A stretch of 64,000 nucleotides of DNA from a virus, in IMG/VR virus record IMGVR_UViG_3300037010_002464; one strand, given 5' to 3'. Positions 1 to 64,000 of the stretch are shown piece by piece. The position numbers and the translations under genes are program-made. The notes under the pieces are model-generated. The model was given only the letters and a program-made list of their open reading frames with translations. It made no database searches and was not told where the DNA came from. Positions within the stretch are counted from its first letter, which is position 1. Each line of letters starts with the position of its first letter.

Positions 1-651
1 GCAAACAATCATGACCTCTACTGGGCTAGGCGTTGGTGCGCTCGTCGGGACGTCACGCCGTATGAGCACTTCTTCGACCTCAAGAGCTGGTACGGCAGCG
101 ACGAGCAGTTCGAGATTGCGGCCAACTGTCAAACCACCGAGCTCGCTTACACCGGGCAGCTGAAGATGATGCTGGACCTGAACTCGCCTGACCGCGTGTT
201 CATCCATTGCTATGACGAGCCAGGCCTGGTCGCTGATGACAGCGGTCCCGAGCGCGTGTGGAACCTGTACTACAGCGAGCGCCACTATTCAGTGACCAAG
301 TTCCTGACCTATTACGGCATTAACTCGAAGCCGAACGGGTGGATCGACACAAACCTGACCAATGCCTTCATCAGGACGCCGACCATGCAGCTCCTGGTGG
401 CTAACATGTGGCGGCCGCAGATCTGGAGCTCAGAGATGCTCAAGGTCAAGTACTATCAAGGGGCGTTCCCGACGCTCGAAGCTCGGCAAAAGTATACTGG
501 CTTTGAAAACATGCTTGACGTAGTCGTGCCGATCAATCAGCGTTGGAAAATGCTATGTCAAGAGCGGTACGGTACAATCTGGATGGATGACTTCTCTCGC
601 CCGATCAAGGAGGTCTGGGCGGAGCTAGAGAACATAGAGGTAGCAGAATGA
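1..651 (+). CDS. 5'-truncated PP-loop/asparagine-synthase-like family protein, paralog of 2776..3759
   Basis: Frame 1 is open from base 1 (ANNHDLYWARRWC...). Shares NxHD, F-DL--WY and C-terminal KYTGFEN motifs with 2776..3759. Confidence 0.6.
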   Translation, partial: ANNHDLYWARRWCARRDVTPYEHFFDLKSWYGSDEQFEIAANCQTTELAYTGQLKMMLDLNSPDRVFIHCYDEPGLVADDSGPERVWNLYYSERHYSVTKFLTYYGINSKPNGWIDTNLTNAFIRTPTMQLLVANMWRPQIWSSEMLKVKYYQGAFPTLEARQKYTGFENMLDVVVPINQRWKMLCQERYGTIWMDDFSRPIKEVWAELENIEVAE

Positions 652-1433
652 GGGATATGCTTACGAGCTCGCACTTTTGGAAAGTTTGGCTGCCGCCTCA
701 CGTGATTGCGGTAGCCTTGCTGTGGCGCTATGGCTTGCCAGCGTCAACTTTGCTTATGACGTTCGGCTTCTACTGCTTGATTAGCGGCTTGGGTGTAGCT
801 GTCGGCTTGCACCGCTTCTTCTCACATCGGTCGTTCAAGACCAGCAAGGCGTGGGAGCAGGCGATGCTGTTCTTCGGCTTGCTTGCTTGTCATGGCCATG
901 CGCTGTTCTGGGTTGCGCTCCATCGGGGCGTCCATCACCGCTACTCCGACACCGAGAAGGACCTCCACTCGCCGCACGCTCATAGCCTGTGGACCGCGTA
1001 CCAAGGCTATGCCTTTGACAAGGACATCGTCAACAAGGTCTCGTTGCGTTCAGGCATTGACTTCCTCCGTGAGCCTACATGGCAGTGGCAGGTGACCTAC
1101 TACCACTCAGTTCTCTGGGGCACGTGGGCCTTCTTCGCCCTGCTTTGGCTCATCGCTTCGCCGGTCCCGTTATTGGCTTTGACGCTCGCTCAGGTCTGGG
1201 CTATCCACCAAGAGGCCGCTGTCAATGTGCTCGGTCACACGGGCGGCATCGGCACGTACCGTAACTATCAGACCAAGGACTTCTCGGTCAACCGCCCGCT
1301 GTTAAGCCTCATCACTTGGGGGCAAGCCTTGCACAACAACCATCACGGCGACGCCAGCAATCCTGACTTCGGCACGAAGCGGTGGTATGAGTTTGACCCA
1401 TCAATGCTGTGGATCCGAGCAATTCGACAATGA
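648..1433 (+). CDS. Membrane fatty-acid (delta-9-like) desaturase
   Basis: His boxes HRFFSH, HRGVHH...DLHSP and HNNHH; hydrophobic segments; terminal WYEFDP motif. Confidence 0.92.
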   Translation: MRDMLTSSHFWKVWLPPHVIAVALLWRYGLPASTLLMTFGFYCLISGLGVAVGLHRFFSHRSFKTSKAWEQAMLFFGLLACHGHALFWVALHRGVHHRYSDTEKDLHSPHAHSLWTAYQGYAFDKDIVNKVSLRSGIDFLREPTWQWQVTYYHSVLWGTWAFFALLWLIASPVPLLALTLAQVWAIHQEAAVNVLGHTGGIGTYRNYQTKDFSVNRPLLSLITWGQALHNNHHGDASNPDFGTKRWYEFDPSMLWIRAIRQ

Positions 1434-2284
1434 CCGACCTCTACCTCCTGAACCCAGAAGCTGTTAAGCGAGAGTTTGACGAGATCGGAGCTGTTTGGCC
1501 GCTGCGCGTCTTCACGGATGAGCAGGTTGCGGTCTACCGTCAGCACCTGCTTGCTGAGATCTCTGACCGCAATTTGATGGCCTCCGACTACCGCTGCAAG
1601 AGCCAGGTGCTCTTCCCGTGGATGGCTGAGATTGTCAAGTCAGCGGCGATTAGGCACTATGTCGGGGCGGTGCTGGGCGATGACTTCCACTGCTGGGACA
1701 CCCTGTTCTGGGTCAAGGAGCCCAATGACGGCAAGATCGTGTCCTACCACCAAGACGCAACCTACTGGAACTTCGCGCCGAAGGATGCGGTCACGGTCTG
1801 GCTGGCGTTCAACGACGTGACCTGCGAGAGCGGCGCGATCAGGTACCGGCTACGCTCGCACAAGGATAAGAAGCAGCTTGAGCACCATGACGTGCGGAGC
1901 GAGTCGAACCTCCTGATGCGCGGTCAGACGGCTGTTGAGCCTGAGACTGGCAAGCGCCCGCGGCGCCTCATGTCAGCGGAGGTGCCAGCAGGCCACATTA
2001 CGATGCATTCGCCTTACATAGTTCATGGCTCGTCGTCGAACACAAGCTCAGAGCCGCGCCTGGCGTGCGGTATGATCTTCGCCGCGGGCCATGTTAAGCC
2101 GATTGCTAACTTCGCACCCGAGTCGACATTGTGGGTGCAGGGTGAGGACCGTCACGGGCACTTCATCCATGACCCTGTACCGACGGGTGACTGGGACACC
2201 GACCGTGGAAGCTGGCAGGCGGCTTATGATAGGCAGCACGTCAACTACTACAAGATGTCTCCTCATGATAGCCCTTCTCCATGA
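1430..2284 (+). CDS. PhyH-family 2OG-Fe(II) dioxygenase
   Basis: HQDATYW (HxD), TVWLA, VHGSSSN..SEPR motifs; ATGA overlap with the desaturase. Confidence 0.9.
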   Translation: MTDLYLLNPEAVKREFDEIGAVWPLRVFTDEQVAVYRQHLLAEISDRNLMASDYRCKSQVLFPWMAEIVKSAAIRHYVGAVLGDDFHCWDTLFWVKEPNDGKIVSYHQDATYWNFAPKDAVTVWLAFNDVTCESGAIRYRLRSHKDKKQLEHHDVRSESNLLMRGQTAVEPETGKRPRRLMSAEVPAGHITMHSPYIVHGSSSNTSSEPRLACGMIFAAGHVKPIANFAPESTLWVQGEDRHGHFIHDPVPTGDWDTDRGSWQAAYDRQHVNYYKMSPHDSPSP

Positions 2285-2795
2285 CACGCTCTTCGGCCGC
2301 TGGCAAGACCAAGCTGTGAACATCGAGCTGGAGCTGCCTGACGGCTTGCACTTCATGCGTGCGCGCACGTTTGGCTTGAAGGGAAGACTGGGTGGACAGC
2401 ATTCATATGTGGCTTATGTGCGAAACGGCGTGCATACAGTCTTTGAAGTAAGCAGCGCTGAGACGCTAGACTACCAAGAGGTCTCATTTAGGTCATACAT
2501 TCGGCGGCCAGTCGCACCTCTTGAGCAGGTAGTGCTCGCCTCTGACAGGCATGCCGGCCAACGCTGGTTTGGCCACAAGCCTAGGCTGCTGGCTACCGTA
2601 CGCGACGCGGCGCTGTTAGACGTGCTCGACGTAGTCAATGACTACCCAAAGGTAACTACGGGGTTTCACCTCTTTGCCAACAACTGCAACACCTTTGTTT
2701 CGTGGGTTGCATACAACTTTAACGTTAAGCTGCCGTGGACGCCAGGCAGCAAGCGTCACAGCTACTGGAAGAAGCATGCAATACAGCAAGGATAA
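2265..2795 (+). CDS. Permuted papain-like (PPPDE/LRAT/DUF3750-like) peptidase or acyltransferase
   Basis: His (QHSYV) precedes Cys (NNCNTFVSW); RWFG-P-LL segment; start chosen from the overlap with the upstream stop. Confidence 0.6.
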   Translation: MIALLHDTLFGRWQDQAVNIELELPDGLHFMRARTFGLKGRLGGQHSYVAYVRNGVHTVFEVSSAETLDYQEVSFRSYIRRPVAPLEQVVLASDRHAGQRWFGHKPRLLATVRDAALLDVLDVVNDYPKVTTGFHLFANNCNTFVSWVAYNFNVKLPWTPGSKRHSYWKKHAIQQG

Positions 2796-3759
2796 CCACT
2801 ACAAGTGGGGGTGGAATGGCCAGTGGCACAATGACCCAATCGTCGACGGTAAGTTCGCCGTTGAGGTAGCGGGTGTCACTCGTGAGGTCAGGTCGTTTCG
2901 CGAAGAGTGCGGTAACACCGTAGAGGACCTTGCTAACCAATTCACCAAGCCTATTCGTGTGGGCTTGAGCGGCGGCGGGGACTCGCAAGCGGTTTGCCTC
3001 TCGCTTCTGGACCGCAAGATTCTGTTTGAGCCGGTCATCATGCACATACGGGGTCCGAAGGGTGGGATCCGTAACGAGCATGACATCAAGCAAGCATTTG
3101 AGTTCTGTCGAAAGTTTGACCTCAAGCCATTGCTGATTGACCTAGACCTGCAAAAGTTCTATGACGGGCGAGGCCAACAGCTTGCCGCTGAGCACTGCTT
3201 GACCAATGCTCGAGTGCTAGCCCAGCTTTACTTGATCGAGCTATTCAAGGACACCCACGCCTTCATCATGGCTGGCGGCGACATGGTCCTGTCAAAGGGT
3301 TCGAGCTTAGAAGGTGACCCGATTGTTACCTCCTTCGGCCCTACGCCGATTCAACAGCACCTGATCAAGTACGGGATCGAGGGCTGCACGAAGTTCTTCA
3401 TGTACTCGCCTGAATTGATCCTCTCTTACCTTGACCACCCGGCTGTCAAGGGTTTGCGGTTGGCTCATCAAGCTGTCTACTCGTCATTTGACTCGATCAA
3501 GCCTGGCATCGCCCAATCATGGACCTGCTTTAGCTACTTCATCAAGCCATGCATGTATGTCGAGCAGTTCCCTGAGCTGGTGCAAGCGATGAAATATACA
3601 GGCTTTGAGAACGCTAATGACCTGGTGTCAGAGGGGCAAGCCTTGATGAACATCGTGACGCGTCAGTTCAAGCCGCTAGACCAGAAGATCATCGTGACGC
3701 TCGAGACCTTCATCGAAGGCCTTAAGAGCGGCGAGGCAAGGCTCTATGCAGCTCCTTAA
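2776..3759 (+). CDS. PP-loop (N-type ATP pyrophosphatase/asparagine-synthase-like) protein
   Basis: VGLSGGGDSQ PP-loop; C-terminal KYTGFEN shared with 1..651. Confidence 0.7.
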   Translation: MQYSKDNHYKWGWNGQWHNDPIVDGKFAVEVAGVTREVRSFREECGNTVEDLANQFTKPIRVGLSGGGDSQAVCLSLLDRKILFEPVIMHIRGPKGGIRNEHDIKQAFEFCRKFDLKPLLIDLDLQKFYDGRGQQLAAEHCLTNARVLAQLYLIELFKDTHAFIMAGGDMVLSKGSSLEGDPIVTSFGPTPIQQHLIKYGIEGCTKFFMYSPELILSYLDHPAVKGLRLAHQAVYSSFDSIKPGIAQSWTCFSYFIKPCMYVEQFPELVQAMKYTGFENANDLVSEGQALMNIVTRQFKPLDQKIIVTLETFIEGLKSGEARLYAAP

Positions 3760-4168
3760 AGTTGTCAGCGAGGACTCGCTTGCGCATTCGAAGGCCTTCG
3801 TCTTCGTGCTCGAGGAGTACCTCGCTCTCGTCAAGGCAGGCCACGCAGACTATGACTTGCCGTTCACGAACGGTTCTCTGGTAGCCTATGCGCTGTTGGG
3901 TGACCAGGTGATCGGCGCGTCGGTCTGGAGCTATGACCCTCCTAAGCGTGCGGCGTGGGTGCTGTTCTCTGCGGTGGCTGAAGAGCACCGCAAACAAGGC
4001 ATCTACAAGCAGCTCATCCACTTCGTTGAGCAGCAAGCAATTCGCAAGGGTGCGGCAGCGCTCTACTCAGGCGTGCATGTCACCAATGACGCCATGATCG
4101 CGGCGGCTCAAGCCAGCGGCAGAACCCTAGGCTGGTATCGTACAAAGAAGCCGCTTTCAGCTAAATAG
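3746..4168 (+). CDS. GNAT acetyltransferase
   Basis: V-EEHRKQGIY acetyl-CoA motif A; VHVTN-AM motif B. Confidence 0.85.
   Translation: MQLLKVVSEDSLAHSKAFVFVLEEYLALVKAGHADYDLPFTNGSLVAYALLGDQVIGASVWSYDPPKRAAWVLFSAVAEEHRKQGIYKQLIHFVEQQAIRKGAAALYSGVHVTNDAMIAAAQASGRTLGWYRTKKPLSAK
4162..4167 (+). promoter_or_regulatory. T4-late-like promoter box TAAATA (representative of about 20 copies)
   Basis: TAAATA lies just upstream of genes on + at 4162, 8875, 11155, 14717, 15918, 21375, 25111/25125, 25660, 29804, 30223, 35270, 46880 and on - at 5668, 8534, 27190, 37837, 41046, 49172, 56220, 56661, 61564. Resembles the T4 late TATAAATA. Confidence 0.8.
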
Positions 4169-4172
4169 CGGC

Positions 4173-4532
4173 ATGGATATCACACCTTACACCAATCAAA
4201 TCGCCTTCATTGCCTGTGGCATGTTTGGCGGCTTCGCCCACTATCTGAAGAAGTACCTACGCAAGGAGACCGACGTCGGCTTGTTTGACTGGTACGGCAA
4301 GGAAAACCTGGCAGCTACCCTTTACACGGTCATCGTCTTCCTCTTCGCGATGATCGGAGCCCTTGCAGGCGACATCGTCAACGCTGACATGAGCTTCTGG
4401 GCAACCCTGTACACAGGCTTTGTTACAGGCTTCGCAATCGATGCTGGCTTCAACTCGGACGCTAAGATCTCTGACGAGATCAAGGGTGCTCGTGAAGAGT
4501 CCCGCGCTGCCACGAAGAAGGACGGCGAGTAA
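4173..4532 (+). CDS. Putative holin
   Basis: Three hydrophobic segments and a charged C-tail; directly upstream of a spanin pair. Confidence 0.6.
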   Translation: MDITPYTNQIAFIACGMFGGFAHYLKKYLRKETDVGLFDWYGKENLAATLYTVIVFLFAMIGALAGDIVNADMSFWATLYTGFVTGFAIDAGFNSDAKISDEIKGAREESRAATKKDGE

Positions 4533-4542
4533 GCTCGCATCA

Positions 4543-4563
4543 CCGCCTGTCACTGACAGGCGG
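4543..4563. repeat. Perfect 10-bp inverted repeat between holin and spanin genes
   Basis: CCGCCTGTCA-C-TGACAGGCGG; no U-tract. Confidence 0.7.
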
Positions 4564-4581
4564 CTCTTAACACATACATAT

Positions 4582-4989
4582 ATGCCTTTCCTCCTCTCCC
4601 TTCTCGGCAACCGATTTGTGCTCTTCGGACTAATTGCGGCTTTAATTAGCGGTGGCGTCTGGTTCAAGGTGCACAGCCTTCAAAGCAAGCTCGATGACGA
4701 GGTAGCCATCGTTCAGCGCGTGCAGGCTGACAATGCCACGTTGAAGCTAAGTCTTCAGACAGCGATGGCGGTCAATGACTCAAACTTGGCTGAGCTGGCA
4801 AAGCTGCAGGCTGATCAAGCATTAGCCATCAAAGCCCTTGAAGGCGTCAAGACTGACTTGTCAGTCGCTAAGGCTGGCCTTGCGGACGCCCGCAAGCGCA
4901 TCGCTACCAAGCAGGCCTCGCCTGTGCCACCGAACATCGTCGACGCGGTGACGGCGATCCAGCAAGCACGTGACCAAGGAGCGAAGTGA
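4582..4989 (+). CDS. Inner-membrane spanin (Rz-like)
   Basis: N-terminal TM helix followed by a long coiled-coil; followed by a lipoprotein gene. Confidence 0.75.
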   Translation: MPFLLSLLGNRFVLFGLIAALISGGVWFKVHSLQSKLDDEVAIVQRVQADNATLKLSLQTAMAVNDSNLAELAKLQADQALAIKALEGVKTDLSVAKAGLADARKRIATKQASPVPPNIVDAVTAIQQARDQGAK

Positions 4990-5297
4990 TGAGAGCCCTG
5001 ACATTAGTCCTCCTGCTCGCGTTGACAGGTTGCTGCACGCCCAAGCCTGAGCAACCTGTGATGGTGCGCATCGAGCGCGTAGTCACGCCAATTCCGCAAG
5101 AGCTGCTGACCGTTCCTGCCCCTGTCCCTGCGCTTACGGCCGATGAGCTACGCAAGGATGACCGGGCTGTAGCGCGGTGGATGTTTGACTCAGAGATGCG
5201 GGCGGTGCTGCTTGAGTCTCAGTTGCGGCGAATCGCCGAGCTGTATGTCAAGCAGGTGAAGGAAGCCGAAGAGGCCAACAAGGCTAAGAAGCCTTAA
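4986..5297 (+). CDS. Outer-membrane lipoprotein spanin (Rz1-like)
   Basis: Lipobox LALTGC, Pro-rich mature part (P-ELL-VPAP), overlaps the i-spanin stop. Confidence 0.8.
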   Translation: MMRALTLVLLLALTGCCTPKPEQPVMVRIERVVTPIPQELLTVPAPVPALTADELRKDDRAVARWMFDSEMRAVLLESQLRRIAELYVKQVKEAEEANKAKKP

Positions 5298-5659
5298 CGC
5301 TCCATCCAGTTCGTGTTGCGCCGGTTGGCGATCTTGAACTTATCGCAGAAGAGCGTGAACAGCTCAGCGATGCACCGCTTCGCTGGCATCGTCAGCTTAA
5401 AGTCGGGGTCATACTTCTCAAGGCTGGAGACCTTCAGCAACTTTGGGAAGATGTAGACGTTCTCGCCTTCGGCTGTCTTGTGGCCGTCCCGGCTCATCTC
5501 ACGTGCATCGCCGTTCCAAGCAAGCTTCAGCTGCTTCTCGAGCTTTGGCCACGTGCTGACCAGGTCCTTGTAAGCCCTGACGTTCGTCAGGTCTTGCTCG
5601 GTAGGGACACCACCCTTCGAGTCGAGAAATTCTAAGAGCGATTCAAGCAGCTGAAACAT
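5294..5659 (-). CDS. Hypothetical late protein
   Basis: ORF; ATG 8 nt after TAAATA (5668-5673). Confidence 0.6.
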   Translation of the reverse strand: MFQLLESLLEFLDSKGGVPTEQDLTNVRAYKDLVSTWPKLEKQLKLAWNGDAREMSRDGHKTAEGENVYIFPKLLKVSSLEKYDPDFKLTMPAKRCIAELFTLFCDKFKIANRRNTNWMER

Positions 5660-5670
5660 GATGTCAATAT

Positions 5671-6246
5671 TTAGCCGAGATCGGCCCAAGTGACAGCCAA
5701 GTCGCCGTAGTTGATAGTCAAAGTGACCTCTGCGATGCCACGCTTGCCGTCACGATCGGCGATCACTTCAAGCTGTGCTCCCTTGAGAAAGGCGATCAGC
5801 GTGGCAGCTGTAGGATGCTCAGCTGCCAGCTCGTCAAACTTCTTACCCTCCCAGCGCGGCACAGAGAGGCGAAGTACCTCGCCAACTGAGCTTTTCCCAC
5901 CTGCATAGTCTAGGCCGCTATACAGCGTGTTGCTAACCTTACAGCCGATGAAGGATGCGGTCTTGATCACTGTGTTATTGCCGTCTAAGTACTCAATGTC
6001 GAGCGTGAAGTTAGACAGCTTGGTAAGCTGTTGCACCGCACGACCCGCATGGCCGGTGATGTCCTCTTCAATGACCACCGCAATGCCTTTGTAGAGGCCA
6101 AACTCAGACGTACGAACTAGCTGAGCGGTCAACGGGTCACCGTACGGCAATGCTTCACCTTCGGGGGTCTTGAAGACAGCACGAAACCGATTGACTTGTA
6201 GTGGGTGCAGGATGCCTGCGCTTAGCGGGTGCTTGACGGTGGTCAT
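5671..6246 (-). CDS. Tail tube (gp19-like) paralog
   Basis: ILHP-..NRFR-F, EEDI, IEYLDGN, F-GC...GLDY pattern resembling myophage tube proteins. Confidence 0.5.
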   Translation of the reverse strand: MTTVKHPLSAGILHPLQVNRFRAVFKTPEGEALPYGDPLTAQLVRTSEFGLYKGIAVVIEEDITGHAGRAVQQLTKLSNFTLDIEYLDGNNTVIKTASFIGCKVSNTLYSGLDYAGGKSSVGEVLRLSVPRWEGKKFDELAAEHPTAATLIAFLKGAQLEVIADRDGKRGIAEVTLTINYGDLAVTWADLG

Positions 6247-6251
6247 ATATT

Positions 6252-6836
6252 TTATCCCTTTGATGCTTGAATCTTGACGTACTGTAGAGTTTCATTAATC
6301 CGGCGCAGCCAACCGTTCAAATACTTCGCTTGCACAGGGTTGTGCTCTACAATTGACCGATAGAAAGCGGTACGAGCTTCAGCGATCTTGTTGCAGACGA
6401 CCAGCTGGTCGAGCGCCTTGACCTTGTTGAGGGTGGCTGGCCCAATGTCACCGTCTGGCGTAGCGCCGACAGCCTTTTGCAGCATGGTTGCGGCCCGCCC
6501 AACGCCGTGGTTGACGCACCCGTCAAAGTGCATTAGGGCTACCAGCTTAGGCATGTCTTGACAGTCGCCTGGCAGCCAGTAGCGCTTCATGTAGACACGC
6601 TTAGCGCCTTCCCAGTCTAGCGCTGCGATGTTGAGGTCTGGGTTGGCCGCCTTAGCAACGCCGAACTTGGTCTCACCGCCGTGGTCATCCGGGTCATTCG
6701 TATAGCCTACGGCCTTACGTTGGGCTTGGGTCTTGATCAGGCCTTCTCGCACACCCGGCGTCTCGAGGTTCCAGAAGCCGCCTACCTCATAGAGCATGGC
6801 GCGGCTGAGTGCTTGTTCAAAGAGGTCAATTGTCAT
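6252..6836 (-). CDS. Endolysin, GH108 lysozyme with peptidoglycan-binding domain
   Basis: E..GG, DPDDHGGETKFGV, Y-KRYW, FD-CVNHG, DGDIGPAT, GWLRR. Confidence 0.9.
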   Translation of the reverse strand: MTIDLFEQALSRAMLYEVGGFWNLETPGVREGLIKTQAQRKAVGYTNDPDDHGGETKFGVAKAANPDLNIAALDWEGAKRVYMKRYWLPGDCQDMPKLVALMHFDGCVNHGVGRAATMLQKAVGATPDGDIGPATLNKVKALDQLVVCNKIAEARTAFYRSIVEHNPVQAKYLNGWLRRINETLQYVKIQASKG

Positions 6837-6910
6837 GTTTGATGTTTCCGTTTTTGATTTGTCGCTCGATGAATTCCAAGATGTTATCAGCACCGAAATC
6901 CCCAGGCTCA

Positions 6911-7293
6911 TTACCCCCAGGCGTCCCAACTACCTTCTTCGAGAATTGCTACATAAAATGCATCAGCATATGACTTATACTGAACATTGGCCTCGCAGAT
7001 AGTGATGGCAGGGTGGACATTTTCAAAGGTCACATCGATGGCTGGAAGGTCATGCTGTTCCATGACCTCTTCAAAACGTTTCCGAATGACCTCCTCCCAC
7101 TCGTCTTGGGAGATGCGCGTGTTGTAAGGGTTGTAGAAGATCTTGTCTAGTTGGTAGCAAGGACCGTCATTGGCCTTTGTGACCTTCAGGCCACCGTCGC
7201 TCTGGAGCTTGAAGTCCCAGTCGTCAGGGAACGTGTCGATGAAGTCTTGCTGCATCTTGAGCAGTCGCTTCTTGTCAGGCGATCGAGCTTCAT
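6911..7293 (-). pseudogene. MKL/LKxQQ-family protein, frameshifted at the N-terminus; tandem paralog of 7290..7724
   Basis: ATG AAG CTC at 7293 (ATGA overlap) is 38 nt out of frame with EARSPDKKRLLKMQQDFIDTFPD. Could still be expressed from ATG 7255. Confidence 0.55.
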
Positions 7294-7724
7294 GATGCGG
7301 TCAGCTCATTAATGCGAGCCCAGATATCATCGGCTACGAATGAGTTACCGTATTGGTTCCAGGCATAGTCGCCGCCGTAGTCTCGCACGTAGTACTCGAA
7401 TGCGGCAGTATAAGAGGGGAACTCAAGCTGCGCGTCCTCAAGATATCCGCGCACCACCTTGCCGCCGGTAACCTTGACGTCAATCTTCCGTTTCTTGTAG
7501 TCGGCCTCAATTTCAGCTCGAGCTCGAGGTGCTGACTTGACGCTTTGATCAGGCAGCCCGATCTCATCCTCTGTGGCATACATCGGAGTGGTATCATCCT
7601 CTACCGATGCTTCAAGCTTACCATCATTTGTGATCTTGAAGCTCCAGCCATCCGGAAACGTGTCGATGAAGTCCTGTTGAGCCTTTAGCAAGTCAGCCTT
7701 GGATAAGATTTCAGCCAGCTTCAT
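7290..7724 (-). CDS. MKL/LKxQQ-family small protein
   Basis: MKLAEILSKADLLKAQQDFIDTFPDGW; paralog of the downstream gene. Confidence 0.7.
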   Translation of the reverse strand: MKLAEILSKADLLKAQQDFIDTFPDGWSFKITNDGKLEASVEDDTTPMYATEDEIGLPDQSVKSAPRARAEIEADYKKRKIDVKVTGGKVVRGYLEDAQLEFPSYTAAFEYYVRDYGGDYAWNQYGNSFVADDIWARINELTAS

Positions 7725-7740
7725 CCGAACCTCACGATAA

Positions 7741-7895
7741 GCTTGCTTAGCTTGACGCTCCAACGCACGAAGATGAGCTTCTTACCCAGGGAGAACCTGA
7801 AGCCGCGGGAAGTACCCCACTCGGCTGTTGGGTAGAAGTTGAAGCCCCGCTTAAGGATATACCGCCTTCGGGTGTTACGTTGAAGCCTAGCATAG
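7741..7895 (+). ncRNA. Candidate structured RNA in intergenic gap, antisense to flanking genes
   Basis: Nested stems CAACG/CGTTG, AGCTTCTTACCCAG/TTGGGTAGAAGTT, AGCCG/CGGCT and a c(UUCG)g hairpin; G-U pairs favour the + strand. Confidence 0.45.
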
Positions 7896-7896
7896 G

Positions 7897-8526
7897 TCAG
7901 ACCACGTCGTTGAACCAACTTCTGAAGTCGCCTGGGAAGTTAGCCGGGTTGTAAAGCCAAAGGCCTTGCGAGTGCACGTAGAACTTTGCGAGCTGCAGCT
8001 CGCCGACGAGCACTGAGGTCGTGGCTTGGATGAACCGCTCGCAAGAGGGGAAGATGACAAGCGTGCCAGCCTGAGGCTGGAAGCTAAAGTTATAGACGGG
8101 GAACTCAAGCTTCCCGCCGTAGACGTGCTGCTTGAGGTTGAAGGGAGGGGTGTCCTGGTAGTCTTTCAACCAGATGATGCAGGAGAGGTCACGGCCTGAA
8201 ACTCGTGCCCACTTCTTCCGCTTGTAAACCGCGTTGTCACAGTGCGGGGCTTCTGCCAGCTTCGCATTTGAGGTCGGAAACTGCTGGAACTGAATGGTCT
8301 CGGTGGCCTTGTGCTTGATGTCGTAGTGCTCTTCGATGAGCGGAATCAGCGGCTTGAACTTGTTGTAGATCAGGTCCTCCGACGCCTTATGGGCACGAGC
8401 CATAGGTAGAGGCCGCCCTTCTGAGTCCTTGTCTGGCTCGACGACTCGTGTTTGGTCGGCGATACGTGCTACTTCTTCAGGTGTGAGGAAGCCTTGCTGG
8501 ATGATGAAAGGCGAACGATATGTCAT
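7897..8526 (-). CDS. 2OG-Fe(II) oxygenase-like (prolyl-4-hydroxylase-type) protein
   Basis: PHCDN, RDLSCIIWL, YGGKLEFP, P-AGTLVIFPS; distal His apparently absent. Confidence 0.75.
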   Translation of the reverse strand: MTYRSPFIIQQGFLTPEEVARIADQTRVVEPDKDSEGRPLPMARAHKASEDLIYNKFKPLIPLIEEHYDIKHKATETIQFQQFPTSNAKLAEAPHCDNAVYKRKKWARVSGRDLSCIIWLKDYQDTPPFNLKQHVYGGKLEFPVYNFSFQPQAGTLVIFPSCERFIQATTSVLVGELQLAKFYVHSQGLWLYNPANFPGDFRSWFNDVV

Positions 8527-8639
8527 ATGAGGCTATTTAGGATTGCGGAGGAATCTGTGCAAAACTGAGTTGTCGCTACATGTCCTTTGCATGTCCCAAC
8601 GCAGCATCACATGTGTGAATAGCGATCTCCTTACTATGA

Positions 8640-8882
8640 TCCTTTGTATAGAAGATGCCTTCTTCACGGACATCAGGTGATGTCAAGCTCAAGACTGTCA
8701 ACAATAAGCCTCTGTGGGCGCTGATCTTTGTGCACTATGGGCACATGTACCAAGTAAAGGTGCACCCATGGCTCACGTCGACGACGTTGACAAGGATTAC
8801 GCGGTCGAGTACACCTCAACTACGCCAGAGGACGTGCTTCGATACATCAATGAAGCAAACATTCCTGGTCCGCATAAATAGC
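8640..8882 (+). pseudogene. Probable frameshifted small gene
   Basis: Protein-like text switches frame near 8770 (PLWALIFVHYGHMYQVKV then VDDVDKDYAVEYTSTTPEDVLRYINE). Confidence 0.35.
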
Positions 8883-8885
8883 TGA

Positions 8886-9485
8886 GTGAGCGGCTTAGCA
8901 ACTTTTATCATCACCGAAGGCTTGAAGGCGCGCAGTGTGCTTGCCCTTCATCGCTTCGATAACGTCAAGCATCACGTGACCAAGGACTTGCAGCGGGAGC
9001 TGCTAAGGGCCTGGAAGCAAGCCACCCGGTCGCTCAAGCTCTCTGTAGACAAGGCGCAAGCTGAGGATGCTGTCTTCAAGAACCCTAAAGCGTTGACTGA
9101 CATTGCTGTCAGCGATGTTTCTACCAAGCTCTATACTACGGCTGAAACAGGCCGAGTCAAGCAGGTAAGCCCAACAGTTAAGCTACCGCTGTTGCTGAGC
9201 GACGCTGACCGTGCAGTGGCGCGCGAAAAGCTGTTTGACGCTGCAGCTGACACGTTCAAGACCGTCATCGACACGTGGTCCGAGGTGTTCATCCATGAGA
9301 AGTCGGGCCAGGCTCGAACCGACTTCTGCGTCAAGCGTGACGCACGCTCTGTGAGGCTTTGCCTCACCGCCCTTGAGAAGGGCGTAGAGCACGAGACATT
9401 GCTCTACCATATTACAATCGAGCACGGAAAGATCGGATCAAAGGTGCGAGACCATGATACAATCTTCCTCTCGGTTGACAGGTAA
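8886..9485 (+). CDS. Hypothetical late protein, possible head protein with ...ITE propeptide
   Basis: GTG 5 nt after TAAATA; MSGLATFIITE N-terminus. Confidence 0.65.
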   Translation: MSGLATFIITEGLKARSVLALHRFDNVKHHVTKDLQRELLRAWKQATRSLKLSVDKAQAEDAVFKNPKALTDIAVSDVSTKLYTTAETGRVKQVSPTVKLPLLLSDADRAVAREKLFDAAADTFKTVIDTWSEVFIHEKSGQARTDFCVKRDARSVRLCLTALEKGVEHETLLYHITIEHGKIGSKVRDHDTIFLSVDR

Positions 9486-9506
9486 CCCATCAATCAACGA
9501 GCTTAA

Positions 9507-10163
9507 ATGAAAATCTCCCAACGTCGAATGAAGAAAGCAGCGGCCGAGGAGCTCGCTACTTCGGACCTGGCTTCGATGGCATGCGTGTCGCCGATTGACA
9601 TGTTCTCGCTGGCATCTTACGCCACATACATGTACTTCGATGACGTGACTCAAGATTCATCGCGAGACCTGGTCGAGTTCTTGATCAAGTCCAACTTCGT
9701 CTTTAGCACGGACACGACCTTGTCTCTGCTGATCAACTCATACGGCGGCGACGTGCATGCGGGCTTTGCGGCTATCGATGCCATGGAAGTAAGCCGTTTG
9801 GAGATTCAGACCGTCGGCATCGGTGCAATCTGCTCGATGGCCGCCTTGATGTTTGTCTCAGGCACGCCAGGTAAGCGGATCATGTCACGGAACGCGTTCA
9901 TCATGACGCACCACTTCAGTGAAGGCGTCGAGGGCACGTACCATGACTTCATCGCGATGCGCAAGACTCAAGACATCATGCACAAGCGGTTCGTTGACCA
10001 CTTCGTCAAGCGGACCAAGATGACAGAGCAGCAAGTTAAGGACATTCTACTGTCGCCCACAGACCGCTGGATCACCGCACAAGAGGCGTTGGAGCTAGGG
10101 TTATGTGATATCATTCGGGATCCCTGGGAAACGCCACCAGATGCCCCTTCCGTCCTCGCATGA
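9507..10163 (+). CDS. clpP: ClpP-like serine protease
   Basis: INSYGG, G-ICSMAA (Ser), MTHH (His), TDRWITAQEA-ELGLCD (Asp). Confidence 0.92.
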   Translation: MKISQRRMKKAAAEELATSDLASMACVSPIDMFSLASYATYMYFDDVTQDSSRDLVEFLIKSNFVFSTDTTLSLLINSYGGDVHAGFAAIDAMEVSRLEIQTVGIGAICSMAALMFVSGTPGKRIMSRNAFIMTHHFSEGVEGTYHDFIAMRKTQDIMHKRFVDHFVKRTKMTEQQVKDILLSPTDRWITAQEALELGLCDIIRDPWETPPDAPSVLA

Positions 10164-10827
10164 TGCGCCGCCTGTTGAGCTAATAGCGGCCGTCGATAAC
10201 CTCTCAGACCCAGCAGCAGTTGCTGCTTGGGTTGAGAAGCAGCTTGCCTTCGATGCTAAGAGCGGCAGTCCCTTTTTCCTCACCTACACCAATCACACAG
10301 TTGGTGATGATGGACGTGTCTCATTAGCGGGTAATGTCAACGCTCAGGCATTGCCTCAACGCCTGAAGCCCTACAACCGTCTCCCTGTCAACTTCAAGAT
10401 TGTCAGCGGCGCTGTCTGGACCAACCCTGACATCATCTCCTTTGAGGGATTTCCTGAAGTCGTCGACTTCATTAACGTCTCATCATCAGCTATCCCTAGC
10501 TGGAACGGCTGTCCTCGTCGAGTTTCTGCGTTGGTGCTCAATGAGCAGCTTGCCCAGCGTGTTGACCCCAAGCACGCTGCGGGCAGCGCGGCAGAAACTA
10601 TCAACTTGGGCTACCTTGAAAAGCCCACATGCTTGCCTAGACTGGCGTTCTTCCCTCAGCTCCAAAGTCTCGCATTCACCTGCGCGCCTGAGATCCTTGA
10701 TGAGAAGCAGGTTGAGGAGCTAAAGGACTTCTTCATCCCCCGCCTGAAGGTTGCGTTACGCAATCGAGCAGGTGTTCTTCGCTTAGAGCAGGAGCTAATC
10801 GATGCAGGCTATGAAGAGTGGGTTTAA
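10141..10827 (+). CDS. Degenerate leucine-rich-repeat-like phage protein
   Basis: LPVNFKIVSG, SFEGFPEVV, SWNGCPRRV repeats; C-terminal LRLEQELIDAGYEEW. Confidence 0.55.
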   Translation: MPLPSSHDAPPVELIAAVDNLSDPAAVAAWVEKQLAFDAKSGSPFFLTYTNHTVGDDGRVSLAGNVNAQALPQRLKPYNRLPVNFKIVSGAVWTNPDIISFEGFPEVVDFINVSSSAIPSWNGCPRRVSALVLNEQLAQRVDPKHAAGSAAETINLGYLEKPTCLPRLAFFPQLQSLAFTCAPEILDEKQVEELKDFFIPRLKVALRNRAGVLRLEQELIDAGYEEWV

Positions 10828-11149
10828 GAGCGAGTGCCGTCAACTCTTCTTGAAGTTTCAGCAGATCGGGATTGATGATGAAATGAAGCTCGCATCGGCT
10901 ATACCGGCTGTTGCTTGCTTCCAAGCCAAGTTTGAGGACTCAAACCCAATGGTTGTTCAGACCTTGATCCTCACCATCTATGATCGCGTTGATGACTGCA
11001 TCGTAGTCGTATGCTATGGCCCTCGTAAAGGCGATGAGCAGTACGGCTCAATGAAGTATCGACGCAGCTCTGCCATGGCAGAGGGTGCCATCGTAAAACT
11101 GCTTGAATGGAAGCAGGATCAATTCTCTTTCCAGATTGAAATCAATTAG
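10811..11149 (+). CDS. LKxQQ-family small protein
   Basis: MKSGFKSECRQLFLKFQQIGIDD N-terminus. Confidence 0.55.
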   Translation: MKSGFKSECRQLFLKFQQIGIDDEMKLASAIPAVACFQAKFEDSNPMVVQTLILTIYDRVDDCIVVVCYGPRKGDEQYGSMKYRRSSAMAEGAIVKLLEWKQDQFSFQIEIN

Positions 11150-11181
11150 GGTGGTAAATAGCTTCAGAAGGTAACCACCTA

Positions 11182-11568
11182 ATGAAGCTCAACAACCTGT
11201 ACCAAGGCAAGCGTTTGATCGCTGAAGGTCGTGTAGACCCGAACGTGCTCATGTCACTGCAAAACATCATCAAGGGCGGCCAGGCTCGTGAGACCATGCA
11301 GTTCATCGTGCTGGCTCGCTTGATCGAGTTCTTCAAGAACGGCTACTTGTATAAGACCAACAACTTCTACGACCCGTTCCTCTCAACTTCCGGCGAGCTG
11401 CTCGCGCAACTGCGCGGCATGAAGCCTGAAGAGCAGGTTGAGCTGGCGAAGAAGATGCTAGAGCTTGCGGAAATCAAGGACCAAGACCTCCTGTACAGCT
11501 ACGTCAACCCGACTCAAGAAACCCTGCTGTGGATTCAGTGGGCAACAAAGCGCGAAGCTAACGACTAA
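11182..11568 (+). CDS. Hypothetical late protein
   Basis: TAAATA at 11155; MKLNNL...IAE start; genome-typical codon usage. Confidence 0.7.
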   Translation: MKLNNLYQGKRLIAEGRVDPNVLMSLQNIIKGGQARETMQFIVLARLIEFFKNGYLYKTNNFYDPFLSTSGELLAQLRGMKPEEQVELAKKMLELAEIKDQDLLYSYVNPTQETLLWIQWATKREAND

Positions 11569-11592
11569 TTCTCTTTTGCTGTCATTTCCCTC

Positions 11593-11632
11593 AACGGCTC
11601 CTAAGGCTTAACCCGCCTTCGGAGCCGTTTTT
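11593..11632 (+). terminator. Intrinsic terminator
   Basis: AACGGCTCC...GGAGCCGTT stem followed by a T-run. Confidence 0.75.
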
Positions 11633-11688
11633 ACTTCCATCCCAGACGGCATCCGCCGCTTAACCTCAAAACCCTTGGAACAACAACA

Positions 11689-12444
11689 ATGAGCCGTAAA
11701 CGCTATAACGATGAGTCTACCGTCAAGAAGCCTGGCACCTATGTCAACAAGCTGACCCTGAAGAATTCGGCCCAGCAGCATTATGCTGATATGCTGCAGG
11801 AGTCAACGGTGACATTTTGCTTCGGCAAAGCTGGCACGGGTAAGACCTACATCGCTGCGTACTATGCCCTGAAAGCACTGCTTGAAGGTGACGTTCGTCG
11901 TATCATCCTGACCCGTCCGATCGTTGCTACGGAGGATATCGGCTACCTCCCCGGCGACATGCTTGAGAAGATCCACCCGTACATCCTCCCGCTGCTCGAC
12001 GCGATCGAGGACCATGTGGGCCCGACCAAGGCAAAGGAGCTCCTCAACAACGGTCAAGTTGAGATCATTCCGCTGGCGTACATGCGCGGTCGGTCAATCA
12101 ACGAGTCCTTTGTGCTGCTTGACGAAGCGCAGAACTGCACTCAAGAGCAAATGATGATGTTCTTGACGCGCTTGGGCTATGACTCGAAGATGGTGATCAC
12201 TGGTGATACGGCTCAATCTGACCTGAAGGTGCCGAATGGTCTTAAATGGGCAGCAGATCGATTGGTTGGTCGCAACGAGCACATCAGCGTCGTTGACTTC
12301 GGCGGCGCTGCTACCGTACGAAATCCGCTAATCGAAGATATGCTCAACTACTTAGAGCTGGATCCAGCAGCTCCGACGCGAAGGGTCACTGAAGGCCCAG
12401 GCCGTTTGATCAAGGGTCCTGGAAGCTTGCTATCTTCTAGCTAA
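11689..12444 (+). CDS. phoH: PhoH-family ATPase
   Basis: GKAGTGKT, LTRP, GYLPG, AYMRGRS, LLDEAQN, LTRLG, ITGD-AQSD. Confidence 0.95.
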   Translation: MSRKRYNDESTVKKPGTYVNKLTLKNSAQQHYADMLQESTVTFCFGKAGTGKTYIAAYYALKALLEGDVRRIILTRPIVATEDIGYLPGDMLEKIHPYILPLLDAIEDHVGPTKAKELLNNGQVEIIPLAYMRGRSINESFVLLDEAQNCTQEQMMMFLTRLGYDSKMVITGDTAQSDLKVPNGLKWAADRLVGRNEHISVVDFGGAATVRNPLIEDMLNYLELDPAAPTRRVTEGPGRLIKGPGSLLSSS

Positions 12445-13022
12445 TGTACTACGTCTACCACATTGTTGATCCTCGAGACAATAGCCTTACAAGAGGCTAT
12501 ATTGGCGTGACTAAGCAAGAGCTCGTCGAGCGTTTCAAGGATCATCAACGTGGTAACCGAATCATCGGCAAAGCTATTCGGGCCCTAGGCTTGACTTCCG
12601 AGAGCATACATCTACTGTTTAGCTATTCTACAGCTGCAGAAGCCTATGCCAAAGAGGAAGAGCTCAGGCCTGACAACTTCATGGGATGGAACCAGTGTAA
12701 AGGTGGCCGCGGCGGCGGTGCCGGTCCAATATCCGAAGAAGCACGTGAAAGCCGGCGCCGCAATGCTTTGCGAGGATCAGACAACCCACGGTTCGGTATC
12801 TCCTGACGTTGTAGTTCATATAAAGCATGTCTTGATGACAAAGCATACACCGTTGAGCGATCGCGTCGAGCAGCCGCTGGAGGTGCAGGCGGCAAAGGCC
12901 TTCCAAAAGATTCTCCAAAGTACGCGCAAGCGGCTTTAAACCGACCTAAGTACGTCTGTTCAAAGTGTAATAAAGTTGGTCAGTACAACTCGATGATTGC
13001 TTGGCATGGTGACAATTTGTAG
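12444..13022 (+). pseudogene. GIY-YIG homing endonuclease, frameshifted
   Basis: YYVY...GYIGVT, R F H, E, WN..GG; the C-terminal CSKC...WHGDN motif lies in another frame near 12955-13020; AT-richer than flanks. Confidence 0.75.
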
Positions 13023-13105
13023 GTCGGCGGCAAAATAGTGTATAATGATTTTGTGCTCGTTGATACGATGAGCTCATCACTCTGAGATATTGACCCTAGG
13101 CTTTC

Positions 13106-13375
13106 ATGCAGTCCTCCCAACCTACGTTCAACCAAGATGAGGCTCTCCGGTCACTGCGCGAGAAGTTTGCGCGCTTAATCGGAAGGCTTGGAGCGAACAA
13201 CAGCCACGGCACCCGCCGGCATGAATTCGAAGTTGAGTTCTGCTATGCGGTGCGTGAGCTCGAAGGCTGCCCGCCGTATCTTTCGGGCAAGCTCTTCGAT
13301 CGTGTCGCCAATGTTTGCAATGCGCTCGCGCAGACCATTCGGGCTGACGACGACCAGGCGCCCCGCGCTCGGTAA
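13106..13375 (+). CDS. Hypothetical protein
   Basis: ORF downstream of TATAAT (about 13041) and followed by a GC hairpin. Confidence 0.6.
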   Translation: MQSSQPTFNQDEALRSLREKFARLIGRLGANNSHGTRRHEFEVEFCYAVRELEGCPPYLSGKLFDRVANVCNALAQTIRADDDQAPRAR

Positions 13376-13382
13376 CCTCTAC

Positions 13383-13413
13383 GGGGCGGCTTCGGTCGCC
13401 CCCTCCTAATTTT
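13383..13413 (+). terminator. Hairpin/possible terminator
   Basis: GGGGCGGC-TTCG-GTCGCCCC with a weak T-run. Confidence 0.5.
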
Positions 13414-14004
13414 ATGGCATCACATCCTATCCCCAAGTTCGGGCTCGCGATTGACTTCGAGACCACCGGGTACTCCCTCCCGCACTATGCCGAACGGCAT
13501 CAAGGCGTCTCCTTCGGCGCGCTGATCTTCGACATCGAGCGGCTGACTGTTGTTGACACGCTGTACTGCGAGATCAAGTATGACCCGAAGTACGCGTGGG
13601 AGGACACCGCTGAGAAAATCCACGGCCTGACTCGTGACTACCTCAGCAAGCACGGCGTCACGCAAGCCGAAGCCGCAGAGCAGCTAGCTCTGATGGTCCA
13701 CAAGTACATGGGCACCGAGAATGTCGTTGTTCTCGGCCACCGCCCGCACTTTGACATCGCTTTCCTTGACCAGCTGTTTGACTCGATCGGCTTTGCTTTC
13801 AAGTATGACCCCATCAAGCTCGACACGGCCGCCTTTGGCTTGGTCATGTTGGGGATGACCAAGTCCGATGATCTGTTTGACGCGGTAGGCCTGCCGCCGC
13901 GCGGGAAACATGATGCCTTAGAGGATATCATTTACACGTTGGAATCTCTAAGGCAAATCCGAGATTATTTCTTGACAGGACTTGCTGTATCAGCATCGTC
14001 CTAA
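13414..14004 (+). CDS. DEDDh 3'-5' exonuclease (DnaQ/RNase T-like)
   Basis: IDFETTG, A-KIHGL, H--FDI-FL, LDT, HDALED. Confidence 0.88.
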   Translation: MASHPIPKFGLAIDFETTGYSLPHYAERHQGVSFGALIFDIERLTVVDTLYCEIKYDPKYAWEDTAEKIHGLTRDYLSKHGVTQAEAAEQLALMVHKYMGTENVVVLGHRPHFDIAFLDQLFDSIGFAFKYDPIKLDTAAFGLVMLGMTKSDDLFDAVGLPPRGKHDALEDIIYTLESLRQIRDYFLTGLAVSASS

Positions 14005-14670
14005 ACTGAAGCCATTAGCAAGATACAGCTCTAGCTCATCTTGTTTGACGCGCTTAGTTTTCTCTTCATTGTGCACCCATACGCGCCCTTTTGAGCTAAC
14101 ACTCATGAGGGCGCGAGCATTTGGAGCCACAACTTTTCCTTTTTGAGCAGCGCTTATCTTAGCGCGCTCTTCTTCTGACTTAATTCTACCGGTAGCTGCC
14201 CTAGCAACTGCGTCCTTGACATGTTGAGGACATGGAATTCCTCTGTGAGCTTCACCAAGCTTTTGAGAATGTTCCGCAGCACGCGAAGGCTGCTTACGAC
14301 CTTTATGAAATTGACTGATACGAGCCTTATGCTCGTCTGATAACGTCTTACCTTTGTGAACAAGGCTTAGCATCACAGCCACCCGTCGGCGATCGGCTTC
14401 GTATAATTTGTATTGCTCCTTGCCAGTCACTTTATACTTTCGTTGAATGCGAGCTACTGCTTGAGCTAATCCATGATGCATTGGATAAATGCGGCACAAC
14501 AGTCGATGTGCGAACAAATGCTCTCTGTAAGGAAGCTTGACCAAGTTTACTTTCGCATCACTACCACCCATGCATCTTGGTACAATGTGATGACGCTCAC
14601 CTTCAACGTCTGAAGATTTACGCTGTTGTCCTCGCTTGATCAAATTTTGATAGATGATGCTGTAGTTCAT
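13990..14670 (-). CDS. Free-standing HNH homing endonuclease with NUMOD3 repeats
   Basis: ERHHIVPRCMGG, NLVKL-REH--AHRLL; repeated SEEHK-KIS..HKG; AT-rich. Confidence 0.9.
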   Translation of the reverse strand: MNYSIIYQNLIKRGQQRKSSDVEGERHHIVPRCMGGSDAKVNLVKLPYREHLFAHRLLCRIYPMHHGLAQAVARIQRKYKVTGKEQYKLYEADRRRVAVMLSLVHKGKTLSDEHKARISQFHKGRKQPSRAAEHSQKLGEAHRGIPCPQHVKDAVARAATGRIKSEEERAKISAAQKGKVVAPNARALMSVSSKGRVWVHNEEKTKRVKQDELELYLANGFSLGRC

Positions 14671-14726
14671 AAGTATGCGTTAGAAGTTATTATGTATATA
14701 GCAGTTAGCGCTATGATAAATATGTC

Positions 14727-15920
14727 ATGGCCCTCAACAACCGCATCTATAAGTACACGTGTGACACGTGCGATCGCAGCATTGAACGGCTGGCGGACCC
14801 AACTCGGCCAGACCCCTTACGCTGTGTCATCACCGACCAGTGCGCTGGCAAGCTATCCTTGGCAGGCACTAGGTTCGGCCTCAGGCCTGTCAACACCCCA
14901 ACCGTCATCGGCCTCCTCGATCGGGTTAAGCGCGGCACCGCCCGGGTGGCCGCGGCCGCGGAGAAGCCCCTTGACAAAGTAAGCCTCGCATCCTTTAGCG
15001 GTGGAGGCTTAACTCTCTCGCTTGTCAGGTCAAAGCTTAGCGGCTCCCAGCGCCTCTTCTACATCAACGACTCGGTAGGCTTCGAGCGCGTGCTCGCTCG
15101 CTGTGCTAGCGATGCCGTACAACCTGCGGCGCTCGAAGTAAAGGCCGTGCTTTTCGAGCTGACGCCGGCGGCTCTTGAGTACAAGCGCTACACCTACAGC
15201 CGAACTGACAGCTGCGTGTATGTGCAGGGCAAGGATGACTCCGCCAACCGAAACCTCCTGACTTTTGACAGCACCAGCAACGTGCGCGTACTTGTCAACG
15301 GCGCGCTGCTTGACTCGACGCTGTACTCGGCTGCGGCAGGCACGATTACCTTCTCTCCTCAGCTTGAAGGCCCTTCTCTTCTCATCGAAGTCTTTGTCTA
15401 CAAGTCGCTGACCCAGTTCTTCAATGAGGACCAAGCTCTCAAGCTTGCATTCAGTATCCTGCCTCAGCTTGATGCTACACGGTCCACAGGTGCTTGGGGC
15501 AACACGTTACGCGTCGGCGCCCATACTCCGCTCTATTGCATCGACCTAGGCGCTCTTGATCGAACCCGGACCTACGGCTTGGTACGCTTCGAAGCGGCTG
15601 ATGAGAACGGCACCACTTACGTCATCTCAAGCACCGGTAGCTTCCTGCTTGCCCGCGCACCCTATGCGTTTGAAGACAAGCGCCTGACAGCCACCGTGCC
15701 CACAACAACGTTGACGGCTGAAGGGTTCTCTGTGAGCTTTGCTGTTAATGGAGAGACCGGCAGTATGGAGCTAGTCATTGACGGAGCGACGCTTCAGCCT
15801 CAAGCTCGACCGTTAGCGTTGACAGCGATGCCAGCGGTCGCTGTTAGCACTCAGGCTGCAGACATTGTCAACCTGCTAGTAGAGCGGAACGAAAAAGCCT
15901 TCATCATCGGACCCGCATAA
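14727..15920 (+). CDS. Hypothetical late/virion protein with N-terminal Cys cluster
   Basis: ATG 4 nt after TAAATA; CDTC...C-ITDQC; beta-rich body. Confidence 0.65.
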   Translation: MALNNRIYKYTCDTCDRSIERLADPTRPDPLRCVITDQCAGKLSLAGTRFGLRPVNTPTVIGLLDRVKRGTARVAAAAEKPLDKVSLASFSGGGLTLSLVRSKLSGSQRLFYINDSVGFERVLARCASDAVQPAALEVKAVLFELTPAALEYKRYTYSRTDSCVYVQGKDDSANRNLLTFDSTSNVRVLVNGALLDSTLYSAAAGTITFSPQLEGPSLLIEVFVYKSLTQFFNEDQALKLAFSILPQLDATRSTGAWGNTLRVGAHTPLYCIDLGALDRTRTYGLVRFEAADENGTTYVISSTGSFLLARAPYAFEDKRLTATVPTTTLTAEGFSVSFAVNGETGSMELVIDGATLQPQARPLALTAMPAVAVSTQAADIVNLLVERNEKAFIIGPA

Positions 15921-15950
15921 ATAGTCTCGAGCAGCTTGCAGGAGGCCACA

Positions 15951-16451
15951 GTGCGTAACTACTACTACAGCTTCGAGATCAACCTCGAAAATCCTCATAT
16001 CCGCGAGCACCTTAAAGGTACAATCGTAGACATCGCAGGTGATGACATCACCGAGCTGAATGTCAACAGCCGTCTCTTCAATGATTCGGCTGCCTGCCTC
16101 GAGGCGCTCCACACCGACCTTAACCGCAAGGTTGAGCTGCTGAAGATCAGCAAGTCGAAAAACGCGGTCACGTCTATCAACGAGACCAACCCGATGCACT
16201 CGAATTCCGCCGAGGACCTTGAAAAGTTCAAGAAGGAGAACCCAGAGTTCACCGACTACCTCGACACTTGGGGCGATGACGAGGTCGTGCGAATGACATA
16301 CACGACCGAAGAGTTTGATGAAGAGGCGCCGCCGATCATCAATGATGAGCACGCGATGATCTTTCGCTACATCATCCATGAGTTCGAGGACTACATCGAG
16401 GTACCTGAAGGCAAGATGTACATCGACATCAACTCCTCCGTGGTGCACTAA
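15951..16451 (+). CDS. Hypothetical acidic protein
   Basis: GGAGG RBS before GTG; TAAATA at 15918. Confidence 0.7.
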   Translation: MRNYYYSFEINLENPHIREHLKGTIVDIAGDDITELNVNSRLFNDSAACLEALHTDLNRKVELLKISKSKNAVTSINETNPMHSNSAEDLEKFKKENPEFTDYLDTWGDDEVVRMTYTTEEFDEEAPPIINDEHAMIFRYIIHEFEDYIEVPEGKMYIDINSSVVH

Positions 16452-16543
16452 GGCAAATTGCATTTGAATAAATGCGGTTTAGGTGCATTTTGAATAGAAT
16501 CCATCTTGCCGTATCGTTACGGCTTCATCGAGACCATTCATAA

Positions 16544-16849
16544 ATGACAAAAGACCTGACAGGCAAGAAGCCCGAATTCTCCTTGGCCAGCGTGATGGCC
16601 AACGAAGTGACCAAGAAGCAGCTGCTCGGCTTCATCGACGAGATCGTCCTCTGTGAGGGCAAGATCAAGTCCGAGCGCGAAGCGATCAAGGACATCAAGG
16701 GCGAAGCCGAATCCGCTCTCGCCATCCCATCGCAAGTGCTGGGCGAACTGGTGCGCGAGCGCCTGGATAACGGCAGCATCGACGCTAAGATCAAGAAGCT
16801 GGAAGAGGCCAAGGATCTGGCCGTCGGCCTTGGCATCACCTCGGAATAA
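16544..16849 (+). CDS. DsbA(T4)/GapR-like dsDNA-binding protein
   Basis: L-GFIDEI...KIKSEREAIKDIK-EA pattern; about 100 aa. Confidence 0.65.
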   Translation: MTKDLTGKKPEFSLASVMANEVTKKQLLGFIDEIVLCEGKIKSEREAIKDIKGEAESALAIPSQVLGELVRERLDNGSIDAKIKKLEEAKDLAVGLGITSE

Positions 16850-16863
16850 GGGGAGCACACATC

Positions 16864-17382
16864 ATGAGCGCACTCCCACCTAGAGCATGGCCCTTCCCCA
16901 CCGGCAACAAGCCGCAGCCAGCATCCGCCGTCAACGGCGGCGCCAACTACGCTGCAGGCTCGACCCGCAAGGCCTGGTCACCCGCCGACCTGAAGGCTTT
17001 TGCCAAGCTGATCGTTGCAAACGAGACGCCGGCTGACATGGCCAAGAAGCTCGGTCGGACCGTCAAGGCCATCGTTGGCCAGCTCGGCGACCTGAAGACC
17101 GGCAAGACGGCGACTGCCCTGACGCTTGCCAGCTATGTAAAGCACGAGACCAAGGTTTCAGTCAAGCCCAAGCATCACGATGATCGCTGGGACAATGACG
17201 GTGACCGGACGCTGCTGCTGGCCTACGCTACCGGCGGCACGCCCGAGCAGATCGGCGCTGCATGCGGTCGGACAGCCTATTCGGTCGCCGGCCGCCTGCA
17301 TGCCCTGGGCGTCTTGAAGTTCGACAAGGACAACAAGACCTACATGACCGTGCCCCAAGCCTGGTTCAAGGTCGCGGACTGA
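16864..17382 (+). CDS. Tandem Myb/GcrA-like HTH protein
   Basis: Two W...D..L...A..(L/C)GRT..(A/S)(I/V) repeats. Confidence 0.6.
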   Translation: MSALPPRAWPFPTGNKPQPASAVNGGANYAAGSTRKAWSPADLKAFAKLIVANETPADMAKKLGRTVKAIVGQLGDLKTGKTATALTLASYVKHETKVSVKPKHHDDRWDNDGDRTLLLAYATGGTPEQIGAACGRTAYSVAGRLHALGVLKFDKDNKTYMTVPQAWFKVAD

Positions 17383-17385
17383 GCC

Positions 17386-17562
17386 ATGACGGCCGTCTTG
17401 TACTTGCTGTTTAGCGTTCTGGCTGGCTTTGGGCTGCTTGTTGGCCTAGAGCACATGAAGAACTCGAACGCGAAGGGTGAAGACGGCCGAGCAATGGGCG
17501 TCTTCTTCCTGATCGTCGGGTAGGTGATCTTTTGCGGTGTTATGGCCGTAAACGCCCACTAA
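17386..17562 (+). CDS. Small two-TM membrane protein, interrupted by an in-frame TAG at 17521
   Basis: MTAVLYLLFSVLAGFGLLVG...MGVFFLIVG*VIFCGVMAVNAH. Confidence 0.4.
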
Positions 17563-17580
17563 CTGCCCTCGCCCCTCAAG

Positions 17581-17604
17581 GCCGCTTTTATTAGCGGCTT
17601 TTTT
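17581..17604 (+). terminator. Intrinsic terminator
   Basis: GCCGCT-N6-AGCGGC-TTTTTT. Confidence 0.75.
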
Positions 17605-17619
17605 CATTCTGGATTTAGC

Positions 17620-17814
17620 ATGACCCAAGAGCTGAGAATCGTCGAAAGAAAAGAGGACTCTTTGTGGGTCCGTGTTAGAATGATTGAAATCAAGAAGGGT
17701 GACGTTTTCCGAATGTTTGAGGACGGCACCCCTATTGAGTGGAGCGGCAAGACAGAGTTTGAAGCCGCTTACGACGCCGATGAAACAGGCGTCATCACGA
17801 AAGGGAATACTTGA
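17620..17814 (+). CDS. Small hypothetical protein
   Basis: ORF whose stop overlaps the DNA polymerase start. Confidence 0.55.
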   Translation: MTQELRIVERKEDSLWVRVRMIEIKKGDVFRMFEDGTPIEWSGKTEFEAAYDADETGVITKGNT

Positions 17815-20800
17815 GCTTCGTCTCCACGTATTATGACAAACGACAAGCAAAGGTGCTTGTCTGGGAAAAGCTAGCCAGCGGGCAGCGTGTTCGTAAGCTC
17901 TACGATCCTCCCTATTATTTTTACAGACGAGATGACGCAGGGCCGTTCATCTCGACTTCGGGCGTGCACCTCAAGAAGGTGAACTGCTCGTCATCGAGCG
18001 ACTTCGACGAAGCTATTGCCGATGCTCAGCTTCGACGCTTGACGCTGTTTGAGTCCGATGTCAATCCGCTCGAGCGGATCCTAATGGATATCTACTCGAC
18101 GAAGCCTGCACCTGAGCTGACTATCGGCCTCCTTGACATCGAAGTTGACTATAACCCAGACATTGGCTATGCGGGCCCTGCCAATCCCTACGCGCCGATC
18201 AACGCTTTCACCCTGTGCGTCAACGGCCGGATGTGCACGGTCGCCGTGCCGCCGAAGAGCTGGGGCCCAGATGACAAGCTGCCTGCTGAGCTGAGCGAGG
18301 TCATCCTGGTCACCAATGAGGTTGAGCTGCTCGAGCTGATGCTCGACTTCCTCCAACCTTGTGACGTGCTGTCGGGCTGGAACTCCGAGTTCTATGACCT
18401 CCCGTACATCGCCAAGCGGATCGAGCTTGTCATGGGCAAGCACGTGCTTGATAGGCTAGCGTTAGAAGGTGGCCCGAGTCCTCGGTGGACTGAGAAGGCA
18501 AGGTTTAAGCACTCGAAGGAGAAGGACCCTGTCATCGACCTGATTAGCCGGGTCCACCTCGACTACCTCCGTCTCTTCCAAAAGTTTGACCTGACCAAGC
18601 GTCAGTCCTACTCCCTGAGCAACGTGTCGCTTGAGGAGCTGAAGGAGGACAAGGTTGAGTTCGACGGCACGCTTGCTGAGCTGTACAACAATGACTTCGT
18701 TAAGTTCGTCACCTACAACATCCATGACGTGACTCTGCTGGTTAGGCTCGATGCGAAGTTCCGCTACATTGAGCTGGCTAACCAGATGGTGCACATGGCC
18801 TCAGTCAACTTTGACTCGGTCTTCGGCTCGGTGCAGCTGATCGACACGGCCATCATGAACTATGCGCACAACACGCTGCAGCGCATCGTCAATGACCGCA
18901 ACGTGCGCCCTGAAGGCGACCCGGTTGAAGGCGCTATCGTGGTCACGCCGAACGTCGGCTTCTACCGGTGGATCGGCGCTTGTGACATCAACTCCTTGTA
19001 CCCAAGCACCATTCGCTCGCTCAACCTGTCCCTCGAGAAGCTCGTAGGGCAGATCATCGGCCCGTCGGACCTCGACAATGGCTGGGTTGAGGTCAAGCTG
19101 CCCAGAGGCGTTAGCACTCACATCGTTTCGAAGAAGTACCGGGTTGACGTGGTCGTGCACCGCAACGCAACCACCACCCGTGCCGTCTGGACGTACTACA
19201 AGGACCTTGACGGCAACGGGGCGACAGATACCAATGTCCGCTACGGCAATCGAACCGAGAACATCACAACGCCGCAAGATGACGCGGTCTATGACGCCAA
19301 CGAGTACGGCTGGCGCGTGTGGTCCGCCGTGGCTCTCGACCCTGAAAGCCCATTCAAGGACTTCATGCTCGATGTTAAGTTCGATCATGACCCGCAAGTG
19401 CTCGCGCTGCCTGCCAATGTCGTCGTCGACTACTGCAAGGAGAACAAGTGCGCGGTCTCGGCTTACGGCACGATCCTCGATCAGGGTAACGGCCAAGGCC
19501 TGGTCCCTGAGGTGCTGACCTCCTGGTTCTTCGGTCGGAAGGAGATGCAGGCTGAGAAGAAGAAGTACGGCAAGCTAGCTGACAAGCTGCTCGCCGAAGG
19601 CAAGACGGAGAAGGACCCTGAGGTCATCGAGGCGAAGCGCCTAGCAGGCTACTACGACATGCTTCAAGGCGTGCGCAAGGTGCTGCTCAACTCCACCTAC
19701 GGCGCTATGCTGAATGAGTACTGCCGCTTCGGCGACCCACGCATCGGCGCCTCGGTCACCTACAGCGGTCGACAGATCACCAACACGATGATCAACACGG
19801 TGTCGAAGAGCCTGGCGCCTACAGGTCAAGCTCCGCTGATGCTGAAGACCTTTGACCCGCACTCGAAAAAGGACTCGAAGACAGGGACCGACGGCAAGCA
19901 TAACTTGCGCTGGGGGCAAAACGCATACTCGATCATCATCACGCCTGGTGCCGGCCCCATCTATGGCGACACCGACTCGGTCTACTTCACATACGAGAGC
20001 ATCGTCAAGGGCATCGATGACGTTGACGTGCTGGTTGAGGCAGCGAACGCTATCGCTGATGACATCAATGACGCCTTCCCGCCGTTCATGGTCTCAGGTT
20101 TCAACTGTCAGCCAGGCTTCGAGACTTTGATCAAGGCCAACCGTGAGCTCGTGTGCCGGACCGGCCTGATTCAGGCCAAGAAGAAGTACATGATGCTGGT
20201 CGTCGACAAGGAAGGCAAGCGCATCAACCCGGGCGACGAGGACGAGCTGAAGACCATGGGATCGGACATCCGCCTCTCGTCAACGCCGACCGTCATCCGT
20301 CACATGCTGACGGACGTGGTGATGAAGCTGCTCAATGAACGGTCCAAGAGCGAGATCGACAAGGTGGTCATCGACTTCCGGAACTCGCTTGGCACTACTA
20401 CGGTCACTGACCAGATCAACCCGCTTGATATCGCGATGGTCACCTCGGTCAACAACCTCGACGAAGCGTGGACGCTGTGGGACAGGCTCGAACGCAACGG
20501 CTTGAGTAAGGTCAAGATTGCGCCAAACGCCCGCAACGCTGTCAACCACAACTACATGCTGGAGCATTTTAAGGTGCTAGACGGGGTCCCTATTAAGTCA
20601 GGGGATAAGATCAAAACCCTGTGGCTCCTAGATAACGCTTTCGGCTTCAAGAGCATCTCCTTTACCTCAGAAACTGAGGACTTGCCCCTTTGGTTTACCC
20701 GCAATTTTCAGGTAGACCGAAAGCTAATGGAGCAAAAGCTCGTGGACAATAAGCTCGAACTCATCTTCACCCCGATGAACTGGGAGGTCCCTACCTACCA

Positions 20801-20834
20801 ATCTCAGCTCATCAACAACCTCCTGGACTTTTAA
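17811..20834 (+). CDS. Family B DNA polymerase (T4 gp43-like)
   Basis: Exo DIE, GWN---YD, YN-HD; Pol DINSLYPS, K-LLNS-YG, YGDTDS, KKKY. Confidence 0.97.
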   Translation: MSFVSTYYDKRQAKVLVWEKLASGQRVRKLYDPPYYFYRRDDAGPFISTSGVHLKKVNCSSSSDFDEAIADAQLRRLTLFESDVNPLERILMDIYSTKPAPELTIGLLDIEVDYNPDIGYAGPANPYAPINAFTLCVNGRMCTVAVPPKSWGPDDKLPAELSEVILVTNEVELLELMLDFLQPCDVLSGWNSEFYDLPYIAKRIELVMGKHVLDRLALEGGPSPRWTEKARFKHSKEKDPVIDLISRVHLDYLRLFQKFDLTKRQSYSLSNVSLEELKEDKVEFDGTLAELYNNDFVKFVTYNIHDVTLLVRLDAKFRYIELANQMVHMASVNFDSVFGSVQLIDTAIMNYAHNTLQRIVNDRNVRPEGDPVEGAIVVTPNVGFYRWIGACDINSLYPSTIRSLNLSLEKLVGQIIGPSDLDNGWVEVKLPRGVSTHIVSKKYRVDVVVHRNATTTRAVWTYYKDLDGNGATDTNVRYGNRTENITTPQDDAVYDANEYGWRVWSAVALDPESPFKDFMLDVKFDHDPQVLALPANVVVDYCKENKCAVSAYGTILDQGNGQGLVPEVLTSWFFGRKEMQAEKKKYGKLADKLLAEGKTEKDPEVIEAKRLAGYYDMLQGVRKVLLNSTYGAMLNEYCRFGDPRIGASVTYSGRQITNTMINTVSKSLAPTGQAPLMLKTFDPHSKKDSKTGTDGKHNLRWGQNAYSIIITPGAGPIYGDTDSVYFTYESIVKGIDDVDVLVEAANAIADDINDAFPPFMVSGFNCQPGFETLIKANRELVCRTGLIQAKKKYMMLVVDKEGKRINPGDEDELKTMGSDIRLSSTPTVIRHMLTDVVMKLLNERSKSEIDKVVIDFRNSLGTTTVTDQINPLDIAMVTSVNNLDEAWTLWDRLERNGLSKVKIAPNARNAVNHNYMLEHFKVLDGVPIKSGDKIKTLWLLDNAFGFKSISFTSETEDLPLWFTRNFQVDRKLMEQKLVDNKLELIFTPMNWEVPTYQSQLINNLLDF

Positions 20835-20837
20835 CAC

Positions 20838-21377
20838 ATGACATGCATAGTAGGACTTGAAGCAGACGGCAAGGTTTACCTGGCTGGTGACATCCAAGGC
20901 ACCGGTTGGAACAACAAGGTCGTGCACACGCAGCCCAAGGTTTTCGCCAAAGGCGAGCTGGTCTTTGGCTTCACAACCAGCTATCGGTTTGGTCAGCTGG
21001 TCGAGCATGCGCTAGGCAACCCGGTTATCCCGGCCAATGATGATGAGGTTTACCGTTGGTTGATCACCGTCATGGTGCCCCAGCTGCGGGCGGCCCTCAA
21101 GGACGGCGGCTATGAAAGGGGCGGCAACGCGCTAATCGGCCTGCGTGGCCAGCTGTGGGAGCTGCAGGATGACTGGAGCGTGCTTCGCAGCAAGCTGGGT
21201 TACAGCGCCGTCGGCTCAGGCTGTGAATATGCTCACGGCGCTATGCATACTTACAACAAGATCGGCGGCGTGTTCACCGCACAGACCGCTGAACGCGCTC
21301 TCAAGATCGCTGTCGAAGCAGCCGGCACGTTCTCGCCGTCGGTAGGCCTGGAAGCCACGGTGATTAGCACCCAGTAA
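20838..21377 (+). CDS. HslV/proteasome-beta-like Ntn protease
   Basis: MTCIVG (N-terminal Thr nucleophile), D, K-F, AVGSG. Confidence 0.8.
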   Translation: MTCIVGLEADGKVYLAGDIQGTGWNNKVVHTQPKVFAKGELVFGFTTSYRFGQLVEHALGNPVIPANDDEVYRWLITVMVPQLRAALKDGGYERGGNALIGLRGQLWELQDDWSVLRSKLGYSAVGSGCEYAHGAMHTYNKIGGVFTAQTAERALKIAVEAAGTFSPSVGLEATVISTQ

Positions 21378-21444
21378 ATATGCCTCCCTGATAGGCATAA
21401 GATACAATCAATCCGCTCGCACATCTTCGCGACATAATCCACAT

Positions 21445-22164
21445 ATGAAACTCTCAGCACAAACCATCGCGTCAGTTGATAACCTCCTCACCACGCTGAA
21501 CACCATCGGCATCGAAAAGGTAATCGTCGAGCCAGGCAAGATCCGCGCCATCGACGAGAAGCGCACCGTCGGCGTTGTCACCGACCAGCAAGTGCCCGAC
21601 CTCGAGGGCAAGACCTTGGCCGTCAGCCGCATCAAGGCCTTGAAGGATCGGCTCAACTTGGCCAAAGCCCAGGGCAACGTCGGCATCACGGCTACCGCGG
21701 GCTCCGGCACCGACATCAGCATGCTCGAGCTGGCCGCCGGCCGCTCCAAGACCCAGTTCCGCTGCTCGGCCTCTGACGCTGTCAAGATCCCCAAGGCGAT
21801 CAACGACACGCCGGCTTATGAGGTCCTCATCTCGGTCAAGCAGATTCCGCTGATCGCTCAAGCCGACTCGGCCATGGCGACCGACGGCATCACCATCGCC
21901 TCCAAGGACGGCTCCGTGGTCTCCATCGAGCTCGTGGATTCGACCAAGGACGTGTACACCTTCGAGGTCGAGAAGGCAGCATCGCCAGTCAACGGTCAAA
22001 AGGCCGGCAGCTTCGTCTTCAAGTACACCAGCAAGTCCCTGCTGTCCCTGCTGCGTGAAGCCGCCAAGACCGCAGGCGATGACGTTAAGCTGAAGATCGG
22101 CTCGGGCGGCATGCTGTTCGTCGACGTCGCTGGCTACAACTTCTTCACGCTGCCGCAAGCATGA
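21445..22164 (+). CDS. Probable sliding clamp (gp45/PCNA-like)
   Basis: 239 aa, two-domain beta-rich pattern, strong codon bias, near the DNA polymerase; no diagnostic motif. Confidence 0.4.
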   Translation: MKLSAQTIASVDNLLTTLNTIGIEKVIVEPGKIRAIDEKRTVGVVTDQQVPDLEGKTLAVSRIKALKDRLNLAKAQGNVGITATAGSGTDISMLELAAGRSKTQFRCSASDAVKIPKAINDTPAYEVLISVKQIPLIAQADSAMATDGITIASKDGSVVSIELVDSTKDVYTFEVEKAASPVNGQKAGSFVFKYTSKSLLSLLREAAKTAGDDVKLKIGSGGMLFVDVAGYNFFTLPQA

Positions 22165-22739
22165 GCTGGCTGAAGGCGTTCATCCACAAGTACATCCTGA
22201 CTAAGGCCCCTTGGTCGGTGACTACCGATGACGGCAAGACCCTGCAGGTGTTGGACTACAACGCCGCATTCGTGCAGGGTCTTCGCGAGGAGCTGAAGGA
22301 CCAGATCCACGGCGTCAAAACCGACGCCGACGTGGTCACCCTTTGGGTTGGTCGGTACAACCATGAGCGTGAGGCTCCTCGCCTCGACGTTGTGCATGGT
22401 GACATCACGGCTGACGGCCGGGTAAGCATCAAGCTCGAGTGGAATGACGCCTTCATCCGCATGCTGCAAAATGCAGGCATTGAAGGCGCCACCGAAGACG
22501 AGCTTGTGCGTGTCTACCTGGCGACCGTGACGGCCAATGCGGCTCGTGACGTTGACGATGACCTGGTCATGGACAACGCGCCGATCCCACCTGAAGCGCT
22601 CGCTCGCGCCGAAGGAGGCAAGGACACGAAGCCTTCCTCGAAGGACGTGACCGCTATCCTCGACAGCATGGACCCTGACGTGCTGAAGATGTTCGAGAAG
22701 GACATCCGCAGCCGTGCCGCCCGCAGGAAGCGTGGCTAA
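22161..22739 (+). CDS. Hypothetical protein
   Basis: ATGA-coupled ORF with an internally repeated (D/E)(Y/W)N-AF motif. Confidence 0.7.
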   Translation: MSWLKAFIHKYILTKAPWSVTTDDGKTLQVLDYNAAFVQGLREELKDQIHGVKTDADVVTLWVGRYNHEREAPRLDVVHGDITADGRVSIKLEWNDAFIRMLQNAGIEGATEDELVRVYLATVTANAARDVDDDLVMDNAPIPPEALARAEGGKDTKPSSKDVTAILDSMDPDVLKMFEKDIRSRAARRKRG

Positions 22740-22758
22740 CTCTTACTTAGGACTCATC

Positions 22759-23034
22759 ATGACCGTACGTGCAAAGTTCATCTGCTCAGCCGTGCTGCCT
22801 AACTTCGGCAGCTCGACCGTCTTCCACTTCAACGCTGTCTACAGCAATGACCCCAACAACGAGAACAAGGCGTTCTCCGACGCTACCCCGTCGGGCTACA
22901 TGCAGATCGCCATCGACAACAGCAAGCCTGCTGCAACGATGTTCAAGCAGGGGCAAGAGTACTACTTCGACATTACGCCGGTCGGCAAGCCTGTGCCTGA
23001 AACCATGGTCGGCGTCAGCGGCTCGAGGGGCTAA
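22759..23034 (+). CDS. Small hypothetical phage protein
   Basis: AGGA RBS; VRAKF...ENK-F--ATPSG...F-QGQEYY. Confidence 0.7.
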   Translation: MTVRAKFICSAVLPNFGSSTVFHFNAVYSNDPNNENKAFSDATPSGYMQIAIDNSKPAATMFKQGQEYYFDITPVGKPVPETMVGVSGSRG

Positions 23035-23036
23035 GC

Positions 23037-23264
23037 GTGGATAAGTTCATCGACATTGTCGGCTCGATCGTTTCGATCATCCTCATCGTGCTCGTGCAGA
23101 GCGCCTTCGCAGCGTTGCCGTTTTGGCTCGCGTGGAACGCGCTGGCGCCTGACTACTTCATGACCCTGCCGCCCGCTTGGCACCACCTGCCCTTCCTGGA
23201 CGCGTGGGTCATGGTCATCGGTGTTCGCACGCTGACTTACAACGGCTCATCGAGCAAGAGCTAA
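23037..23264 (+). CDS. Small membrane protein
   Basis: Hydrophobic 75-aa ORF. Confidence 0.55.
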   Translation: MDKFIDIVGSIVSIILIVLVQSAFAALPFWLAWNALAPDYFMTLPPAWHHLPFLDAWVMVIGVRTLTYNGSSSKS

Positions 23265-23334
23265 GCATGCAGATGGTCACGGATTCGTTTTCTTGACCAT
23301 CCTAACGCTTTGGCTGCTGCTGAAACGCTGATGT

Positions 23335-23917
23335 AATGTACTCCGTCGACGATGCATTCGGTTCCACGTTTAGGAACTTCAATTCTTGTTCGACGGCTGA
23401 TTGTCATTCGTTGCCTAGTTTCATCGGTGATGGGATCACGTTTCCTTCCGAGCTGAGTTACGCTAATAGCAAGCCGGGTTTGAAATGTATGCCGTCTACC
23501 AGAACTAGATGCACCAATGTTTTTCTTATGTTCCTCCGAGAAGGTTCGGCCTTTGAGAGCATTAGAAAGTCTTTGTCGTGTTATAGTTGAAAAACCCTGC
23601 CGCCGCGTTTAGGCATAAACCTTAAGCTGCCGTTGAATATGACATGACGATTGATGATCAGCTTGTCACGGCGGTGCTCTAGAATGAGCTGTTGTTCAAA
23701 ATCATATGCATCAGTTGCTGCCCAAAACTCAGCAATAATTACCCAAGTCAAAGTTTTCAAATCCTAGACCTCTAACATACTTTGATGACTTGTATAGTGG
23801 CAGGTCTTGATCGGCTGGCAAAATGTTAGCTTCTCGGTAACCAATATAGAATTGACCTGTCTGCTTATGTGTAAGCATGTAGACGTACGGTAGGGTTTTT
23901 ATGCATTCATTAGTCAT
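23335..23917 (-). pseudogene. Decayed GIY-YIG homing endonuclease
   Basis: PYVYMLTH--TGQFYIGYR, then frameshifted IIAEF...AYDFEQQLI and a NUMOD3-like ITDETRQRM; AT-rich. Confidence 0.75.
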
Positions 23918-24926
23918 TGACGTTTCAAACATCCTCTTCAGGGTCGCCGCGATGCAAAAACATCAAGGTGGTCCAGCTAATTATAGCGCCAGCATAGACG
24001 ACTTAGTTGGCTTGTCTATGCACATAGCTATTATGAGCATCTACAAGTGGTACAAGAAGTTCAAGCCGGACTTCTTGGTCTTCAGCTTTGAAGGTGGCGG
24101 CAACTGGCGGAAGAAGTACACGGCGGAGCATACGATGATCCGGCGGCAGTACAAGGCCAATCGGATTCCCGACCCCGAGATGGCCCACTTCTACAAGCTC
24201 ATCGACGCCTTCAAGGAGACGATGAAGGAGCACACCTCTATCTGCTGCATCAGCGTGCAGGATATGGAAGGTGATGACGTAATCGCCGCCTACTGTCAGA
24301 TCAACGCTTCGCCCGAGAACCGCATCACGATCGTGTCAGGAGACAAGGACTTCACACAGCTCACCAAGCTGCCGAATGTCAAGCTTGTCAACCCTGACAA
24401 CGGCAAAGAGCGCAACCAGCCAGGCGACAAGGACTACGAGCCCGACATCGACTACTGGCTCTTCCTTAAGTGCGTTCGCGGAGACAGCGGCGACAACGTG
24501 CCGTCAGCGTATCCACGCGTCTTTGAGAAGAAGATCCGTGAGGCTTACAGCGACGATTACACACGGCTGAACTTCATGAACGCTACGTGGAAGGACGAGA
24601 ACTTAACCGAGCACCGTGTCGGCGACCTCTACAAGCACAACGAGGTTCTCATGGACCTAACGAAGCAGCCCGATGACATCAGGCTGAAGCTGTTAAAAGG
24701 CGTCATCATGCAGTCAGATCCAGCGGCTCTCGCCTCTTACTCGCACTTTCACTTCTTGCGGTTCTTGGGCAAGTACAAGCTGAACAAGGTGGCCGAAGAG
24801 GCCAACAAATTCATCGACATGTTCATGAACAACCAACGCTACCTCAAGGGTGACAAGCCTAAGGCTCACACGGTTCTCGTCGAGAAGCCGGCTGAGCCTG
24901 AAGGTGACGGCCTTCTCGCATTCTAA
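23901..24926 (+). CDS. T4 RNase H-like 5'-3' exonuclease
   Basis: IDVSN, NWRK, YKANR, EGDD, SGDKDF-QL, GDSGDNVP. Confidence 0.92.
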   Translation: MHSLVIDVSNILFRVAAMQKHQGGPANYSASIDDLVGLSMHIAIMSIYKWYKKFKPDFLVFSFEGGGNWRKKYTAEHTMIRRQYKANRIPDPEMAHFYKLIDAFKETMKEHTSICCISVQDMEGDDVIAAYCQINASPENRITIVSGDKDFTQLTKLPNVKLVNPDNGKERNQPGDKDYEPDIDYWLFLKCVRGDSGDNVPSAYPRVFEKKIREAYSDDYTRLNFMNATWKDENLTEHRVGDLYKHNEVLMDLTKQPDDIRLKLLKGVIMQSDPAALASYSHFHFLRFLGKYKLNKVAEEANKFIDMFMNNQRYLKGDKPKAHTVLVEKPAEPEGDGLLAF

Positions 24927-24934
24927 AGGCAAGC

Positions 24935-25057
24935 ATGAGCATCCTTAGAAAAGCCTGGTCAGCTGTTCTCTTTCCTGTCTGGCTTGTGTTCTTCTTCCTC
25001 CTGCTCGCTGTTGCTCGGCGAGAGGGAGAGGCATGGACAGACGAGGATTTTGAGTGA
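24935..25057 (+). CDS. 40-aa single-TM peptide
   Basis: MSILRKAWSAVLFPVWLVFFFLLLAVARRE...; below the ORF-track cut-off. Confidence 0.4.
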   Translation: MSILRKAWSAVLFPVWLVFFFLLLAVARREGEAWTDEDFE

Positions 25058-25170
25058 AGAGGATATTTACCAAAACTCGAGTCGTAAACATCATCCTCAC
25101 GGTGTTTGCATAAATATTGGGCGGTAAATAAAATCGAGCATAGCTCGATCACATATCACACGGGAACACC

Positions 25171-25662
25171 ATGGCAACCGACAAGCAAGTTACGAAGACA
25201 GCCGAACCGGCTAAGGATCCGAACGCCAACAAGGGCGGGATCATCATGCATCCGACGCGCCTCAAGCACGTCTTCTACGTTGACGTGAACGACAGCGGTC
25301 AATTCCGCGAAGTCGCTGTCATCAAGGAGTGGCCGAACGGCTCGCTGTCGTACATCGACATCGGCCTGATCGACCAAGTTGACCGCGGCCGCCTGAAGAA
25401 GGTGCTGATGTCGGGCCACGCCGACAAGTACGAGCTGTGGGACCTGCTCAGCCAAGAGCGCCTGTCGAACGGTAAGAACGCCCTCGATTACTTCCACCAG
25501 ATGACCCGGACCAAGAAGGCTGCAGGTCACATCGACTCCCTGATGGGTCAAGGTGGCGGCTCGCTCTTCGACGCCGACCTCCGGCCTGAAGGCAACGTCG
25601 TTGTCGGCTCCGCATTCACGGACACGACATCCGGCGTCGTTGACTCGACCAGTCACCTGTAA
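25171..25662 (+). CDS. Hypothetical late protein
   Basis: Two TAAATA boxes upstream; strong codon bias. Confidence 0.75.
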   Translation: MATDKQVTKTAEPAKDPNANKGGIIMHPTRLKHVFYVDVNDSGQFREVAVIKEWPNGSLSYIDIGLIDQVDRGRLKKVLMSGHADKYELWDLLSQERLSNGKNALDYFHQMTRTKKAAGHIDSLMGQGGGSLFDADLRPEGNVVVGSAFTDTTSGVVDSTSHL

Positions 25663-25665
25663 ATA

Positions 25666-25960
25666 CAGGTCCGCAGCCTTCGGGCTGCAAACAAGCGCAA
25701 GCTTGGTGAGCCGCCTCCACAGCTCGAACTCGAGCGGAGGATTCAGGCACCTGACGGGTGTCCGGCTCACGGCTTGTGCACATAGCGATCCTAGGTACGC
25801 GCCGCGTCCGGATCGGCATAGCAGATCAGAGGGCGCCACCCCTCTGTCATTCTTCCCAAGTTGCGGCACGTGCTGCATGTAGCTTGGCTCATCAGCTAAT
25901 CTTCAAAGCTCTTCGCTTCACGGCGGAGTCATCTTTGGCGTCTTAGCAAACTGACCATGG
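25666..25960 (+). ncRNA. Candidate ~290-nt multi-domain structured RNA (ncRNA or long leader)
   Basis: Starts after TAAATA (25660); six consecutive stem domains with G-U pairs, a UUCG loop and a three-way junction; overlapping ORFs look spurious. Confidence 0.65.
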
Positions 25961-25970
25961 AGACATCATC

Positions 25971-26501
25971 ATGAAACAGCTTCTATGCTTCTTTGCTCTA
26001 ATCTTCGCCCTTACCGCTCACGCAGACAATGTCGAGTGCCCTGCAGCCACGCTTGTGGCTGATCAAACTCTCGCTGAGTACACAATGCAAGTCGCGACCG
26101 CTGACGGTCATAAGGAGCCAAAGTACGTCGTCGGCGTGCTAAAGGTTGAGAGCAAGCTTGGAGAGAGCAAGCACCGTGTTGTTAAGCAGGGTAGCAGCAC
26201 CTTCTATGGCGTTGGGCAAGTCTCAATCGGCGCCGCAAAAGCCGTCATGAAGCGCTTCTCCGACCTCTGGAACGACTTTGACACCCGCAGCGATGAAGAA
26301 CTGAAGGCCCGGCTGATCTTAGATGACCGGTTCAACGCTAGCGTCACAAGCAAGTACCTGCTAATGATGGGAGTCAACAAGAATGCGGCAAAGGGGATCG
26401 CCGCTTACAACCTAGGTGAAGGAGGCGTACAGCAGGTCAACGCTGCCACACATCCTTATACCCGCAAGGTCATGACAGCCGCTGCTGCATACAAGCTATG
26501 A
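25971..26501 (+). CDS. Secreted lytic transglycosylase (SLT-like)
   Basis: Signal peptide ...LTAHA; catalytic VES, YGVGQV, AAYNLG. Confidence 0.85.
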   Translation: MKQLLCFFALIFALTAHADNVECPAATLVADQTLAEYTMQVATADGHKEPKYVVGVLKVESKLGESKHRVVKQGSSTFYGVGQVSIGAAKAVMKRFSDLWNDFDTRSDEELKARLILDDRFNASVTSKYLLMMGVNKNAAKGIAAYNLGEGGVQQVNAATHPYTRKVMTAAAAYKL

Positions 26502-26835
26502 CCCATTCAAGCACCGAGTCCTGCTTGTAGATTGCGGCCAGCCACTGAACATCGCCGTTACCTGTGCGAATGCACAGCATTCGATCAGGCTGCGCTGACG
26601 GCCAAAGCATAACATAGGCTGAGGAGACGGCTGGCTTGCTAATTGCCAGCACAGCCGCATTCGCATCGAAGAACACAGGGTTGATACGATGGCGTGCTGC
26701 GTTAAGAGCGCCAGCTTCGATGCTGGAAAGCCTAGTAATTTTTACAGTCACGTCGTCAAGGCTATCAATGATGTTCTGCTGGAGCGTCAACAGGATGCGG
26801 CGCTGCTCGTTCTCAAACAATGCTTGTAGCTTCAT
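26470..26835 (-). CDS. MKL/LxLQQ-family small protein
   Basis: MKLQALFENEQRRILLTLQQNIID. Confidence 0.7.
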   Translation of the reverse strand: MKLQALFENEQRRILLTLQQNIIDSLDDVTVKITRLSSIEAGALNAARHRINPVFFDANAAVLAISKPAVSSAYVMLWPSAQPDRMLCIRTGNGDVQWLAAIYKQDSVLEWVIACMQQRLS

Positions 26836-27185
26836 TACCAGCTCTTAATCGGTGTTGATCCGTCGATGAGCCGCGCCAGAGCTTCGTCATAAGAAGCGAC
26901 CTCCACACGACTGTTTGAGACGCTATACAGCGATTTATCGCGTAAGGGTAAGTAACTTCTGAGGTGATGCCCAAGTTGAACTTGAACAATCGCGTCAAAG
27001 CCAAGCTCCCTTACTCGTCGTTGAGCGTCTTCATCATGGTCTGACCTAGCCCAGTGTTTGAATGCCTTGTCAACCGGCACGATCTTAACCTTGACGCTGT
27101 CAGGCGCGTCATCAATGAACCGCTGTTGAAGCTTTAGCAGCTGTTCTTTAGACGATGATTCAAGCAATGACTGTAGTAGCTCCAT
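26835..27185 (-). CDS. MKL/LKLQQ-family small protein
   Basis: MELLQSLLESSSKEQLLKLQQRFID; ATG 4 nt after TAAATA. Confidence 0.7.
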   Translation of the reverse strand: MELLQSLLESSSKEQLLKLQQRFIDDAPDSVKVKIVPVDKAFKHWARSDHDEDAQRRVRELGFDAIVQVQLGHHLRSYLPLRDKSLYSVSNSRVEVASYDEALARLIDGSTPIKSW

Positions 27186-27235
27186 CTCATATTTACAAAA
27201 TGCCTAAGTAGGCCGCCCAAGAATACAATACTCGG

Positions 27236-28249
27236 ATGGAGTTGGAATCCCTTATCAGGCAATATGTGCGGCTAGGCAAGCGCTCCCCGAAAGGGTTTGA
27301 GCCTTGCATCTGTGCGGCTTGCAATGACTACAAGACTCGCGGCGGCTTCAAGTTCGAGAGCGGCGTCATCGGGTACCATTGCTTCAACTGTGGGCTCGAC
27401 ACCAAGTTTGACTCGACCGCCTACAGCACTCCGTCTGAGAAGTTCCGCAACCTGCTGCAGTCCTTCGGCGTCGCCGAGGAGGAGCTCTCCAAAGCTATCG
27501 GCAAAGCGTTCATCGAGCGGCAGGGATTCTCACCCGCAGCACTCCAGCAAGCAAAGCCGACCTGGTCGCCGCCCAAGACCTTCGAAGCGCCACCCGGAGC
27601 GGTACCTGTGATGTCTGATGACTCTCCTTGGTGTGAGATCGCTCGCCTCTACCTGCAGGAGCGGGCGCTTGACCCAGCGGCCTACGGCTACCTCGTTAGC
27701 GATAGCCCAAAGCTTGCAGGGCGAGTCATCATCCCCTATTACCACCGTGACAGGCTCATATATTGGCAAGCGCGAGCGCTTATTGATACAATGGATCCAC
27801 GGTACTACAACCCGCCGGCCTCCGACAAGGAGAAGCTCATCTTCAACTATGATGAGCTGCAGACCGGGTCAGGTAACCTGTATGTCACTGAAGGTGCGCT
27901 TGATGCGTTAAGCATCGGCTCCGCGGTGGCGCTCTCTGACAGCCACGCAAGCGAGTGGAAGTTTCAAGAGCTACGGAAGGCGGCCTCCCACGGCCGCAAG
28001 ATAGTGTTCGTCACCGACAAGAACAAAGTCGGGTATGACCTAGGCGTCGCGGCCCTCAAAGAAGGCTGGAGCATAGCAGTCATGCCCGACGGGCTCGATG
28101 ACGCTAACCGGTGCAGAATGCGGTTTGGGCGGCTTTGGCTGCTTAATCACCTCGCCTCCACTAACGCCTCGGGCATTGCGGGAGAGGTGCTACTACGCAT
28201 GAAGTGCGACCGGACAGACCCAAAACGAAAGCAGAAACATGACCGTTGA
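27236..28249 (+). CDS. DNA primase (T4 gp61-like)
   Basis: Zn finger C-AC...YHCFNCG, RVIIP, Q-R, TOPRIM VTEG-LDA, D-N, DDAN. Confidence 0.9.
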   Translation: MELESLIRQYVRLGKRSPKGFEPCICAACNDYKTRGGFKFESGVIGYHCFNCGLDTKFDSTAYSTPSEKFRNLLQSFGVAEEELSKAIGKAFIERQGFSPAALQQAKPTWSPPKTFEAPPGAVPVMSDDSPWCEIARLYLQERALDPAAYGYLVSDSPKLAGRVIIPYYHRDRLIYWQARALIDTMDPRYYNPPASDKEKLIFNYDELQTGSGNLYVTEGALDALSIGSAVALSDSHASEWKFQELRKAASHGRKIVFVTDKNKVGYDLGVAALKEGWSIAVMPDGLDDANRCRMRFGRLWLLNHLASTNASGIAGEVLLRMKCDRTDPKRKQKHDR

Positions 28250-29654
28250 AAAGGAGCGTTTGCTCCTCAGCTACCTGGTGAACGACTCGACGCTGTTCAC
28301 CCGCACGAACCACATCATCGACCCGAAGTACTTTGACCCATCGCTGAAGAGCGCGGTCACCTTCATCAAGGCCTACTATGAGCAATACAAGGGCCTTCCG
28401 TCACAAGCGCAGCTTTATGCTGAGCAAGGCCTCACCCTCCCTGCGGTACAGGGCATTCCGAGCGAGGCTAAGTACGCAGAGACCGAGCTCGAGACCTTTT
28501 GCCGTGACAAGGCGATTGAGCACGCCATCTATGCCAGCGTCGACCTGCTGAAAGACCAGAAGCTGGCTGAGATCGAGCGCCTCATTCGAGACGCCATCAC
28601 CATCAGCCTGCAGCGTAACCTAGGCACCGACTACTTCGCTGACCCAGAGGCTCGTCTCAACCTGCTGCAGACTCAAAGCAAGCCGGTACCTACGCTGTAC
28701 CGTAGGCTCGACGAAGCGCTTGGCGGCGGCCTGCCTCGGAAGGGCATGATCATCTTTGCGGCGCCGTCAGGTGTGGGCAAGTCGTTGACCATGTCCAACG
28801 TCGCCCGCAACCTAATGATGCAGGGGATGCACGGCATCTACTTCTCGCTCGAGCTGTCCGAGGAGATGGTGTCGAAGCGTTTCGACTCGATGTTCACTGG
28901 CATCAGCCAAGGCGCGATCCTCACCGACATCACGAAGACCAGCATCCAGGTGCGGAAGGCCCAAGAGCGGGCCCAAGGCACGCTAATGATCAAGCGCCTG
29001 CCCGAGTCAGCTACCAACGCTAACCACCTCAAGGCTTACCTCAAGGAGTACGAGCTCATTCACAAGCGAATCCCCGACTTCGTGGTCGTCGACTACCTTG
29101 ACCTGATGGCCTCCAACGAGAAGGTATCGGTTGAGAACCAGTTCATCAAGGACAAGTACGTAGCTGAAGAGCTGCGCGCCATCGCCGATGAGAACAACCT
29201 CATGATGATCACGGCTTCGCAGCTGAACCGTGGCGCGCAACAGATCGAATCGCTCGATGAGTTGAATCAAGCTCACATCGCAGGCGGCATCTCGAAGATC
29301 AACACCACCGACAACCTGGTTGCAATCATCCAGACCCCCCAGATGAAGGCGCGCAACGAGATGGTCTTCAAGATGCTGAAGACACGGTCATCAGCAGGCG
29401 TGGGTAGTTACTTCATCATGAAGTTTGACCCGGTCTCCCTACGGCTGTCTAACCTCGAGGAGGACGAGCCGCCTGTCACGCTCGCTGACTCGCTCAGCAA
29501 GTTCAGGAAGCCTGGCGGGGCCGCTCCTTCACCTGCTAGCGAACCGCCGCCCTGGGAGGACGCCGGCTCATCAGGGCTGGGAAGCCTTCCACGGCCCACT
29601 CCTAAGCACGGCTTAGGCCTGCCTAGCAACCTCGATGACATCTTCAAAGTATGA
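28239..29654 (+). CDS. Replicative DnaB-family helicase (gp41-like)
   Basis: APSGVGKS, FSLELSE, VVDYLDLM, TASQLNR, LKTR. Confidence 0.93.
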   Translation: MTVEKERLLLSYLVNDSTLFTRTNHIIDPKYFDPSLKSAVTFIKAYYEQYKGLPSQAQLYAEQGLTLPAVQGIPSEAKYAETELETFCRDKAIEHAIYASVDLLKDQKLAEIERLIRDAITISLQRNLGTDYFADPEARLNLLQTQSKPVPTLYRRLDEALGGGLPRKGMIIFAAPSGVGKSLTMSNVARNLMMQGMHGIYFSLELSEEMVSKRFDSMFTGISQGAILTDITKTSIQVRKAQERAQGTLMIKRLPESATNANHLKAYLKEYELIHKRIPDFVVVDYLDLMASNEKVSVENQFIKDKYVAEELRAIADENNLMMITASQLNRGAQQIESLDELNQAHIAGGISKINTTDNLVAIIQTPQMKARNEMVFKMLKTRSSAGVGSYFIMKFDPVSLRLSNLEEDEPPVTLADSLSKFRKPGGAAPSPASEPPPWEDAGSSGLGSLPRPTPKHGLGLPSNLDDIFKV

Positions 29655-29806
29655 ACGTCGCTAACTTCATGTTTGCCCTCATCTGTCTCAGTTCAGGGTT
29701 GTCCCTGCTGTCGTCAGCGCTAACTAATCAAACACGCAAGGAGCGAGTATTCATGGGCTACTTTGCCCTGTTTACTTGCTCCATGTTGCTGATTTTCGGC
29801 ACCTAA
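29651..29806 (+). CDS. Small two-TM peptide
   Basis: ATGA-coupled 51-aa hydrophobic ORF. Confidence 0.4.
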   Translation: MNVANFMFALICLSSGLSLLSSALTNQTRKERVFMGYFALFTCSMLLIFGT

Positions 29807-29836
29807 ATACTACCTCATACCCCATAGGAGAGCCAC

Positions 29837-30193
29837 ATGGCCAAGCTTGACGAGATCACCACTTTCAACCTCGACGGCAACACATACGCCGTTTCAACCC
29901 TCAACCAGGACATGCGCGAGCTCCTGACGGTCTATCTTGAGACCGAGGACACTATCCGCGGCCACAAAAAGGCGCTACTCGTGTCACAGCATGCTCTCGC
30001 TAGTATGGGCAACATGTTCCGCGACCTAATCAAGGACCTGCCGGCTCTGAGCCCTGAGGAGGTCGACCGGTTGGCCGCAGCCGCAGCCGTGGCCTCGGGC
30101 ACGGTCCCGCAGCCACCCCAGCCGGCCAATGACCCGGCCATTCCTGGCCCCGCCGTAAAGCGCCCGAGCATCAACCGGAAGCGCGGGACCTGA
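29837..30193 (+). CDS. Hypothetical late protein
   Basis: TAAATA plus AGGAG RBS. Confidence 0.7.
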   Translation: MAKLDEITTFNLDGNTYAVSTLNQDMRELLTVYLETEDTIRGHKKALLVSQHALASMGNMFRDLIKDLPALSPEEVDRLAAAAAVASGTVPQPPQPANDPAIPGPAVKRPSINRKRGT

Positions 30194-30241
30194 ACGTTGC
30201 AGCATGGCAAGCTTTCGGCCAATAAATAGCCGCTAGCCGCC

Positions 30242-31897
30242 ATGAAACATACATTCAAGACCCTCGTAACTCGCGCTAAGGTCCTCCTCAAGGAGGACGC
30301 TTACGGCATCACTCACCTCGAGGACCTGCCGATCGAGACGTTCCTTCGGATGCTTAAAGAGCTTCCGAAGCTTCGCTGTGTCCAAAAGCTAGACGGCGCC
30401 AACCTAGTCTTAGGTGTTGATGTGCAAGGTCGGTTCTATACCTCGCGCGAGCAGAAGGGCGGCGACCGGTTCTACAAGGTCGCTGACTTCCCGAAGCGCC
30501 CGGCATATGACGGCTTCAAGACGGCGCATGCGGCGCTCGAAGAAGCCAAAGACACCATCATGAAGGTGCTCAAGCCTGGTATGGCTATCAGCTGCGAGGT
30601 CATCTACGGCGATCAGCCTAACACGGTCATCTACGGCCGTGGCGGCATGTCCTATGTCGCCTTCCTCGAGCCTGTGCCAGGCGATGACCCAACGCACAAG
30701 CTTGACTATACGCTGGCGAAGCGCTTGACCGAAGCGCTTGACGGCCAAGTTGTCAACACGAATATCGATGCAGCGGACACCACCGACGGTATCAACTTTG
30801 TCAAGATTCCTCGCCCGATGAAGTGGTCGTTCTCTCGCTCGGACGTTGTGCCGCCTGAAGAGATCGCCAAGGTTCGCTACAAGGACATGCTCGACTCGCT
30901 TGAGAAGTTCCTCGAGCAGCCCTGCGGCGGCGCCGAAGACATCGGCATCGACATGACCAACTATGAGGTGACCAAGGACAAGGGACAGAAGCTCGGCGAG
31001 GTGCGCAAGGCTCTCAATGAGAAGATTCGCACCGACTACATGATCCCGATCAAGAACGAGTTTCTTGAGAACTTGGTACGAAAGCAGAAGCCTAGCCTGC
31101 GCAGCAGCAAGTCCGATGACGCAGGCTTCATGAGTATCGAAGGCTTGATCTTCACCGACAAAGAGACCAGCGAACGCTTCAAGATCGTAGACCGTGACGA
31201 CTTCACAGCCGTCAACAAGTTCTTCTATCAAGTGCGCAACCGGATCGTCGGCCGAATCACGACCTCAAACGAGGACCTCTCCCTCGAGTCGCGCGGCGGC
31301 ATCATCGGCGATGCCAAGGTTCGGTGCATGCGCCTCTTCAGCATCCCTGACCTCGAGATGCCTGGCCAGGCTAAGCGAGCCCTCGAGCCCTTCAAGGCTG
31401 ACACCCGCCAAGAGACCCTGAAGAAGCTGCAAGAGACCGTTAAGTCGCTCAACTTCATGGCGATCAAGCGCAAGATGGCCGCAGTCATGACTCATTGCAT
31501 GTCAGAGCTCGAAGACGAGTTGGACGAGTTCAAGAGCACGGTTGACGAGCTCGAGCTTCAGTTGCCGACCGGCAAGACAGTCAAGTACACCCCGGAGATT
31601 CGGCGCCGGACGCTCATGACCTTCGCTGAAGGCTTCATGACCGTCAACCAAAGCCTGCGGGCCATCAGGTCAGCAAACGGCTTTACGGACCTCTTCGAGT
31701 TCTACCTCAAGGACGCCCTTGACGTGATGTATCCGAAGAACCCGCAAAAGGTCGCCGTGCCTCCGCCGCCTGATGACGAGCAGGACGAGCTCAAGGACGA
31801 GCCTACTGACGAAGACCTGCCTCCTGAAGAGGAGCAAGCTGAAGCGCCTGAGGAAGAAGGCGCTGAAGGCGAGCAGAAGCCAGGGGAGGAAGAGTGA
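30242..31897 (+). CDS. Ligase-superfamily nucleotidyltransferase-like protein, probably virion-associated
   Basis: QKLDG (motif I), CEVI (III), IEGLIF (IV), FKIV (V); LLKE propeptide-like N-terminus; acidic tail. Confidence 0.6.
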   Translation: MKHTFKTLVTRAKVLLKEDAYGITHLEDLPIETFLRMLKELPKLRCVQKLDGANLVLGVDVQGRFYTSREQKGGDRFYKVADFPKRPAYDGFKTAHAALEEAKDTIMKVLKPGMAISCEVIYGDQPNTVIYGRGGMSYVAFLEPVPGDDPTHKLDYTLAKRLTEALDGQVVNTNIDAADTTDGINFVKIPRPMKWSFSRSDVVPPEEIAKVRYKDMLDSLEKFLEQPCGGAEDIGIDMTNYEVTKDKGQKLGEVRKALNEKIRTDYMIPIKNEFLENLVRKQKPSLRSSKSDDAGFMSIEGLIFTDKETSERFKIVDRDDFTAVNKFFYQVRNRIVGRITTSNEDLSLESRGGIIGDAKVRCMRLFSIPDLEMPGQAKRALEPFKADTRQETLKKLQETVKSLNFMAIKRKMAAVMTHCMSELEDELDEFKSTVDELELQLPTGKTVKYTPEIRRRTLMTFAEGFMTVNQSLRAIRSANGFTDLFEFYLKDALDVMYPKNPQKVAVPPPPDDEQDELKDEPTDEDLPPEEEQAEAPEEEGAEGEQKPGEEE

Positions 31898-32790
31898 CAG
31901 CTCAGATGCAACGCTTGCGCGGCGCTGACTCGGACACGGTCAAGAATGCGTTCTTCGCTAACTACCTTGCTGCCTTGCTCATGGCACGCTTGCATGACTT
32001 GAAGGGGATGCAGCTTGTGCGAGACCCAGGTCACAGCAAGCTAACCAAGTTTGAGACAGGCATGAGCGACCTCAACTTTTGGGGGCGAGTGCTGTTCTAC
32101 CCAACAGACCCGCAGGTGCAAAAGCTGATGGCGTTCGGCCACGCCGACCTCCTCGCCAAGGAGTCAGGCCGTATCCTGCACTCGCGCATCCAGAAGGTGA
32201 TGCATGTACCGCTAACCGACCCGAAGAGCATCGATTGGGCCGAAACTACAGCCTCCCTAGTCGTGATGGCCCACCGTTTCGAGCTTAAGAGCTCCTACTA
32301 CGGCCACGTTGTGCGCGCCATGCAAAAGTGGGATTCGCTGAGCGAAGCAGGCAAGCGCAAAGCCGTCGGCGACTCATTCCTCTACCTGATGCAGGCTGAC
32401 CCAAAGTCAAACCTGCTAGCACGCATGCGGGAGCTGGCAGGCTCTACGATGCTCAATGACCTGAAAGCCCTCGCGATGAAAGTTGTCTCCTTCCGTAGGC
32501 TCGGCGAATGCCGCCTCACTCTCAACGAGGATGGCGAGGTTGTGAGCGTTTCAGGCTTTGGCAACGCTAGCATGCCGATCTTCGGCAACACGAACAACAT
32601 CATCAAGCCCGCGGGTGTTGATGCAGGTAGCCAGTACGGCTACCAAAACAAGTCCAGTACCCAAGTAAAGGGCACCAAGGGCGCCGACGCTACCGACAAG
32701 CTGATCAAGAAGCGCAAGCGGAAGTTCAAAGCCATCAGGTTCAAGGCGCCTGCTGGCTTCAAGGTTAAGAAGAGGACAGACAATGACTGA
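31894..32790 (+). CDS. Hypothetical protein with basic C-tail
   Basis: GTGA-coupled ORF in the late operon. Confidence 0.7.
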   Translation: MTAQMQRLRGADSDTVKNAFFANYLAALLMARLHDLKGMQLVRDPGHSKLTKFETGMSDLNFWGRVLFYPTDPQVQKLMAFGHADLLAKESGRILHSRIQKVMHVPLTDPKSIDWAETTASLVVMAHRFELKSSYYGHVVRAMQKWDSLSEAGKRKAVGDSFLYLMQADPKSNLLARMRELAGSTMLNDLKALAMKVVSFRRLGECRLTLNEDGEVVSVSGFGNASMPIFGNTNNIIKPAGVDAGSQYGYQNKSSTQVKGTKGADATDKLIKKRKRKFKAIRFKAPAGFKVKKRTDND

Positions 32791-34594
32791 CATGATCAAG
32801 CAACTGATGGGCGAGTTTGGCTTCCTCAATGAGGACGCTGACATTGAACGCAATGTCAAAAACCAGATCACGCATGCGGCGACCAAAGATGAGGTCGACA
32901 CAGTGGCTTTTGGCCTCGAAACCGATGACGGTCAGATTGTCAAAGTCTACGTCAAGGTTGAGGACGCTGACAAGTTTCAGCAAGAGATGGCCGCTATGCT
33001 CGGCGAGATCGATGACATCGAGGAGGCCTTGAACGAGATCTCCAAGGACATCGAGATCATCGACGTGGAGTGGCCTGAAGACTCAGAGGACACCGAAGGC
33101 GATGACGCTGAGGACGCTGACCCTGAAGCAACTGATGAGACTGATGGCTCTGAAGTCATGAATTCGAAAGTCTACTCGAAGGACAACAAGGCTAAAGAGA
33201 AGCAAGCCAACGAGGAGCTCTCCTACGGCGAGGAGCTGACGGCAGACCTGCTGGCCGAAGCGAACCACCACAGCATCGCCAACCAGCTGTCCACGGTCAA
33301 CCAGCACCTGATCTATCAGGCGATCCTGCACCTGGGCGTTCCTGAGCTGGCGCTCGACAAGAGCCCATACCGTAGCGCGATCCTCCGCGGCATCAAGGAC
33401 ACGGCCCTCGAGCTAGCCCACACGCCGACCATGCGCAGCACGCTGAAGACCTTCATCAAGCAGCAAGCGCTCGATGACCGCAGCAATAAGCATGACAAGG
33501 ACCTCGAAGACGCGCCTGCTGAGAATGTAGAGCCGAAGGTGCACGACAAGGCGCCGAAGCAGATGGCCAAGCACATGCCGAAGGACGAGCCGGTAGAACC
33601 GTCGTCTAAGAAGCCTGTCTTCAAGGAGCCTGTCAAGTCCTCCAAGCCTGCGCCGAAGCCAGTCAAAGAAGAGCTGAACCCTGACACGACGGCTGGTATG
33701 TACTGGGAAGCGGTCAGCGGCATCTTCAAGCTTGCCGACGGCACCAATGACAAGAGCTACGCCGAACGGGTCATGACCAACCAACAGTTCAAGTCGTTGG
33801 TGGCCCGTTCGAGCTCACGCATTGTGGGCCGCATGACTAACGGCTTGCGCACCAAGCTCAACCTGCTTGAAAAGGCGATCCTCGTCGCAAACAGCGTTGA
33901 CGCTGCCGGCGCACAGCTTGTGACAGAAGCGTTCACCTACGTTGAGATGGGCGAGCTGCTGGCTACGCTGTTACGAGTCGCCGATGACCCGAAGGCTGCC
34001 ATGGCTGACCGCATCATCATGTCGCAAGCCTTCAAGCGCCTGATGCTAGAAGCACGGAGCTCGTTCGGCTCGCTGAGCAGCAATGTTAAACGCCTGCTGC
34101 AAGCCGTCAAGCTCGAGCTTGATAAGCTTGACCTGTCTGAGGCTGACATGAGCTTCGACGAGCCGAAGAAGGATGAGGAGCCGGCTGAAGAGCCTGCCGA
34201 GGAGACCAGCGAAGAGGAGGAGCAGGCGACCGCAGCTCCCGAGCCTGCTAAGCCACCCGTCAACCTCGACGCAACGGACTCAGGCATCGCCTTTAAGTCA
34301 GAAGGTGACGCGCTGCATATGAGCTTCCCAGGCGGCACGTTGGAGCTGGCGGGCGAGAGCCTCGAACGCGCTATGAAGGCCCTCAACAACAAGCAGACCA
34401 TGTCGGTGCAGCTGGGTTCAGGCAAGTTTGCCACCTTCTCGCCGCGCGGCAGCTCAGCTGTAGTCAAGCTGATGGGCACCGACACCAAGATCCAGCTGGC
34501 TCCGCCGGACATCTCCGCCTTCCTCGATGCAGGCGGTCAGGTGCTGCAGGGTGACGCTGACAACGCCAAGAGCGACAAGCCGGACCAAGAATGA
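32783..34594 (+). CDS. Large acidic hypothetical (possible head internal) protein
   Basis: 603 aa with several L/V-x-E sites and low-complexity acidic linkers. Confidence 0.7.
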   Translation: MTDMIKQLMGEFGFLNEDADIERNVKNQITHAATKDEVDTVAFGLETDDGQIVKVYVKVEDADKFQQEMAAMLGEIDDIEEALNEISKDIEIIDVEWPEDSEDTEGDDAEDADPEATDETDGSEVMNSKVYSKDNKAKEKQANEELSYGEELTADLLAEANHHSIANQLSTVNQHLIYQAILHLGVPELALDKSPYRSAILRGIKDTALELAHTPTMRSTLKTFIKQQALDDRSNKHDKDLEDAPAENVEPKVHDKAPKQMAKHMPKDEPVEPSSKKPVFKEPVKSSKPAPKPVKEELNPDTTAGMYWEAVSGIFKLADGTNDKSYAERVMTNQQFKSLVARSSSRIVGRMTNGLRTKLNLLEKAILVANSVDAAGAQLVTEAFTYVEMGELLATLLRVADDPKAAMADRIIMSQAFKRLMLEARSSFGSLSSNVKRLLQAVKLELDKLDLSEADMSFDEPKKDEEPAEEPAEETSEEEEQATAAPEPAKPPVNLDATDSGIAFKSEGDALHMSFPGGTLELAGESLERAMKALNNKQTMSVQLGSGKFATFSPRGSSAVVKLMGTDTKIQLAPPDISAFLDAGGQVLQGDADNAKSDKPDQE

Positions 34595-35268
34595 TCCTCG
34601 ACCTGAACCGCTACAACTACGTGGACTACAAGACCGAGCAAGTCTTAGGTCGGCGGTTCTACGACCTAGGCGAGATCGGGCTCTACCCTAGCATTACTAC
34701 GGTGCTAGGTCACACGCCGACTGAAGAGACCAAGGCTTGGCTTGGCACTTGGAAGGCACGTGTGGGCGAATCAGAGGCCGCTAGGAAGTCAAAGCTGGCT
34801 ACGGACAGGGGTACAAACGTCCACACCATGTTGGAGCGTCACGTACGAGGCGAGGACATCCGCAAGGCTGAGTTCCCCGATGATCATGTCCGTGTCTTCA
34901 ACAGCATGAAGCTCGAGCTGACCAAAGTGGGCGCTGTGGTAGGTCAAGAGATGGTCCTCTACTCGAACACCTTCAAGGTAGCGGGACGCTGTGACATGGT
35001 CGCTGAGCACCAAGGCGAGCTCAGCATCGTCGACTACAAGACCTCGACTCGAATCAAGGACGCCTCTGACATCGGTGACTACTGGATCCAGACAGCGTTC
35101 TACGCCTTGGCTCACAATGAAATGTACGGCACCAATATCGAGAAGCTCGTCATCATGATGGGCGTCGAGAACAAGCTTCCGCTCGTCTTCAAGAAGCGGC
35201 TTGACGAGCAGATGATTCTCGACCTGCTCGCTCGTACTGACAAGTTCTACGCTGAGCTGCCCATCTAA
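34591..35268 (+). CDS. PD-(D/E)XK exonuclease (Cas4/RecB-like, T4-type)
   Basis: YPSITTVL, RGT-VH, E..L, AGRCD, IVDYKTS, Q-AFY. Confidence 0.88.
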   Translation: MILDLNRYNYVDYKTEQVLGRRFYDLGEIGLYPSITTVLGHTPTEETKAWLGTWKARVGESEAARKSKLATDRGTNVHTMLERHVRGEDIRKAEFPDDHVRVFNSMKLELTKVGAVVGQEMVLYSNTFKVAGRCDMVAEHQGELSIVDYKTSTRIKDASDIGDYWIQTAFYALAHNEMYGTNIEKLVIMMGVENKLPLVFKKRLDEQMILDLLARTDKFYAELPI

Positions 35269-35293
35269 CTAAATAGCCCATCTGGAGCTGCAC

Positions 35294-35737
35294 ATGACCA
35301 CTGACATTGATAAGCTAAAAGAGAGCATGCATGCTCTCGTGACACCGCCGTTTACCGGCACTCACGAAGAGATGATCGGAGCCGTGGGCTACTGGGTGAC
35401 GATGATCTCGCACCTGCGCTCGCTGTTCAACATCGTTAGCAGCCATGAGAACCGCTCGGCAATCGTTGATCAGCTTGAGAAGGAGGTCGGCATCATGAAA
35501 GCTGAGCTTGACAACCTCTCGGCTGAGCTTGTCACTGACAAGGCTACTGGCCAGACTTCGATGGTACAGCCTGTAGCATCGTTAGCTCCTGAACCTGCTT
35601 CGCAAACGGTGCCTGCAATGGTCGAGCCCACGGTTGACCTTAGCGTGCGTGAAAGCATGCTAGACCGGATCAAGGCTAACGCTGGAGTGCCGCAGAACAG
35701 CATCAAGGTCCACCCACTGTCTAAGCTGAGCAAGTAA
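35294..35737 (+). CDS. Hypothetical late protein
   Basis: TAAATA plus GGAG RBS. Confidence 0.7.
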   Translation: MTTDIDKLKESMHALVTPPFTGTHEEMIGAVGYWVTMISHLRSLFNIVSSHENRSAIVDQLEKEVGIMKAELDNLSAELVTDKATGQTSMVQPVASLAPEPASQTVPAMVEPTVDLSVRESMLDRIKANAGVPQNSIKVHPLSKLSK

Positions 35738-36549
35738 TGAAGCTAGTTGAGCTTTCAGGTAGCGTCAAGCGCATCAAGACGGACATGAACGAAGAGGAGC
35801 TGGTCACGCTCCTCCGTGGCCCAGCGCGCAACGCCTATGACGCTATCAAGCGTCAACCGATCTACACCAAGGTCGAGACTAAGGACCCGTTCTTCGTCGT
35901 TGACCCCGCGCGTTCAGCCCGCAAGTCCAAGTTCATTATCGACGAGCTGACGGGCATGCTTAGCTCGTGGCGCGGTTGGACCTCACGCTTGAACGCTATT
36001 CGAGGCTGGACCAGCAAGGCTCTTGCAGAGAGCCGTGGTACCGGTCAAGTCTGCTTGCTGATCCCATTCGACGGCGCACGAGTCCACACAACCAGCGGCA
36101 CCAGCTTCTACCGCAGCTTCACGAAGGCTCACGCCAAGCTCGAGGTCGAGAAGGTTGACAACGAAGCCCTTTGCGGTTGGCTCAAGAGCCTGCATGAGGT
36201 TGTCAAGAAGGCGGACCCGGACTTTGGCCCGTGGGGCGAGCCTGAGAGCGCTGTCCAGTTTTTGAAGCTTGTCGACAAGCTGGACCAGGCTCGCAGCGTG
36301 GTCAACAAGCTCAAGCCTGACGACATCAAGGCCATTGACCGCTTGCACCTGCGGCGTGCGTTCAACATGTTTGACAGCAGCCTGGCTCTGCAGCTGAGCA
36401 AGCTGCTCGACCCCGATGACAACGGCTTTCACACGTTGACCTCCCTCTACAACCTGCCTGAGAACCGCGAGGTGTGGACCGGCGCCAAGTGCGTCGTGAT
36501 CACGCTGACTGAGTATGAGCAGCTGGTCAAGCGAGGCGCGCTGAAGTGA
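35737..36549 (+). CDS. Hypothetical protein (MKL-type N-terminus)
   Basis: TAATG-coupled 270-aa ORF. Confidence 0.7.
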   Translation: MKLVELSGSVKRIKTDMNEEELVTLLRGPARNAYDAIKRQPIYTKVETKDPFFVVDPARSARKSKFIIDELTGMLSSWRGWTSRLNAIRGWTSKALAESRGTGQVCLLIPFDGARVHTTSGTSFYRSFTKAHAKLEVEKVDNEALCGWLKSLHEVVKKADPDFGPWGEPESAVQFLKLVDKLDQARSVVNKLKPDDIKAIDRLHLRRAFNMFDSSLALQLSKLLDPDDNGFHTLTSLYNLPENREVWTGAKCVVITLTEYEQLVKRGALK

Positions 36550-36686
36550 AGCTCGCGGGCTTGTTAGAGGAGAAGCTACCTGAAAGGGAAGCACGTACCC
36601 TCCTGCTAACAATCCAGCAAGAGCTGATCGACAAGTTCACGACGGCTGAAAGCCTGATTGAGTACATCAAGGGCATCGTCGAATGA
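36546..36686 (+). CDS. 46-aa MKL/LxIQQ-family peptide
   Basis: MKLAGLLEEKLPEREARTLLLTIQQELIDKF...; GTGA and ATGA overlaps at both ends; not in the ORF track. Confidence 0.6.
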   Translation: MKLAGLLEEKLPEREARTLLLTIQQELIDKFTTAESLIEYIKGIVE

Positions 36687-37003
36687 AGCTAGCTCAGCTG
36701 GTCGAGGACGTTAGCCGTGGGCGGCTGCTCAAGCTGCAGCAATATCTGCTTGACCATCTTCAAGGCAAGTTTGACATCAAGCTTGGAAAGCATGACAACG
36801 GGAAGCTATGCCTGTTCATCACCTACTTCACTATGGGCTTGGAGCCTAAGCTGGAGCTGATTCTCGAGCATGACGGTTGGCAGCTCTACGTGTATGAGAG
36901 CCGAGAGGATGAGTGGCGCGCCGTAACTGGCTCTAACAACAGCCAAGACGATGCTGACATTGCGGCCGAAGTACAGTCCTACACTTACGGCCCGCAAGGC
37001 TAG
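36683..37003 (+). CDS. MKL/LKLQQ-family small protein
   Basis: MKLAQLVEDVSRGRLLKLQQYLLD. Confidence 0.7.
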   Translation: MKLAQLVEDVSRGRLLKLQQYLLDHLQGKFDIKLGKHDNGKLCLFITYFTMGLEPKLELILEHDGWQLYVYESREDEWRAVTGSNNSQDDADIAAEVQSYTYGPQG

Positions 37004-37830
37004 CTCTTGTGCCCACCGTTAGTACTTATGATCATCCAGCCAACAGAATAGCCAACTTCTACTGGCTTTTTTGTTTGCTGTGTTTGAAGCAGTTTTGATA
37101 GACCAAGCTTATTAACCTGACAAAACTCTTTTAACCTCGTTACCGTGATAAATTCGCCGTCAGGTCGTTGTAACGTCCACTCTTTAAGAGCAATGACTTG
37201 CTTAGCACGAAACTCTCGTAGTTTTTGCTTAGTTTCATTAGACCGTTTTTGGCCCGTATTGGCTTTAGCAATTTGATCAATGAGCTCCTTCGGATGAGAA
37301 TATCCTGTAGCTAGCGCTGTCTTCTTTATTGCTGCTTTGTGTTCAGATGACAGAGTTTTACCAGTATGAGCTTTAGAAAGCAGCTCTCTGGTATGCATAG
37401 TCATTACTTTGCCTTTGTGAGCTAATGAAATTTTCTTCTTTGTCTCATCTGATTGCTTCCAGCCGCTAGAATGGGACTTATGTTTTAAACCTCTTCTTAG
37501 TAAAACACTCTGTTCTCTGATGGACTCAAACCATCGGCTCGATCTTGGTAAATATCTTTGATGTTTCAGCGTTGATTTACACATCATAGAAAGAGCAAAC
37601 GCCATCCTTCGCTTGTCATCGCCTTGAGTCATTTTAACAAGTAACACGTGACAAATAAAATGTTCTCGTGCTGTTAACTTGACAATATTTGACTTAAGAT
37701 CGGTGCCACCTAAGGCTTTAGGAAGAATATGATGTTTTTCAACGTATTGGGTCATTGATTCTCTATTCAAAGCTCGATCGACTAGCTTATTATAGAGTGC
37801 AGTATATTTGTTTGATAGAAAGTTATTCAT
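37000..37830 (-). CDS. Free-standing HNH homing endonuclease with NUMOD3 repeats
   Basis: EKHHILPKALGG, NIVKLTAREHFICHVLL; repeated S-ETK-KIS..HKG; AT-rich. Confidence 0.92.
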   Translation of the reverse strand: MNNFLSNKYTALYNKLVDRALNRESMTQYVEKHHILPKALGGTDLKSNIVKLTAREHFICHVLLVKMTQGDDKRRMAFALSMMCKSTLKHQRYLPRSSRWFESIREQSVLLRRGLKHKSHSSGWKQSDETKKKISLAHKGKVMTMHTRELLSKAHTGKTLSSEHKAAIKKTALATGYSHPKELIDQIAKANTGQKRSNETKQKLREFRAKQVIALKEWTLQRPDGEFITVTRLKEFCQVNKLGLSKLLQTQQTKKPVEVGYSVGWMIISTNGGHKS

Positions 37831-39355
37831 GCTACCTATTTACCTTCTTACGGCGGAGCCTAAAAACTTTGTCCCTGTTCAGCTAAAAGCTGAAGCTGAA
37901 AAATTAGGCTATGAATGCACTATCATCGACATTCGCCACACCTTCATCGTCGAGACCACGGGTAAGTCCAAGGTCATGTACAAGGTGGATGACGACAAGC
38001 TGGCCGAGCTGAAGCCGCCGTTTGCATGCATCCCGCGCCTTAACGAGCACCACATCATGTACAAGCTGAACGTGCTTAACCGGCTTGTGGCCGACGGCGC
38101 GTACATGGTCAACACGCCCGAAGCCATGGGTCTGTGTAATGACAAGCTAGGTTCGCAGGTCGCCTTGAACTCCGCCGGAATCCAGACACCGTACAGCACA
38201 GTCATCGGCTCGCTTGACATGCTCGACCTCACCTTGAAGCAGGTTGAGGAGGACGGTCAGCTGAAGTTCCCGATGATCATCAAGACGCTGCGCGGCACGC
38301 ACGGCATCGGCGTTATGAAGGTCGACTCGAAGTCCTCCCTCGTCTCAGTCGCTCAGGCGTTCCTCGCCAACAGCGGCTCCGAGGTGATGCTGCAGGAGTT
38401 CATCGAGCACAAGGAGTCCCTTCGCATCATCATGATCGGCGATGACCTGCTGGCGGCTAACCGTCGTGGTCAGCCGAAGGAGAAGGACGAGTTTCGCACC
38501 AACTCGCACTTGGGCTCCGAGACTGAGAAGTACGAGCCTAACGAGGAGGAGCTGGCGCTCGCTCGCAAGATCGTTGAGCTGTTTGGCGCCCGCTTCTGCG
38601 CGATCGACTATATCCAGCACAATGGCCAGCTAATCGTGCTCGAAGTCAACGGCTCGCCAGGCCTCGAAGCCATCCAGAAGAACTGGGAGGACAAGAACCT
38701 GCCTGAGGCTGTGATCAAGGGCTTGGTTAAGCTGTCAGGCAAGCATGATGCTCCGTTCGTCCCGGGCTCAGGCGAACCGGCGGTGGTCGACGGCATATAC
38801 GACGGTATTCCCGTCTCTGAGCCGAAGATCGCTCCTGAGATCGAACCAGCGGTTCCTAACGGCATTGAGGGTTCCCTCGACGTGCCGCACAATGACGCGC
38901 CGGTGCAAGTAACCCCGAATGTCAACGGTGACCAACCGCTTGGCGACACTGAGCAGCTGGTCATCGTCCGGCTTGCGGACCAAGGCATGCATGCACGAGT
39001 GGACACCGGTGCGGCGTTCTGTTCACTGCACGCCGAAGACGTGGGTGAAACTGGCGGCTGGGTCAAGTTCAAGCGCGACGGCATCACCTACCGCGTGTCG
39101 GTTGACCGTCATGTCAAGATCCGGAACGCTCACGGTAAGTCAACTCGGCCGTTGATCAAGCTTGACATCATCCTGCGGGGTGTCCGCTACAACCAGGTTG
39201 AGTTCTCAGTCACCTCTCGTGCTGACATGAAGTATGACGCTTTGATCGGTCGCAACCTGTTGAAGATCGCAGGCATCCCTGTGCTCGTACCGAATGACGA
39301 TAACCAACGGGCGGCCGACTTGCCACCGTCGGACATCGAGGTCGAAGAGGAATGA
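37829..39355 (+). CDS. rimK: RimK-type ATP-grasp ligase fused to a RimB-like retropepsin protease
   Basis: CNDK, IIKT--GTHGIGV, LQEFI, FRTNSHLG, LEVNGSPG; C-terminal ARVDTGA--CSLHA, RP-I, LIGRN. Confidence 0.9.
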   Translation: MLPIYLLTAEPKNFVPVQLKAEAEKLGYECTIIDIRHTFIVETTGKSKVMYKVDDDKLAELKPPFACIPRLNEHHIMYKLNVLNRLVADGAYMVNTPEAMGLCNDKLGSQVALNSAGIQTPYSTVIGSLDMLDLTLKQVEEDGQLKFPMIIKTLRGTHGIGVMKVDSKSSLVSVAQAFLANSGSEVMLQEFIEHKESLRIIMIGDDLLAANRRGQPKEKDEFRTNSHLGSETEKYEPNEEELALARKIVELFGARFCAIDYIQHNGQLIVLEVNGSPGLEAIQKNWEDKNLPEAVIKGLVKLSGKHDAPFVPGSGEPAVVDGIYDGIPVSEPKIAPEIEPAVPNGIEGSLDVPHNDAPVQVTPNVNGDQPLGDTEQLVIVRLADQGMHARVDTGAAFCSLHAEDVGETGGWVKFKRDGITYRVSVDRHVKIRNAHGKSTRPLIKLDIILRGVRYNQVEFSVTSRADMKYDALIGRNLLKIAGIPVLVPNDDNQRAADLPPSDIEVEEE

Positions 39356-39827
39356 AGCTGCAAGCCTTGCTTGAAGACGGTAGCCTGCGTAAGCGAGTCG
39401 CTCAAGTTTCAGCAGCTAGTGCTCGAGCACGTGCATGACGCCGATGTCAAGCTAAAGGCGAGCGCGAGGTGGAGGGACGAGTACATCACCCTCACTATTA
39501 AGCATGCTTTCCTTAACTGCAAGGTATTCATCCAGCCGACTGAAGTGGGATGGAGCACAACGGCACAGAGTCGTACATCGGCGACGGTAGCGACTTCGCA
39601 CGGCTTTGCGTGACGTGCGTGACGTGACTGAGACCAGCGTGTTTCTAAACGATCGGGTCCTCACGCTTGAAGTTGTCTACAACGGCGAGCGTGACGAGAA
39701 GTCGCTCCATATGAAGTGGAATGAAGATACCCAGTGCTTTGTCGATGAAGACGGCGACGAGCTGTCTGACGTAGCCGATGTCATCAAGCACATCGAAGGC
39801 AAGATCAGCCGGCGAGGTCGCGGATGA
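39352..39827 (+). pseudogene. MKL/LKFQQ-family gene, frameshifted or fragmented
   Basis: MKLQALLEDGSLRK (ATG 39352) is out of frame with ESLKFQQLVLE; 39606..39827 may be a further fragment. Confidence 0.55.
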
Positions 39828-40075
39828 AGCTAGGACACCTGCTCGAAGCGCCAAAGCCTGCCCATGACATTCGTGTAGATTCGCTGAAGCTTCAACAGCT
39901 AATCATCGACAACGAGTACGGCGCTGACCTTGACGCTAAGATGAATAGCATGGGTGGGATGCATGTCACCCTGCCCAACCTTGTTGACGAGCTCATTTGG
40001 CATAACGCTCACTCATTTCATGGCCAGGTCTGGTCATCATGCTACAAACAGCCGGATCTTAGGCTTAGCGCCTGA
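39824..40075 (+). CDS. MKL/LKLQQ-family small protein, possibly truncated
   Basis: MKLGHLLEAPKPAHDIRVDSLKLQQLIID. Confidence 0.6.
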   Translation: MKLGHLLEAPKPAHDIRVDSLKLQQLIIDNEYGADLDAKMNSMGGMHVTLPNLVDELIWHNAHSFHGQVWSSCYKQPDLRLSA

Positions 40076-40183
40076 AGCCGCGATGCAGCTTTTCTTGCCC
40101 GAGGCATTTGGGTTGAAGCTTAAGCAGCAATCTGCACAGCTACTACGGCTCGAAGCATGATATCTACCTTCGGCCTCAACGAG

Positions 40184-40330
40184 CTAACAAGCATTTCCCA
40201 GTGTCAGTCGTAATCGAGTGGGATGGCATAATGCTAGCAGCGAAAGCAACACCGTCTTCGTGTTCAATTCAGGGTCTTCGATCAGCAGCTGTTGAAGCTT
40301 AAGAGCGCTTGTCCGAATCTCTCGAGCCGT
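40184..40330 (-). pseudogene. LKLQQ-family remnant lacking its start
   Basis: AREIRTSALKLQQLLIED read in an alternative frame across the end of 40299..40820. Confidence 0.4.
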
Positions 40331-40820
40331 AGCTGAGGTAGTCGACGTAGGTGTGCTGGAACTTGACGCGGTTGAAGACGTCATTGCCTACTTTTCGCTT
40401 GATGTCAACGATATCAGTCAGCTCGAGAGCCGTGTCTGAGCCGACGAGCTTGACCTGCAGCGACTTGGTCGCGTTACCTCGTGCGTGCAAGCGAAGGTCC
40501 TTAACCTCAGCCTCAACCCGTTCTTCGTCATAGTCGGTCTCGACCAAGGTGTAGACAACGGTGTCGCCTGGCTGTGGCAGGTTAAAGGAGCGCTTCAGCG
40601 GGCCCAGCGCTTCGAGGAGCTTCGAGCTCTCGTCATACTGGACCTTGACGCCGTTGATTTCAACCACGTCTGCAAAGAAAGCGGCACGAGAGCCGTCAGG
40701 CAACGGCTCCTTGACATACACCGCGGGCTGGGTCTTGAGGCTCGTGTAGGAGCTGACCACGTGCACGCCGTCTTGGCCGAGCAGCTTGATCTTGTCATTC
40801 TTCACGAGTGCTACAAGCAT
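40299..40820 (-). CDS. Hypothetical protein
   Basis: TAATG-coupled ORF. Confidence 0.7.
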   Translation of the reverse strand: MLVALVKNDKIKLLGQDGVHVVSSYTSLKTQPAVYVKEPLPDGSRAAFFADVVEINGVKVQYDESSKLLEALGPLKRSFNLPQPGDTVVYTLVETDYDEERVEAEVKDLRLHARGNATKSLQVKLVGSDTALELTDIVDIKRKVGNDVFNRVKFQHTYVDYLSYGSRDSDKRS

Positions 40821-41044
40821 TACTCAGCTCCGGCGGTGTCGTCGACAACAGGCGTGGCCGTATCGATGGTCTCAGGCCCTGCCGTGCCCATGATGCGGGC
40901 TTTCATCTTGGACTGTAGCACGTTGCTGATGATCGATTGTGCGTTGCCTTCAGGGTCACCCTTGATGGTAGCGTTGATGAAGTTGCGCAGGGCGGCTTTG
41001 GTTTCTTCTGGAGTCATATGTTCCCAACGGTTAGGTTGTGCCAC
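40820..41044 (-). CDS. Small late protein (prohead-core-like)
   Basis: TAAATA at 41046; short helical protein with an acidic tail. Confidence 0.5.
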   Translation of the reverse strand: MAQPNRWEHMTPEETKAALRNFINATIKGDPEGNAQSIISNVLQSKMKARIMGTAGPETIDTATPVVDDTAGAE

Positions 41045-41056
41045 CTATTTACCTCC

Positions 41057-41509
41057 TCAAGGAAGCGTCTGCTTCACCACGGCTTGCAACTCACCGGCAA
41101 GCTGCCGTAGGTGCTCAGCATTGAACCGCTCCTGGCCTCCAGTAGGCCGCGGGTTGCTGGCCAAGAAGAGCAGTCCTTCGATGATCGTCCGATTGCAGTC
41201 GTTGACCCACTGGACACGGGAGCTTTCATGAACGCCATGCCGACATGCTTCGAGCGCCGAGTTCCAGCCTCGAACAAAGCCTTCGCGCTCCTCGTTCGGC
41301 GGGACAAAGATTGTCCGCGCAGGCGATGACACCTTGGCCGGCCACTTGACAGCCAGCACCAAGCCGCGCTTTGCTGCGAGGCAATCGAGCCTTGCGTCCT
41401 CGAGCTGGCGAGTCAGCAGGCGCACCTGAGCCTCAAGCTCTTCGATCTTGTGCTTTGCTGCAATGGGTGACTCGCTATGAGGTGGGCCTTCAATGGGTAG
41501 CACGAACAT
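41057..41509 (-). CDS. Hypothetical protein
   Basis: AAGGAGG RBS; GF-RGWN-ALE motif. Confidence 0.65.
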   Translation of the reverse strand: MFVLPIEGPPHSESPIAAKHKIEELEAQVRLLTRQLEDARLDCLAAKRGLVLAVKWPAKVSSPARTIFVPPNEEREGFVRGWNSALEACRHGVHESSRVQWVNDCNRTIIEGLLFLASNPRPTGGQERFNAEHLRQLAGELQAVVKQTLP

Positions 41510-41519
41510 GTGACCTCCT

Positions 41520-42032
41520 TTAACGGCAGTCGGCAGGCTCTGCCTTGACCGTGTACAGAATCAGCTGGCGGTTGACCGCCAAAGCCAAGCTGGTGGAGCT
41601 AGTGACCTTGACGATGACATCGCTGATCTCATTCCAGTCCCCGCCCGCCCGCCCGGCGCCGATCATTGGGAACAGCAGCGGCAGGCTGCCTGCGGAGATG
41701 CCGCTGCAGTACTCGTGCATGCTCATCATATACAGCGTCTTGCTGAAGCATTCAGCCAAGCCCTGCATGTCGAGCGGGTTCGGGCCGCCCAGCGTTTGGG
41801 TGACGGCGTTGACGATGAACAGCTCTGGGTTGTGCTGATAGAACGAGCAGGTGCCGATCTTCAAACCGAGCAGCTGCTCGGTTTGCTTGTAGACGGCGTA
41901 GGCGCCAGGGTAGCGGTTACGCACGCCGGCGGCGACGCCTGACCCCATGACACCCTTGTCATTGCAGCCGTGGATGATGAAGCCGCGAGGTGCGGATAGC
42001 AGGTCATCCTCGACGGTGAAGAATTTTTTCAT
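41520..42032 (-). CDS. Macro-domain (ADP-ribose processing) protein
   Basis: DL, HGCN--GVMGSGVA, N-VTQ, FPMIGAG-AGGDW. Confidence 0.9.
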   Translation of the reverse strand: MKKFFTVEDDLLSAPRGFIIHGCNDKGVMGSGVAAGVRNRYPGAYAVYKQTEQLLGLKIGTCSFYQHNPELFIVNAVTQTLGGPNPLDMQGLAECFSKTLYMMSMHEYCSGISAGSLPLLFPMIGAGRAGGDWNEISDVIVKVTSSTSLALAVNRQLILYTVKAEPADCR

Positions 42033-42754
42033 GATGTCCTAACTGAACAGAACAGGTTGAGCAGCTCGCGCTGCCAGTCGGCGGTGGGAACTTTGACGTG
42101 CTCATACACAAGCGCTTGCAAGGCTTCACCGTTGCAGAATGGGTCACGATGAGCGCGTTGTGCAAAGCGAAGGAGCTCATCCTTCAAGGCTTCATTGCCG
42201 CTTTGCCGAGCCTCGCCCTTCTTGCGACTGCGCACAACGCCTGGGATGAGCTCAGCCGCAGCGAGCGCCACAGCTACAGGGTAGCGAGGCGGTTCGGTGT
42301 GCATGTAGAAGTCCAGGCTTTCGCGTGCCACGGTCAAGTGAGCGTCATAGCTGAAGATCGGCTTGACTTGCAGCAGCTTGCGTAAGTTAGTCAGCTCAGG
42401 CGACACCACCTTCATGTACCAGAAGGCGGGATTCTTGCCGGACCATGGTGTGCGTTGCAGGGTAGTTGGGTCGAGCTCGACCGTGATTTGGCTGTTGACA
42501 ACCTGCTTGCACCGCTCTTCGTCAAAGCGGTCACCGTTGCCGCGGACCACCGTGATGTGGGTGCCGAACATTGGCTCAAGCAGGTTGCACCATGGGCCAT
42601 GCTCAAGCTCTATGAGCTTGGCATAGTAGCGAGCCAGCTCACGGTGCTTCTTCCCTGGGAGGTCCAGGATCAAGGTCTTGAGCTTGCCGGTCTTGCGGAA
42701 GTCCGCGCCGCGGTCAGGCTCGAAGACGAGGTTGCCGGTAACTTTCATGTTCAT
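42029..42754 (-). CDS. 2H phosphoesterase-family protein
   Basis: Two HxT motifs (THITVV, AHLTVA) about 75 aa apart, with S-EL--LR between them. Confidence 0.65.
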   Translation of the reverse strand: MNMKVTGNLVFEPDRGADFRKTGKLKTLILDLPGKKHRELARYYAKLIELEHGPWCNLLEPMFGTHITVVRGNGDRFDEERCKQVVNSQITVELDPTTLQRTPWSGKNPAFWYMKVVSPELTNLRKLLQVKPIFSYDAHLTVARESLDFYMHTEPPRYPVAVALAAAELIPGVVRSRKKGEARQSGNEALKDELLRFAQRAHRDPFCNGEALQALVYEHVKVPTADWQRELLNLFCSVRTS

Positions 42755-42780
42755 AAGTATTCAACTTGCCGATAGGTATA

Positions 42781-42809
42781 ATAGTACACCCTATCGAGCA
42801 AGTTGTAAA
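42781..42809 (-). promoter_or_regulatory. Sigma70-like promoter inside an inverted repeat
   Basis: TTTACA-N17-TACTAT; IR 42762-42776/42790-42805. Confidence 0.65.
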
Positions 42810-42812
42810 CAC

Positions 42813-43640
42813 TTAGAGTGGCCTCAATTTCGGCTCACCACCGTTGAAGAACTCGGCCACGTTGTCTAGCTGGTGGATGCTGAGCCATTGAGTATCAACG
42901 CGGACCTCATGCCTGGTCACAGGCTCGCCGGCGGCCGGACGCTTGGCCAAAGGGATGCGCTGTCGAACCTCCTCGTCCAGCGGCTTGAGGAAGGAGACAT
43001 GCCGCAGGTAGGCGCCGTTAGTGTAGGTAGGTGGCAGGCTCTCCCAGTCGAAGCCTCGCTCCTTGAGCAGCTCACGACGGTCTTGCATGCTGATGCCATG
43101 CAGCTCACGCTCAGGCGCAACGACACGGGCTGCGGTGCTCACAGCGTTCTTGACCGCGTCCTTCTCACGCCAGGTAAAAGCGTCCAACACGTCCAGCTCC
43201 GTGGGCACCTCCCACATGCGGCAGTCAAAGGCCGGCGGCTCGTTGAGCTCCAAGTAGCGAGTCGGGTCAGTCCGCATCAGGGTATCGAGGAATCGGCCAG
43301 TGAAGGTCGCCGACAGCAGGCTCACGTTCTTCTGCTCACGCATGTTGAACTCGAGCTTGTCACGATGCCAGCAGAAGGTGGCTTCATCAGACTGCACATA
43401 GGCCAAGCGCGGCCGCATCTTTGTGAAGGTACCGGCCGTAGCCTGAATCATGGCTTCGAGGATCCAGGAGTCGACGGGCTTCTGCATGCCCTTTGTGAAG
43501 GTGCTGAATGTACGGCCGTCAACGCGCGCGACAACCCACTCCCAGTCTTGGACAAGCGAGACTCCCGGACGAAAGAAGGAGCGCTCATTAGCCAAGCCCT
43601 CGTAGGCTTTGACCCGGTCACCGAGTGCGTCTGTTTTCAT
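42813..43640 (-). CDS. thg1: tRNA(His) guanylyltransferase Thg1-like 3'-5' polymerase
   Basis: RVK-YE, VARVDGRTFSTFT, YVQSDE, FDCR, WRE-DA-KN. Confidence 0.92.
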   Translation of the reverse strand: MKTDALGDRVKAYEGLANERSFFRPGVSLVQDWEWVVARVDGRTFSTFTKGMQKPVDSWILEAMIQATAGTFTKMRPRLAYVQSDEATFCWHRDKLEFNMREQKNVSLLSATFTGRFLDTLMRTDPTRYLELNEPPAFDCRMWEVPTELDVLDAFTWREKDAVKNAVSTAARVVAPERELHGISMQDRRELLKERGFDWESLPPTYTNGAYLRHVSFLKPLDEEVRQRIPLAKRPAAGEPVTRHEVRVDTQWLSIHQLDNVAEFFNGGEPKLRPL

Positions 43641-44149
43641 TCGAGAGAGTCCAAGTAGTCGTTGTAGGCACGGTGCGCCGAGCGAAGCACGAGCGGCCGC
43701 AGCTTGAGCTTTGACCGCACGTTCTTTGTAGTAAGCTTGCCGGAGCTTAACTTCGTTGCGCCAGAAGGTGTCAACCTTCTTCTGACGCTCTTCGCGCCAG
43801 TGTCGATGAAGTAGCTCTTCCCTACGCGCTCGATGACCTTCATCGCTTCGAATGGGTCAGAGCCGCCGTAGTCGTCCTCGCTGTCCGGGGTGACCGTGAC
43901 AGAGATGGCCATGAGGCCAGCGCCCGCGTCAAATGAGACAGCTAAGGCTGCAGAGTCCTCGTTGCGGAGGAGGTTGTAGCGACCTACGACACGGGTGAAC
44001 CGAGGAGCCTGCTTGATCGGATGATGCTTGGCTTGGAGCATGCGCAGCTGCTCCTTGAACTTGTCACCCTTCGGGACGCCGCTGCCCTGCTCGATGCCGA
44101 AGTCGCACCAGGAATCCGAGCTCACTTGTTGAGTGTCTTCTTGAGCCAT
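43637..44149 (-). CDS. Hypothetical protein
   Basis: Coupled ORF within the cluster. Confidence 0.6.
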
Positions 44150-44481
44150 GCTTCACCACCTTTAGCTTGCAGCTTTTCGTGTTGCCGATAGGTGAGCTCG
44201 GTCGTAAAAGTGACCGTGCTCTTGGTTGTACGGCACCCCCGCTCCCGCAGCGTACCCATTGCCTCGTTGATCAGCTTGACGTAGTCGCCGACGGTCTTCA
44301 CATTCTCGATGTCATCGTCGCTGAGCTCGATACGAAACTCGTCTTCGACAGCCATGACCAGCTCAACCGCATCGAGGCTGTCCAGCATACCGTCGGCTTT
44401 GAGCTTCGAGAGCTGGGTATCAGGCGCTAGCTTAAGCACCTCCTCTGAGTAGCCGGTCTGCTCAAGATGGTCTTGAGCTAG
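44122..44481 (-). CDS. Acyl carrier protein-like (start uncertain)
   Basis: [28 protein letters not shown]; frame open up to the ArfA stop at 44482. Confidence 0.8.
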
Positions 44482-44655
44482 TCAGGTGAGAGAGTCGTCA
44501 TCTGGAATTGCCTTCTTGCGTTCGAATGAGCCCTTACCCTTGCGCTGCCGTTGGATGCGCTGCCGGTACTTGGGCGTTAGCAGGTCACGCGCGATCGGGT
44601 CACGCGGCCTTTGAATCGGGATGACGAGGGTGTTCTCGTCCTTCTCATCAGCCAT
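44482..44655 (-). CDS. arfA: Alternative ribosome-rescue factor A-like (57 aa)
   Basis: Translated by hand: ...DPIARDLLTPKYRQRIQRQRKGKGSFERKK...; missed by the ORF track. Confidence 0.85.
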   Translation of the reverse strand: MADEKDENTLVIPIQRPRDPIARDLLTPKYRQRIQRQRKGKGSFERKKAIPDDDSLT

Positions 44656-45703
44656 GATGATAGACCTTGGTCAAGGCTTCGATGCGAGCATGCTTGAGAG
44701 CCAGGCCGATCTCCTTGCCAGGCAGGCCCAGGAACGGCTCGGCCAGCACGCCGTTGACTGCCTTAACGCCTTGCTCCAGGAGCTCGAGCTCAACAGGATC
44801 TGTGAACACCATGGCTCGACGCACTTGCGCCCACAGGCCACGGGTGGCTCCGGTTTGCTGCATGTCATCGAGCAGGCTGACAGGATTTGAGCGATCCCAT
44901 TTGCGAGTGATCACGTCAAAGGCCTTGACGGTCCCGCCAGGCAGGCCGCGTGCAGCGGCCTCGGTGATACGGTTGACGGCACCACCATGCTTGATCAGCC
45001 AAGCCAGCACTAAGTCAGGCTCTCGAGTCTTGTTGAGCAAAGCTTGGGTGAAGTCGGCGTCCATCGTGCGTAAAGCAGCAAGGCCTTTGACACGGCCGAA
45101 GGCCTTCATGACATAGAGCACCCTGAAGAAACGCATCGGGTCCGGCGTCTCCAAGGCTTTGACCAGCTCAGCCCAGATCCGCTCTTGGGACAGCTCGTTC
45201 AGCTGGCCGTGCTTGATCATGTCCTCGCACAGCTCGATAGTTTCGACGGCGATGTCAAAGTCCGGAAACTTGCCAGCGAAGCGGGCCAGCCGCAGGACAC
45301 GGAGCGGATCCTCGCAAAAGGCTTTGCTCGTGTGCCTCAACACCTTGACTTGTAGGTCACGCCTGCCACTGTAAGGGTCAACCAGCTCCCCTGTCTTCGT
45401 GTGCTTGGCCATCGAGTTGATGGTCAAGTCACGGCGGGCCAGGTCATCCTCAATCGTGACGGTGGGCGCGGCGTCAACCTCGAAGCCGTGATAGCCAACA
45501 GCCACCTTGCGTTCGATTCGAGCCAGCGCCCATTGGTCGCCGTTCTGTGGGTGCAAGAACACCGGAAAGTCGGCGCCGACCTTCTCAAAGCCGAGCTTCA
45601 ACATCTCGGCCTCGGTGGCGCCGGTGACCACGTAGTCATGGTCCGAAGGTGTCAAGCCCAGCAGCTCGTCACGGACTGAGCCGCCCACAGCGTAAACTTC
45701 CAT
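44648..45703 (-). CDS. cca: tRNA nucleotidyltransferase (CCA-adding, class II, no HD domain seen)
   Basis: VGGSVRD-LLG, DHDYVV, VGADFPVF, ALAR-ERK, DL-RRDLTIN, EDPLRVLR-ARF, ER-W-E. Confidence 0.93.
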   Translation of the reverse strand: MEVYAVGGSVRDELLGLTPSDHDYVVTGATEAEMLKLGFEKVGADFPVFLHPQNGDQWALARIERKVAVGYHGFEVDAAPTVTIEDDLARRDLTINSMAKHTKTGELVDPYSGRRDLQVKVLRHTSKAFCEDPLRVLRLARFAGKFPDFDIAVETIELCEDMIKHGQLNELSQERIWAELVKALETPDPMRFFRVLYVMKAFGRVKGLAALRTMDADFTQALLNKTREPDLVLAWLIKHGGAVNRITEAAARGLPGGTVKAFDVITRKWDRSNPVSLLDDMQQTGATRGLWAQVRRAMVFTDPVELELLEQGVKAVNGVLAEPFLGLPGKEIGLALKHARIEALTKVYHHG

Positions 45704-45728
45704 GTCAGCCTCCGTTAGTATTGTACGG

Positions 45729-45757
45729 ATTGTACACCAGGAAGGCGCTGGTGTAAA
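45729..45757 (-). promoter_or_regulatory. Sigma70-like promoter for cca
   Basis: TTTACA-N17-TACAAT; flanked by a 10-bp IR 45708-45717/45767-45776. Confidence 0.7.
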
Positions 45758-45805
45758 TCACTTCTGTAACGGAGGCGCCCCCGAGACGGGCTCACGCCTG
45801 TCATC

Positions 45806-46381
45806 TCAGTCCCCGTGGTGCTTTGAGAAAGCCCGGGGCGCCATTAGAGCCTTGAGCTCCTCATAGGAGATGGGCGCATAGTTCATGCCTGGCGCGTCCA
45901 CGCCGATGTCCTGGATCTTGCCGCCCCAGGGGTGAATGGTCGTGCCATGACAGTGGCCGTGCAGCATCCAGGCTCCGTGGTGGCCGGACTCCCAGGTCAG
46001 CTCAGGCGTGTGGTTGAGCGTGATCTGCTGACGGTTGTACTTGCCCACGCCCTGGTCAGGAATGTTGATCACGCGCTTCTTCTCGATCAGCTCGAAGTAA
46101 GCGTGCAGCTGCTTGTTATCCTCGATGACCGAGTCGTGGTTGCCGAGGATCAAGCGCTTCTTGCCGTTGAGCCGGCACAGGATGTTCTCAGCCTTGACAG
46201 CTGGGAGGAAGGCAAAGTCGCCCAGATGCCAAACGATGTCATTCGGCTTGACCCGAGCATTCCATTTTTCGATCAACGCTTCGTTCATCTCGTTGACGTT
46301 ACCGAAAGGGCGCTTCGAGTACTTGATGACGTTGGCGTGTCCGAAGTGGGTGTCGGACGTGAAGAAGAGTGTCTGTGTCAT
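45806..46381 (-). CDS. Calcineurin-like metallophosphoesterase
   Basis: SDTHFGH, LGDF, GNHD, H-P, HGHCH. Confidence 0.9.
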   Translation of the reverse strand: MTQTLFFTSDTHFGHANVIKYSKRPFGNVNEMNEALIEKWNARVKPNDIVWHLGDFAFLPAVKAENILCRLNGKKRLILGNHDSVIEDNKQLHAYFELIEKKRVINIPDQGVGKYNRQQITLNHTPELTWESGHHGAWMLHGHCHGTTIHPWGGKIQDIGVDAPGMNYAPISYEELKALMAPRAFSKHHGD

Positions 46382-46508
46382 GATGTTATTATGATGCGCT
46401 CGAACCAGATGCCGAGCGTTGTTGACCTGCGCTCAACTTCGAGCTGCAAGTGGTTGGGCAGGTCAGTGACGTGATGCACGATGACATACTCGTTGGGCTC
46501 TCGCTTGG

Positions 46509-46847
46509 TCACGAGCCTAGCCCAAAGCTCGCGTGAGCAAGGGTGCATAGGTTGGCGACCGACGTAGGGGGGCTTTCATTTGACTTGTGCATGGTTGCAA
46601 TGCCAAGCATCTTGTTGCCGGTGTAGACCGGCACAGGCTTCAGCGCCGTACTTCCGCCAGGCGTGACAAGGCTCTGGGGCTTCGGGGTTTGCCGGATGAC
46701 AGTCTCAGGAGCCTTGACCGGCGCGACTTTGACTGGAGCCGGCGTGCGCGCAAACTTAGGTACGCTCGCCCACTTAGCCAGCATCTGTTCATTGGAGTCA
46801 TGCAGCGCCTGTTGCTTGCTTGTTAACTGATGCTTCTTTCGCTTCAT
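46509..46847 (-). CDS. T4-like hypothetical protein
   Basis: YTG-KMLGIATMHKSN motif; own sigma70-like promoter. Confidence 0.65.
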   Translation of the reverse strand: MKRKKHQLTSKQQALHDSNEQMLAKWASVPKFARTPAPVKVAPVKAPETVIRQTPKPQSLVTPGGSTALKPVPVYTGNKMLGIATMHKSNESPPTSVANLCTLAHASFGLGS

Positions 46848-46854
46848 ACCTTGG

Positions 46855-46885
46855 ATTGTATTCGGCATTAGCCGCTTTGTAAATA
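46855..46885. promoter_or_regulatory. Overlapping divergent promoters
   Basis: Minus strand TTTACA(46878-83)-N17-TACAAT(46855-60); plus strand TAAATA(46880-85). Confidence 0.65.
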
Positions 46886-46890
46886 CTTCC

Positions 46891-47697
46891 ATGCTTAAGA
46901 CCTACATCATCCAACGTTCAATTCTCGAGCCTATCCCGTGCGAGCGCCTGCACCGTGTTGACTATGACGAGCTGCTCAAGACAATGCGCTTTCCGCTCAT
47001 GTGGGTATACGAGCACTACCTGCAGGCATGGCTACCGCGCGAGGTGGATGAGCGCTTGATCTTGTCGATGACCGGCTATAGGCTCGATAATGACCGGCTA
47101 ATGCGCAGGCTAACAGTCCTGGGTTTGCTCGAGGTGCCACAGCTGCGATGGGAGGACCTCAAGGACCAGCTTAAAGCTGACGGCTATGTCAAGGTTCCAG
47201 GCATAGTGCCTGCGGGTTACTGCGCTCAGCTAGCTGACTACTTCTACCGTCAACCTGAAGTCCATGAGCGCTGGCCTGACATGCCTGGCATCAAGCGTAC
47301 ATCGGTCAATGACTCGCCGTTGATGCGACTGGTCCATGAGGCTACGCTCAAGCTTGCACTCTACGTGCTTGACGCTGACATCAAGACCAGCTATAGCTTT
47401 ACAGCAGCATATGAGGCAGGTACCGTGCTGCCGCGGCACACTGACAGGCCGCAGTGCGTTTACAACGCGTCCGTCATCTTAGGTGTCGACCCGTCAAGCG
47501 CTGACCCTAAGGAGTGGCCGCTCTTCATCGAAGTCAACGGAGTGCCGCATGCTGCCAAGCTCAACGTAGGCGACGCTGTGTTCTATGCAGGTACCCGAGA
47601 CCCACATTGGCGGAACGAGCTCCCAGCAAACATGCACCGGCTACTGGGAACCTTTTTCCACTACGTGCCGGCGGACTTTGCCGGCTCGCTTGCTTAG
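46891..47697 (+). CDS. 2OG-Fe(II) oxygenase
   Basis: L-RHTDRP-C, WPL, L-VGDAV-Y-G..PHWR, F-HYV. Confidence 0.8.
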   Translation: MLKTYIIQRSILEPIPCERLHRVDYDELLKTMRFPLMWVYEHYLQAWLPREVDERLILSMTGYRLDNDRLMRRLTVLGLLEVPQLRWEDLKDQLKADGYVKVPGIVPAGYCAQLADYFYRQPEVHERWPDMPGIKRTSVNDSPLMRLVHEATLKLALYVLDADIKTSYSFTAAYEAGTVLPRHTDRPQCVYNASVILGVDPSSADPKEWPLFIEVNGVPHAAKLNVGDAVFYAGTRDPHWRNELPANMHRLLGTFFHYVPADFAGSLA

Positions 47698-49151
47698 ACC
47701 CAGTAGCCGGTGAATGTCACGATAGACGTGATCGACTGGGATGCGGTAGCCGTACCCACAAGCTGCTTGAAGTGGGTGTTGATGAATTCACCCGGGTGGA
47801 CAACGATCGGCGCGGACTGAAAGTCCATGACGAGGTCCGGCGCATAGACAGCGCCGATAGCAGCAGCGATAGGTACCGACTGGAAACCGAGGAAGATGCG
47901 GCGGGGCGTCTTCGTTGTACCTGTGGCGAATGAACCAGTCTCAGCGGTTTGCATCGACACGGCGGTATGGCCATAGCCGATCGCCCACTGAAGAGTAGTC
48001 GGCGTGGTTACAACAGCAGCGCCCGTGTTGATTGACGAGATGCGAACGCCGGTGATGATCAAGTTACGACCCGTAATGTTGATCGTCGCTGCTGGCACCT
48101 GGTAGCTTGTTGCGATGTAGTCGGTGTTCGCGCCCGCAGCAGCCGTGATGACCGTGACGCCTCCCAAGCCCGTCGAAGCGGCGGCGGTGTTCGAGCCGGC
48201 AGCCGTTGTTGGGTTCGTTGACGAGCCGGTAGTAATCGTGCCGGTGGCTTGCGTTGAACCGACAGTCGTACCGTTCTGACCTTGGTAGGCCATTAGGCCT
48301 GCAAGAGCTTGCTGATGAGCATACGGCAGGTTGGTGTCCAGGTCCATCAGCGACACCGTTAGGTCCGAGACACGCCACGTGTTCGTGTTTGAGACCGTAC
48401 CGGTGTTGTACTTCATCATGAATACAGGTAGCGAGCCAGCGATGAAGGGCTGTCCGTTGCCCGCTGGAACATTCAACGTGCCGATTAGCACGTCATCCAA
48501 CCAGAAGTATACGCTGTGCTCTGAGACAACGATCGTTGTCTTGAACATCGTACTGACCGTGAGCTGTGCGAGGGAGCGCATAACTGACGTCGTCGTCGTC
48601 GTGCCGTTAAACCTTACTTCACCGACCATGCCCACGGTAGTAATCCGAATCCAAGCACCGTCTGTCGGTTCCGTCGTGGCAGCTGTTGGGTTACCCAGGC
48701 CGAACATGACGTTCTCATTGGCTACGAGCGTTGCGGTGAAGAGCCCTTGGGTAAATTCCAGCGACAACGGCGCGGTGCCAACCACCGGGAAGTACTGGAA
48801 CGTCTTCATGTATGCGCCGTGCGATGAGGTCGTGCCTTGAACCGTGCCGAAGTTCAACGTGCCTGCGCCTGGCAAAGACGCTGTCAGTGTGTTGAAGGTG
48901 TATGACCAGTTGGACGTATTTTGCGCGGTTGCGTTGAACGTCTCGGTGAACAGCATCGTGTCCACGCCGATGCGCAGCCGATAGTCATTCGAGGTCTCAG
49001 GGCTACGCAGCGTCGCGGTGCCCAGGATCGTACCGTCATCGTTCTCGCTGAAGATGCGAGTCTTTGAGTTGTTGGTCAGGGCTACTGACAGCTCGCCAGA
49101 GCTGCTAACTTCGGCGCCTTGGCCAGTGGATGGGGAGTTGATGATTGCCAT
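47694..49151 (-). CDS. Virion structural (tail-associated) protein
   Basis: Thr/Gly/Ala-rich beta protein; TAAATA plus RBS upstream. Confidence 0.6.
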   Translation of the reverse strand: MAIINSPSTGQGAEVSSSGELSVALTNNSKTRIFSENDDGTILGTATLRSPETSNDYRLRIGVDTMLFTETFNATAQNTSNWSYTFNTLTASLPGAGTLNFGTVQGTTSSHGAYMKTFQYFPVVGTAPLSLEFTQGLFTATLVANENVMFGLGNPTAATTEPTDGAWIRITTVGMVGEVRFNGTTTTTSVMRSLAQLTVSTMFKTTIVVSEHSVYFWLDDVLIGTLNVPAGNGQPFIAGSLPVFMMKYNTGTVSNTNTWRVSDLTVSLMDLDTNLPYAHQQALAGLMAYQGQNGTTVGSTQATGTITTGSSTNPTTAAGSNTAAASTGLGGVTVITAAAGANTDYIATSYQVPAATINITGRNLIITGVRISSINTGAAVVTTPTTLQWAIGYGHTAVSMQTAETGSFATGTTKTPRRIFLGFQSVPIAAAIGAVYAPDLVMDFQSAPIVVHPGEFINTHFKQLVGTATASQSITSIVTFTGYWV

Positions 49152-49179
49152 GTAAGAGATCCTCTAGTTGCTATTTATG

Positions 49180-51675
49180 CTAGTCGACGATGCGCATCCA
49201 GCATCCCAAGCCTTCATCAACCGTTGAGTTGCCTGACATGGGCATTTGCATTACGGATGTGTCAAATGACAGGATGTAGGGTGTTGTTGTTAAGCCTATA
49301 GGCTGATAGAGACTTTGCTTCCAAAGGATGAGCTGATTGCCAGAGCCGATGGTAAGCGGGTATCCGCCTGTGATAGGTTGCCTAAACACGTCCACTAAGG
49401 GCATGTTTAACGCATATGTCGGACCGTTCGGCGAAACTGCATACCGGCCGTAAGGTTCCATTATGTAGTTGCCGATGGTGTATTGGGCGTTCACTCGCAA
49501 GCCCGTCCGCGACACAGACCAGGTCGTCATATTATCTGTACTGGTGTAGCCGGTATATCGGTTTACGTCATATGTCATCCACGTGTTTGTAGGGATGTGA
49601 TAAACAAGTGACTCGCAAGCGATTGATCCGGCAGCGGTAGACGCTGAAATCTCAGTGAACGAGAGCATGTTTGACGACTTGTAGATGCCATACAAACATA
49701 GCACGTAATAGTCGCTGCCGATCTTCGTGATGTTATTGACCGCGCTAACCGTACCCGTAAGGGTTGTAATAAGCGTCCAGGAAGCACCATGGTTAGTAGT
49801 TTGGTAAACACTCCCGTTATGACCAAGCGCCACAGTGCTAGACGACGACACCGATACAACCCGGTAATTTTGCACGCCAGGGTAATTTGTAGGGTTGAGT
49901 GATGTCGCGGTCAAGGCGCCGGAGGGAGACGTGAACGTGTATACGACACCTTGATTGATGCTGTTTGTTGCGGCCAAGTAATATGTCGAGCCGTCATATG
50001 CGAGGCAACTTTGTGACGGTAAATTCAAGTCAGCATAGGCAACGCCGGCACCCGCAATTGTTTGCGCGACTGTCCATGTAGCGCCTTCATCAGTCGACGT
50101 GATAATACTGATGTCGTTTGTATTCGTGTTTACGTTTACCAACACGATTGTCGAGCCTGTATAGCAAGAGCCTAGGTGAACTGCGCCGAGTGCGGAGCGC
50201 TCGACCACCCCGCAAAAAGTTACATTGACTTTAGGAAATAGCGCCTTCAAGCTAGCTGATGCATTGCTATATGTCGATGAGCCGTCGCACTGTTTAAACT
50301 TGCCCTCAAGCGCAGTGCCATAGCCTGGGTTGTAATCCATGGTAGAATACCCTGGATAGTCTGCCGGGTTTACGTTGTCATCGATTGCGATGTATGAGGC
50401 AGCAAAGTCAGAAAGCTGAGGGAACATCACAAAGCGTGATGGAAACACAGCATATGACTTAGCCTTATCGATTGTGAACTTTTTAAAGAAGCCAACGCCG
50501 ACAGAGGGTGCATTGAACACACCGAACGTCGTGTCATCGAGCGTGACAGCATTGAAGCACAAGGACATAAAGCCTTCATATTGGACATTAAGCGGTGTAA
50601 CTTCAATGCCTGAAGCTTGAAGATTTTCCGTTAAGTCGCGAATCAAAATCCCTGTAACTGTACTATTGCTAAGAGACCCTGTGATCACATATTTGTTTGA
50701 CAAAGCCATCAATGCATTAGCTTCAAAGCCTTGCGCTAAATTTGCGTAGTTCTTGATCGTTGTGAAGTTATCATTAGTGATGTATACAGCGCCGTTTGTG
50801 GCAAGCATGTAAAATGAGTTGCCATATGACTTAAGCGGTCCTGTGAAGTCAGATGCTTGGAAATAGATTGACCCAATCAAATTATGCCTAGTCCATGTAC
50901 CCCCAACGGTAGAATTTGTGAAGAATGCCGTGTAGTTATAGTTGAGATAACTGCTATAGCTGGGAACTGCCGCTACTGCAAGCACTCCCGCGTCATTGAC
51001 AGCAAAGGCCCATGCCTTGCTAATAGTTGAATCAGATGCGTATGACCAAGACACGCAGTCGGATGATGACGCAATTACTGCTGTAGCATTTGTGTTGTAA
51101 GCAGCCGCAAATACATAAAAGGTACCAGCCTTAAAGATGAATTCGGACGTTGTCTGAGACAAGTCAGGTACCGTTACTGTACCTACATATGACCAGCTAG
51201 CCCCTGTTGTAGACGTGTAAATCTCACCCGTAGTAGCGAGGATGTAATAAGCGGCGCTTGTAGCGCATACAGCTGAATACTGCTTATCAGAAACAGTACC
51301 GATTGACCAAGATGAACCGCCGTCCGTCGAATATGTAACTTGAGTGATCGTATCGCTTCCATAGAGGTTATAAGGCACAGCTAAGATCTTTAAGCTGTCT
51401 ATGTTAGCGACCTTCCATTGATAGCCACCCGCAGCTATCGGCAAGGCAACGGAGGTAACAACCTCGGCCTTTTTGTTATAAATCCCAGGGGCGTCAAATG
51501 GCAGCTGTTCTCCTGGCAAGCGAATGCCGCCGTTGTATGCAGTAAGGCTATAGATGCCGTCGCCATAGCTGCCAGTGCGCTTAAACTTGTTGGACGGCGG
51601 AGGCAGAGCAAAATAACTGCTTTCACCCTTGACGCTACGCTTCTTATTTGCTCCGTAAAGGCTCTTATGAGTCAT
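49180..51675 (-). CDS. Tail fibre/receptor-binding protein with Asp-box (BNR) repeats
   Basis: YSTDGGSSW, TSTDEGATW, TTNHGASW, TSTDNMTTW; AT-richer. Confidence 0.65.
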   Translation of the reverse strand: MTHKSLYGANKKRSVKGESSYFALPPPSNKFKRTGSYGDGIYSLTAYNGGIRLPGEQLPFDAPGIYNKKAEVVTSVALPIAAGGYQWKVANIDSLKILAVPYNLYGSDTITQVTYSTDGGSSWSIGTVSDKQYSAVCATSAAYYILATTGEIYTSTTGASWSYVGTVTVPDLSQTTSEFIFKAGTFYVFAAAYNTNATAVIASSSDCVSWSYASDSTISKAWAFAVNDAGVLAVAAVPSYSSYLNYNYTAFFTNSTVGGTWTRHNLIGSIYFQASDFTGPLKSYGNSFYMLATNGAVYITNDNFTTIKNYANLAQGFEANALMALSNKYVITGSLSNSTVTGILIRDLTENLQASGIEVTPLNVQYEGFMSLCFNAVTLDDTTFGVFNAPSVGVGFFKKFTIDKAKSYAVFPSRFVMFPQLSDFAASYIAIDDNVNPADYPGYSTMDYNPGYGTALEGKFKQCDGSSTYSNASASLKALFPKVNVTFCGVVERSALGAVHLGSCYTGSTIVLVNVNTNTNDISIITSTDEGATWTVAQTIAGAGVAYADLNLPSQSCLAYDGSTYYLAATNSINQGVVYTFTSPSGALTATSLNPTNYPGVQNYRVVSVSSSSTVALGHNGSVYQTTNHGASWTLITTLTGTVSAVNNITKIGSDYYVLCLYGIYKSSNMLSFTEISASTAAGSIACESLVYHIPTNTWMTYDVNRYTGYTSTDNMTTWSVSRTGLRVNAQYTIGNYIMEPYGRYAVSPNGPTYALNMPLVDVFRQPITGGYPLTIGSGNQLILWKQSLYQPIGLTTTPYILSFDTSVMQMPMSGNSTVDEGLGCWMRIVD

Positions 51676-52877
51676 TTGATTCTCAGCTTAGCGCCCGAGT
51701 ATTCAGTGGGCATGATGTCTTTTTTGATCAATGAAAAGTCGTGCTTAATAACAACCGAATGAGACGAATTTGAGATTGAATAAAGGTTATCATTAAGCAT
51801 GAACGTTTCATTATAGCCGATGCCTAGCAAAACTCTTGCATTATCGTAGCTAGTCCATGTTTTAAGGTCGTATGACATGTATGGACCAATAACGTAAATC
51901 GCCCGTCCGGTTGAGTCTGTTGTCTTAAACAGCTTGTTAGTCCCAAAAAAGCCTACGGTTGAATTCATTGAATTCAGCCTCACTTTAGTCCAGTTAAGCC
52001 CATCAGCTGACACTAGCATCTGGAGGGTATAAGACATTGATGTCCTGTACGCCGTGAACAGCTGACCGCTTTTATTGTAAGGCAGAGCTTCTACGACCCA
52101 TCCATTTTCGAGCACCTTGGTGAAGGTTGACATGTCCTCTGTGTAATATGCATTGTCAACTATGACCCCCTTTGAAGTTGGGCCGGTACCTGTTATTTTA
52201 AAGCCCACCGGACCTACAATGGGGTTCCTGGTCATCGTCGGCGATGCTGACAATGGCTTATTGATTACTAACGGTATTCCCACTACACCGCTGTCATTCT
52301 TCAAAGTAGTAAAGATCTTTGTTTGAGTAGCTGCTGACTGGATGCCATTGCCATATGATAGCAAAGCTTCTGTGATAGAAATTGTGAATTGCGTCCAACC
52401 CGACAACCCGTCCGCTGAATAGCAGCCAAATGTGCGAGTGTTGACAAAATCATAGCAGAACATTAGGTACTCGCTACCTGTCCATAAAATGCTACCTGCA
52501 AACTGGGTGCTAGCCCACGCAATTGATGATGTCTCCCAATTAACAAAGTCAGCGGTTTTCCAAACTAGCAAATTCGCGCCGCTGGCGTCATAAGTGACTA
52601 GGAGGTATGCAGGGCCACCTATGCATACAATTGCGCCCGGCGCAAGGGTCAAGACATCAGTGCCAGGAACAAACAGCATGGGTGTAGAGTTAACTACACC
52701 GAAGCGCTGCTGTTGCAGCAACGTCATCTTAGACGTGTCAACGGGTTGCCCACCTTGGTTAAGGTCGATCTCGTCAGGATGCGTTAGCATTGAGTAGGTA
52801 AGCTTACCTACTTCACTGTTGGTTACATCGGCTGGATTCTTGTCGCCTCGAAAGCCGATTCGCTGACCCTTATTCAT
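51672..52877 (-). CDS. Asp-box beta-propeller tail-associated protein
   Basis: KTADFVNW, YSADGLSGW, VSADGLNW, MSYDLKTW. Confidence 0.65.
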   Translation of the reverse strand: MNKGQRIGFRGDKNPADVTNSEVGKLTYSMLTHPDEIDLNQGGQPVDTSKMTLLQQQRFGVVNSTPMLFVPGTDVLTLAPGAIVCIGGPAYLLVTYDASGANLLVWKTADFVNWETSSIAWASTQFAGSILWTGSEYLMFCYDFVNTRTFGCYSADGLSGWTQFTISITEALLSYGNGIQSAATQTKIFTTLKNDSGVVGIPLVINKPLSASPTMTRNPIVGPVGFKITGTGPTSKGVIVDNAYYTEDMSTFTKVLENGWVVEALPYNKSGQLFTAYRTSMSYTLQMLVSADGLNWTKVRLNSMNSTVGFFGTNKLFKTTDSTGRAIYVIGPYMSYDLKTWTSYDNARVLLGIGYNETFMLNDNLYSISNSSHSVVIKHDFSLIKKDIMPTEYSGAKLRIK

Positions 52878-54109
52878 CTGACCTTCACGTAAAGGTTGTT
52901 AGCTGTTAAGAGGTCCCAAGTAATTAACGGTACCTGCATAGTAGATGGATCGATGATAACTTCACCGATAAATGGAGCCGTCATGAATTCATCATCCGCT
53001 GAGTATTTAGTATACATGAATGCCCTGCTATTAGCAGCATACACTCCATTCAAAATCATCGGAACTTCGTAAAAGTCATATACTACCGGAACTTGATCTA
53101 GCCCAGCGCTAACTGAAAGCAAGTTTTCGCCTTGGCATGGCACATCGTCATAGCCTGATCGTGCACTAATGTTGACAAAGGCTCTTAACCAATAGCTGCC
53201 TAGGCTCATCACCGGCGAATTTGCACACGCCAATATGTTGTCATCATCTCCCGCGGCTAGATTAAAGGTGCCTGTCCAGGACGTGCCGTTAGCCGATGAC
53301 ATCAGCCTACCATTTCGAGTAGAGACTACCCACGTGCTGTTAACATAGCAGAACGGGTGAGCGCTAGAAGCATATCCGGCACGAGTCCAAGTCACGCCAT
53401 GGTCTGTTGACTTATAGATTTCGGTAGTACCTGGTACGGTAGTTGCTAAAAGCAATGAGCTTGTGCCGCTTACATGCTTAACGTCACGACCGCTAAACAC
53501 CGTTGTCCAAGTTGACCCGTTAGTCGACCTAATCATGCCACCATAATCAGTTTGGTATGAATCATGCTGCATGATGCTAGCGATCCAAGCTGTGCCGTCC
53601 CACAAGAGAGCGCTTATAAGCGCGCCTGTTGAAGCGCAAAAGCCAGTCAGCGTCGAACCTGCAGTCCAAGTTGTACCGGCTGTCGAATATGCTGTATAGA
53701 CGCTGGCGCCAAGCGTGTCGAAGGGTGACCGTTTTCCTATAGCTGTGCCGATTACGACATACTGCGAGCCGTTATAGCCTAGCATACGCCAAACATAGCC
53801 TGTATTTGCAGGCAGTGTAACAGGCGATGACCACGTGATAAAGTCGGTTGTTGTTGAAAATTGAGTAGCGCTTATAGCCGCCCACAACGACCCTGTCCAA
53901 ATGATGTCGACAACCAAGAACGGGGTGAAGTGCTGTTTAAGCGTGATCTTGGGATAGATCCTCTTAAGATCCGCAGGTGCATTCGTAACATAGGTCTTTT
54001 GACCCATCACGGGTGCATAGTCCTTGTTCTGATAGTCGATGCCGTAAGTCAGCTTGCCAAAGCCGACAATAGGCCTTGCGCCTGCACCCGCAAACACACC
54101 CTTGTTCAT
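52874..54109 (-). CDS. Asp-box beta-propeller tail-associated protein
   Basis: RSTNGSTW, KSTDHGVTW, SSANGTSW. Confidence 0.65.
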   Translation of the reverse strand: MNKGVFAGAGARPIVGFGKLTYGIDYQNKDYAPVMGQKTYVTNAPADLKRIYPKITLKQHFTPFLVVDIIWTGSLWAAISATQFSTTTDFITWSSPVTLPANTGYVWRMLGYNGSQYVVIGTAIGKRSPFDTLGASVYTAYSTAGTTWTAGSTLTGFCASTGALISALLWDGTAWIASIMQHDSYQTDYGGMIRSTNGSTWTTVFSGRDVKHVSGTSSLLLATTVPGTTEIYKSTDHGVTWTRAGYASSAHPFCYVNSTWVVSTRNGRLMSSANGTSWTGTFNLAAGDDDNILACANSPVMSLGSYWLRAFVNISARSGYDDVPCQGENLLSVSAGLDQVPVVYDFYEVPMILNGVYAANSRAFMYTKYSADDEFMTAPFIGEVIIDPSTMQVPLITWDLLTANNLYVKVR

Positions 54110-54492
54110 TAGAAGTCACCGGCCCGAGTCACAAGCACGTTGAAGGACTCAGCGTTGTGAGTGCTAGCGCGCAGCTTCCAGCCTGACTTAATGATGAGCG
54201 CAAGGTCAGACACGCTATAGGACCAAGTGGCGTTGGTCGTTGACGGTGTATTTGCCGGCACCAGGATTTCCTTCCACAAGCGCGTGTTCGTGCCGTCTGA
54301 AACGAAGATGCGCACTACGCCGGCCGTGGTAGTACCTTGGGCCGTGACCGTCAGGTCATCAATGCGAGTACCGCTTGAACCACCGGTTAGCACGTCTACG
54401 ATCGTGCCTGTGCCGTCACGGGCTGTGTTAGCGGCGCTGATGACAACGGCTGCGGCCGCAACGGTTGACGCATACTGTGCATATTGGGACAT
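54109..54492 (-). CDS. Small virion structural protein
   Basis: ANTARDGTG...GGSSGTRID...GDF, beta-rich. Confidence 0.6.
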   Translation of the reverse strand: MSQYAQYASTVAAAAVVISAANTARDGTGTIVDVLTGGSSGTRIDDLTVTAQGTTTAGVVRIFVSDGTNTRLWKEILVPANTPSTTNATWSYSVSDLALIIKSGWKLRASTHNAESFNVLVTRAGDF

Positions 54493-54501
54493 GGGAACCT
54501 C

Positions 54502-56214
54502 TTAGATGATGTTAGCCGCTTGGAGCGTGAAGTCAGGAACCGTCGGTTGACCCGACGTGATGAACATTTGCGATGTGCCGACCTTCGCCGTCACTTGGCA
54601 GATGCGTTGGCCTTTGATCGGGCTTGTAGACGTGCCTAGCAGCAGCAGCGTGTCAGCGGTTACGACCTTGCCGACCCATTGCAGCACGCCGAACTCATGC
54701 TCGTCAAAGTAGACGCCGATTGGTGTGTAGCCTGAGGTGACACACTGCACACGCTGACCAACCTGTAGGCCTGCAAGGGAGATTGAGAACTGCTTAGCAT
54801 AAGTTGGGATCGTGCCGAAGTCAACGGTCACATCAGTCGAGATTATGACTGTGCCGTTCTGGCTGATCTGCGTGAAGGCGAGGGACGTGGTGTTAAGGGT
54901 GATCGGCTGGTAGGTGCTTAGCATCCACACCGTTGTGGCGTTTGCGGTGCCTTCAGCCACGGTTACCAGCAAGCCAGTGATCGCTTCGGCGCTTGAATCC
55001 AGGCCTGAGATGCGCGTCATCGTTGACGCTGAGCCGTTGTAAGTGTAGACGCCGTTTTGAGAGCCGGTGGTCTGATTCTTAACCAGCACCATGTCACCGC
55101 TCACCATGATGACACCGTCAATTGTCGGGCCAGGAGCTGTTAGGGTCAGGTTAGCTGTTGACGCCACGCGAGCGTTGATGCCTGTACCGCCGCTTGAAGA
55201 CGGTAAGACTGCCGGGTCGATCAAGTCTCCGCTTTGCATAACGGTCAAGCGACCATTCTTAAGCACAACAGGCTTTAAGCCGACAACCACTGTCAAGGTA
55301 GCAGCCGTTGTTGTCGACGACCCGTTGCTATCCGTGACTACGCACTGGTACCAGTCGCCGTTGTTTGCGCTGCCACCTGTAACGGTCGCTGCAGCGGTTG
55401 TATAAGAGGCTGTCGTGCCACCAGTACCTGTTGAGACATTTGACCAGCTCGAACCGCTATTGACGCTGCACTGCCATTGATAAGTCAGCGAGCCTGCATT
55501 TGCGGTCGCGGTAACAGTAAATGTAGCCGTAACGCCTGCTGTTACAGTTACGCTTGATGGCTGGTTGTTGATCGTCGGTCCGAGAACTGTAGCAGGCGCA
55601 GCAAAGTATGCGTCGAGCTCAGCTTGCGTGAGCGTACGCGACCAAACAGCGACATTCTTAAAACGCCAGCCGGTGTTAACATTGCCCGACGCTGTAGTAC
55701 CGTCAAAGATCGAGCCGATAGTTAGGTACTTCGAGCTACCCGTAGGTGTAACCGATGTTGTATTAGCGGATGACAGCGTGCCACCCAGGTATACCTGACG
55801 ACTTGTAGCACCGCCGTATACACACGCCGTGTTGTTATAAACAGCTCCAGAAAGAGCGGCGCTTAGCGCTTCATCCGCGGTGCCACCGTTACGCGTCTTA
55901 GCGCTTGCTGTGTTTGTGCTACCGGTTTGATAAAGCTGCCAATAGTTACCTGCGCTTGTCGTGTAACCGATGAACGTGTAGTCACCGCTTGCACCACCGT
56001 TAACGTAAGCCTGTACAGCTATAGTAAACGGCGTGCCCAATGTGATCGTGGTGCACAGCAAGTACGGATTCGTAGCTGAAGTTACGGTCCAGCATGAATT
56101 TGTCGAGTCCCATGTCAAGCCGCCACCTTGTGAGAAGGTGTTGCCTCCGAATGAACCGACCAGATTGTTAGTCGTTAGCGGCCAGTATTCTACGAGGTTG
56201 GTATTGAGGGACAT
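54502..56214 (-). CDS. Virion protein with LamG-like, Ig-like and tail-fibre domains
   Basis: YWPL...V-VWSRTLTQAEL (LamG); PTI--QP-SVTV..YQWQ..YQCVVT (Ig); RVASTAN..IDG..GD-VLVKNQT..QNGVY. Confidence 0.75.
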   Translation of the reverse strand: MSLNTNLVEYWPLTTNNLVGSFGGNTFSQGGGLTWDSTNSCWTVTSATNPYLLCTTITLGTPFTIAVQAYVNGGASGDYTFIGYTTSAGNYWQLYQTGSTNTASAKTRNGGTADEALSAALSGAVYNNTACVYGGATSRQVYLGGTLSSANTTSVTPTGSSKYLTIGSIFDGTTASGNVNTGWRFKNVAVWSRTLTQAELDAYFAAPATVLGPTINNQPSSVTVTAGVTATFTVTATANAGSLTYQWQCSVNSGSSWSNVSTGTGGTTASYTTAAATVTGGSANNGDWYQCVVTDSNGSSTTTAATLTVVVGLKPVVLKNGRLTVMQSGDLIDPAVLPSSSGGTGINARVASTANLTLTAPGPTIDGVIMVSGDMVLVKNQTTGSQNGVYTYNGSASTMTRISGLDSSAEAITGLLVTVAEGTANATTVWMLSTYQPITLNTTSLAFTQISQNGTVIISTDVTVDFGTIPTYAKQFSISLAGLQVGQRVQCVTSGYTPIGVYFDEHEFGVLQWVGKVVTADTLLLLGTSTSPIKGQRICQVTAKVGTSQMFITSGQPTVPDFTLQAANII

Positions 56215-56239
56215 GCTGCTATTTATTATCGAGCAAAGT

Positions 56240-56268
56240 AAAAGGCCTGGTCAACTGACCAGGCCTTT
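56240..56268 (-). terminator. Intrinsic, possibly bidirectional, terminator
   Basis: AAAAGGCCTGGTCA-AC-TGACCAGGCCTTT. Confidence 0.8.
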
Positions 56269-56313
56269 AGGTTTTAAGTTCGCACTTAAGGGTAGCGCAT
56301 CACCCGAACCAGC

Positions 56314-56607
56314 TTACGCGAGTTCGCCAGCGCCGTACTTGGTCGTGACAGCGCTTGAAGCGGCCGTGACCAGGTTAGCCAGCGTTGTGCTGGTTGCAGG
56401 CACCGAGCCGTTCGGGTAAGCGATCTTGACGGTGTACGTGTCATTGATCGTCATCGCGATGTCGTCCTTCGTGACCGAAGTTGCGGTAGCGGCGCCCGAC
56501 TCATGGATGAAGTCGACTGCGGAGAACGAAACCAGGGTGATGACTGGTGAACCAGACGGGCCGGTGCGGTTGATCGTGATGGTGTGAACTTTTCCGGTGA
56601 GGGACAT
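56314..56607 (-). CDS. Small late structural protein
   Basis: AGGAG RBS, TAAATA at 56661, strong codon bias, own terminator. Confidence 0.7.
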   Translation of the reverse strand: MSLTGKVHTITINRTGPSGSPVITLVSFSAVDFIHESGAATATSVTKDDIAMTINDTYTVKIAYPNGSVPATSTTLANLVTAASSAVTTKYGAGELA

Positions 56608-56659
56608 GTGAGCTCCTAGGCGTGAGGGTTCGCACGCCTATGCGTGCATTGTTGTACCC

Positions 56660-56884
56660 TTATTTATCGGCCAGCAACCTGCTAAGTTCATTAAAGCCGC
56701 CGACCGACCGGTCTTCAGCGACGATGAACGGCACGGCTTTAACGGCTGGGTAAAGCTGACGGAAGGCTTCGAGTGTGATGTCAGCTCCGATCTTAACTGC
56801 TTGAAACGGCTCGCTCTTGGAGGTTAGCATGGCTTTTGCGCGGTCGCACTGGGGGCAGCCGTCTTTGGTGTAGACTGTGTACAT
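56660..56884 (-). CDS. Glutaredoxin/NrdH-like redoxin
   Basis: CPQC, VP-I, GGF; near nrdB. Confidence 0.9.
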   Translation of the reverse strand: MYTVYTKDGCPQCDRAKAMLTSKSEPFQAVKIGADITLEAFRQLYPAVKAVPFIVAEDRSVGGFNELSRLLADK

Positions 56885-57240
56885 GGTTGGTTAGGGTTTT
56901 AGGGAGGTGGCCTATGATATAGGTATGGGCTAGGTCAACGGTAGCAAGGATGTTTTGAATCGGCTGATCGACCCTGAAAAAGCCTGAGCTGGTGACCTTT
57001 ACGGCTATCCGCTCAACTTCGCGAAGGTTTAGCGCGTTAACCGCGATGTCTGAAACCACAGCCGCCGAGATGATGTAGTCGCCGACTCGTGTGCAGCTTA
57101 ACACTGACACGCATGAGGTTGCCCTGCTGCTTAGCGGAGCTCGTGTTGACGCGCCGATTTGCTTAAGGGAAGTATCTATCCCTGAGTCGACTAGCAGCTG
57201 CTGCAGCTTGAGGGCCACAGCGCTTCTGGCTCTTGACCGG
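56885..57240 (-). pseudogene. LKLQQ-family remnant
   Basis: RARSAVALKLQQLLVDSG without an MKL start; frame runs into the glutaredoxin gene. Confidence 0.45.
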
Positions 57241-57283
57241 GACTATCCCGGACATGTACTCGCGCTGCAGTTCAAGCTCGTAG

Positions 57284-58372
57284 TCAGAGAGTCGGGAGTG
57301 TGCTGAGGTCAAGCTCATCGTCGAGGGCTCCGATGACGTAAGCGGTGGACTCGTTCTCCTGCAGCGCGGTCTGCTTCATCGAGGTGTTCGAGTGCTTGTT
57401 GAACCAGGGCAGCGGGTTGCTCTTCGGCACCACCGCGGTGTACTTGACGCCGATGGCCTTCAGCACGTCAATGGCTGTCCAATCCACGAAGTCCTTCATG
57501 ATCTGTGCATTCAAGCCTATGACCACGCCCTTCTTGAACAGGTAGTCAGCCCAAGCCTTCTCCTCAGCGATCACGTCGAGGTAAAGTTGGTAGGCCTTGT
57601 CCTTGCAGCGCTCCTTGGCGGCTTTGAACCGGTCATCATCCTTAACGCATTGGTTGATGATGTAGGCGGTCCAGTCCTTGTGCAGCAGCTCATCCTGCAG
57701 GATCAGGCTGATGATGTTGCCGTTGCCGATGAAGATCTTGTTCTCAACCATGCCGAGGCTGGTTGCGAATGAAACCATGAAACGGATCGCCTCGAGCGCG
57801 TAGCTGGCGTTAAGGGCCATCCAGATGGCGTCGACATGCAGCTCTTCATGCACATGTTGGCCGGTAGCGATCAGCGAATTAAGCCGATGAAGCTCATCAT
57901 AGTGCTCGCCGATCCTGGCAGCCATCTGCACGATCTCGACCGTGTCATGGATCTTGTTGAACTCATCCTTGGGCTGGCCGTAGATGTTACGGATGATCCA
58001 GCTGTAGGCCTTCGAGTGGATGTTCGCCTCGAAGAAACCCCAGTTGTTGAACAACAGCTCAAGCTCAGGGATCGAAGCGATCGGTGTAAAGACCTGAGTT
58101 GGGCCTCGGCCCTGGATCGAATCGAGCGCTGTTTGCCGAAGGAGGTTACTCGTGAAGATGTGCCGAACGGCATCAGATGCCTCCTTAAAGTCGGTCTTGT
58201 CCTTCATTAAGGTGATTTCCTGCGGGCGCCAGAAAAACCCCTCCGCCGTGTCATTGAACTTCTCGATCTTTGGGTAGCGAACCTCCTCGAAGCGCTGAAC
58301 GGTCACGCGACCGTCAAGGAACATCCGGCGGCTCAGGTAGTTTGTTGGCTTAGAAAAGTCGTAAGTGCTCAT
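57284..58372 (-). CDS. nrdB: Ribonucleotide reductase class Ia beta subunit
   Basis: FFWRPQE, QTALDSIQGR, E-NIHS-AY, LEAIRF-VSF, DE-LH, TALQE-E--AY. Confidence 0.97.
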   Translation of the reverse strand: MSTYDFSKPTNYLSRRMFLDGRVTVQRFEEVRYPKIEKFNDTAEGFFWRPQEITLMKDKTDFKEASDAVRHIFTSNLLRQTALDSIQGRGPTQVFTPIASIPELELLFNNWGFFEANIHSKAYSWIIRNIYGQPKDEFNKIHDTVEIVQMAARIGEHYDELHRLNSLIATGQHVHEELHVDAIWMALNASYALEAIRFMVSFATSLGMVENKIFIGNGNIISLILQDELLHKDWTAYIINQCVKDDDRFKAAKERCKDKAYQLYLDVIAEEKAWADYLFKKGVVIGLNAQIMKDFVDWTAIDVLKAIGVKYTAVVPKSNPLPWFNKHSNTSMKQTALQENESTAYVIGALDDELDLSTLPTL

Positions 58373-58738
58373 ACGAAGATATTGTCGGTGAAGAATCGGG
58401 CTACATCGCTAGCGTCAGCAAATGAAGGCGTGTCGGTGTAGAGGTAGTCGGTGGGGGTCAAGGGAGTCAGGATCGCTGGCTCGACACTGATACAAATCTC
58501 ATTTTCATGGTTGTCAGGGGACATGCACCATGTAGCGAGTTTGCACATACGGCTTTATCGGGCCGTTGATGAGCACGAACACGCAAACATTTGTGATGTC
58601 ACCGATGTTGGTCTTTGCGATCTACCAAGTCAGCTTGCTCGAGACCTCGTAGCCTGCATCAATGAGCAGCTGCTGGAGCCTGAGAGCCTCTTGCCTGGTG
58701 TTCCAGCCCTCAAGCAGGCTCTTGAAGTAGCTGATCAC
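58369..58738 (-). pseudogene. LRLQQ-family gene, interrupted
   Basis: MISYFKSLLEGWNTRQEALRLQQLLIDAGYE..TW then TAG at 58624; a second-frame tail ends overlapping the nrdB ATG. Confidence 0.55.
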
Positions 58739-59070
58739 AGTAGCCGTGCGTGAGCAAACGAGATCGCGATGTCGGACTTCGTCCGCAGGTCAAGCGACTC
58801 AAACGAACAGCAGTGGAGGTACCAGCACTCGCCCGTACCCAGGTCAACCTCCATGTCAAAGACGTTGTCATGCTCGTAAGCCTCAGCGATGGCCTCATTG
58901 GTGTCTTCGAAGCCGGCAATCGCCAATGCCCATCGCGGATTGGTCAGGTTCATAACACGCCCATCAGGCGATGCCTCGGTCGGAGGAATCATGACCTCTT
59001 GCTCGTCATATTCCATGGACGGACGCGACATGTAAGTAACAGTCGCTTTTAGCTTAGGAAGGGATGTCAT
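58735..59070 (-). CDS. Hypothetical protein
   Basis: ATGA-coupled to nrdA. Confidence 0.6.
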   Translation of the reverse strand: MTSLPKLKATVTYMSRPSMEYDEQEVMIPPTEASPDGRVMNLTNPRWALAIAGFEDTNEAIAEAYEHDNVFDMEVDLGTGECWYLHCCSFESLDLRTKSDIAISFAHARLL

Positions 59071-61391
59071 AGTTTGCACGTCTCGCAATCATCTTCGAGC
59101 TCTAGCTCGGGAGTGGGTGTCATGGATGGGGCGACCTCAGCGTCAGCCTTGGCACCTTGCTTGTCAATCAGGCTGTAGTAGAAGGTCTTCAAGCCCCACT
59201 TGTAGCCCTTCATCAGGTTGCCGATGACCAGGTTAACAGGGACCTTGCGGTCCTTCTTCGGGTCATCGCTTCGGAAGAATTTCGGGTTGTAGAACGTGTT
59301 GGTGCTGATGGATTGATCGGTGTAAGCCGCAATGACCGCCACCGTTTTGAGGTACTGGATGCAGTCGGTCTGTTCCCACATCAGCTGATAGCGGTTCTTC
59401 AGCTTCGAGTACTCAGGCACCACCTGGATCAGCAGCGAGCCCTTGGACTCCTTGATCGAGATGAGGGCCATCGGCATCTCAACGCCGTTGGTTGAGTTGA
59501 TGACCACGGAGGAGCTCTCAACCGGCGCCACCGCGCTGTTAGTAGCACAGCGCACGCCGTGCTGTAGCATGCGGTCGCGCAACGGCTCCCAATCAATCTC
59601 AGGCGAGAAGTCGGTCAGCTCGTTGACGCCGAAAGCTCGACGCTCCCAAGGGAAGACGCCGTGGCCGTAGTAGGTATGCTGTGAGCGAGTGCATGCGCCG
59701 CGCTCTTCAGCCAGGTCAACGGAAGCTTCTGTCAGGAAGTAGACCTGCTGCTCCATCCAACGCTTGACCTCGCCTAGGGCTTCATCATCACCGTACTTGA
59801 AGTTGCGCTTAGCGTGCCAGTAAGCCAAGTTGGTGATGCCGACGCCTAACGGCCTGAACTCAAGGTTGGACAGTTCAGACTGGACGGACAGGAAGTCCTG
59901 GTAGGAGAGCAGGTTGTCAAGCGAGCGGACCAGCACGCGGCAAGCGCGCTTCATGTCCTCCGGGTTGCGGAAGGCACCCCAGTTGATCGAGCCCAAGGTG
60001 CACAGCGCGATCCGACCGTTCGGGTCATCAACGCGTTGGAAGGCGCGAGTCGGCAGCAGGATCTCTTGACAGAGGTTGGACTGGTAGATCGGGTCGAGCG
60101 TGGTGTCAAACGGGCCTTGCTTCTGCACGTTGTCGACGAACATCATGTAGATGCGACCGGTGTCGGTGCGCTCCTTGATGAAGAGCGCGCGGACAACCTG
60201 GTCAGCCGTCAGCACCTTCTTGGTAATGTCGGTACGACGTTCAGCCTCTACGTACAGCTTGTCGAAGAGGTCGATGTCCGAGTAGAAGGCCTCATACAGC
60301 TCGGGGACTTGGCTCGGGTCAAACAGCGTAATCGTGCCTTGGCTCAACAGGCGCTTCCAGAATAAGCCTGACAGCGCAACGCTGTAGTCCATGTGGCGGA
60401 CACGAGTCTCGTCGGTGCCTTGGTTGTTCTTCAGGACGATCAGGTCTTCAAACTGCGCGTGCCAGATCGGGAAGGTGACCGTAGCCGAAGCGTTGCGGAT
60501 GCCGCCTTGCGAGCATGAACGGAGGTCAGCGAACCACTTCTTGAGAAACGGAACCAGACCAGTGTGCTTGATCTCACCGCCTCGGATTGCGGCTCCCAAC
60601 GGGCGGATCCTACCAACTTCGAGGCCGATTCCTGCCCGCTTTGAGGCGTAGTCGGCCATCATTTCACCCGCCGCAAAGATGCTCTTCAGAGTGTCGTCGG
60701 ACTTGATGAGAACGCAGGAGCTGAACTGCTTGGTCGGGGTGCCGAGGCCGGCGAGCACCGGCGTGGCCAGCGTGAACAGGCCGTCGGAGCCGCAGTTGTA
60801 GTAGTCCTTGACCCAGCGCATCCGCACGTTCTTGGCTTCAGCGTGGAAGGCCGTAGCGCCCGCAACTGCATAGCGGACCTGCGGGGTCTCGTACATCTTG
60901 CCGGTCACCCTGTTGCGCACCAAGTACTTGTCGATAAGCTGCTCGATGGCCGCGTACGAGTAGTCCTCATCCTTCTCATGGTCAATGAAGGAGCCGATCT
61001 GGTCCCACTCCTCCTTCGTGTACCACTCGAGGAGGTCCTTGGTGTAGACGCCGGCCGCAACATTGGTGACCACAATGTCGTAGAGGCTAGGCGGCGTGTA
61101 CCTGCCGTAGACCTCCTTGCGCAGGGTCGAGACCCGAAGCCGACCTGCTACGTACTGATAGTTGACATGCCCAACCGGGTCGGTAATCAAGTTGACCGCT
61201 GAACGGATCAGCAGCTCGTCAATGGTCGTGGTCTCAATGCCATCAAAGAGCTCAATGTTGGCCCGCATCTCAACCAAGGATTGGGACACGTCCGCGATGC
61301 CTGCGCAGGCCATCGCTACTTGCTTTTGGATCTTCTCAATCTGAAGCGGTACCCGCACCCCAGTGCGTTTGATCACCGTTATCTTTGTCAT
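59067..61391 (-). CDS. nrdA: Ribonucleotide reductase class Ia alpha subunit
   Basis: ATP cone, TPVL, QFSSC, SQGG-R, SNLCQEI, LCTL, GLKT-YY, C-terminal CETC. Confidence 0.97.
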   Translation of the reverse strand: MTKITVIKRTGVRVPLQIEKIQKQVAMACAGIADVSQSLVEMRANIELFDGIETTTIDELLIRSAVNLITDPVGHVNYQYVAGRLRVSTLRKEVYGRYTPPSLYDIVVTNVAAGVYTKDLLEWYTKEEWDQIGSFIDHEKDEDYSYAAIEQLIDKYLVRNRVTGKMYETPQVRYAVAGATAFHAEAKNVRMRWVKDYYNCGSDGLFTLATPVLAGLGTPTKQFSSCVLIKSDDTLKSIFAAGEMMADYASKRAGIGLEVGRIRPLGAAIRGGEIKHTGLVPFLKKWFADLRSCSQGGIRNASATVTFPIWHAQFEDLIVLKNNQGTDETRVRHMDYSVALSGLFWKRLLSQGTITLFDPSQVPELYEAFYSDIDLFDKLYVEAERRTDITKKVLTADQVVRALFIKERTDTGRIYMMFVDNVQKQGPFDTTLDPIYQSNLCQEILLPTRAFQRVDDPNGRIALCTLGSINWGAFRNPEDMKRACRVLVRSLDNLLSYQDFLSVQSELSNLEFRPLGVGITNLAYWHAKRNFKYGDDEALGEVKRWMEQQVYFLTEASVDLAEERGACTRSQHTYYGHGVFPWERRAFGVNELTDFSPEIDWEPLRDRMLQHGVRCATNSAVAPVESSSVVINSTNGVEMPMALISIKESKGSLLIQVVPEYSKLKNRYQLMWEQTDCIQYLKTVAVIAAYTDQSISTNTFYNPKFFRSDDPKKDRKVPVNLVIGNLMKGYKWGLKTFYYSLIDKQGAKADAEVAPSMTPTPELELEDDCETCKL

Positions 61392-61476
61392 TTGTCTGTA
61401 GCTAGAAGAGTAAAATGCCGCTATGATATTGTAATCACGGCGGCATTTGCGAGGCTAATTAGCCTGGTAGAATTAG

Positions 61477-61560
61477 GTGTAGCTGCAGCGAGGGTAAATC
61501 ATTTCGGTCTGCATTGCACTTAGCGTGAGCAGCTTTTCTCAAGAATGCTTGCAGCTACAC
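61477..61560 (-). ncRNA. Candidate ~85-nt late small RNA or nrdA leader
   Basis: 13-bp terminal stem GTGTAGCTGCA(A)GC/GCTGCAGCTACAC beginning 3-4 nt after TAAATA. Confidence 0.5.
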
Positions 61561-61580
61561 TTGTATTTACTAGTCAGCTT

Positions 61581-61814
61581 TCAAAGGACGTCAAATTCCG
61601 CTTGAGCTTGCTCGCGCCGACCGGTCATGATCTCGATCATCAGGTCAACGACCCGGTTGTACCCCTCATCGCCGAGGTAGGCGATCTTGACTTGCTGCGG
61701 GTACATGTAACTGTTCCGGTCCCGAATGTTCCGCATGCTATTGATCTCGGTCTCGAGGTCATCGATGAGGCCTTGGAGGCCGACGGCTTTCTTCAACAGC
61801 TCAGCGTTCATCAC
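61581..61814 (-). CDS. Small coiled-coil protein, paralog of 61811..62074
   Basis: Shared MN-E-L--A--L...A---F--L frame. Confidence 0.65.
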   Translation of the reverse strand: MMNAELLKKAVGLQGLIDDLETEINSMRNIRDRNSYMYPQQVKIAYLGDEGYNRVVDLMIEIMTGRREQAQAEFDVL

Positions 61815-62074
61815 AAGTCCCTGAAGCCTTCCTTGGCACGGCCGAGCTTCAGCTCATACAGCGTACGTACCTTCTCGAGCGCAGCGATGAAGAACTCCTT
61901 GCCCACCTTGCCAAGCTCGAGGTTGAAGTTGACGTCGATTGACATTTGCGGATCGAAGACTTCAGGTTGGCGCTTGGCGCATTCTAGAGCTTCATCAAGG
62001 CGGCGGATATTGACCGATTGACAGTTAATCTCTTCCTTGAGGGCGAGGGCTTCAGCGAGGGTTTCGTTATTCAT
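61811..62074 (-). CDS. Small coiled-coil protein
   Basis: Tandem paralog with overlap coupling. Confidence 0.65.
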   Translation of the reverse strand: MNNETLAEALALKEEINCQSVNIRRLDEALECAKRQPEVFDPQMSIDVNFNLELGKVGKEFFIAALEKVRTLYELKLGRAKEGFRDL

Positions 62075-62354
62075 AGTTTAGCAGCTGTTTTGGTGGGTTA
62101 AGCAGTTCTAGAAGCACGTCGCCGTGGCATGCCTTAGGCGCACAGTGGCAAACAAGCCACTTGCCGCGAAGCTCTTCAAGCTGTCCTAGGAGCTCTGGGT
62201 TATTCAACAGGTAGGTGCGGTACTTTTCGATGACTACCGTCCTCGTGCCGTCCTGGCCAAGGATGAACGGGTTGCCCCACTTCCCGGGCCGCCCGATATA
62301 GACCGAGTTGAGGGGCGCGGGCCCATCCTTCAAGTTTACTAGCGAGCGGCTCAT
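62067..62354 (-). CDS. DUF4326-family protein
   Basis: VYIGRP-KWGNPF, R--VIEKY, EL-GK-L-C-CAP-ACHGDVL. Confidence 0.85.
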   Translation of the reverse strand: MSRSLVNLKDGPAPLNSVYIGRPGKWGNPFILGQDGTRTVVIEKYRTYLLNNPELLGQLEELRGKWLVCHCAPKACHGDVLLELLNPPKQLLNYE

Positions 62355-62601
62355 GCGGTGTATACGGGTGGTGCTTAGGCTTGATATCAAGCAAGGGTAC
62401 ATAAGGGCAATAGAAATAGCCGTCGGCTATCGGGCCATCTTTTGCCTTGTACCCTAATGCTACTATCTCTTCAAGAGCTTCCTCGATTGCTTCAGCTGCC
62501 GCTCGAGCAATTTCCTCGCTCAAGATCCTAGCAATTTCGTCCTCGAGATCCAGGCCATGCTCTTGCTGCTCTTGCTTTAGATCTTGCACCTGCTCGTCCA
62601 A
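62200..62601 (-). CDS. Small protein with major-capsid (gp23-like) motifs
   Basis: QDLK...HGLD-E-EIA-IL-EEI and GYFYCPYVPL. Confidence 0.55.
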   Translation of the reverse strand: MDEQVQDLKQEQQEHGLDLEDEIARILSEEIARAAAEAIEEALEEIVALGYKAKDGPIADGYFYCPYVPLLDIKPKHHPYTPHEPLASKLEGWARAPQLGLYRAAREVGQPVHPWPGRHEDGSHRKVPHLPVE

Positions 62602-62662
62602 TTAGCCTTAAGCTTACGCGGAGCCACTTCGATTGACCAGGAGCTTATGCTGAAGGTTGACA

Positions 62663-63898
62663 TCAGAAGCTAATCAGCTTGCTCTCGCCGTTGATCTTAT
62701 CAACGGTATGCTTGAAGTTGTTCTGCCAGACCACGTCGCCGTCGGTAAACGGTAGCCGACCTTCGAGGTAGTCAACCACACCGCGAGTCATGTCCGAAGC
62801 CGTGCAGACTGGGACATTCTGGCAGATGTGGTTGATGGTCTTCGTCACGAGGTTGAAGTCGTTTGGCAGGGCCATCATGTGCAGGCACTCACGGATGGTC
62901 AGCGAGCGGTGCTCATACGGGTGAGCCGCATCGGTGGTCCGACCGATCAGGGCGTTGAAGTTGACCTCAGGTAGGAAGATGGACGGCGAGTCGTCCCAGA
63001 TGCCCTTGTCCTCAACAAACATCTTGTGATGGATGCGGTCAAAGTAGGCCGCGGCGCGCGGGTCAGCCGCAGCTTGCGCAGGCTCGGAATACCAGTCACG
63101 CATCTCTTTTGGCCGCTCGGGAGCCTTCGGGTCCTTCAACACAAAGTCTTGAACGGTCACCATCGTCTTGCCCTGCTCACGCATCCGCTCACGGATCACG
63201 TCAGGGAAGCCTTCGCCGAAGCGTGCGTGGGCAAACTTGGCGAAGCGAGTGGAGCGCAGCTGCTTGTAGGCGCGTTCCTTGTCGTCATCATGCTGGGTAG
63301 CGCCGGCCGGGATCTGAGCCATATACTCGCCCCAGGTTGGAGCCTGCTTGTGGTAGTACGGCATGACCGGCACGCGGCCTTGCTCGCGCCAGAAGAAGTA
63401 GAACGTGCGGTGACGCCGTTGCGGCACTCCATGCAGGTGGGTGCTGGTGAAGTAGAACGACATCGTGTAGCCGTTGTCGTCGGCGATCTGCTTGAGGCGC
63501 TCACGGACAGACTCGCCGAGCTTGCTCTCATACATCGCAGGAGCGTTCTCGCCCCAAAAGACCTTCGGCTTTAGCGTGCCGAGCACGTGCTTCGCTGAGG
63601 CAAACATCCAGCTGTTGGCGTTCTCACGCATCGTCGCATCGCCGGTGCCCAGCGTGGACAGGCCGGCACACGGGCAGAGAGCCGTGATGAAGTCAGCACC
63701 GGCGAGAGCAGCTTGGTCGCCGCCGTCATCCAGCACCTCATAAGGAACCTGCGGCATGTAAGCGCGGAGGTTCTTCTCATTGTCGGCGAAGGCCTTGTAG
63801 GTCAGCAATGCTTCAGGATCATAACCTAGCACGTTCCTCGCGGCAATCGTGTTCCCACCGATAAGAGGGACAATACTGCCGTATCGGTATATAGTCAT
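62663..63898 (-). CDS. DNA cytosine-5 methyltransferase (phage type)
   Basis: CPCAGLS (IV), GENAP (VI), HGVPQ-R-R (VIII), R-LTIRE (IX), QNVP (X). Confidence 0.85.
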   Translation of the reverse strand: MTIYRYGSIVPLIGGNTIAARNVLGYDPEALLTYKAFADNEKNLRAYMPQVPYEVLDDGGDQAALAGADFITALCPCAGLSTLGTGDATMRENANSWMFASAKHVLGTLKPKVFWGENAPAMYESKLGESVRERLKQIADDNGYTMSFYFTSTHLHGVPQRRHRTFYFFWREQGRVPVMPYYHKQAPTWGEYMAQIPAGATQHDDDKERAYKQLRSTRFAKFAHARFGEGFPDVIRERMREQGKTMVTVQDFVLKDPKAPERPKEMRDWYSEPAQAAADPRAAAYFDRIHHKMFVEDKGIWDDSPSIFLPEVNFNALIGRTTDAAHPYEHRSLTIRECLHMMALPNDFNLVTKTINHICQNVPVCTASDMTRGVVDYLEGRLPFTDGDVVWQNNFKHTVDKINGESKLISF

Positions 63899-64000
63899 AT
63901 ATTTCTGCTTAACAAATATACCATCTGGTATACAAAATTGTTGATCGTGCTAAGACTCGATCAAACAGTGGATATGTTGAAAACCATCATGTAATCCCAC

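Follow-up and report, generated by a model that had tools for sequence, protein, structure and literature searches.

The minus strand of a large phage genome carries, between a gene for a C5 cytosine DNA methylase and one for a DUF4326 protein, about 310 bases (positions 62355..62663) of sequence related to the gene for gp23, the T4-type major capsid protein. We consider that the stretch is what is left, in a state of decay and without function, of a gp23-derived gene formerly situated between these two neighbours, and put the probability of this reading at about 0.7. All positions are those of the window, i.e. the whole stretch of 64,000 nucleotides from IMG/VR record IMGVR_UViG_3300037010_002464 that was analysed.

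The window contains genes for a family B DNA polymerase, a primase, a DnaB-type helicase, an exonuclease and the ribonucleotide reductase subunits NrdA and NrdB, and derives from a large T4-like phage that is uncultured. Among cultured phages, Ralstonia phage RsoM2USA is the nearest by its polymerase (42%), and the window DNA was found in microbial-mat and sediment metagenomes. The methylase gene (62663..63898, minus strand; Pfam PF00145, 2.8e-19) lies immediately upstream of the remnant, and its TGA stop codon (62663-62665) overlaps the ATG with which the remnant begins, forming TGATG. Immediately downstream is the DUF4326 gene (62067..62354, minus strand; Pfam PF14216, 1.1e-23), starting at ATG 62354 (MSRSL...), a start that is conserved in L008, a contig whose methylase shows 88% amino acid identity. 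It is followed on the same strand by two small open reading frames (ORFs) and nrdA. Strong purifying selection acts on both genes flanking the remnant, with dN/dS values of 0.09 for the methylase (compared with that of L008) and 0.035 for DUF4326, at dS values of 0.9-2.3. A role for DUF4326 proteins in the processing of ADP-ribose derivatives during virus-host conflicts has been proposed (PMC9503650). There is a promoter-like site upstream of the methylase gene, with no terminator between there and the ORF described below; the T4 late-promoter motif TATAAATA was not found in the window.

Elsewhere in the window, positions 37000-37830 (minus strand) hold a homing endonuclease gene (PHROG 655, 8.7e-41) in a patch of low GC content (0.49 versus 0.55), adjoined by a gene for a RimK-like 'S6 glutaminyl transferase' (37808-39355). 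The block from 50000 to 54000 is also of low GC content (0.46-0.48), and includes large ORFs of 831, 401 and 411 aa that have no PHROG match. Genes for a tRNA-His guanylyltransferase-like protein and a CCA-adding tRNA nucleotidyltransferase lie close together on the minus strand at 42813-45703, which suggests a tRNA repair or maturation module.

Most of the remnant falls within an ORF of 133 aa on the minus strand, running from TTG 62601 to a stop codon at 62200-62202. It contains no ATG, and its TTG start follows immediately upon an in-frame TAA, with the sequence AAGG four bases 5′ of the TTG. The preliminary description had placed a mini-protein at 62385-62601. Its upper limit corresponds to the TTG; at the other end there is no stop codon at 62385, and the frame remains open to 62200-62202. 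Neither boundary is that of the capsid-derived sequence, which reaches 62663 in another frame, while the part of the ORF below 62354 is DUF4326 sequence read out of frame.

The homology with gp23 was examined in several ways. Two motifs are evident, EQVQDLK...HGLDLEDEI...SEEI of the spine helix at 62509-62595 and DGYFYCPYVPL at 62392-62424, both on the minus strand and separated by 28 residues. The ORF is matched in two stretches by the Pfam Gp23 model (PF07068) with a score of 27.0 bits, above the gathering cut-off of 24.4, and matches PHROG 138 'major head protein' with an E value of 2.8e-6. The longer matches to it in a collection of 5.8 billion proteins (194 out of 194) are to members of the Gp23 family, PF07068. 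A custom gp23 hidden Markov model (HMM), constructed from 229 full-length proteins, was run on all 2317 stop-to-stop pieces of the window. It matched the ORF with an E value of 1.2e-9 and no other piece significantly, covering positions 175-205 and 318-348 of its 398. Both motifs align with bona fide T4-type capsid proteins (GYFYCPYVPL is identical to the gp23 consensus at 10 of 10 positions), and the A domain of about 130 residues that should separate them is absent. On the strength of these sequence comparisons the homology with gp23 is real rather than a product of chance. The two motifs are thus where the preliminary description had put them, and the profile match whose absence it would have taken as a refutation is significant.

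A search of the window for a full-length gp23, both by tblastn and by applying the HMM to the stop-to-stop pieces, found none. The sequence present corresponds to HMM positions 155-205 and 318-348 of 398 only, and so does not amount to a complete HK97 fold with N-arm, E-loop, P domain and A domain. Nor is it an intact ORF within a head module of portal, protease, scaffold and major capsid protein genes, of the kind seen in the contigs L020 and L026 that were used for comparison; it is frameshifted, and has methylase, DUF4326 and ribonucleotide reductase genes as neighbours. Within the window it was therefore correct to describe it as far from any capsid operon and set among non-structural genes. 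The Protein Atlas returned generic Gp23 clusters only, which we take as a lead and no more. One candidate for the capsid protein of this phage, P0019, was rejected; the contigs that encode it have a GC content of 35%, and their tetranucleotide composition correlates with that of the window at -0.2.

The remnant can be divided into three pieces, all on the minus strand. The first (62595..62663), in what we term frame A, comprises the ATG and 22 further codons ending ...RKLKANWT, and corresponds to the strand that precedes the spine helix in gp23. Frame A is closed by a stop codon at 62577-62579, giving an ORF of 28 aa. Four full-length gp23 proteins used in tblastn searches match 62657..62595 with 38-43% identity, collinear with the second piece. 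Once the ORF is set aside, no part of the window matches the gp23 HMM better than the frame-A piece (30 aa), which covers HMM positions 155-174; the match in frame A ends at position 174 and that of the ORF begins at 175. The second piece (62464..62595), in frame B, encodes the spine helix of the gp23 P domain (HGLDLEDEI..., HMM 175-205), as seen in the alignment to P0006, P0143 and P0124. The third (62355..62463), also in frame B, contains ...LGYK...GYFYCPYVPL... (HMM 318-348), and is matched in tblastn by gp23 residues ~401-452; this is the P-domain strand that comes after the A domain in full-length gp23. The A-domain deletion junction is at 62463/62464, and by tblastn and alignment the remnant as a whole covers gp23 residues ~213-275 and ~401-440.

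The change from frame A to frame B occurs within 62594..62601, as located by three-frame translation and by alignment with an X placed at the break. The break (near 62596-62600) implies that 1 or 4 bases of an ancestor with an intact frame have been lost, and the frame-B TAA and subsequent TTG of the 133-aa ORF lie inside this site. The match to gp23 thus continues upstream in the other frame as far as the ATG at the methylase stop codon, indicating a single former ORF that has been frameshifted. The out-of-frame piece is 43% identical to gp23, and the in-frame pieces are 36-37% identical. Since the out-of-frame piece is as similar as those in frame, the conservation does not depend upon the present ORF, as would be expected if it predates the frameshift. 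The frameshift is not an error of assembly. The sequence from 62000 to 62846 is identical, with 0 differences and 0 gaps, in separately built contigs of four runs at 11-18x word depth, although the runs are flagged as ones from which the window itself may have come, and their independence is thus incomplete.

The last 51 codons of the 133-aa ORF (62200..62354, minus strand) are not capsid-derived but are the DUF4326 gene read out of frame. The GC content by codon position in this tail is 0.86/0.51/0.43, the pattern of an out-of-frame reading, and the matches to it in P0123 and P0126 are themselves alternative-frame readings that overlap the DUF4326 genes of their own contigs. The long overlap with DUF4326 was considered as a sign of function and rejected, because in a simulation of synonymous recoding an alternative frame of the DUF4326 gene was open for at least 51 codons in 27% of cases. 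The capsid-derived part of the ORF, ~82 codons that are still open, has a GC content at third codon positions (GC3) of 0.51, compared with 0.76 for ten confident genes of the window and 0.70 for DUF4326. An AlphaFold2 (AF2) model of 83 residues of the ORF comprises one long helix over residues 3-55 together with disorder (pLDDT 66). For P0124, an intact protein discussed below, the corresponding value is 54. Both models are too poor for a fold search, and as predicted neither looks like an independently folding domain.

The corresponding locus in related phages contains different parts of gp23. In L008 a 164-aa ORF lies between the methylase and DUF4326 genes, starting at the same TGATG. It contains only gp23 residues 1-98, which are 53% identical to those of P0006, a genuine capsid protein, and after the gp23 part it runs out of frame into DUF4326. 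In L009 and L010 (methylase 76% identical) only gp23 residues ~239-272 have been kept. In L017 and L018 (methylase ~70% identical) nrdA lies directly beside the methylase gene and the cassette is absent (L017:2780-3000 and L018:4206-4420); the gp23 remnant, DUF4326 and the two small ORFs are consequently an insertion or a variable block. When the DNA of the relatives is aligned the gene ends are conserved on both sides, with nothing alignable between them. The window, L008 and L010 therefore hold three different and largely non-overlapping leftovers of a gp23-like gene between constrained flanks, which is the signature of decay rather than of conserved function.

We note that the ORF of L008 (L008:1446-1940) encodes the gp23 N-terminus including a Gol-like region; its GC3 of 0.72 is normal for that genome, and it may still be coding there. 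In L009 and L010 the cassette is followed by a gene for a class II-type ribonucleotide reductase of 635 aa (L009:1894-3801 and L010:1757-3664), where the window has the class I nrdA.

The preliminary description had looked for support to conserved small homologues under purifying selection. Neither a search of 5.8 billion clustered proteins nor one of 1.84 billion representative proteins gave a homologue that agrees with the ORF in size and architecture, so that by the refuting condition set in that description the decoy reading fails for this copy. The phages of INPHARED gave no match to the locus by megablast or tblastn, and in IMG/VR there was no relative of the ORF, only methylases of 38% identity that lack the cassette.

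The deletion of the A domain does, however, occur in an intact form. Three proteins from metagenomic T4-like contigs, P0124 (223 aa), P0127 (255 aa) and P0128 (238 aa), are 58-65% identical to each other over their full length; their genes include L003:519-1190, L004:1720-2391 and L015:357-1073. Each begins with the gp23 N-terminal region, including a Gol-like stretch, and continues with a short linker and then the strand and spine helix. The helix is followed directly by ...L[GH]YK...FYCPYVP, and the protein ends in a short tail that is conserved, so that on alignment the junction is identical to that in the window. P0124 gives the best match to the window ORF in a single stretch (43-45% over 65-70 aa, extending across the junction). 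The presence of this same A-domain-less junction in an intact family of 223-255 aa is new here, and we found no description of truncated gp23 paralogues or capsid-fragment decoys in the literature searched. The genes adjoin that for the gp55 late sigma factor and clamp-loader genes, outside the head module. Between P0124 and P0128 dN is 0.24 and dS is 1.06 (dN/dS 0.23), and P0124, P0127 and P0128 constitute an intact gene family under purifying selection. The contigs that carry them are short, so that a coexisting full-length gp23 is not demonstrable from them. When IMG/VR was scanned with P0124, full-length capsid genes (33-38% identity) swamped the matches, among which no further mini relative appeared. 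By sequence the window copy looks like a decayed relative of a paralogue of this type, although a common junction could also arise repeatedly by way of the microhomology LALAG / ILVG.

A second, separate piece of gp23 lies just upstream of P0124 in L004, in a 218-aa ORF (L004:1067-1723) in which 26 aa match residues 212-237 of P0006 (73% identity) and are followed by unrelated sequence. Its counterpart in L003 (L003:1-522) is split in two.

A plausible course of events begins with an ancestor at this locus that would have been a paralogue of the T4-type major capsid protein. The A domain would have been lost already in that ancestor, or else by deletion at the recurrent microhomology (LALAG / ILVG). 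This lineage would then have lost everything from the start codon to about residue 213, and in a later step have acquired the frameshift after ...KANWT. The probable result is two reading frames, i.e. the ORF of 28 codons, translationally coupled to the methylase, and the TTG-initiated ORF that by chance reads on into the beginning of DUF4326. Of gp23, just the best-conserved motifs can still be recognised, and this is why the element appears to be stitched from two motifs. The deletion relic that was offered as an alternative in the preliminary description fits the internal deletion, the frameshift, the atypical GC3 and the non-overlapping pieces in relatives. The homology, the deletion junction, the frameshift, the overlap with DUF4326 and the lack of conservation among relatives are direct observations, and what we infer is the sequence of the steps and that function has been lost.

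A number of observations argue against a simple relic. Both large deletions are in frame and the original start codon has been kept, the ~82 capsid-derived codons remain open behind the AAGG and TTG with their motifs almost intact, the methylase and DUF4326 are neighbours of a counter-defence type, and the related intact family under purifying selection indicates that such an architecture can be useful. From these one could propose that a functional mini-protein, comprising a TTG-initiated spine helix and one P-domain strand, is expressed early from the methylase operon as a capsid mimic. Judged by its sequence it may divert, as a decoy, a defence sensor that binds to this region of gp23, or act as a dominant-negative partner of the phage's own or a competitor's capsid proteins. 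Expression with the operon is consistent with the promoter-like site upstream of the methylase and the absence of an intervening terminator, and a role in counter-defence with the accessory neighbourhood (PMC9503650). We nevertheless think this unlikely for the window copy. The homology continues upstream out of frame, and the GC3 of the capsid-derived codons is atypical. The close relatives retain non-homologous pieces with no conserved counterpart of the mini-protein, and AF2 predicts no independent fold. The Gol region is missing, which excludes a decoy of the Lit type (PMC3014915), one of the roles that the preliminary description had envisaged. A decoy for a capsid sensor of another type (CapRel, Avs or TIR) is compatible with the sequence, though improbable. 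Nothing positive favours the decoy or assembly-poison reading, and given the frameshift, the codon composition and the lack of a conserved homologue of the same size it is not supported for this copy.

A broader proposal is that the remnant and the intact proteins belong to an undescribed lineage of A-domain-less gp23 paralogues made of N-arm and P-domain elements, located among early or accessory genes and acting as capsid mimics, with the TTG-initiated peptide of the window still active. These would be, for example, decoys for capsid-sensing immunity or poisons of competitor head assembly. Taken as a whole, including the activity of the window peptide, we regard this as improbable.

Alternatively the frameshift could be bridged in translation. 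If the ribosome shifted frame near 62596-62600 a protein of ~104 aa would be produced from ATG 62663, coupled to translation of the methylase. The homology is continuous across the break, and the ATG overlaps the methylase stop codon in TGATG as at the intact start in L008. However, the site (GCT AAT TGG ACG) lacks both a slippery heptamer and any evident stimulator, it was found in no relative, and loss of 1 or 4 bases is the outcome of a simple mutation; programmed recoding is thus very unlikely. Least probable of all, with hardly any likelihood, is a silent donor cassette, in which partial gp23 copies serve as gene-conversion templates that vary the capsid epitopes sensed by host defences; L004 also has two separate gp23 pieces, but there is no evidence of recombination, and at 36-50% protein identity to any known gp23 the relic is too diverged for homologous exchange unless the phage's own capsid gene is much closer.

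By itself the feature in the window amounts to a commonplace gene remnant within a variable accessory region, and for this copy the idea of a decoy should be dropped. Three copies of a single locus, each eroded in its own way (window, L008 and L010), illustrate clearly how fast such genes are lost. The value of the remnant is that it points to A-domain-less gp23 paralogues that are intact, syntenic and under purifying selection in one clade. Should the mini-gp23 proteins turn out to work as capsid mimics, they would form a new class of accessory proteins in phages, with a bearing on immunity that senses capsids or on the way phages compete with each other.

The remnant may be compared with several known systems. 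Its relationship to gp23 and gp24 (PF07068, HK97 fold) is one of significant collinear homology, taking in the pre-helix strand, the spine helix and the GYKG...FYCPYVPL strand, and the vertex protein gp24, itself a paralogue of gp23, provides a precedent for the duplication of gp23. By contrast with the full protein of 400-520 residues the remnant has ~100, and lacks the N-terminal propeptide, Gol region, insertion domain, A domain and C-terminal strands; it is also frameshifted and outside a head module. With the mini-gp23 family it shares the joining of the end of the helix to ...L[GH]YK... and a location among genes of replication and transcription rather than those of the head. The family is intact, with the N-terminal propeptide, Gol-like region and conserved C-terminal tail, whereas the window copy is broken and has none of these; the former adjoins gp55, while the latter has the methylase and DUF4326 as its neighbours.

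The closest parallel to an HK97-fold fragment surviving as a separate gene is provided by the Family 4 'A-domain' encapsulins, truncated cellular HK97-fold proteins that consist of the A domain only and are associated with enzymes (10.1101/2021.03.18.436031). In the window remnant, by contrast, it is the A domain that is missing. A short segment of gp23 that is active on its own, the model for a capsid-sensing target behind the preliminary description, is exemplified by the Gol peptide of T4 gp23, which triggers the Lit protease and belongs to the first quarter of gp23 (PMC3014915). The window remnant starts at about residue 213 and so does not include Gol, whereas the L008 ORF and the P0124 family both contain the equivalent region.
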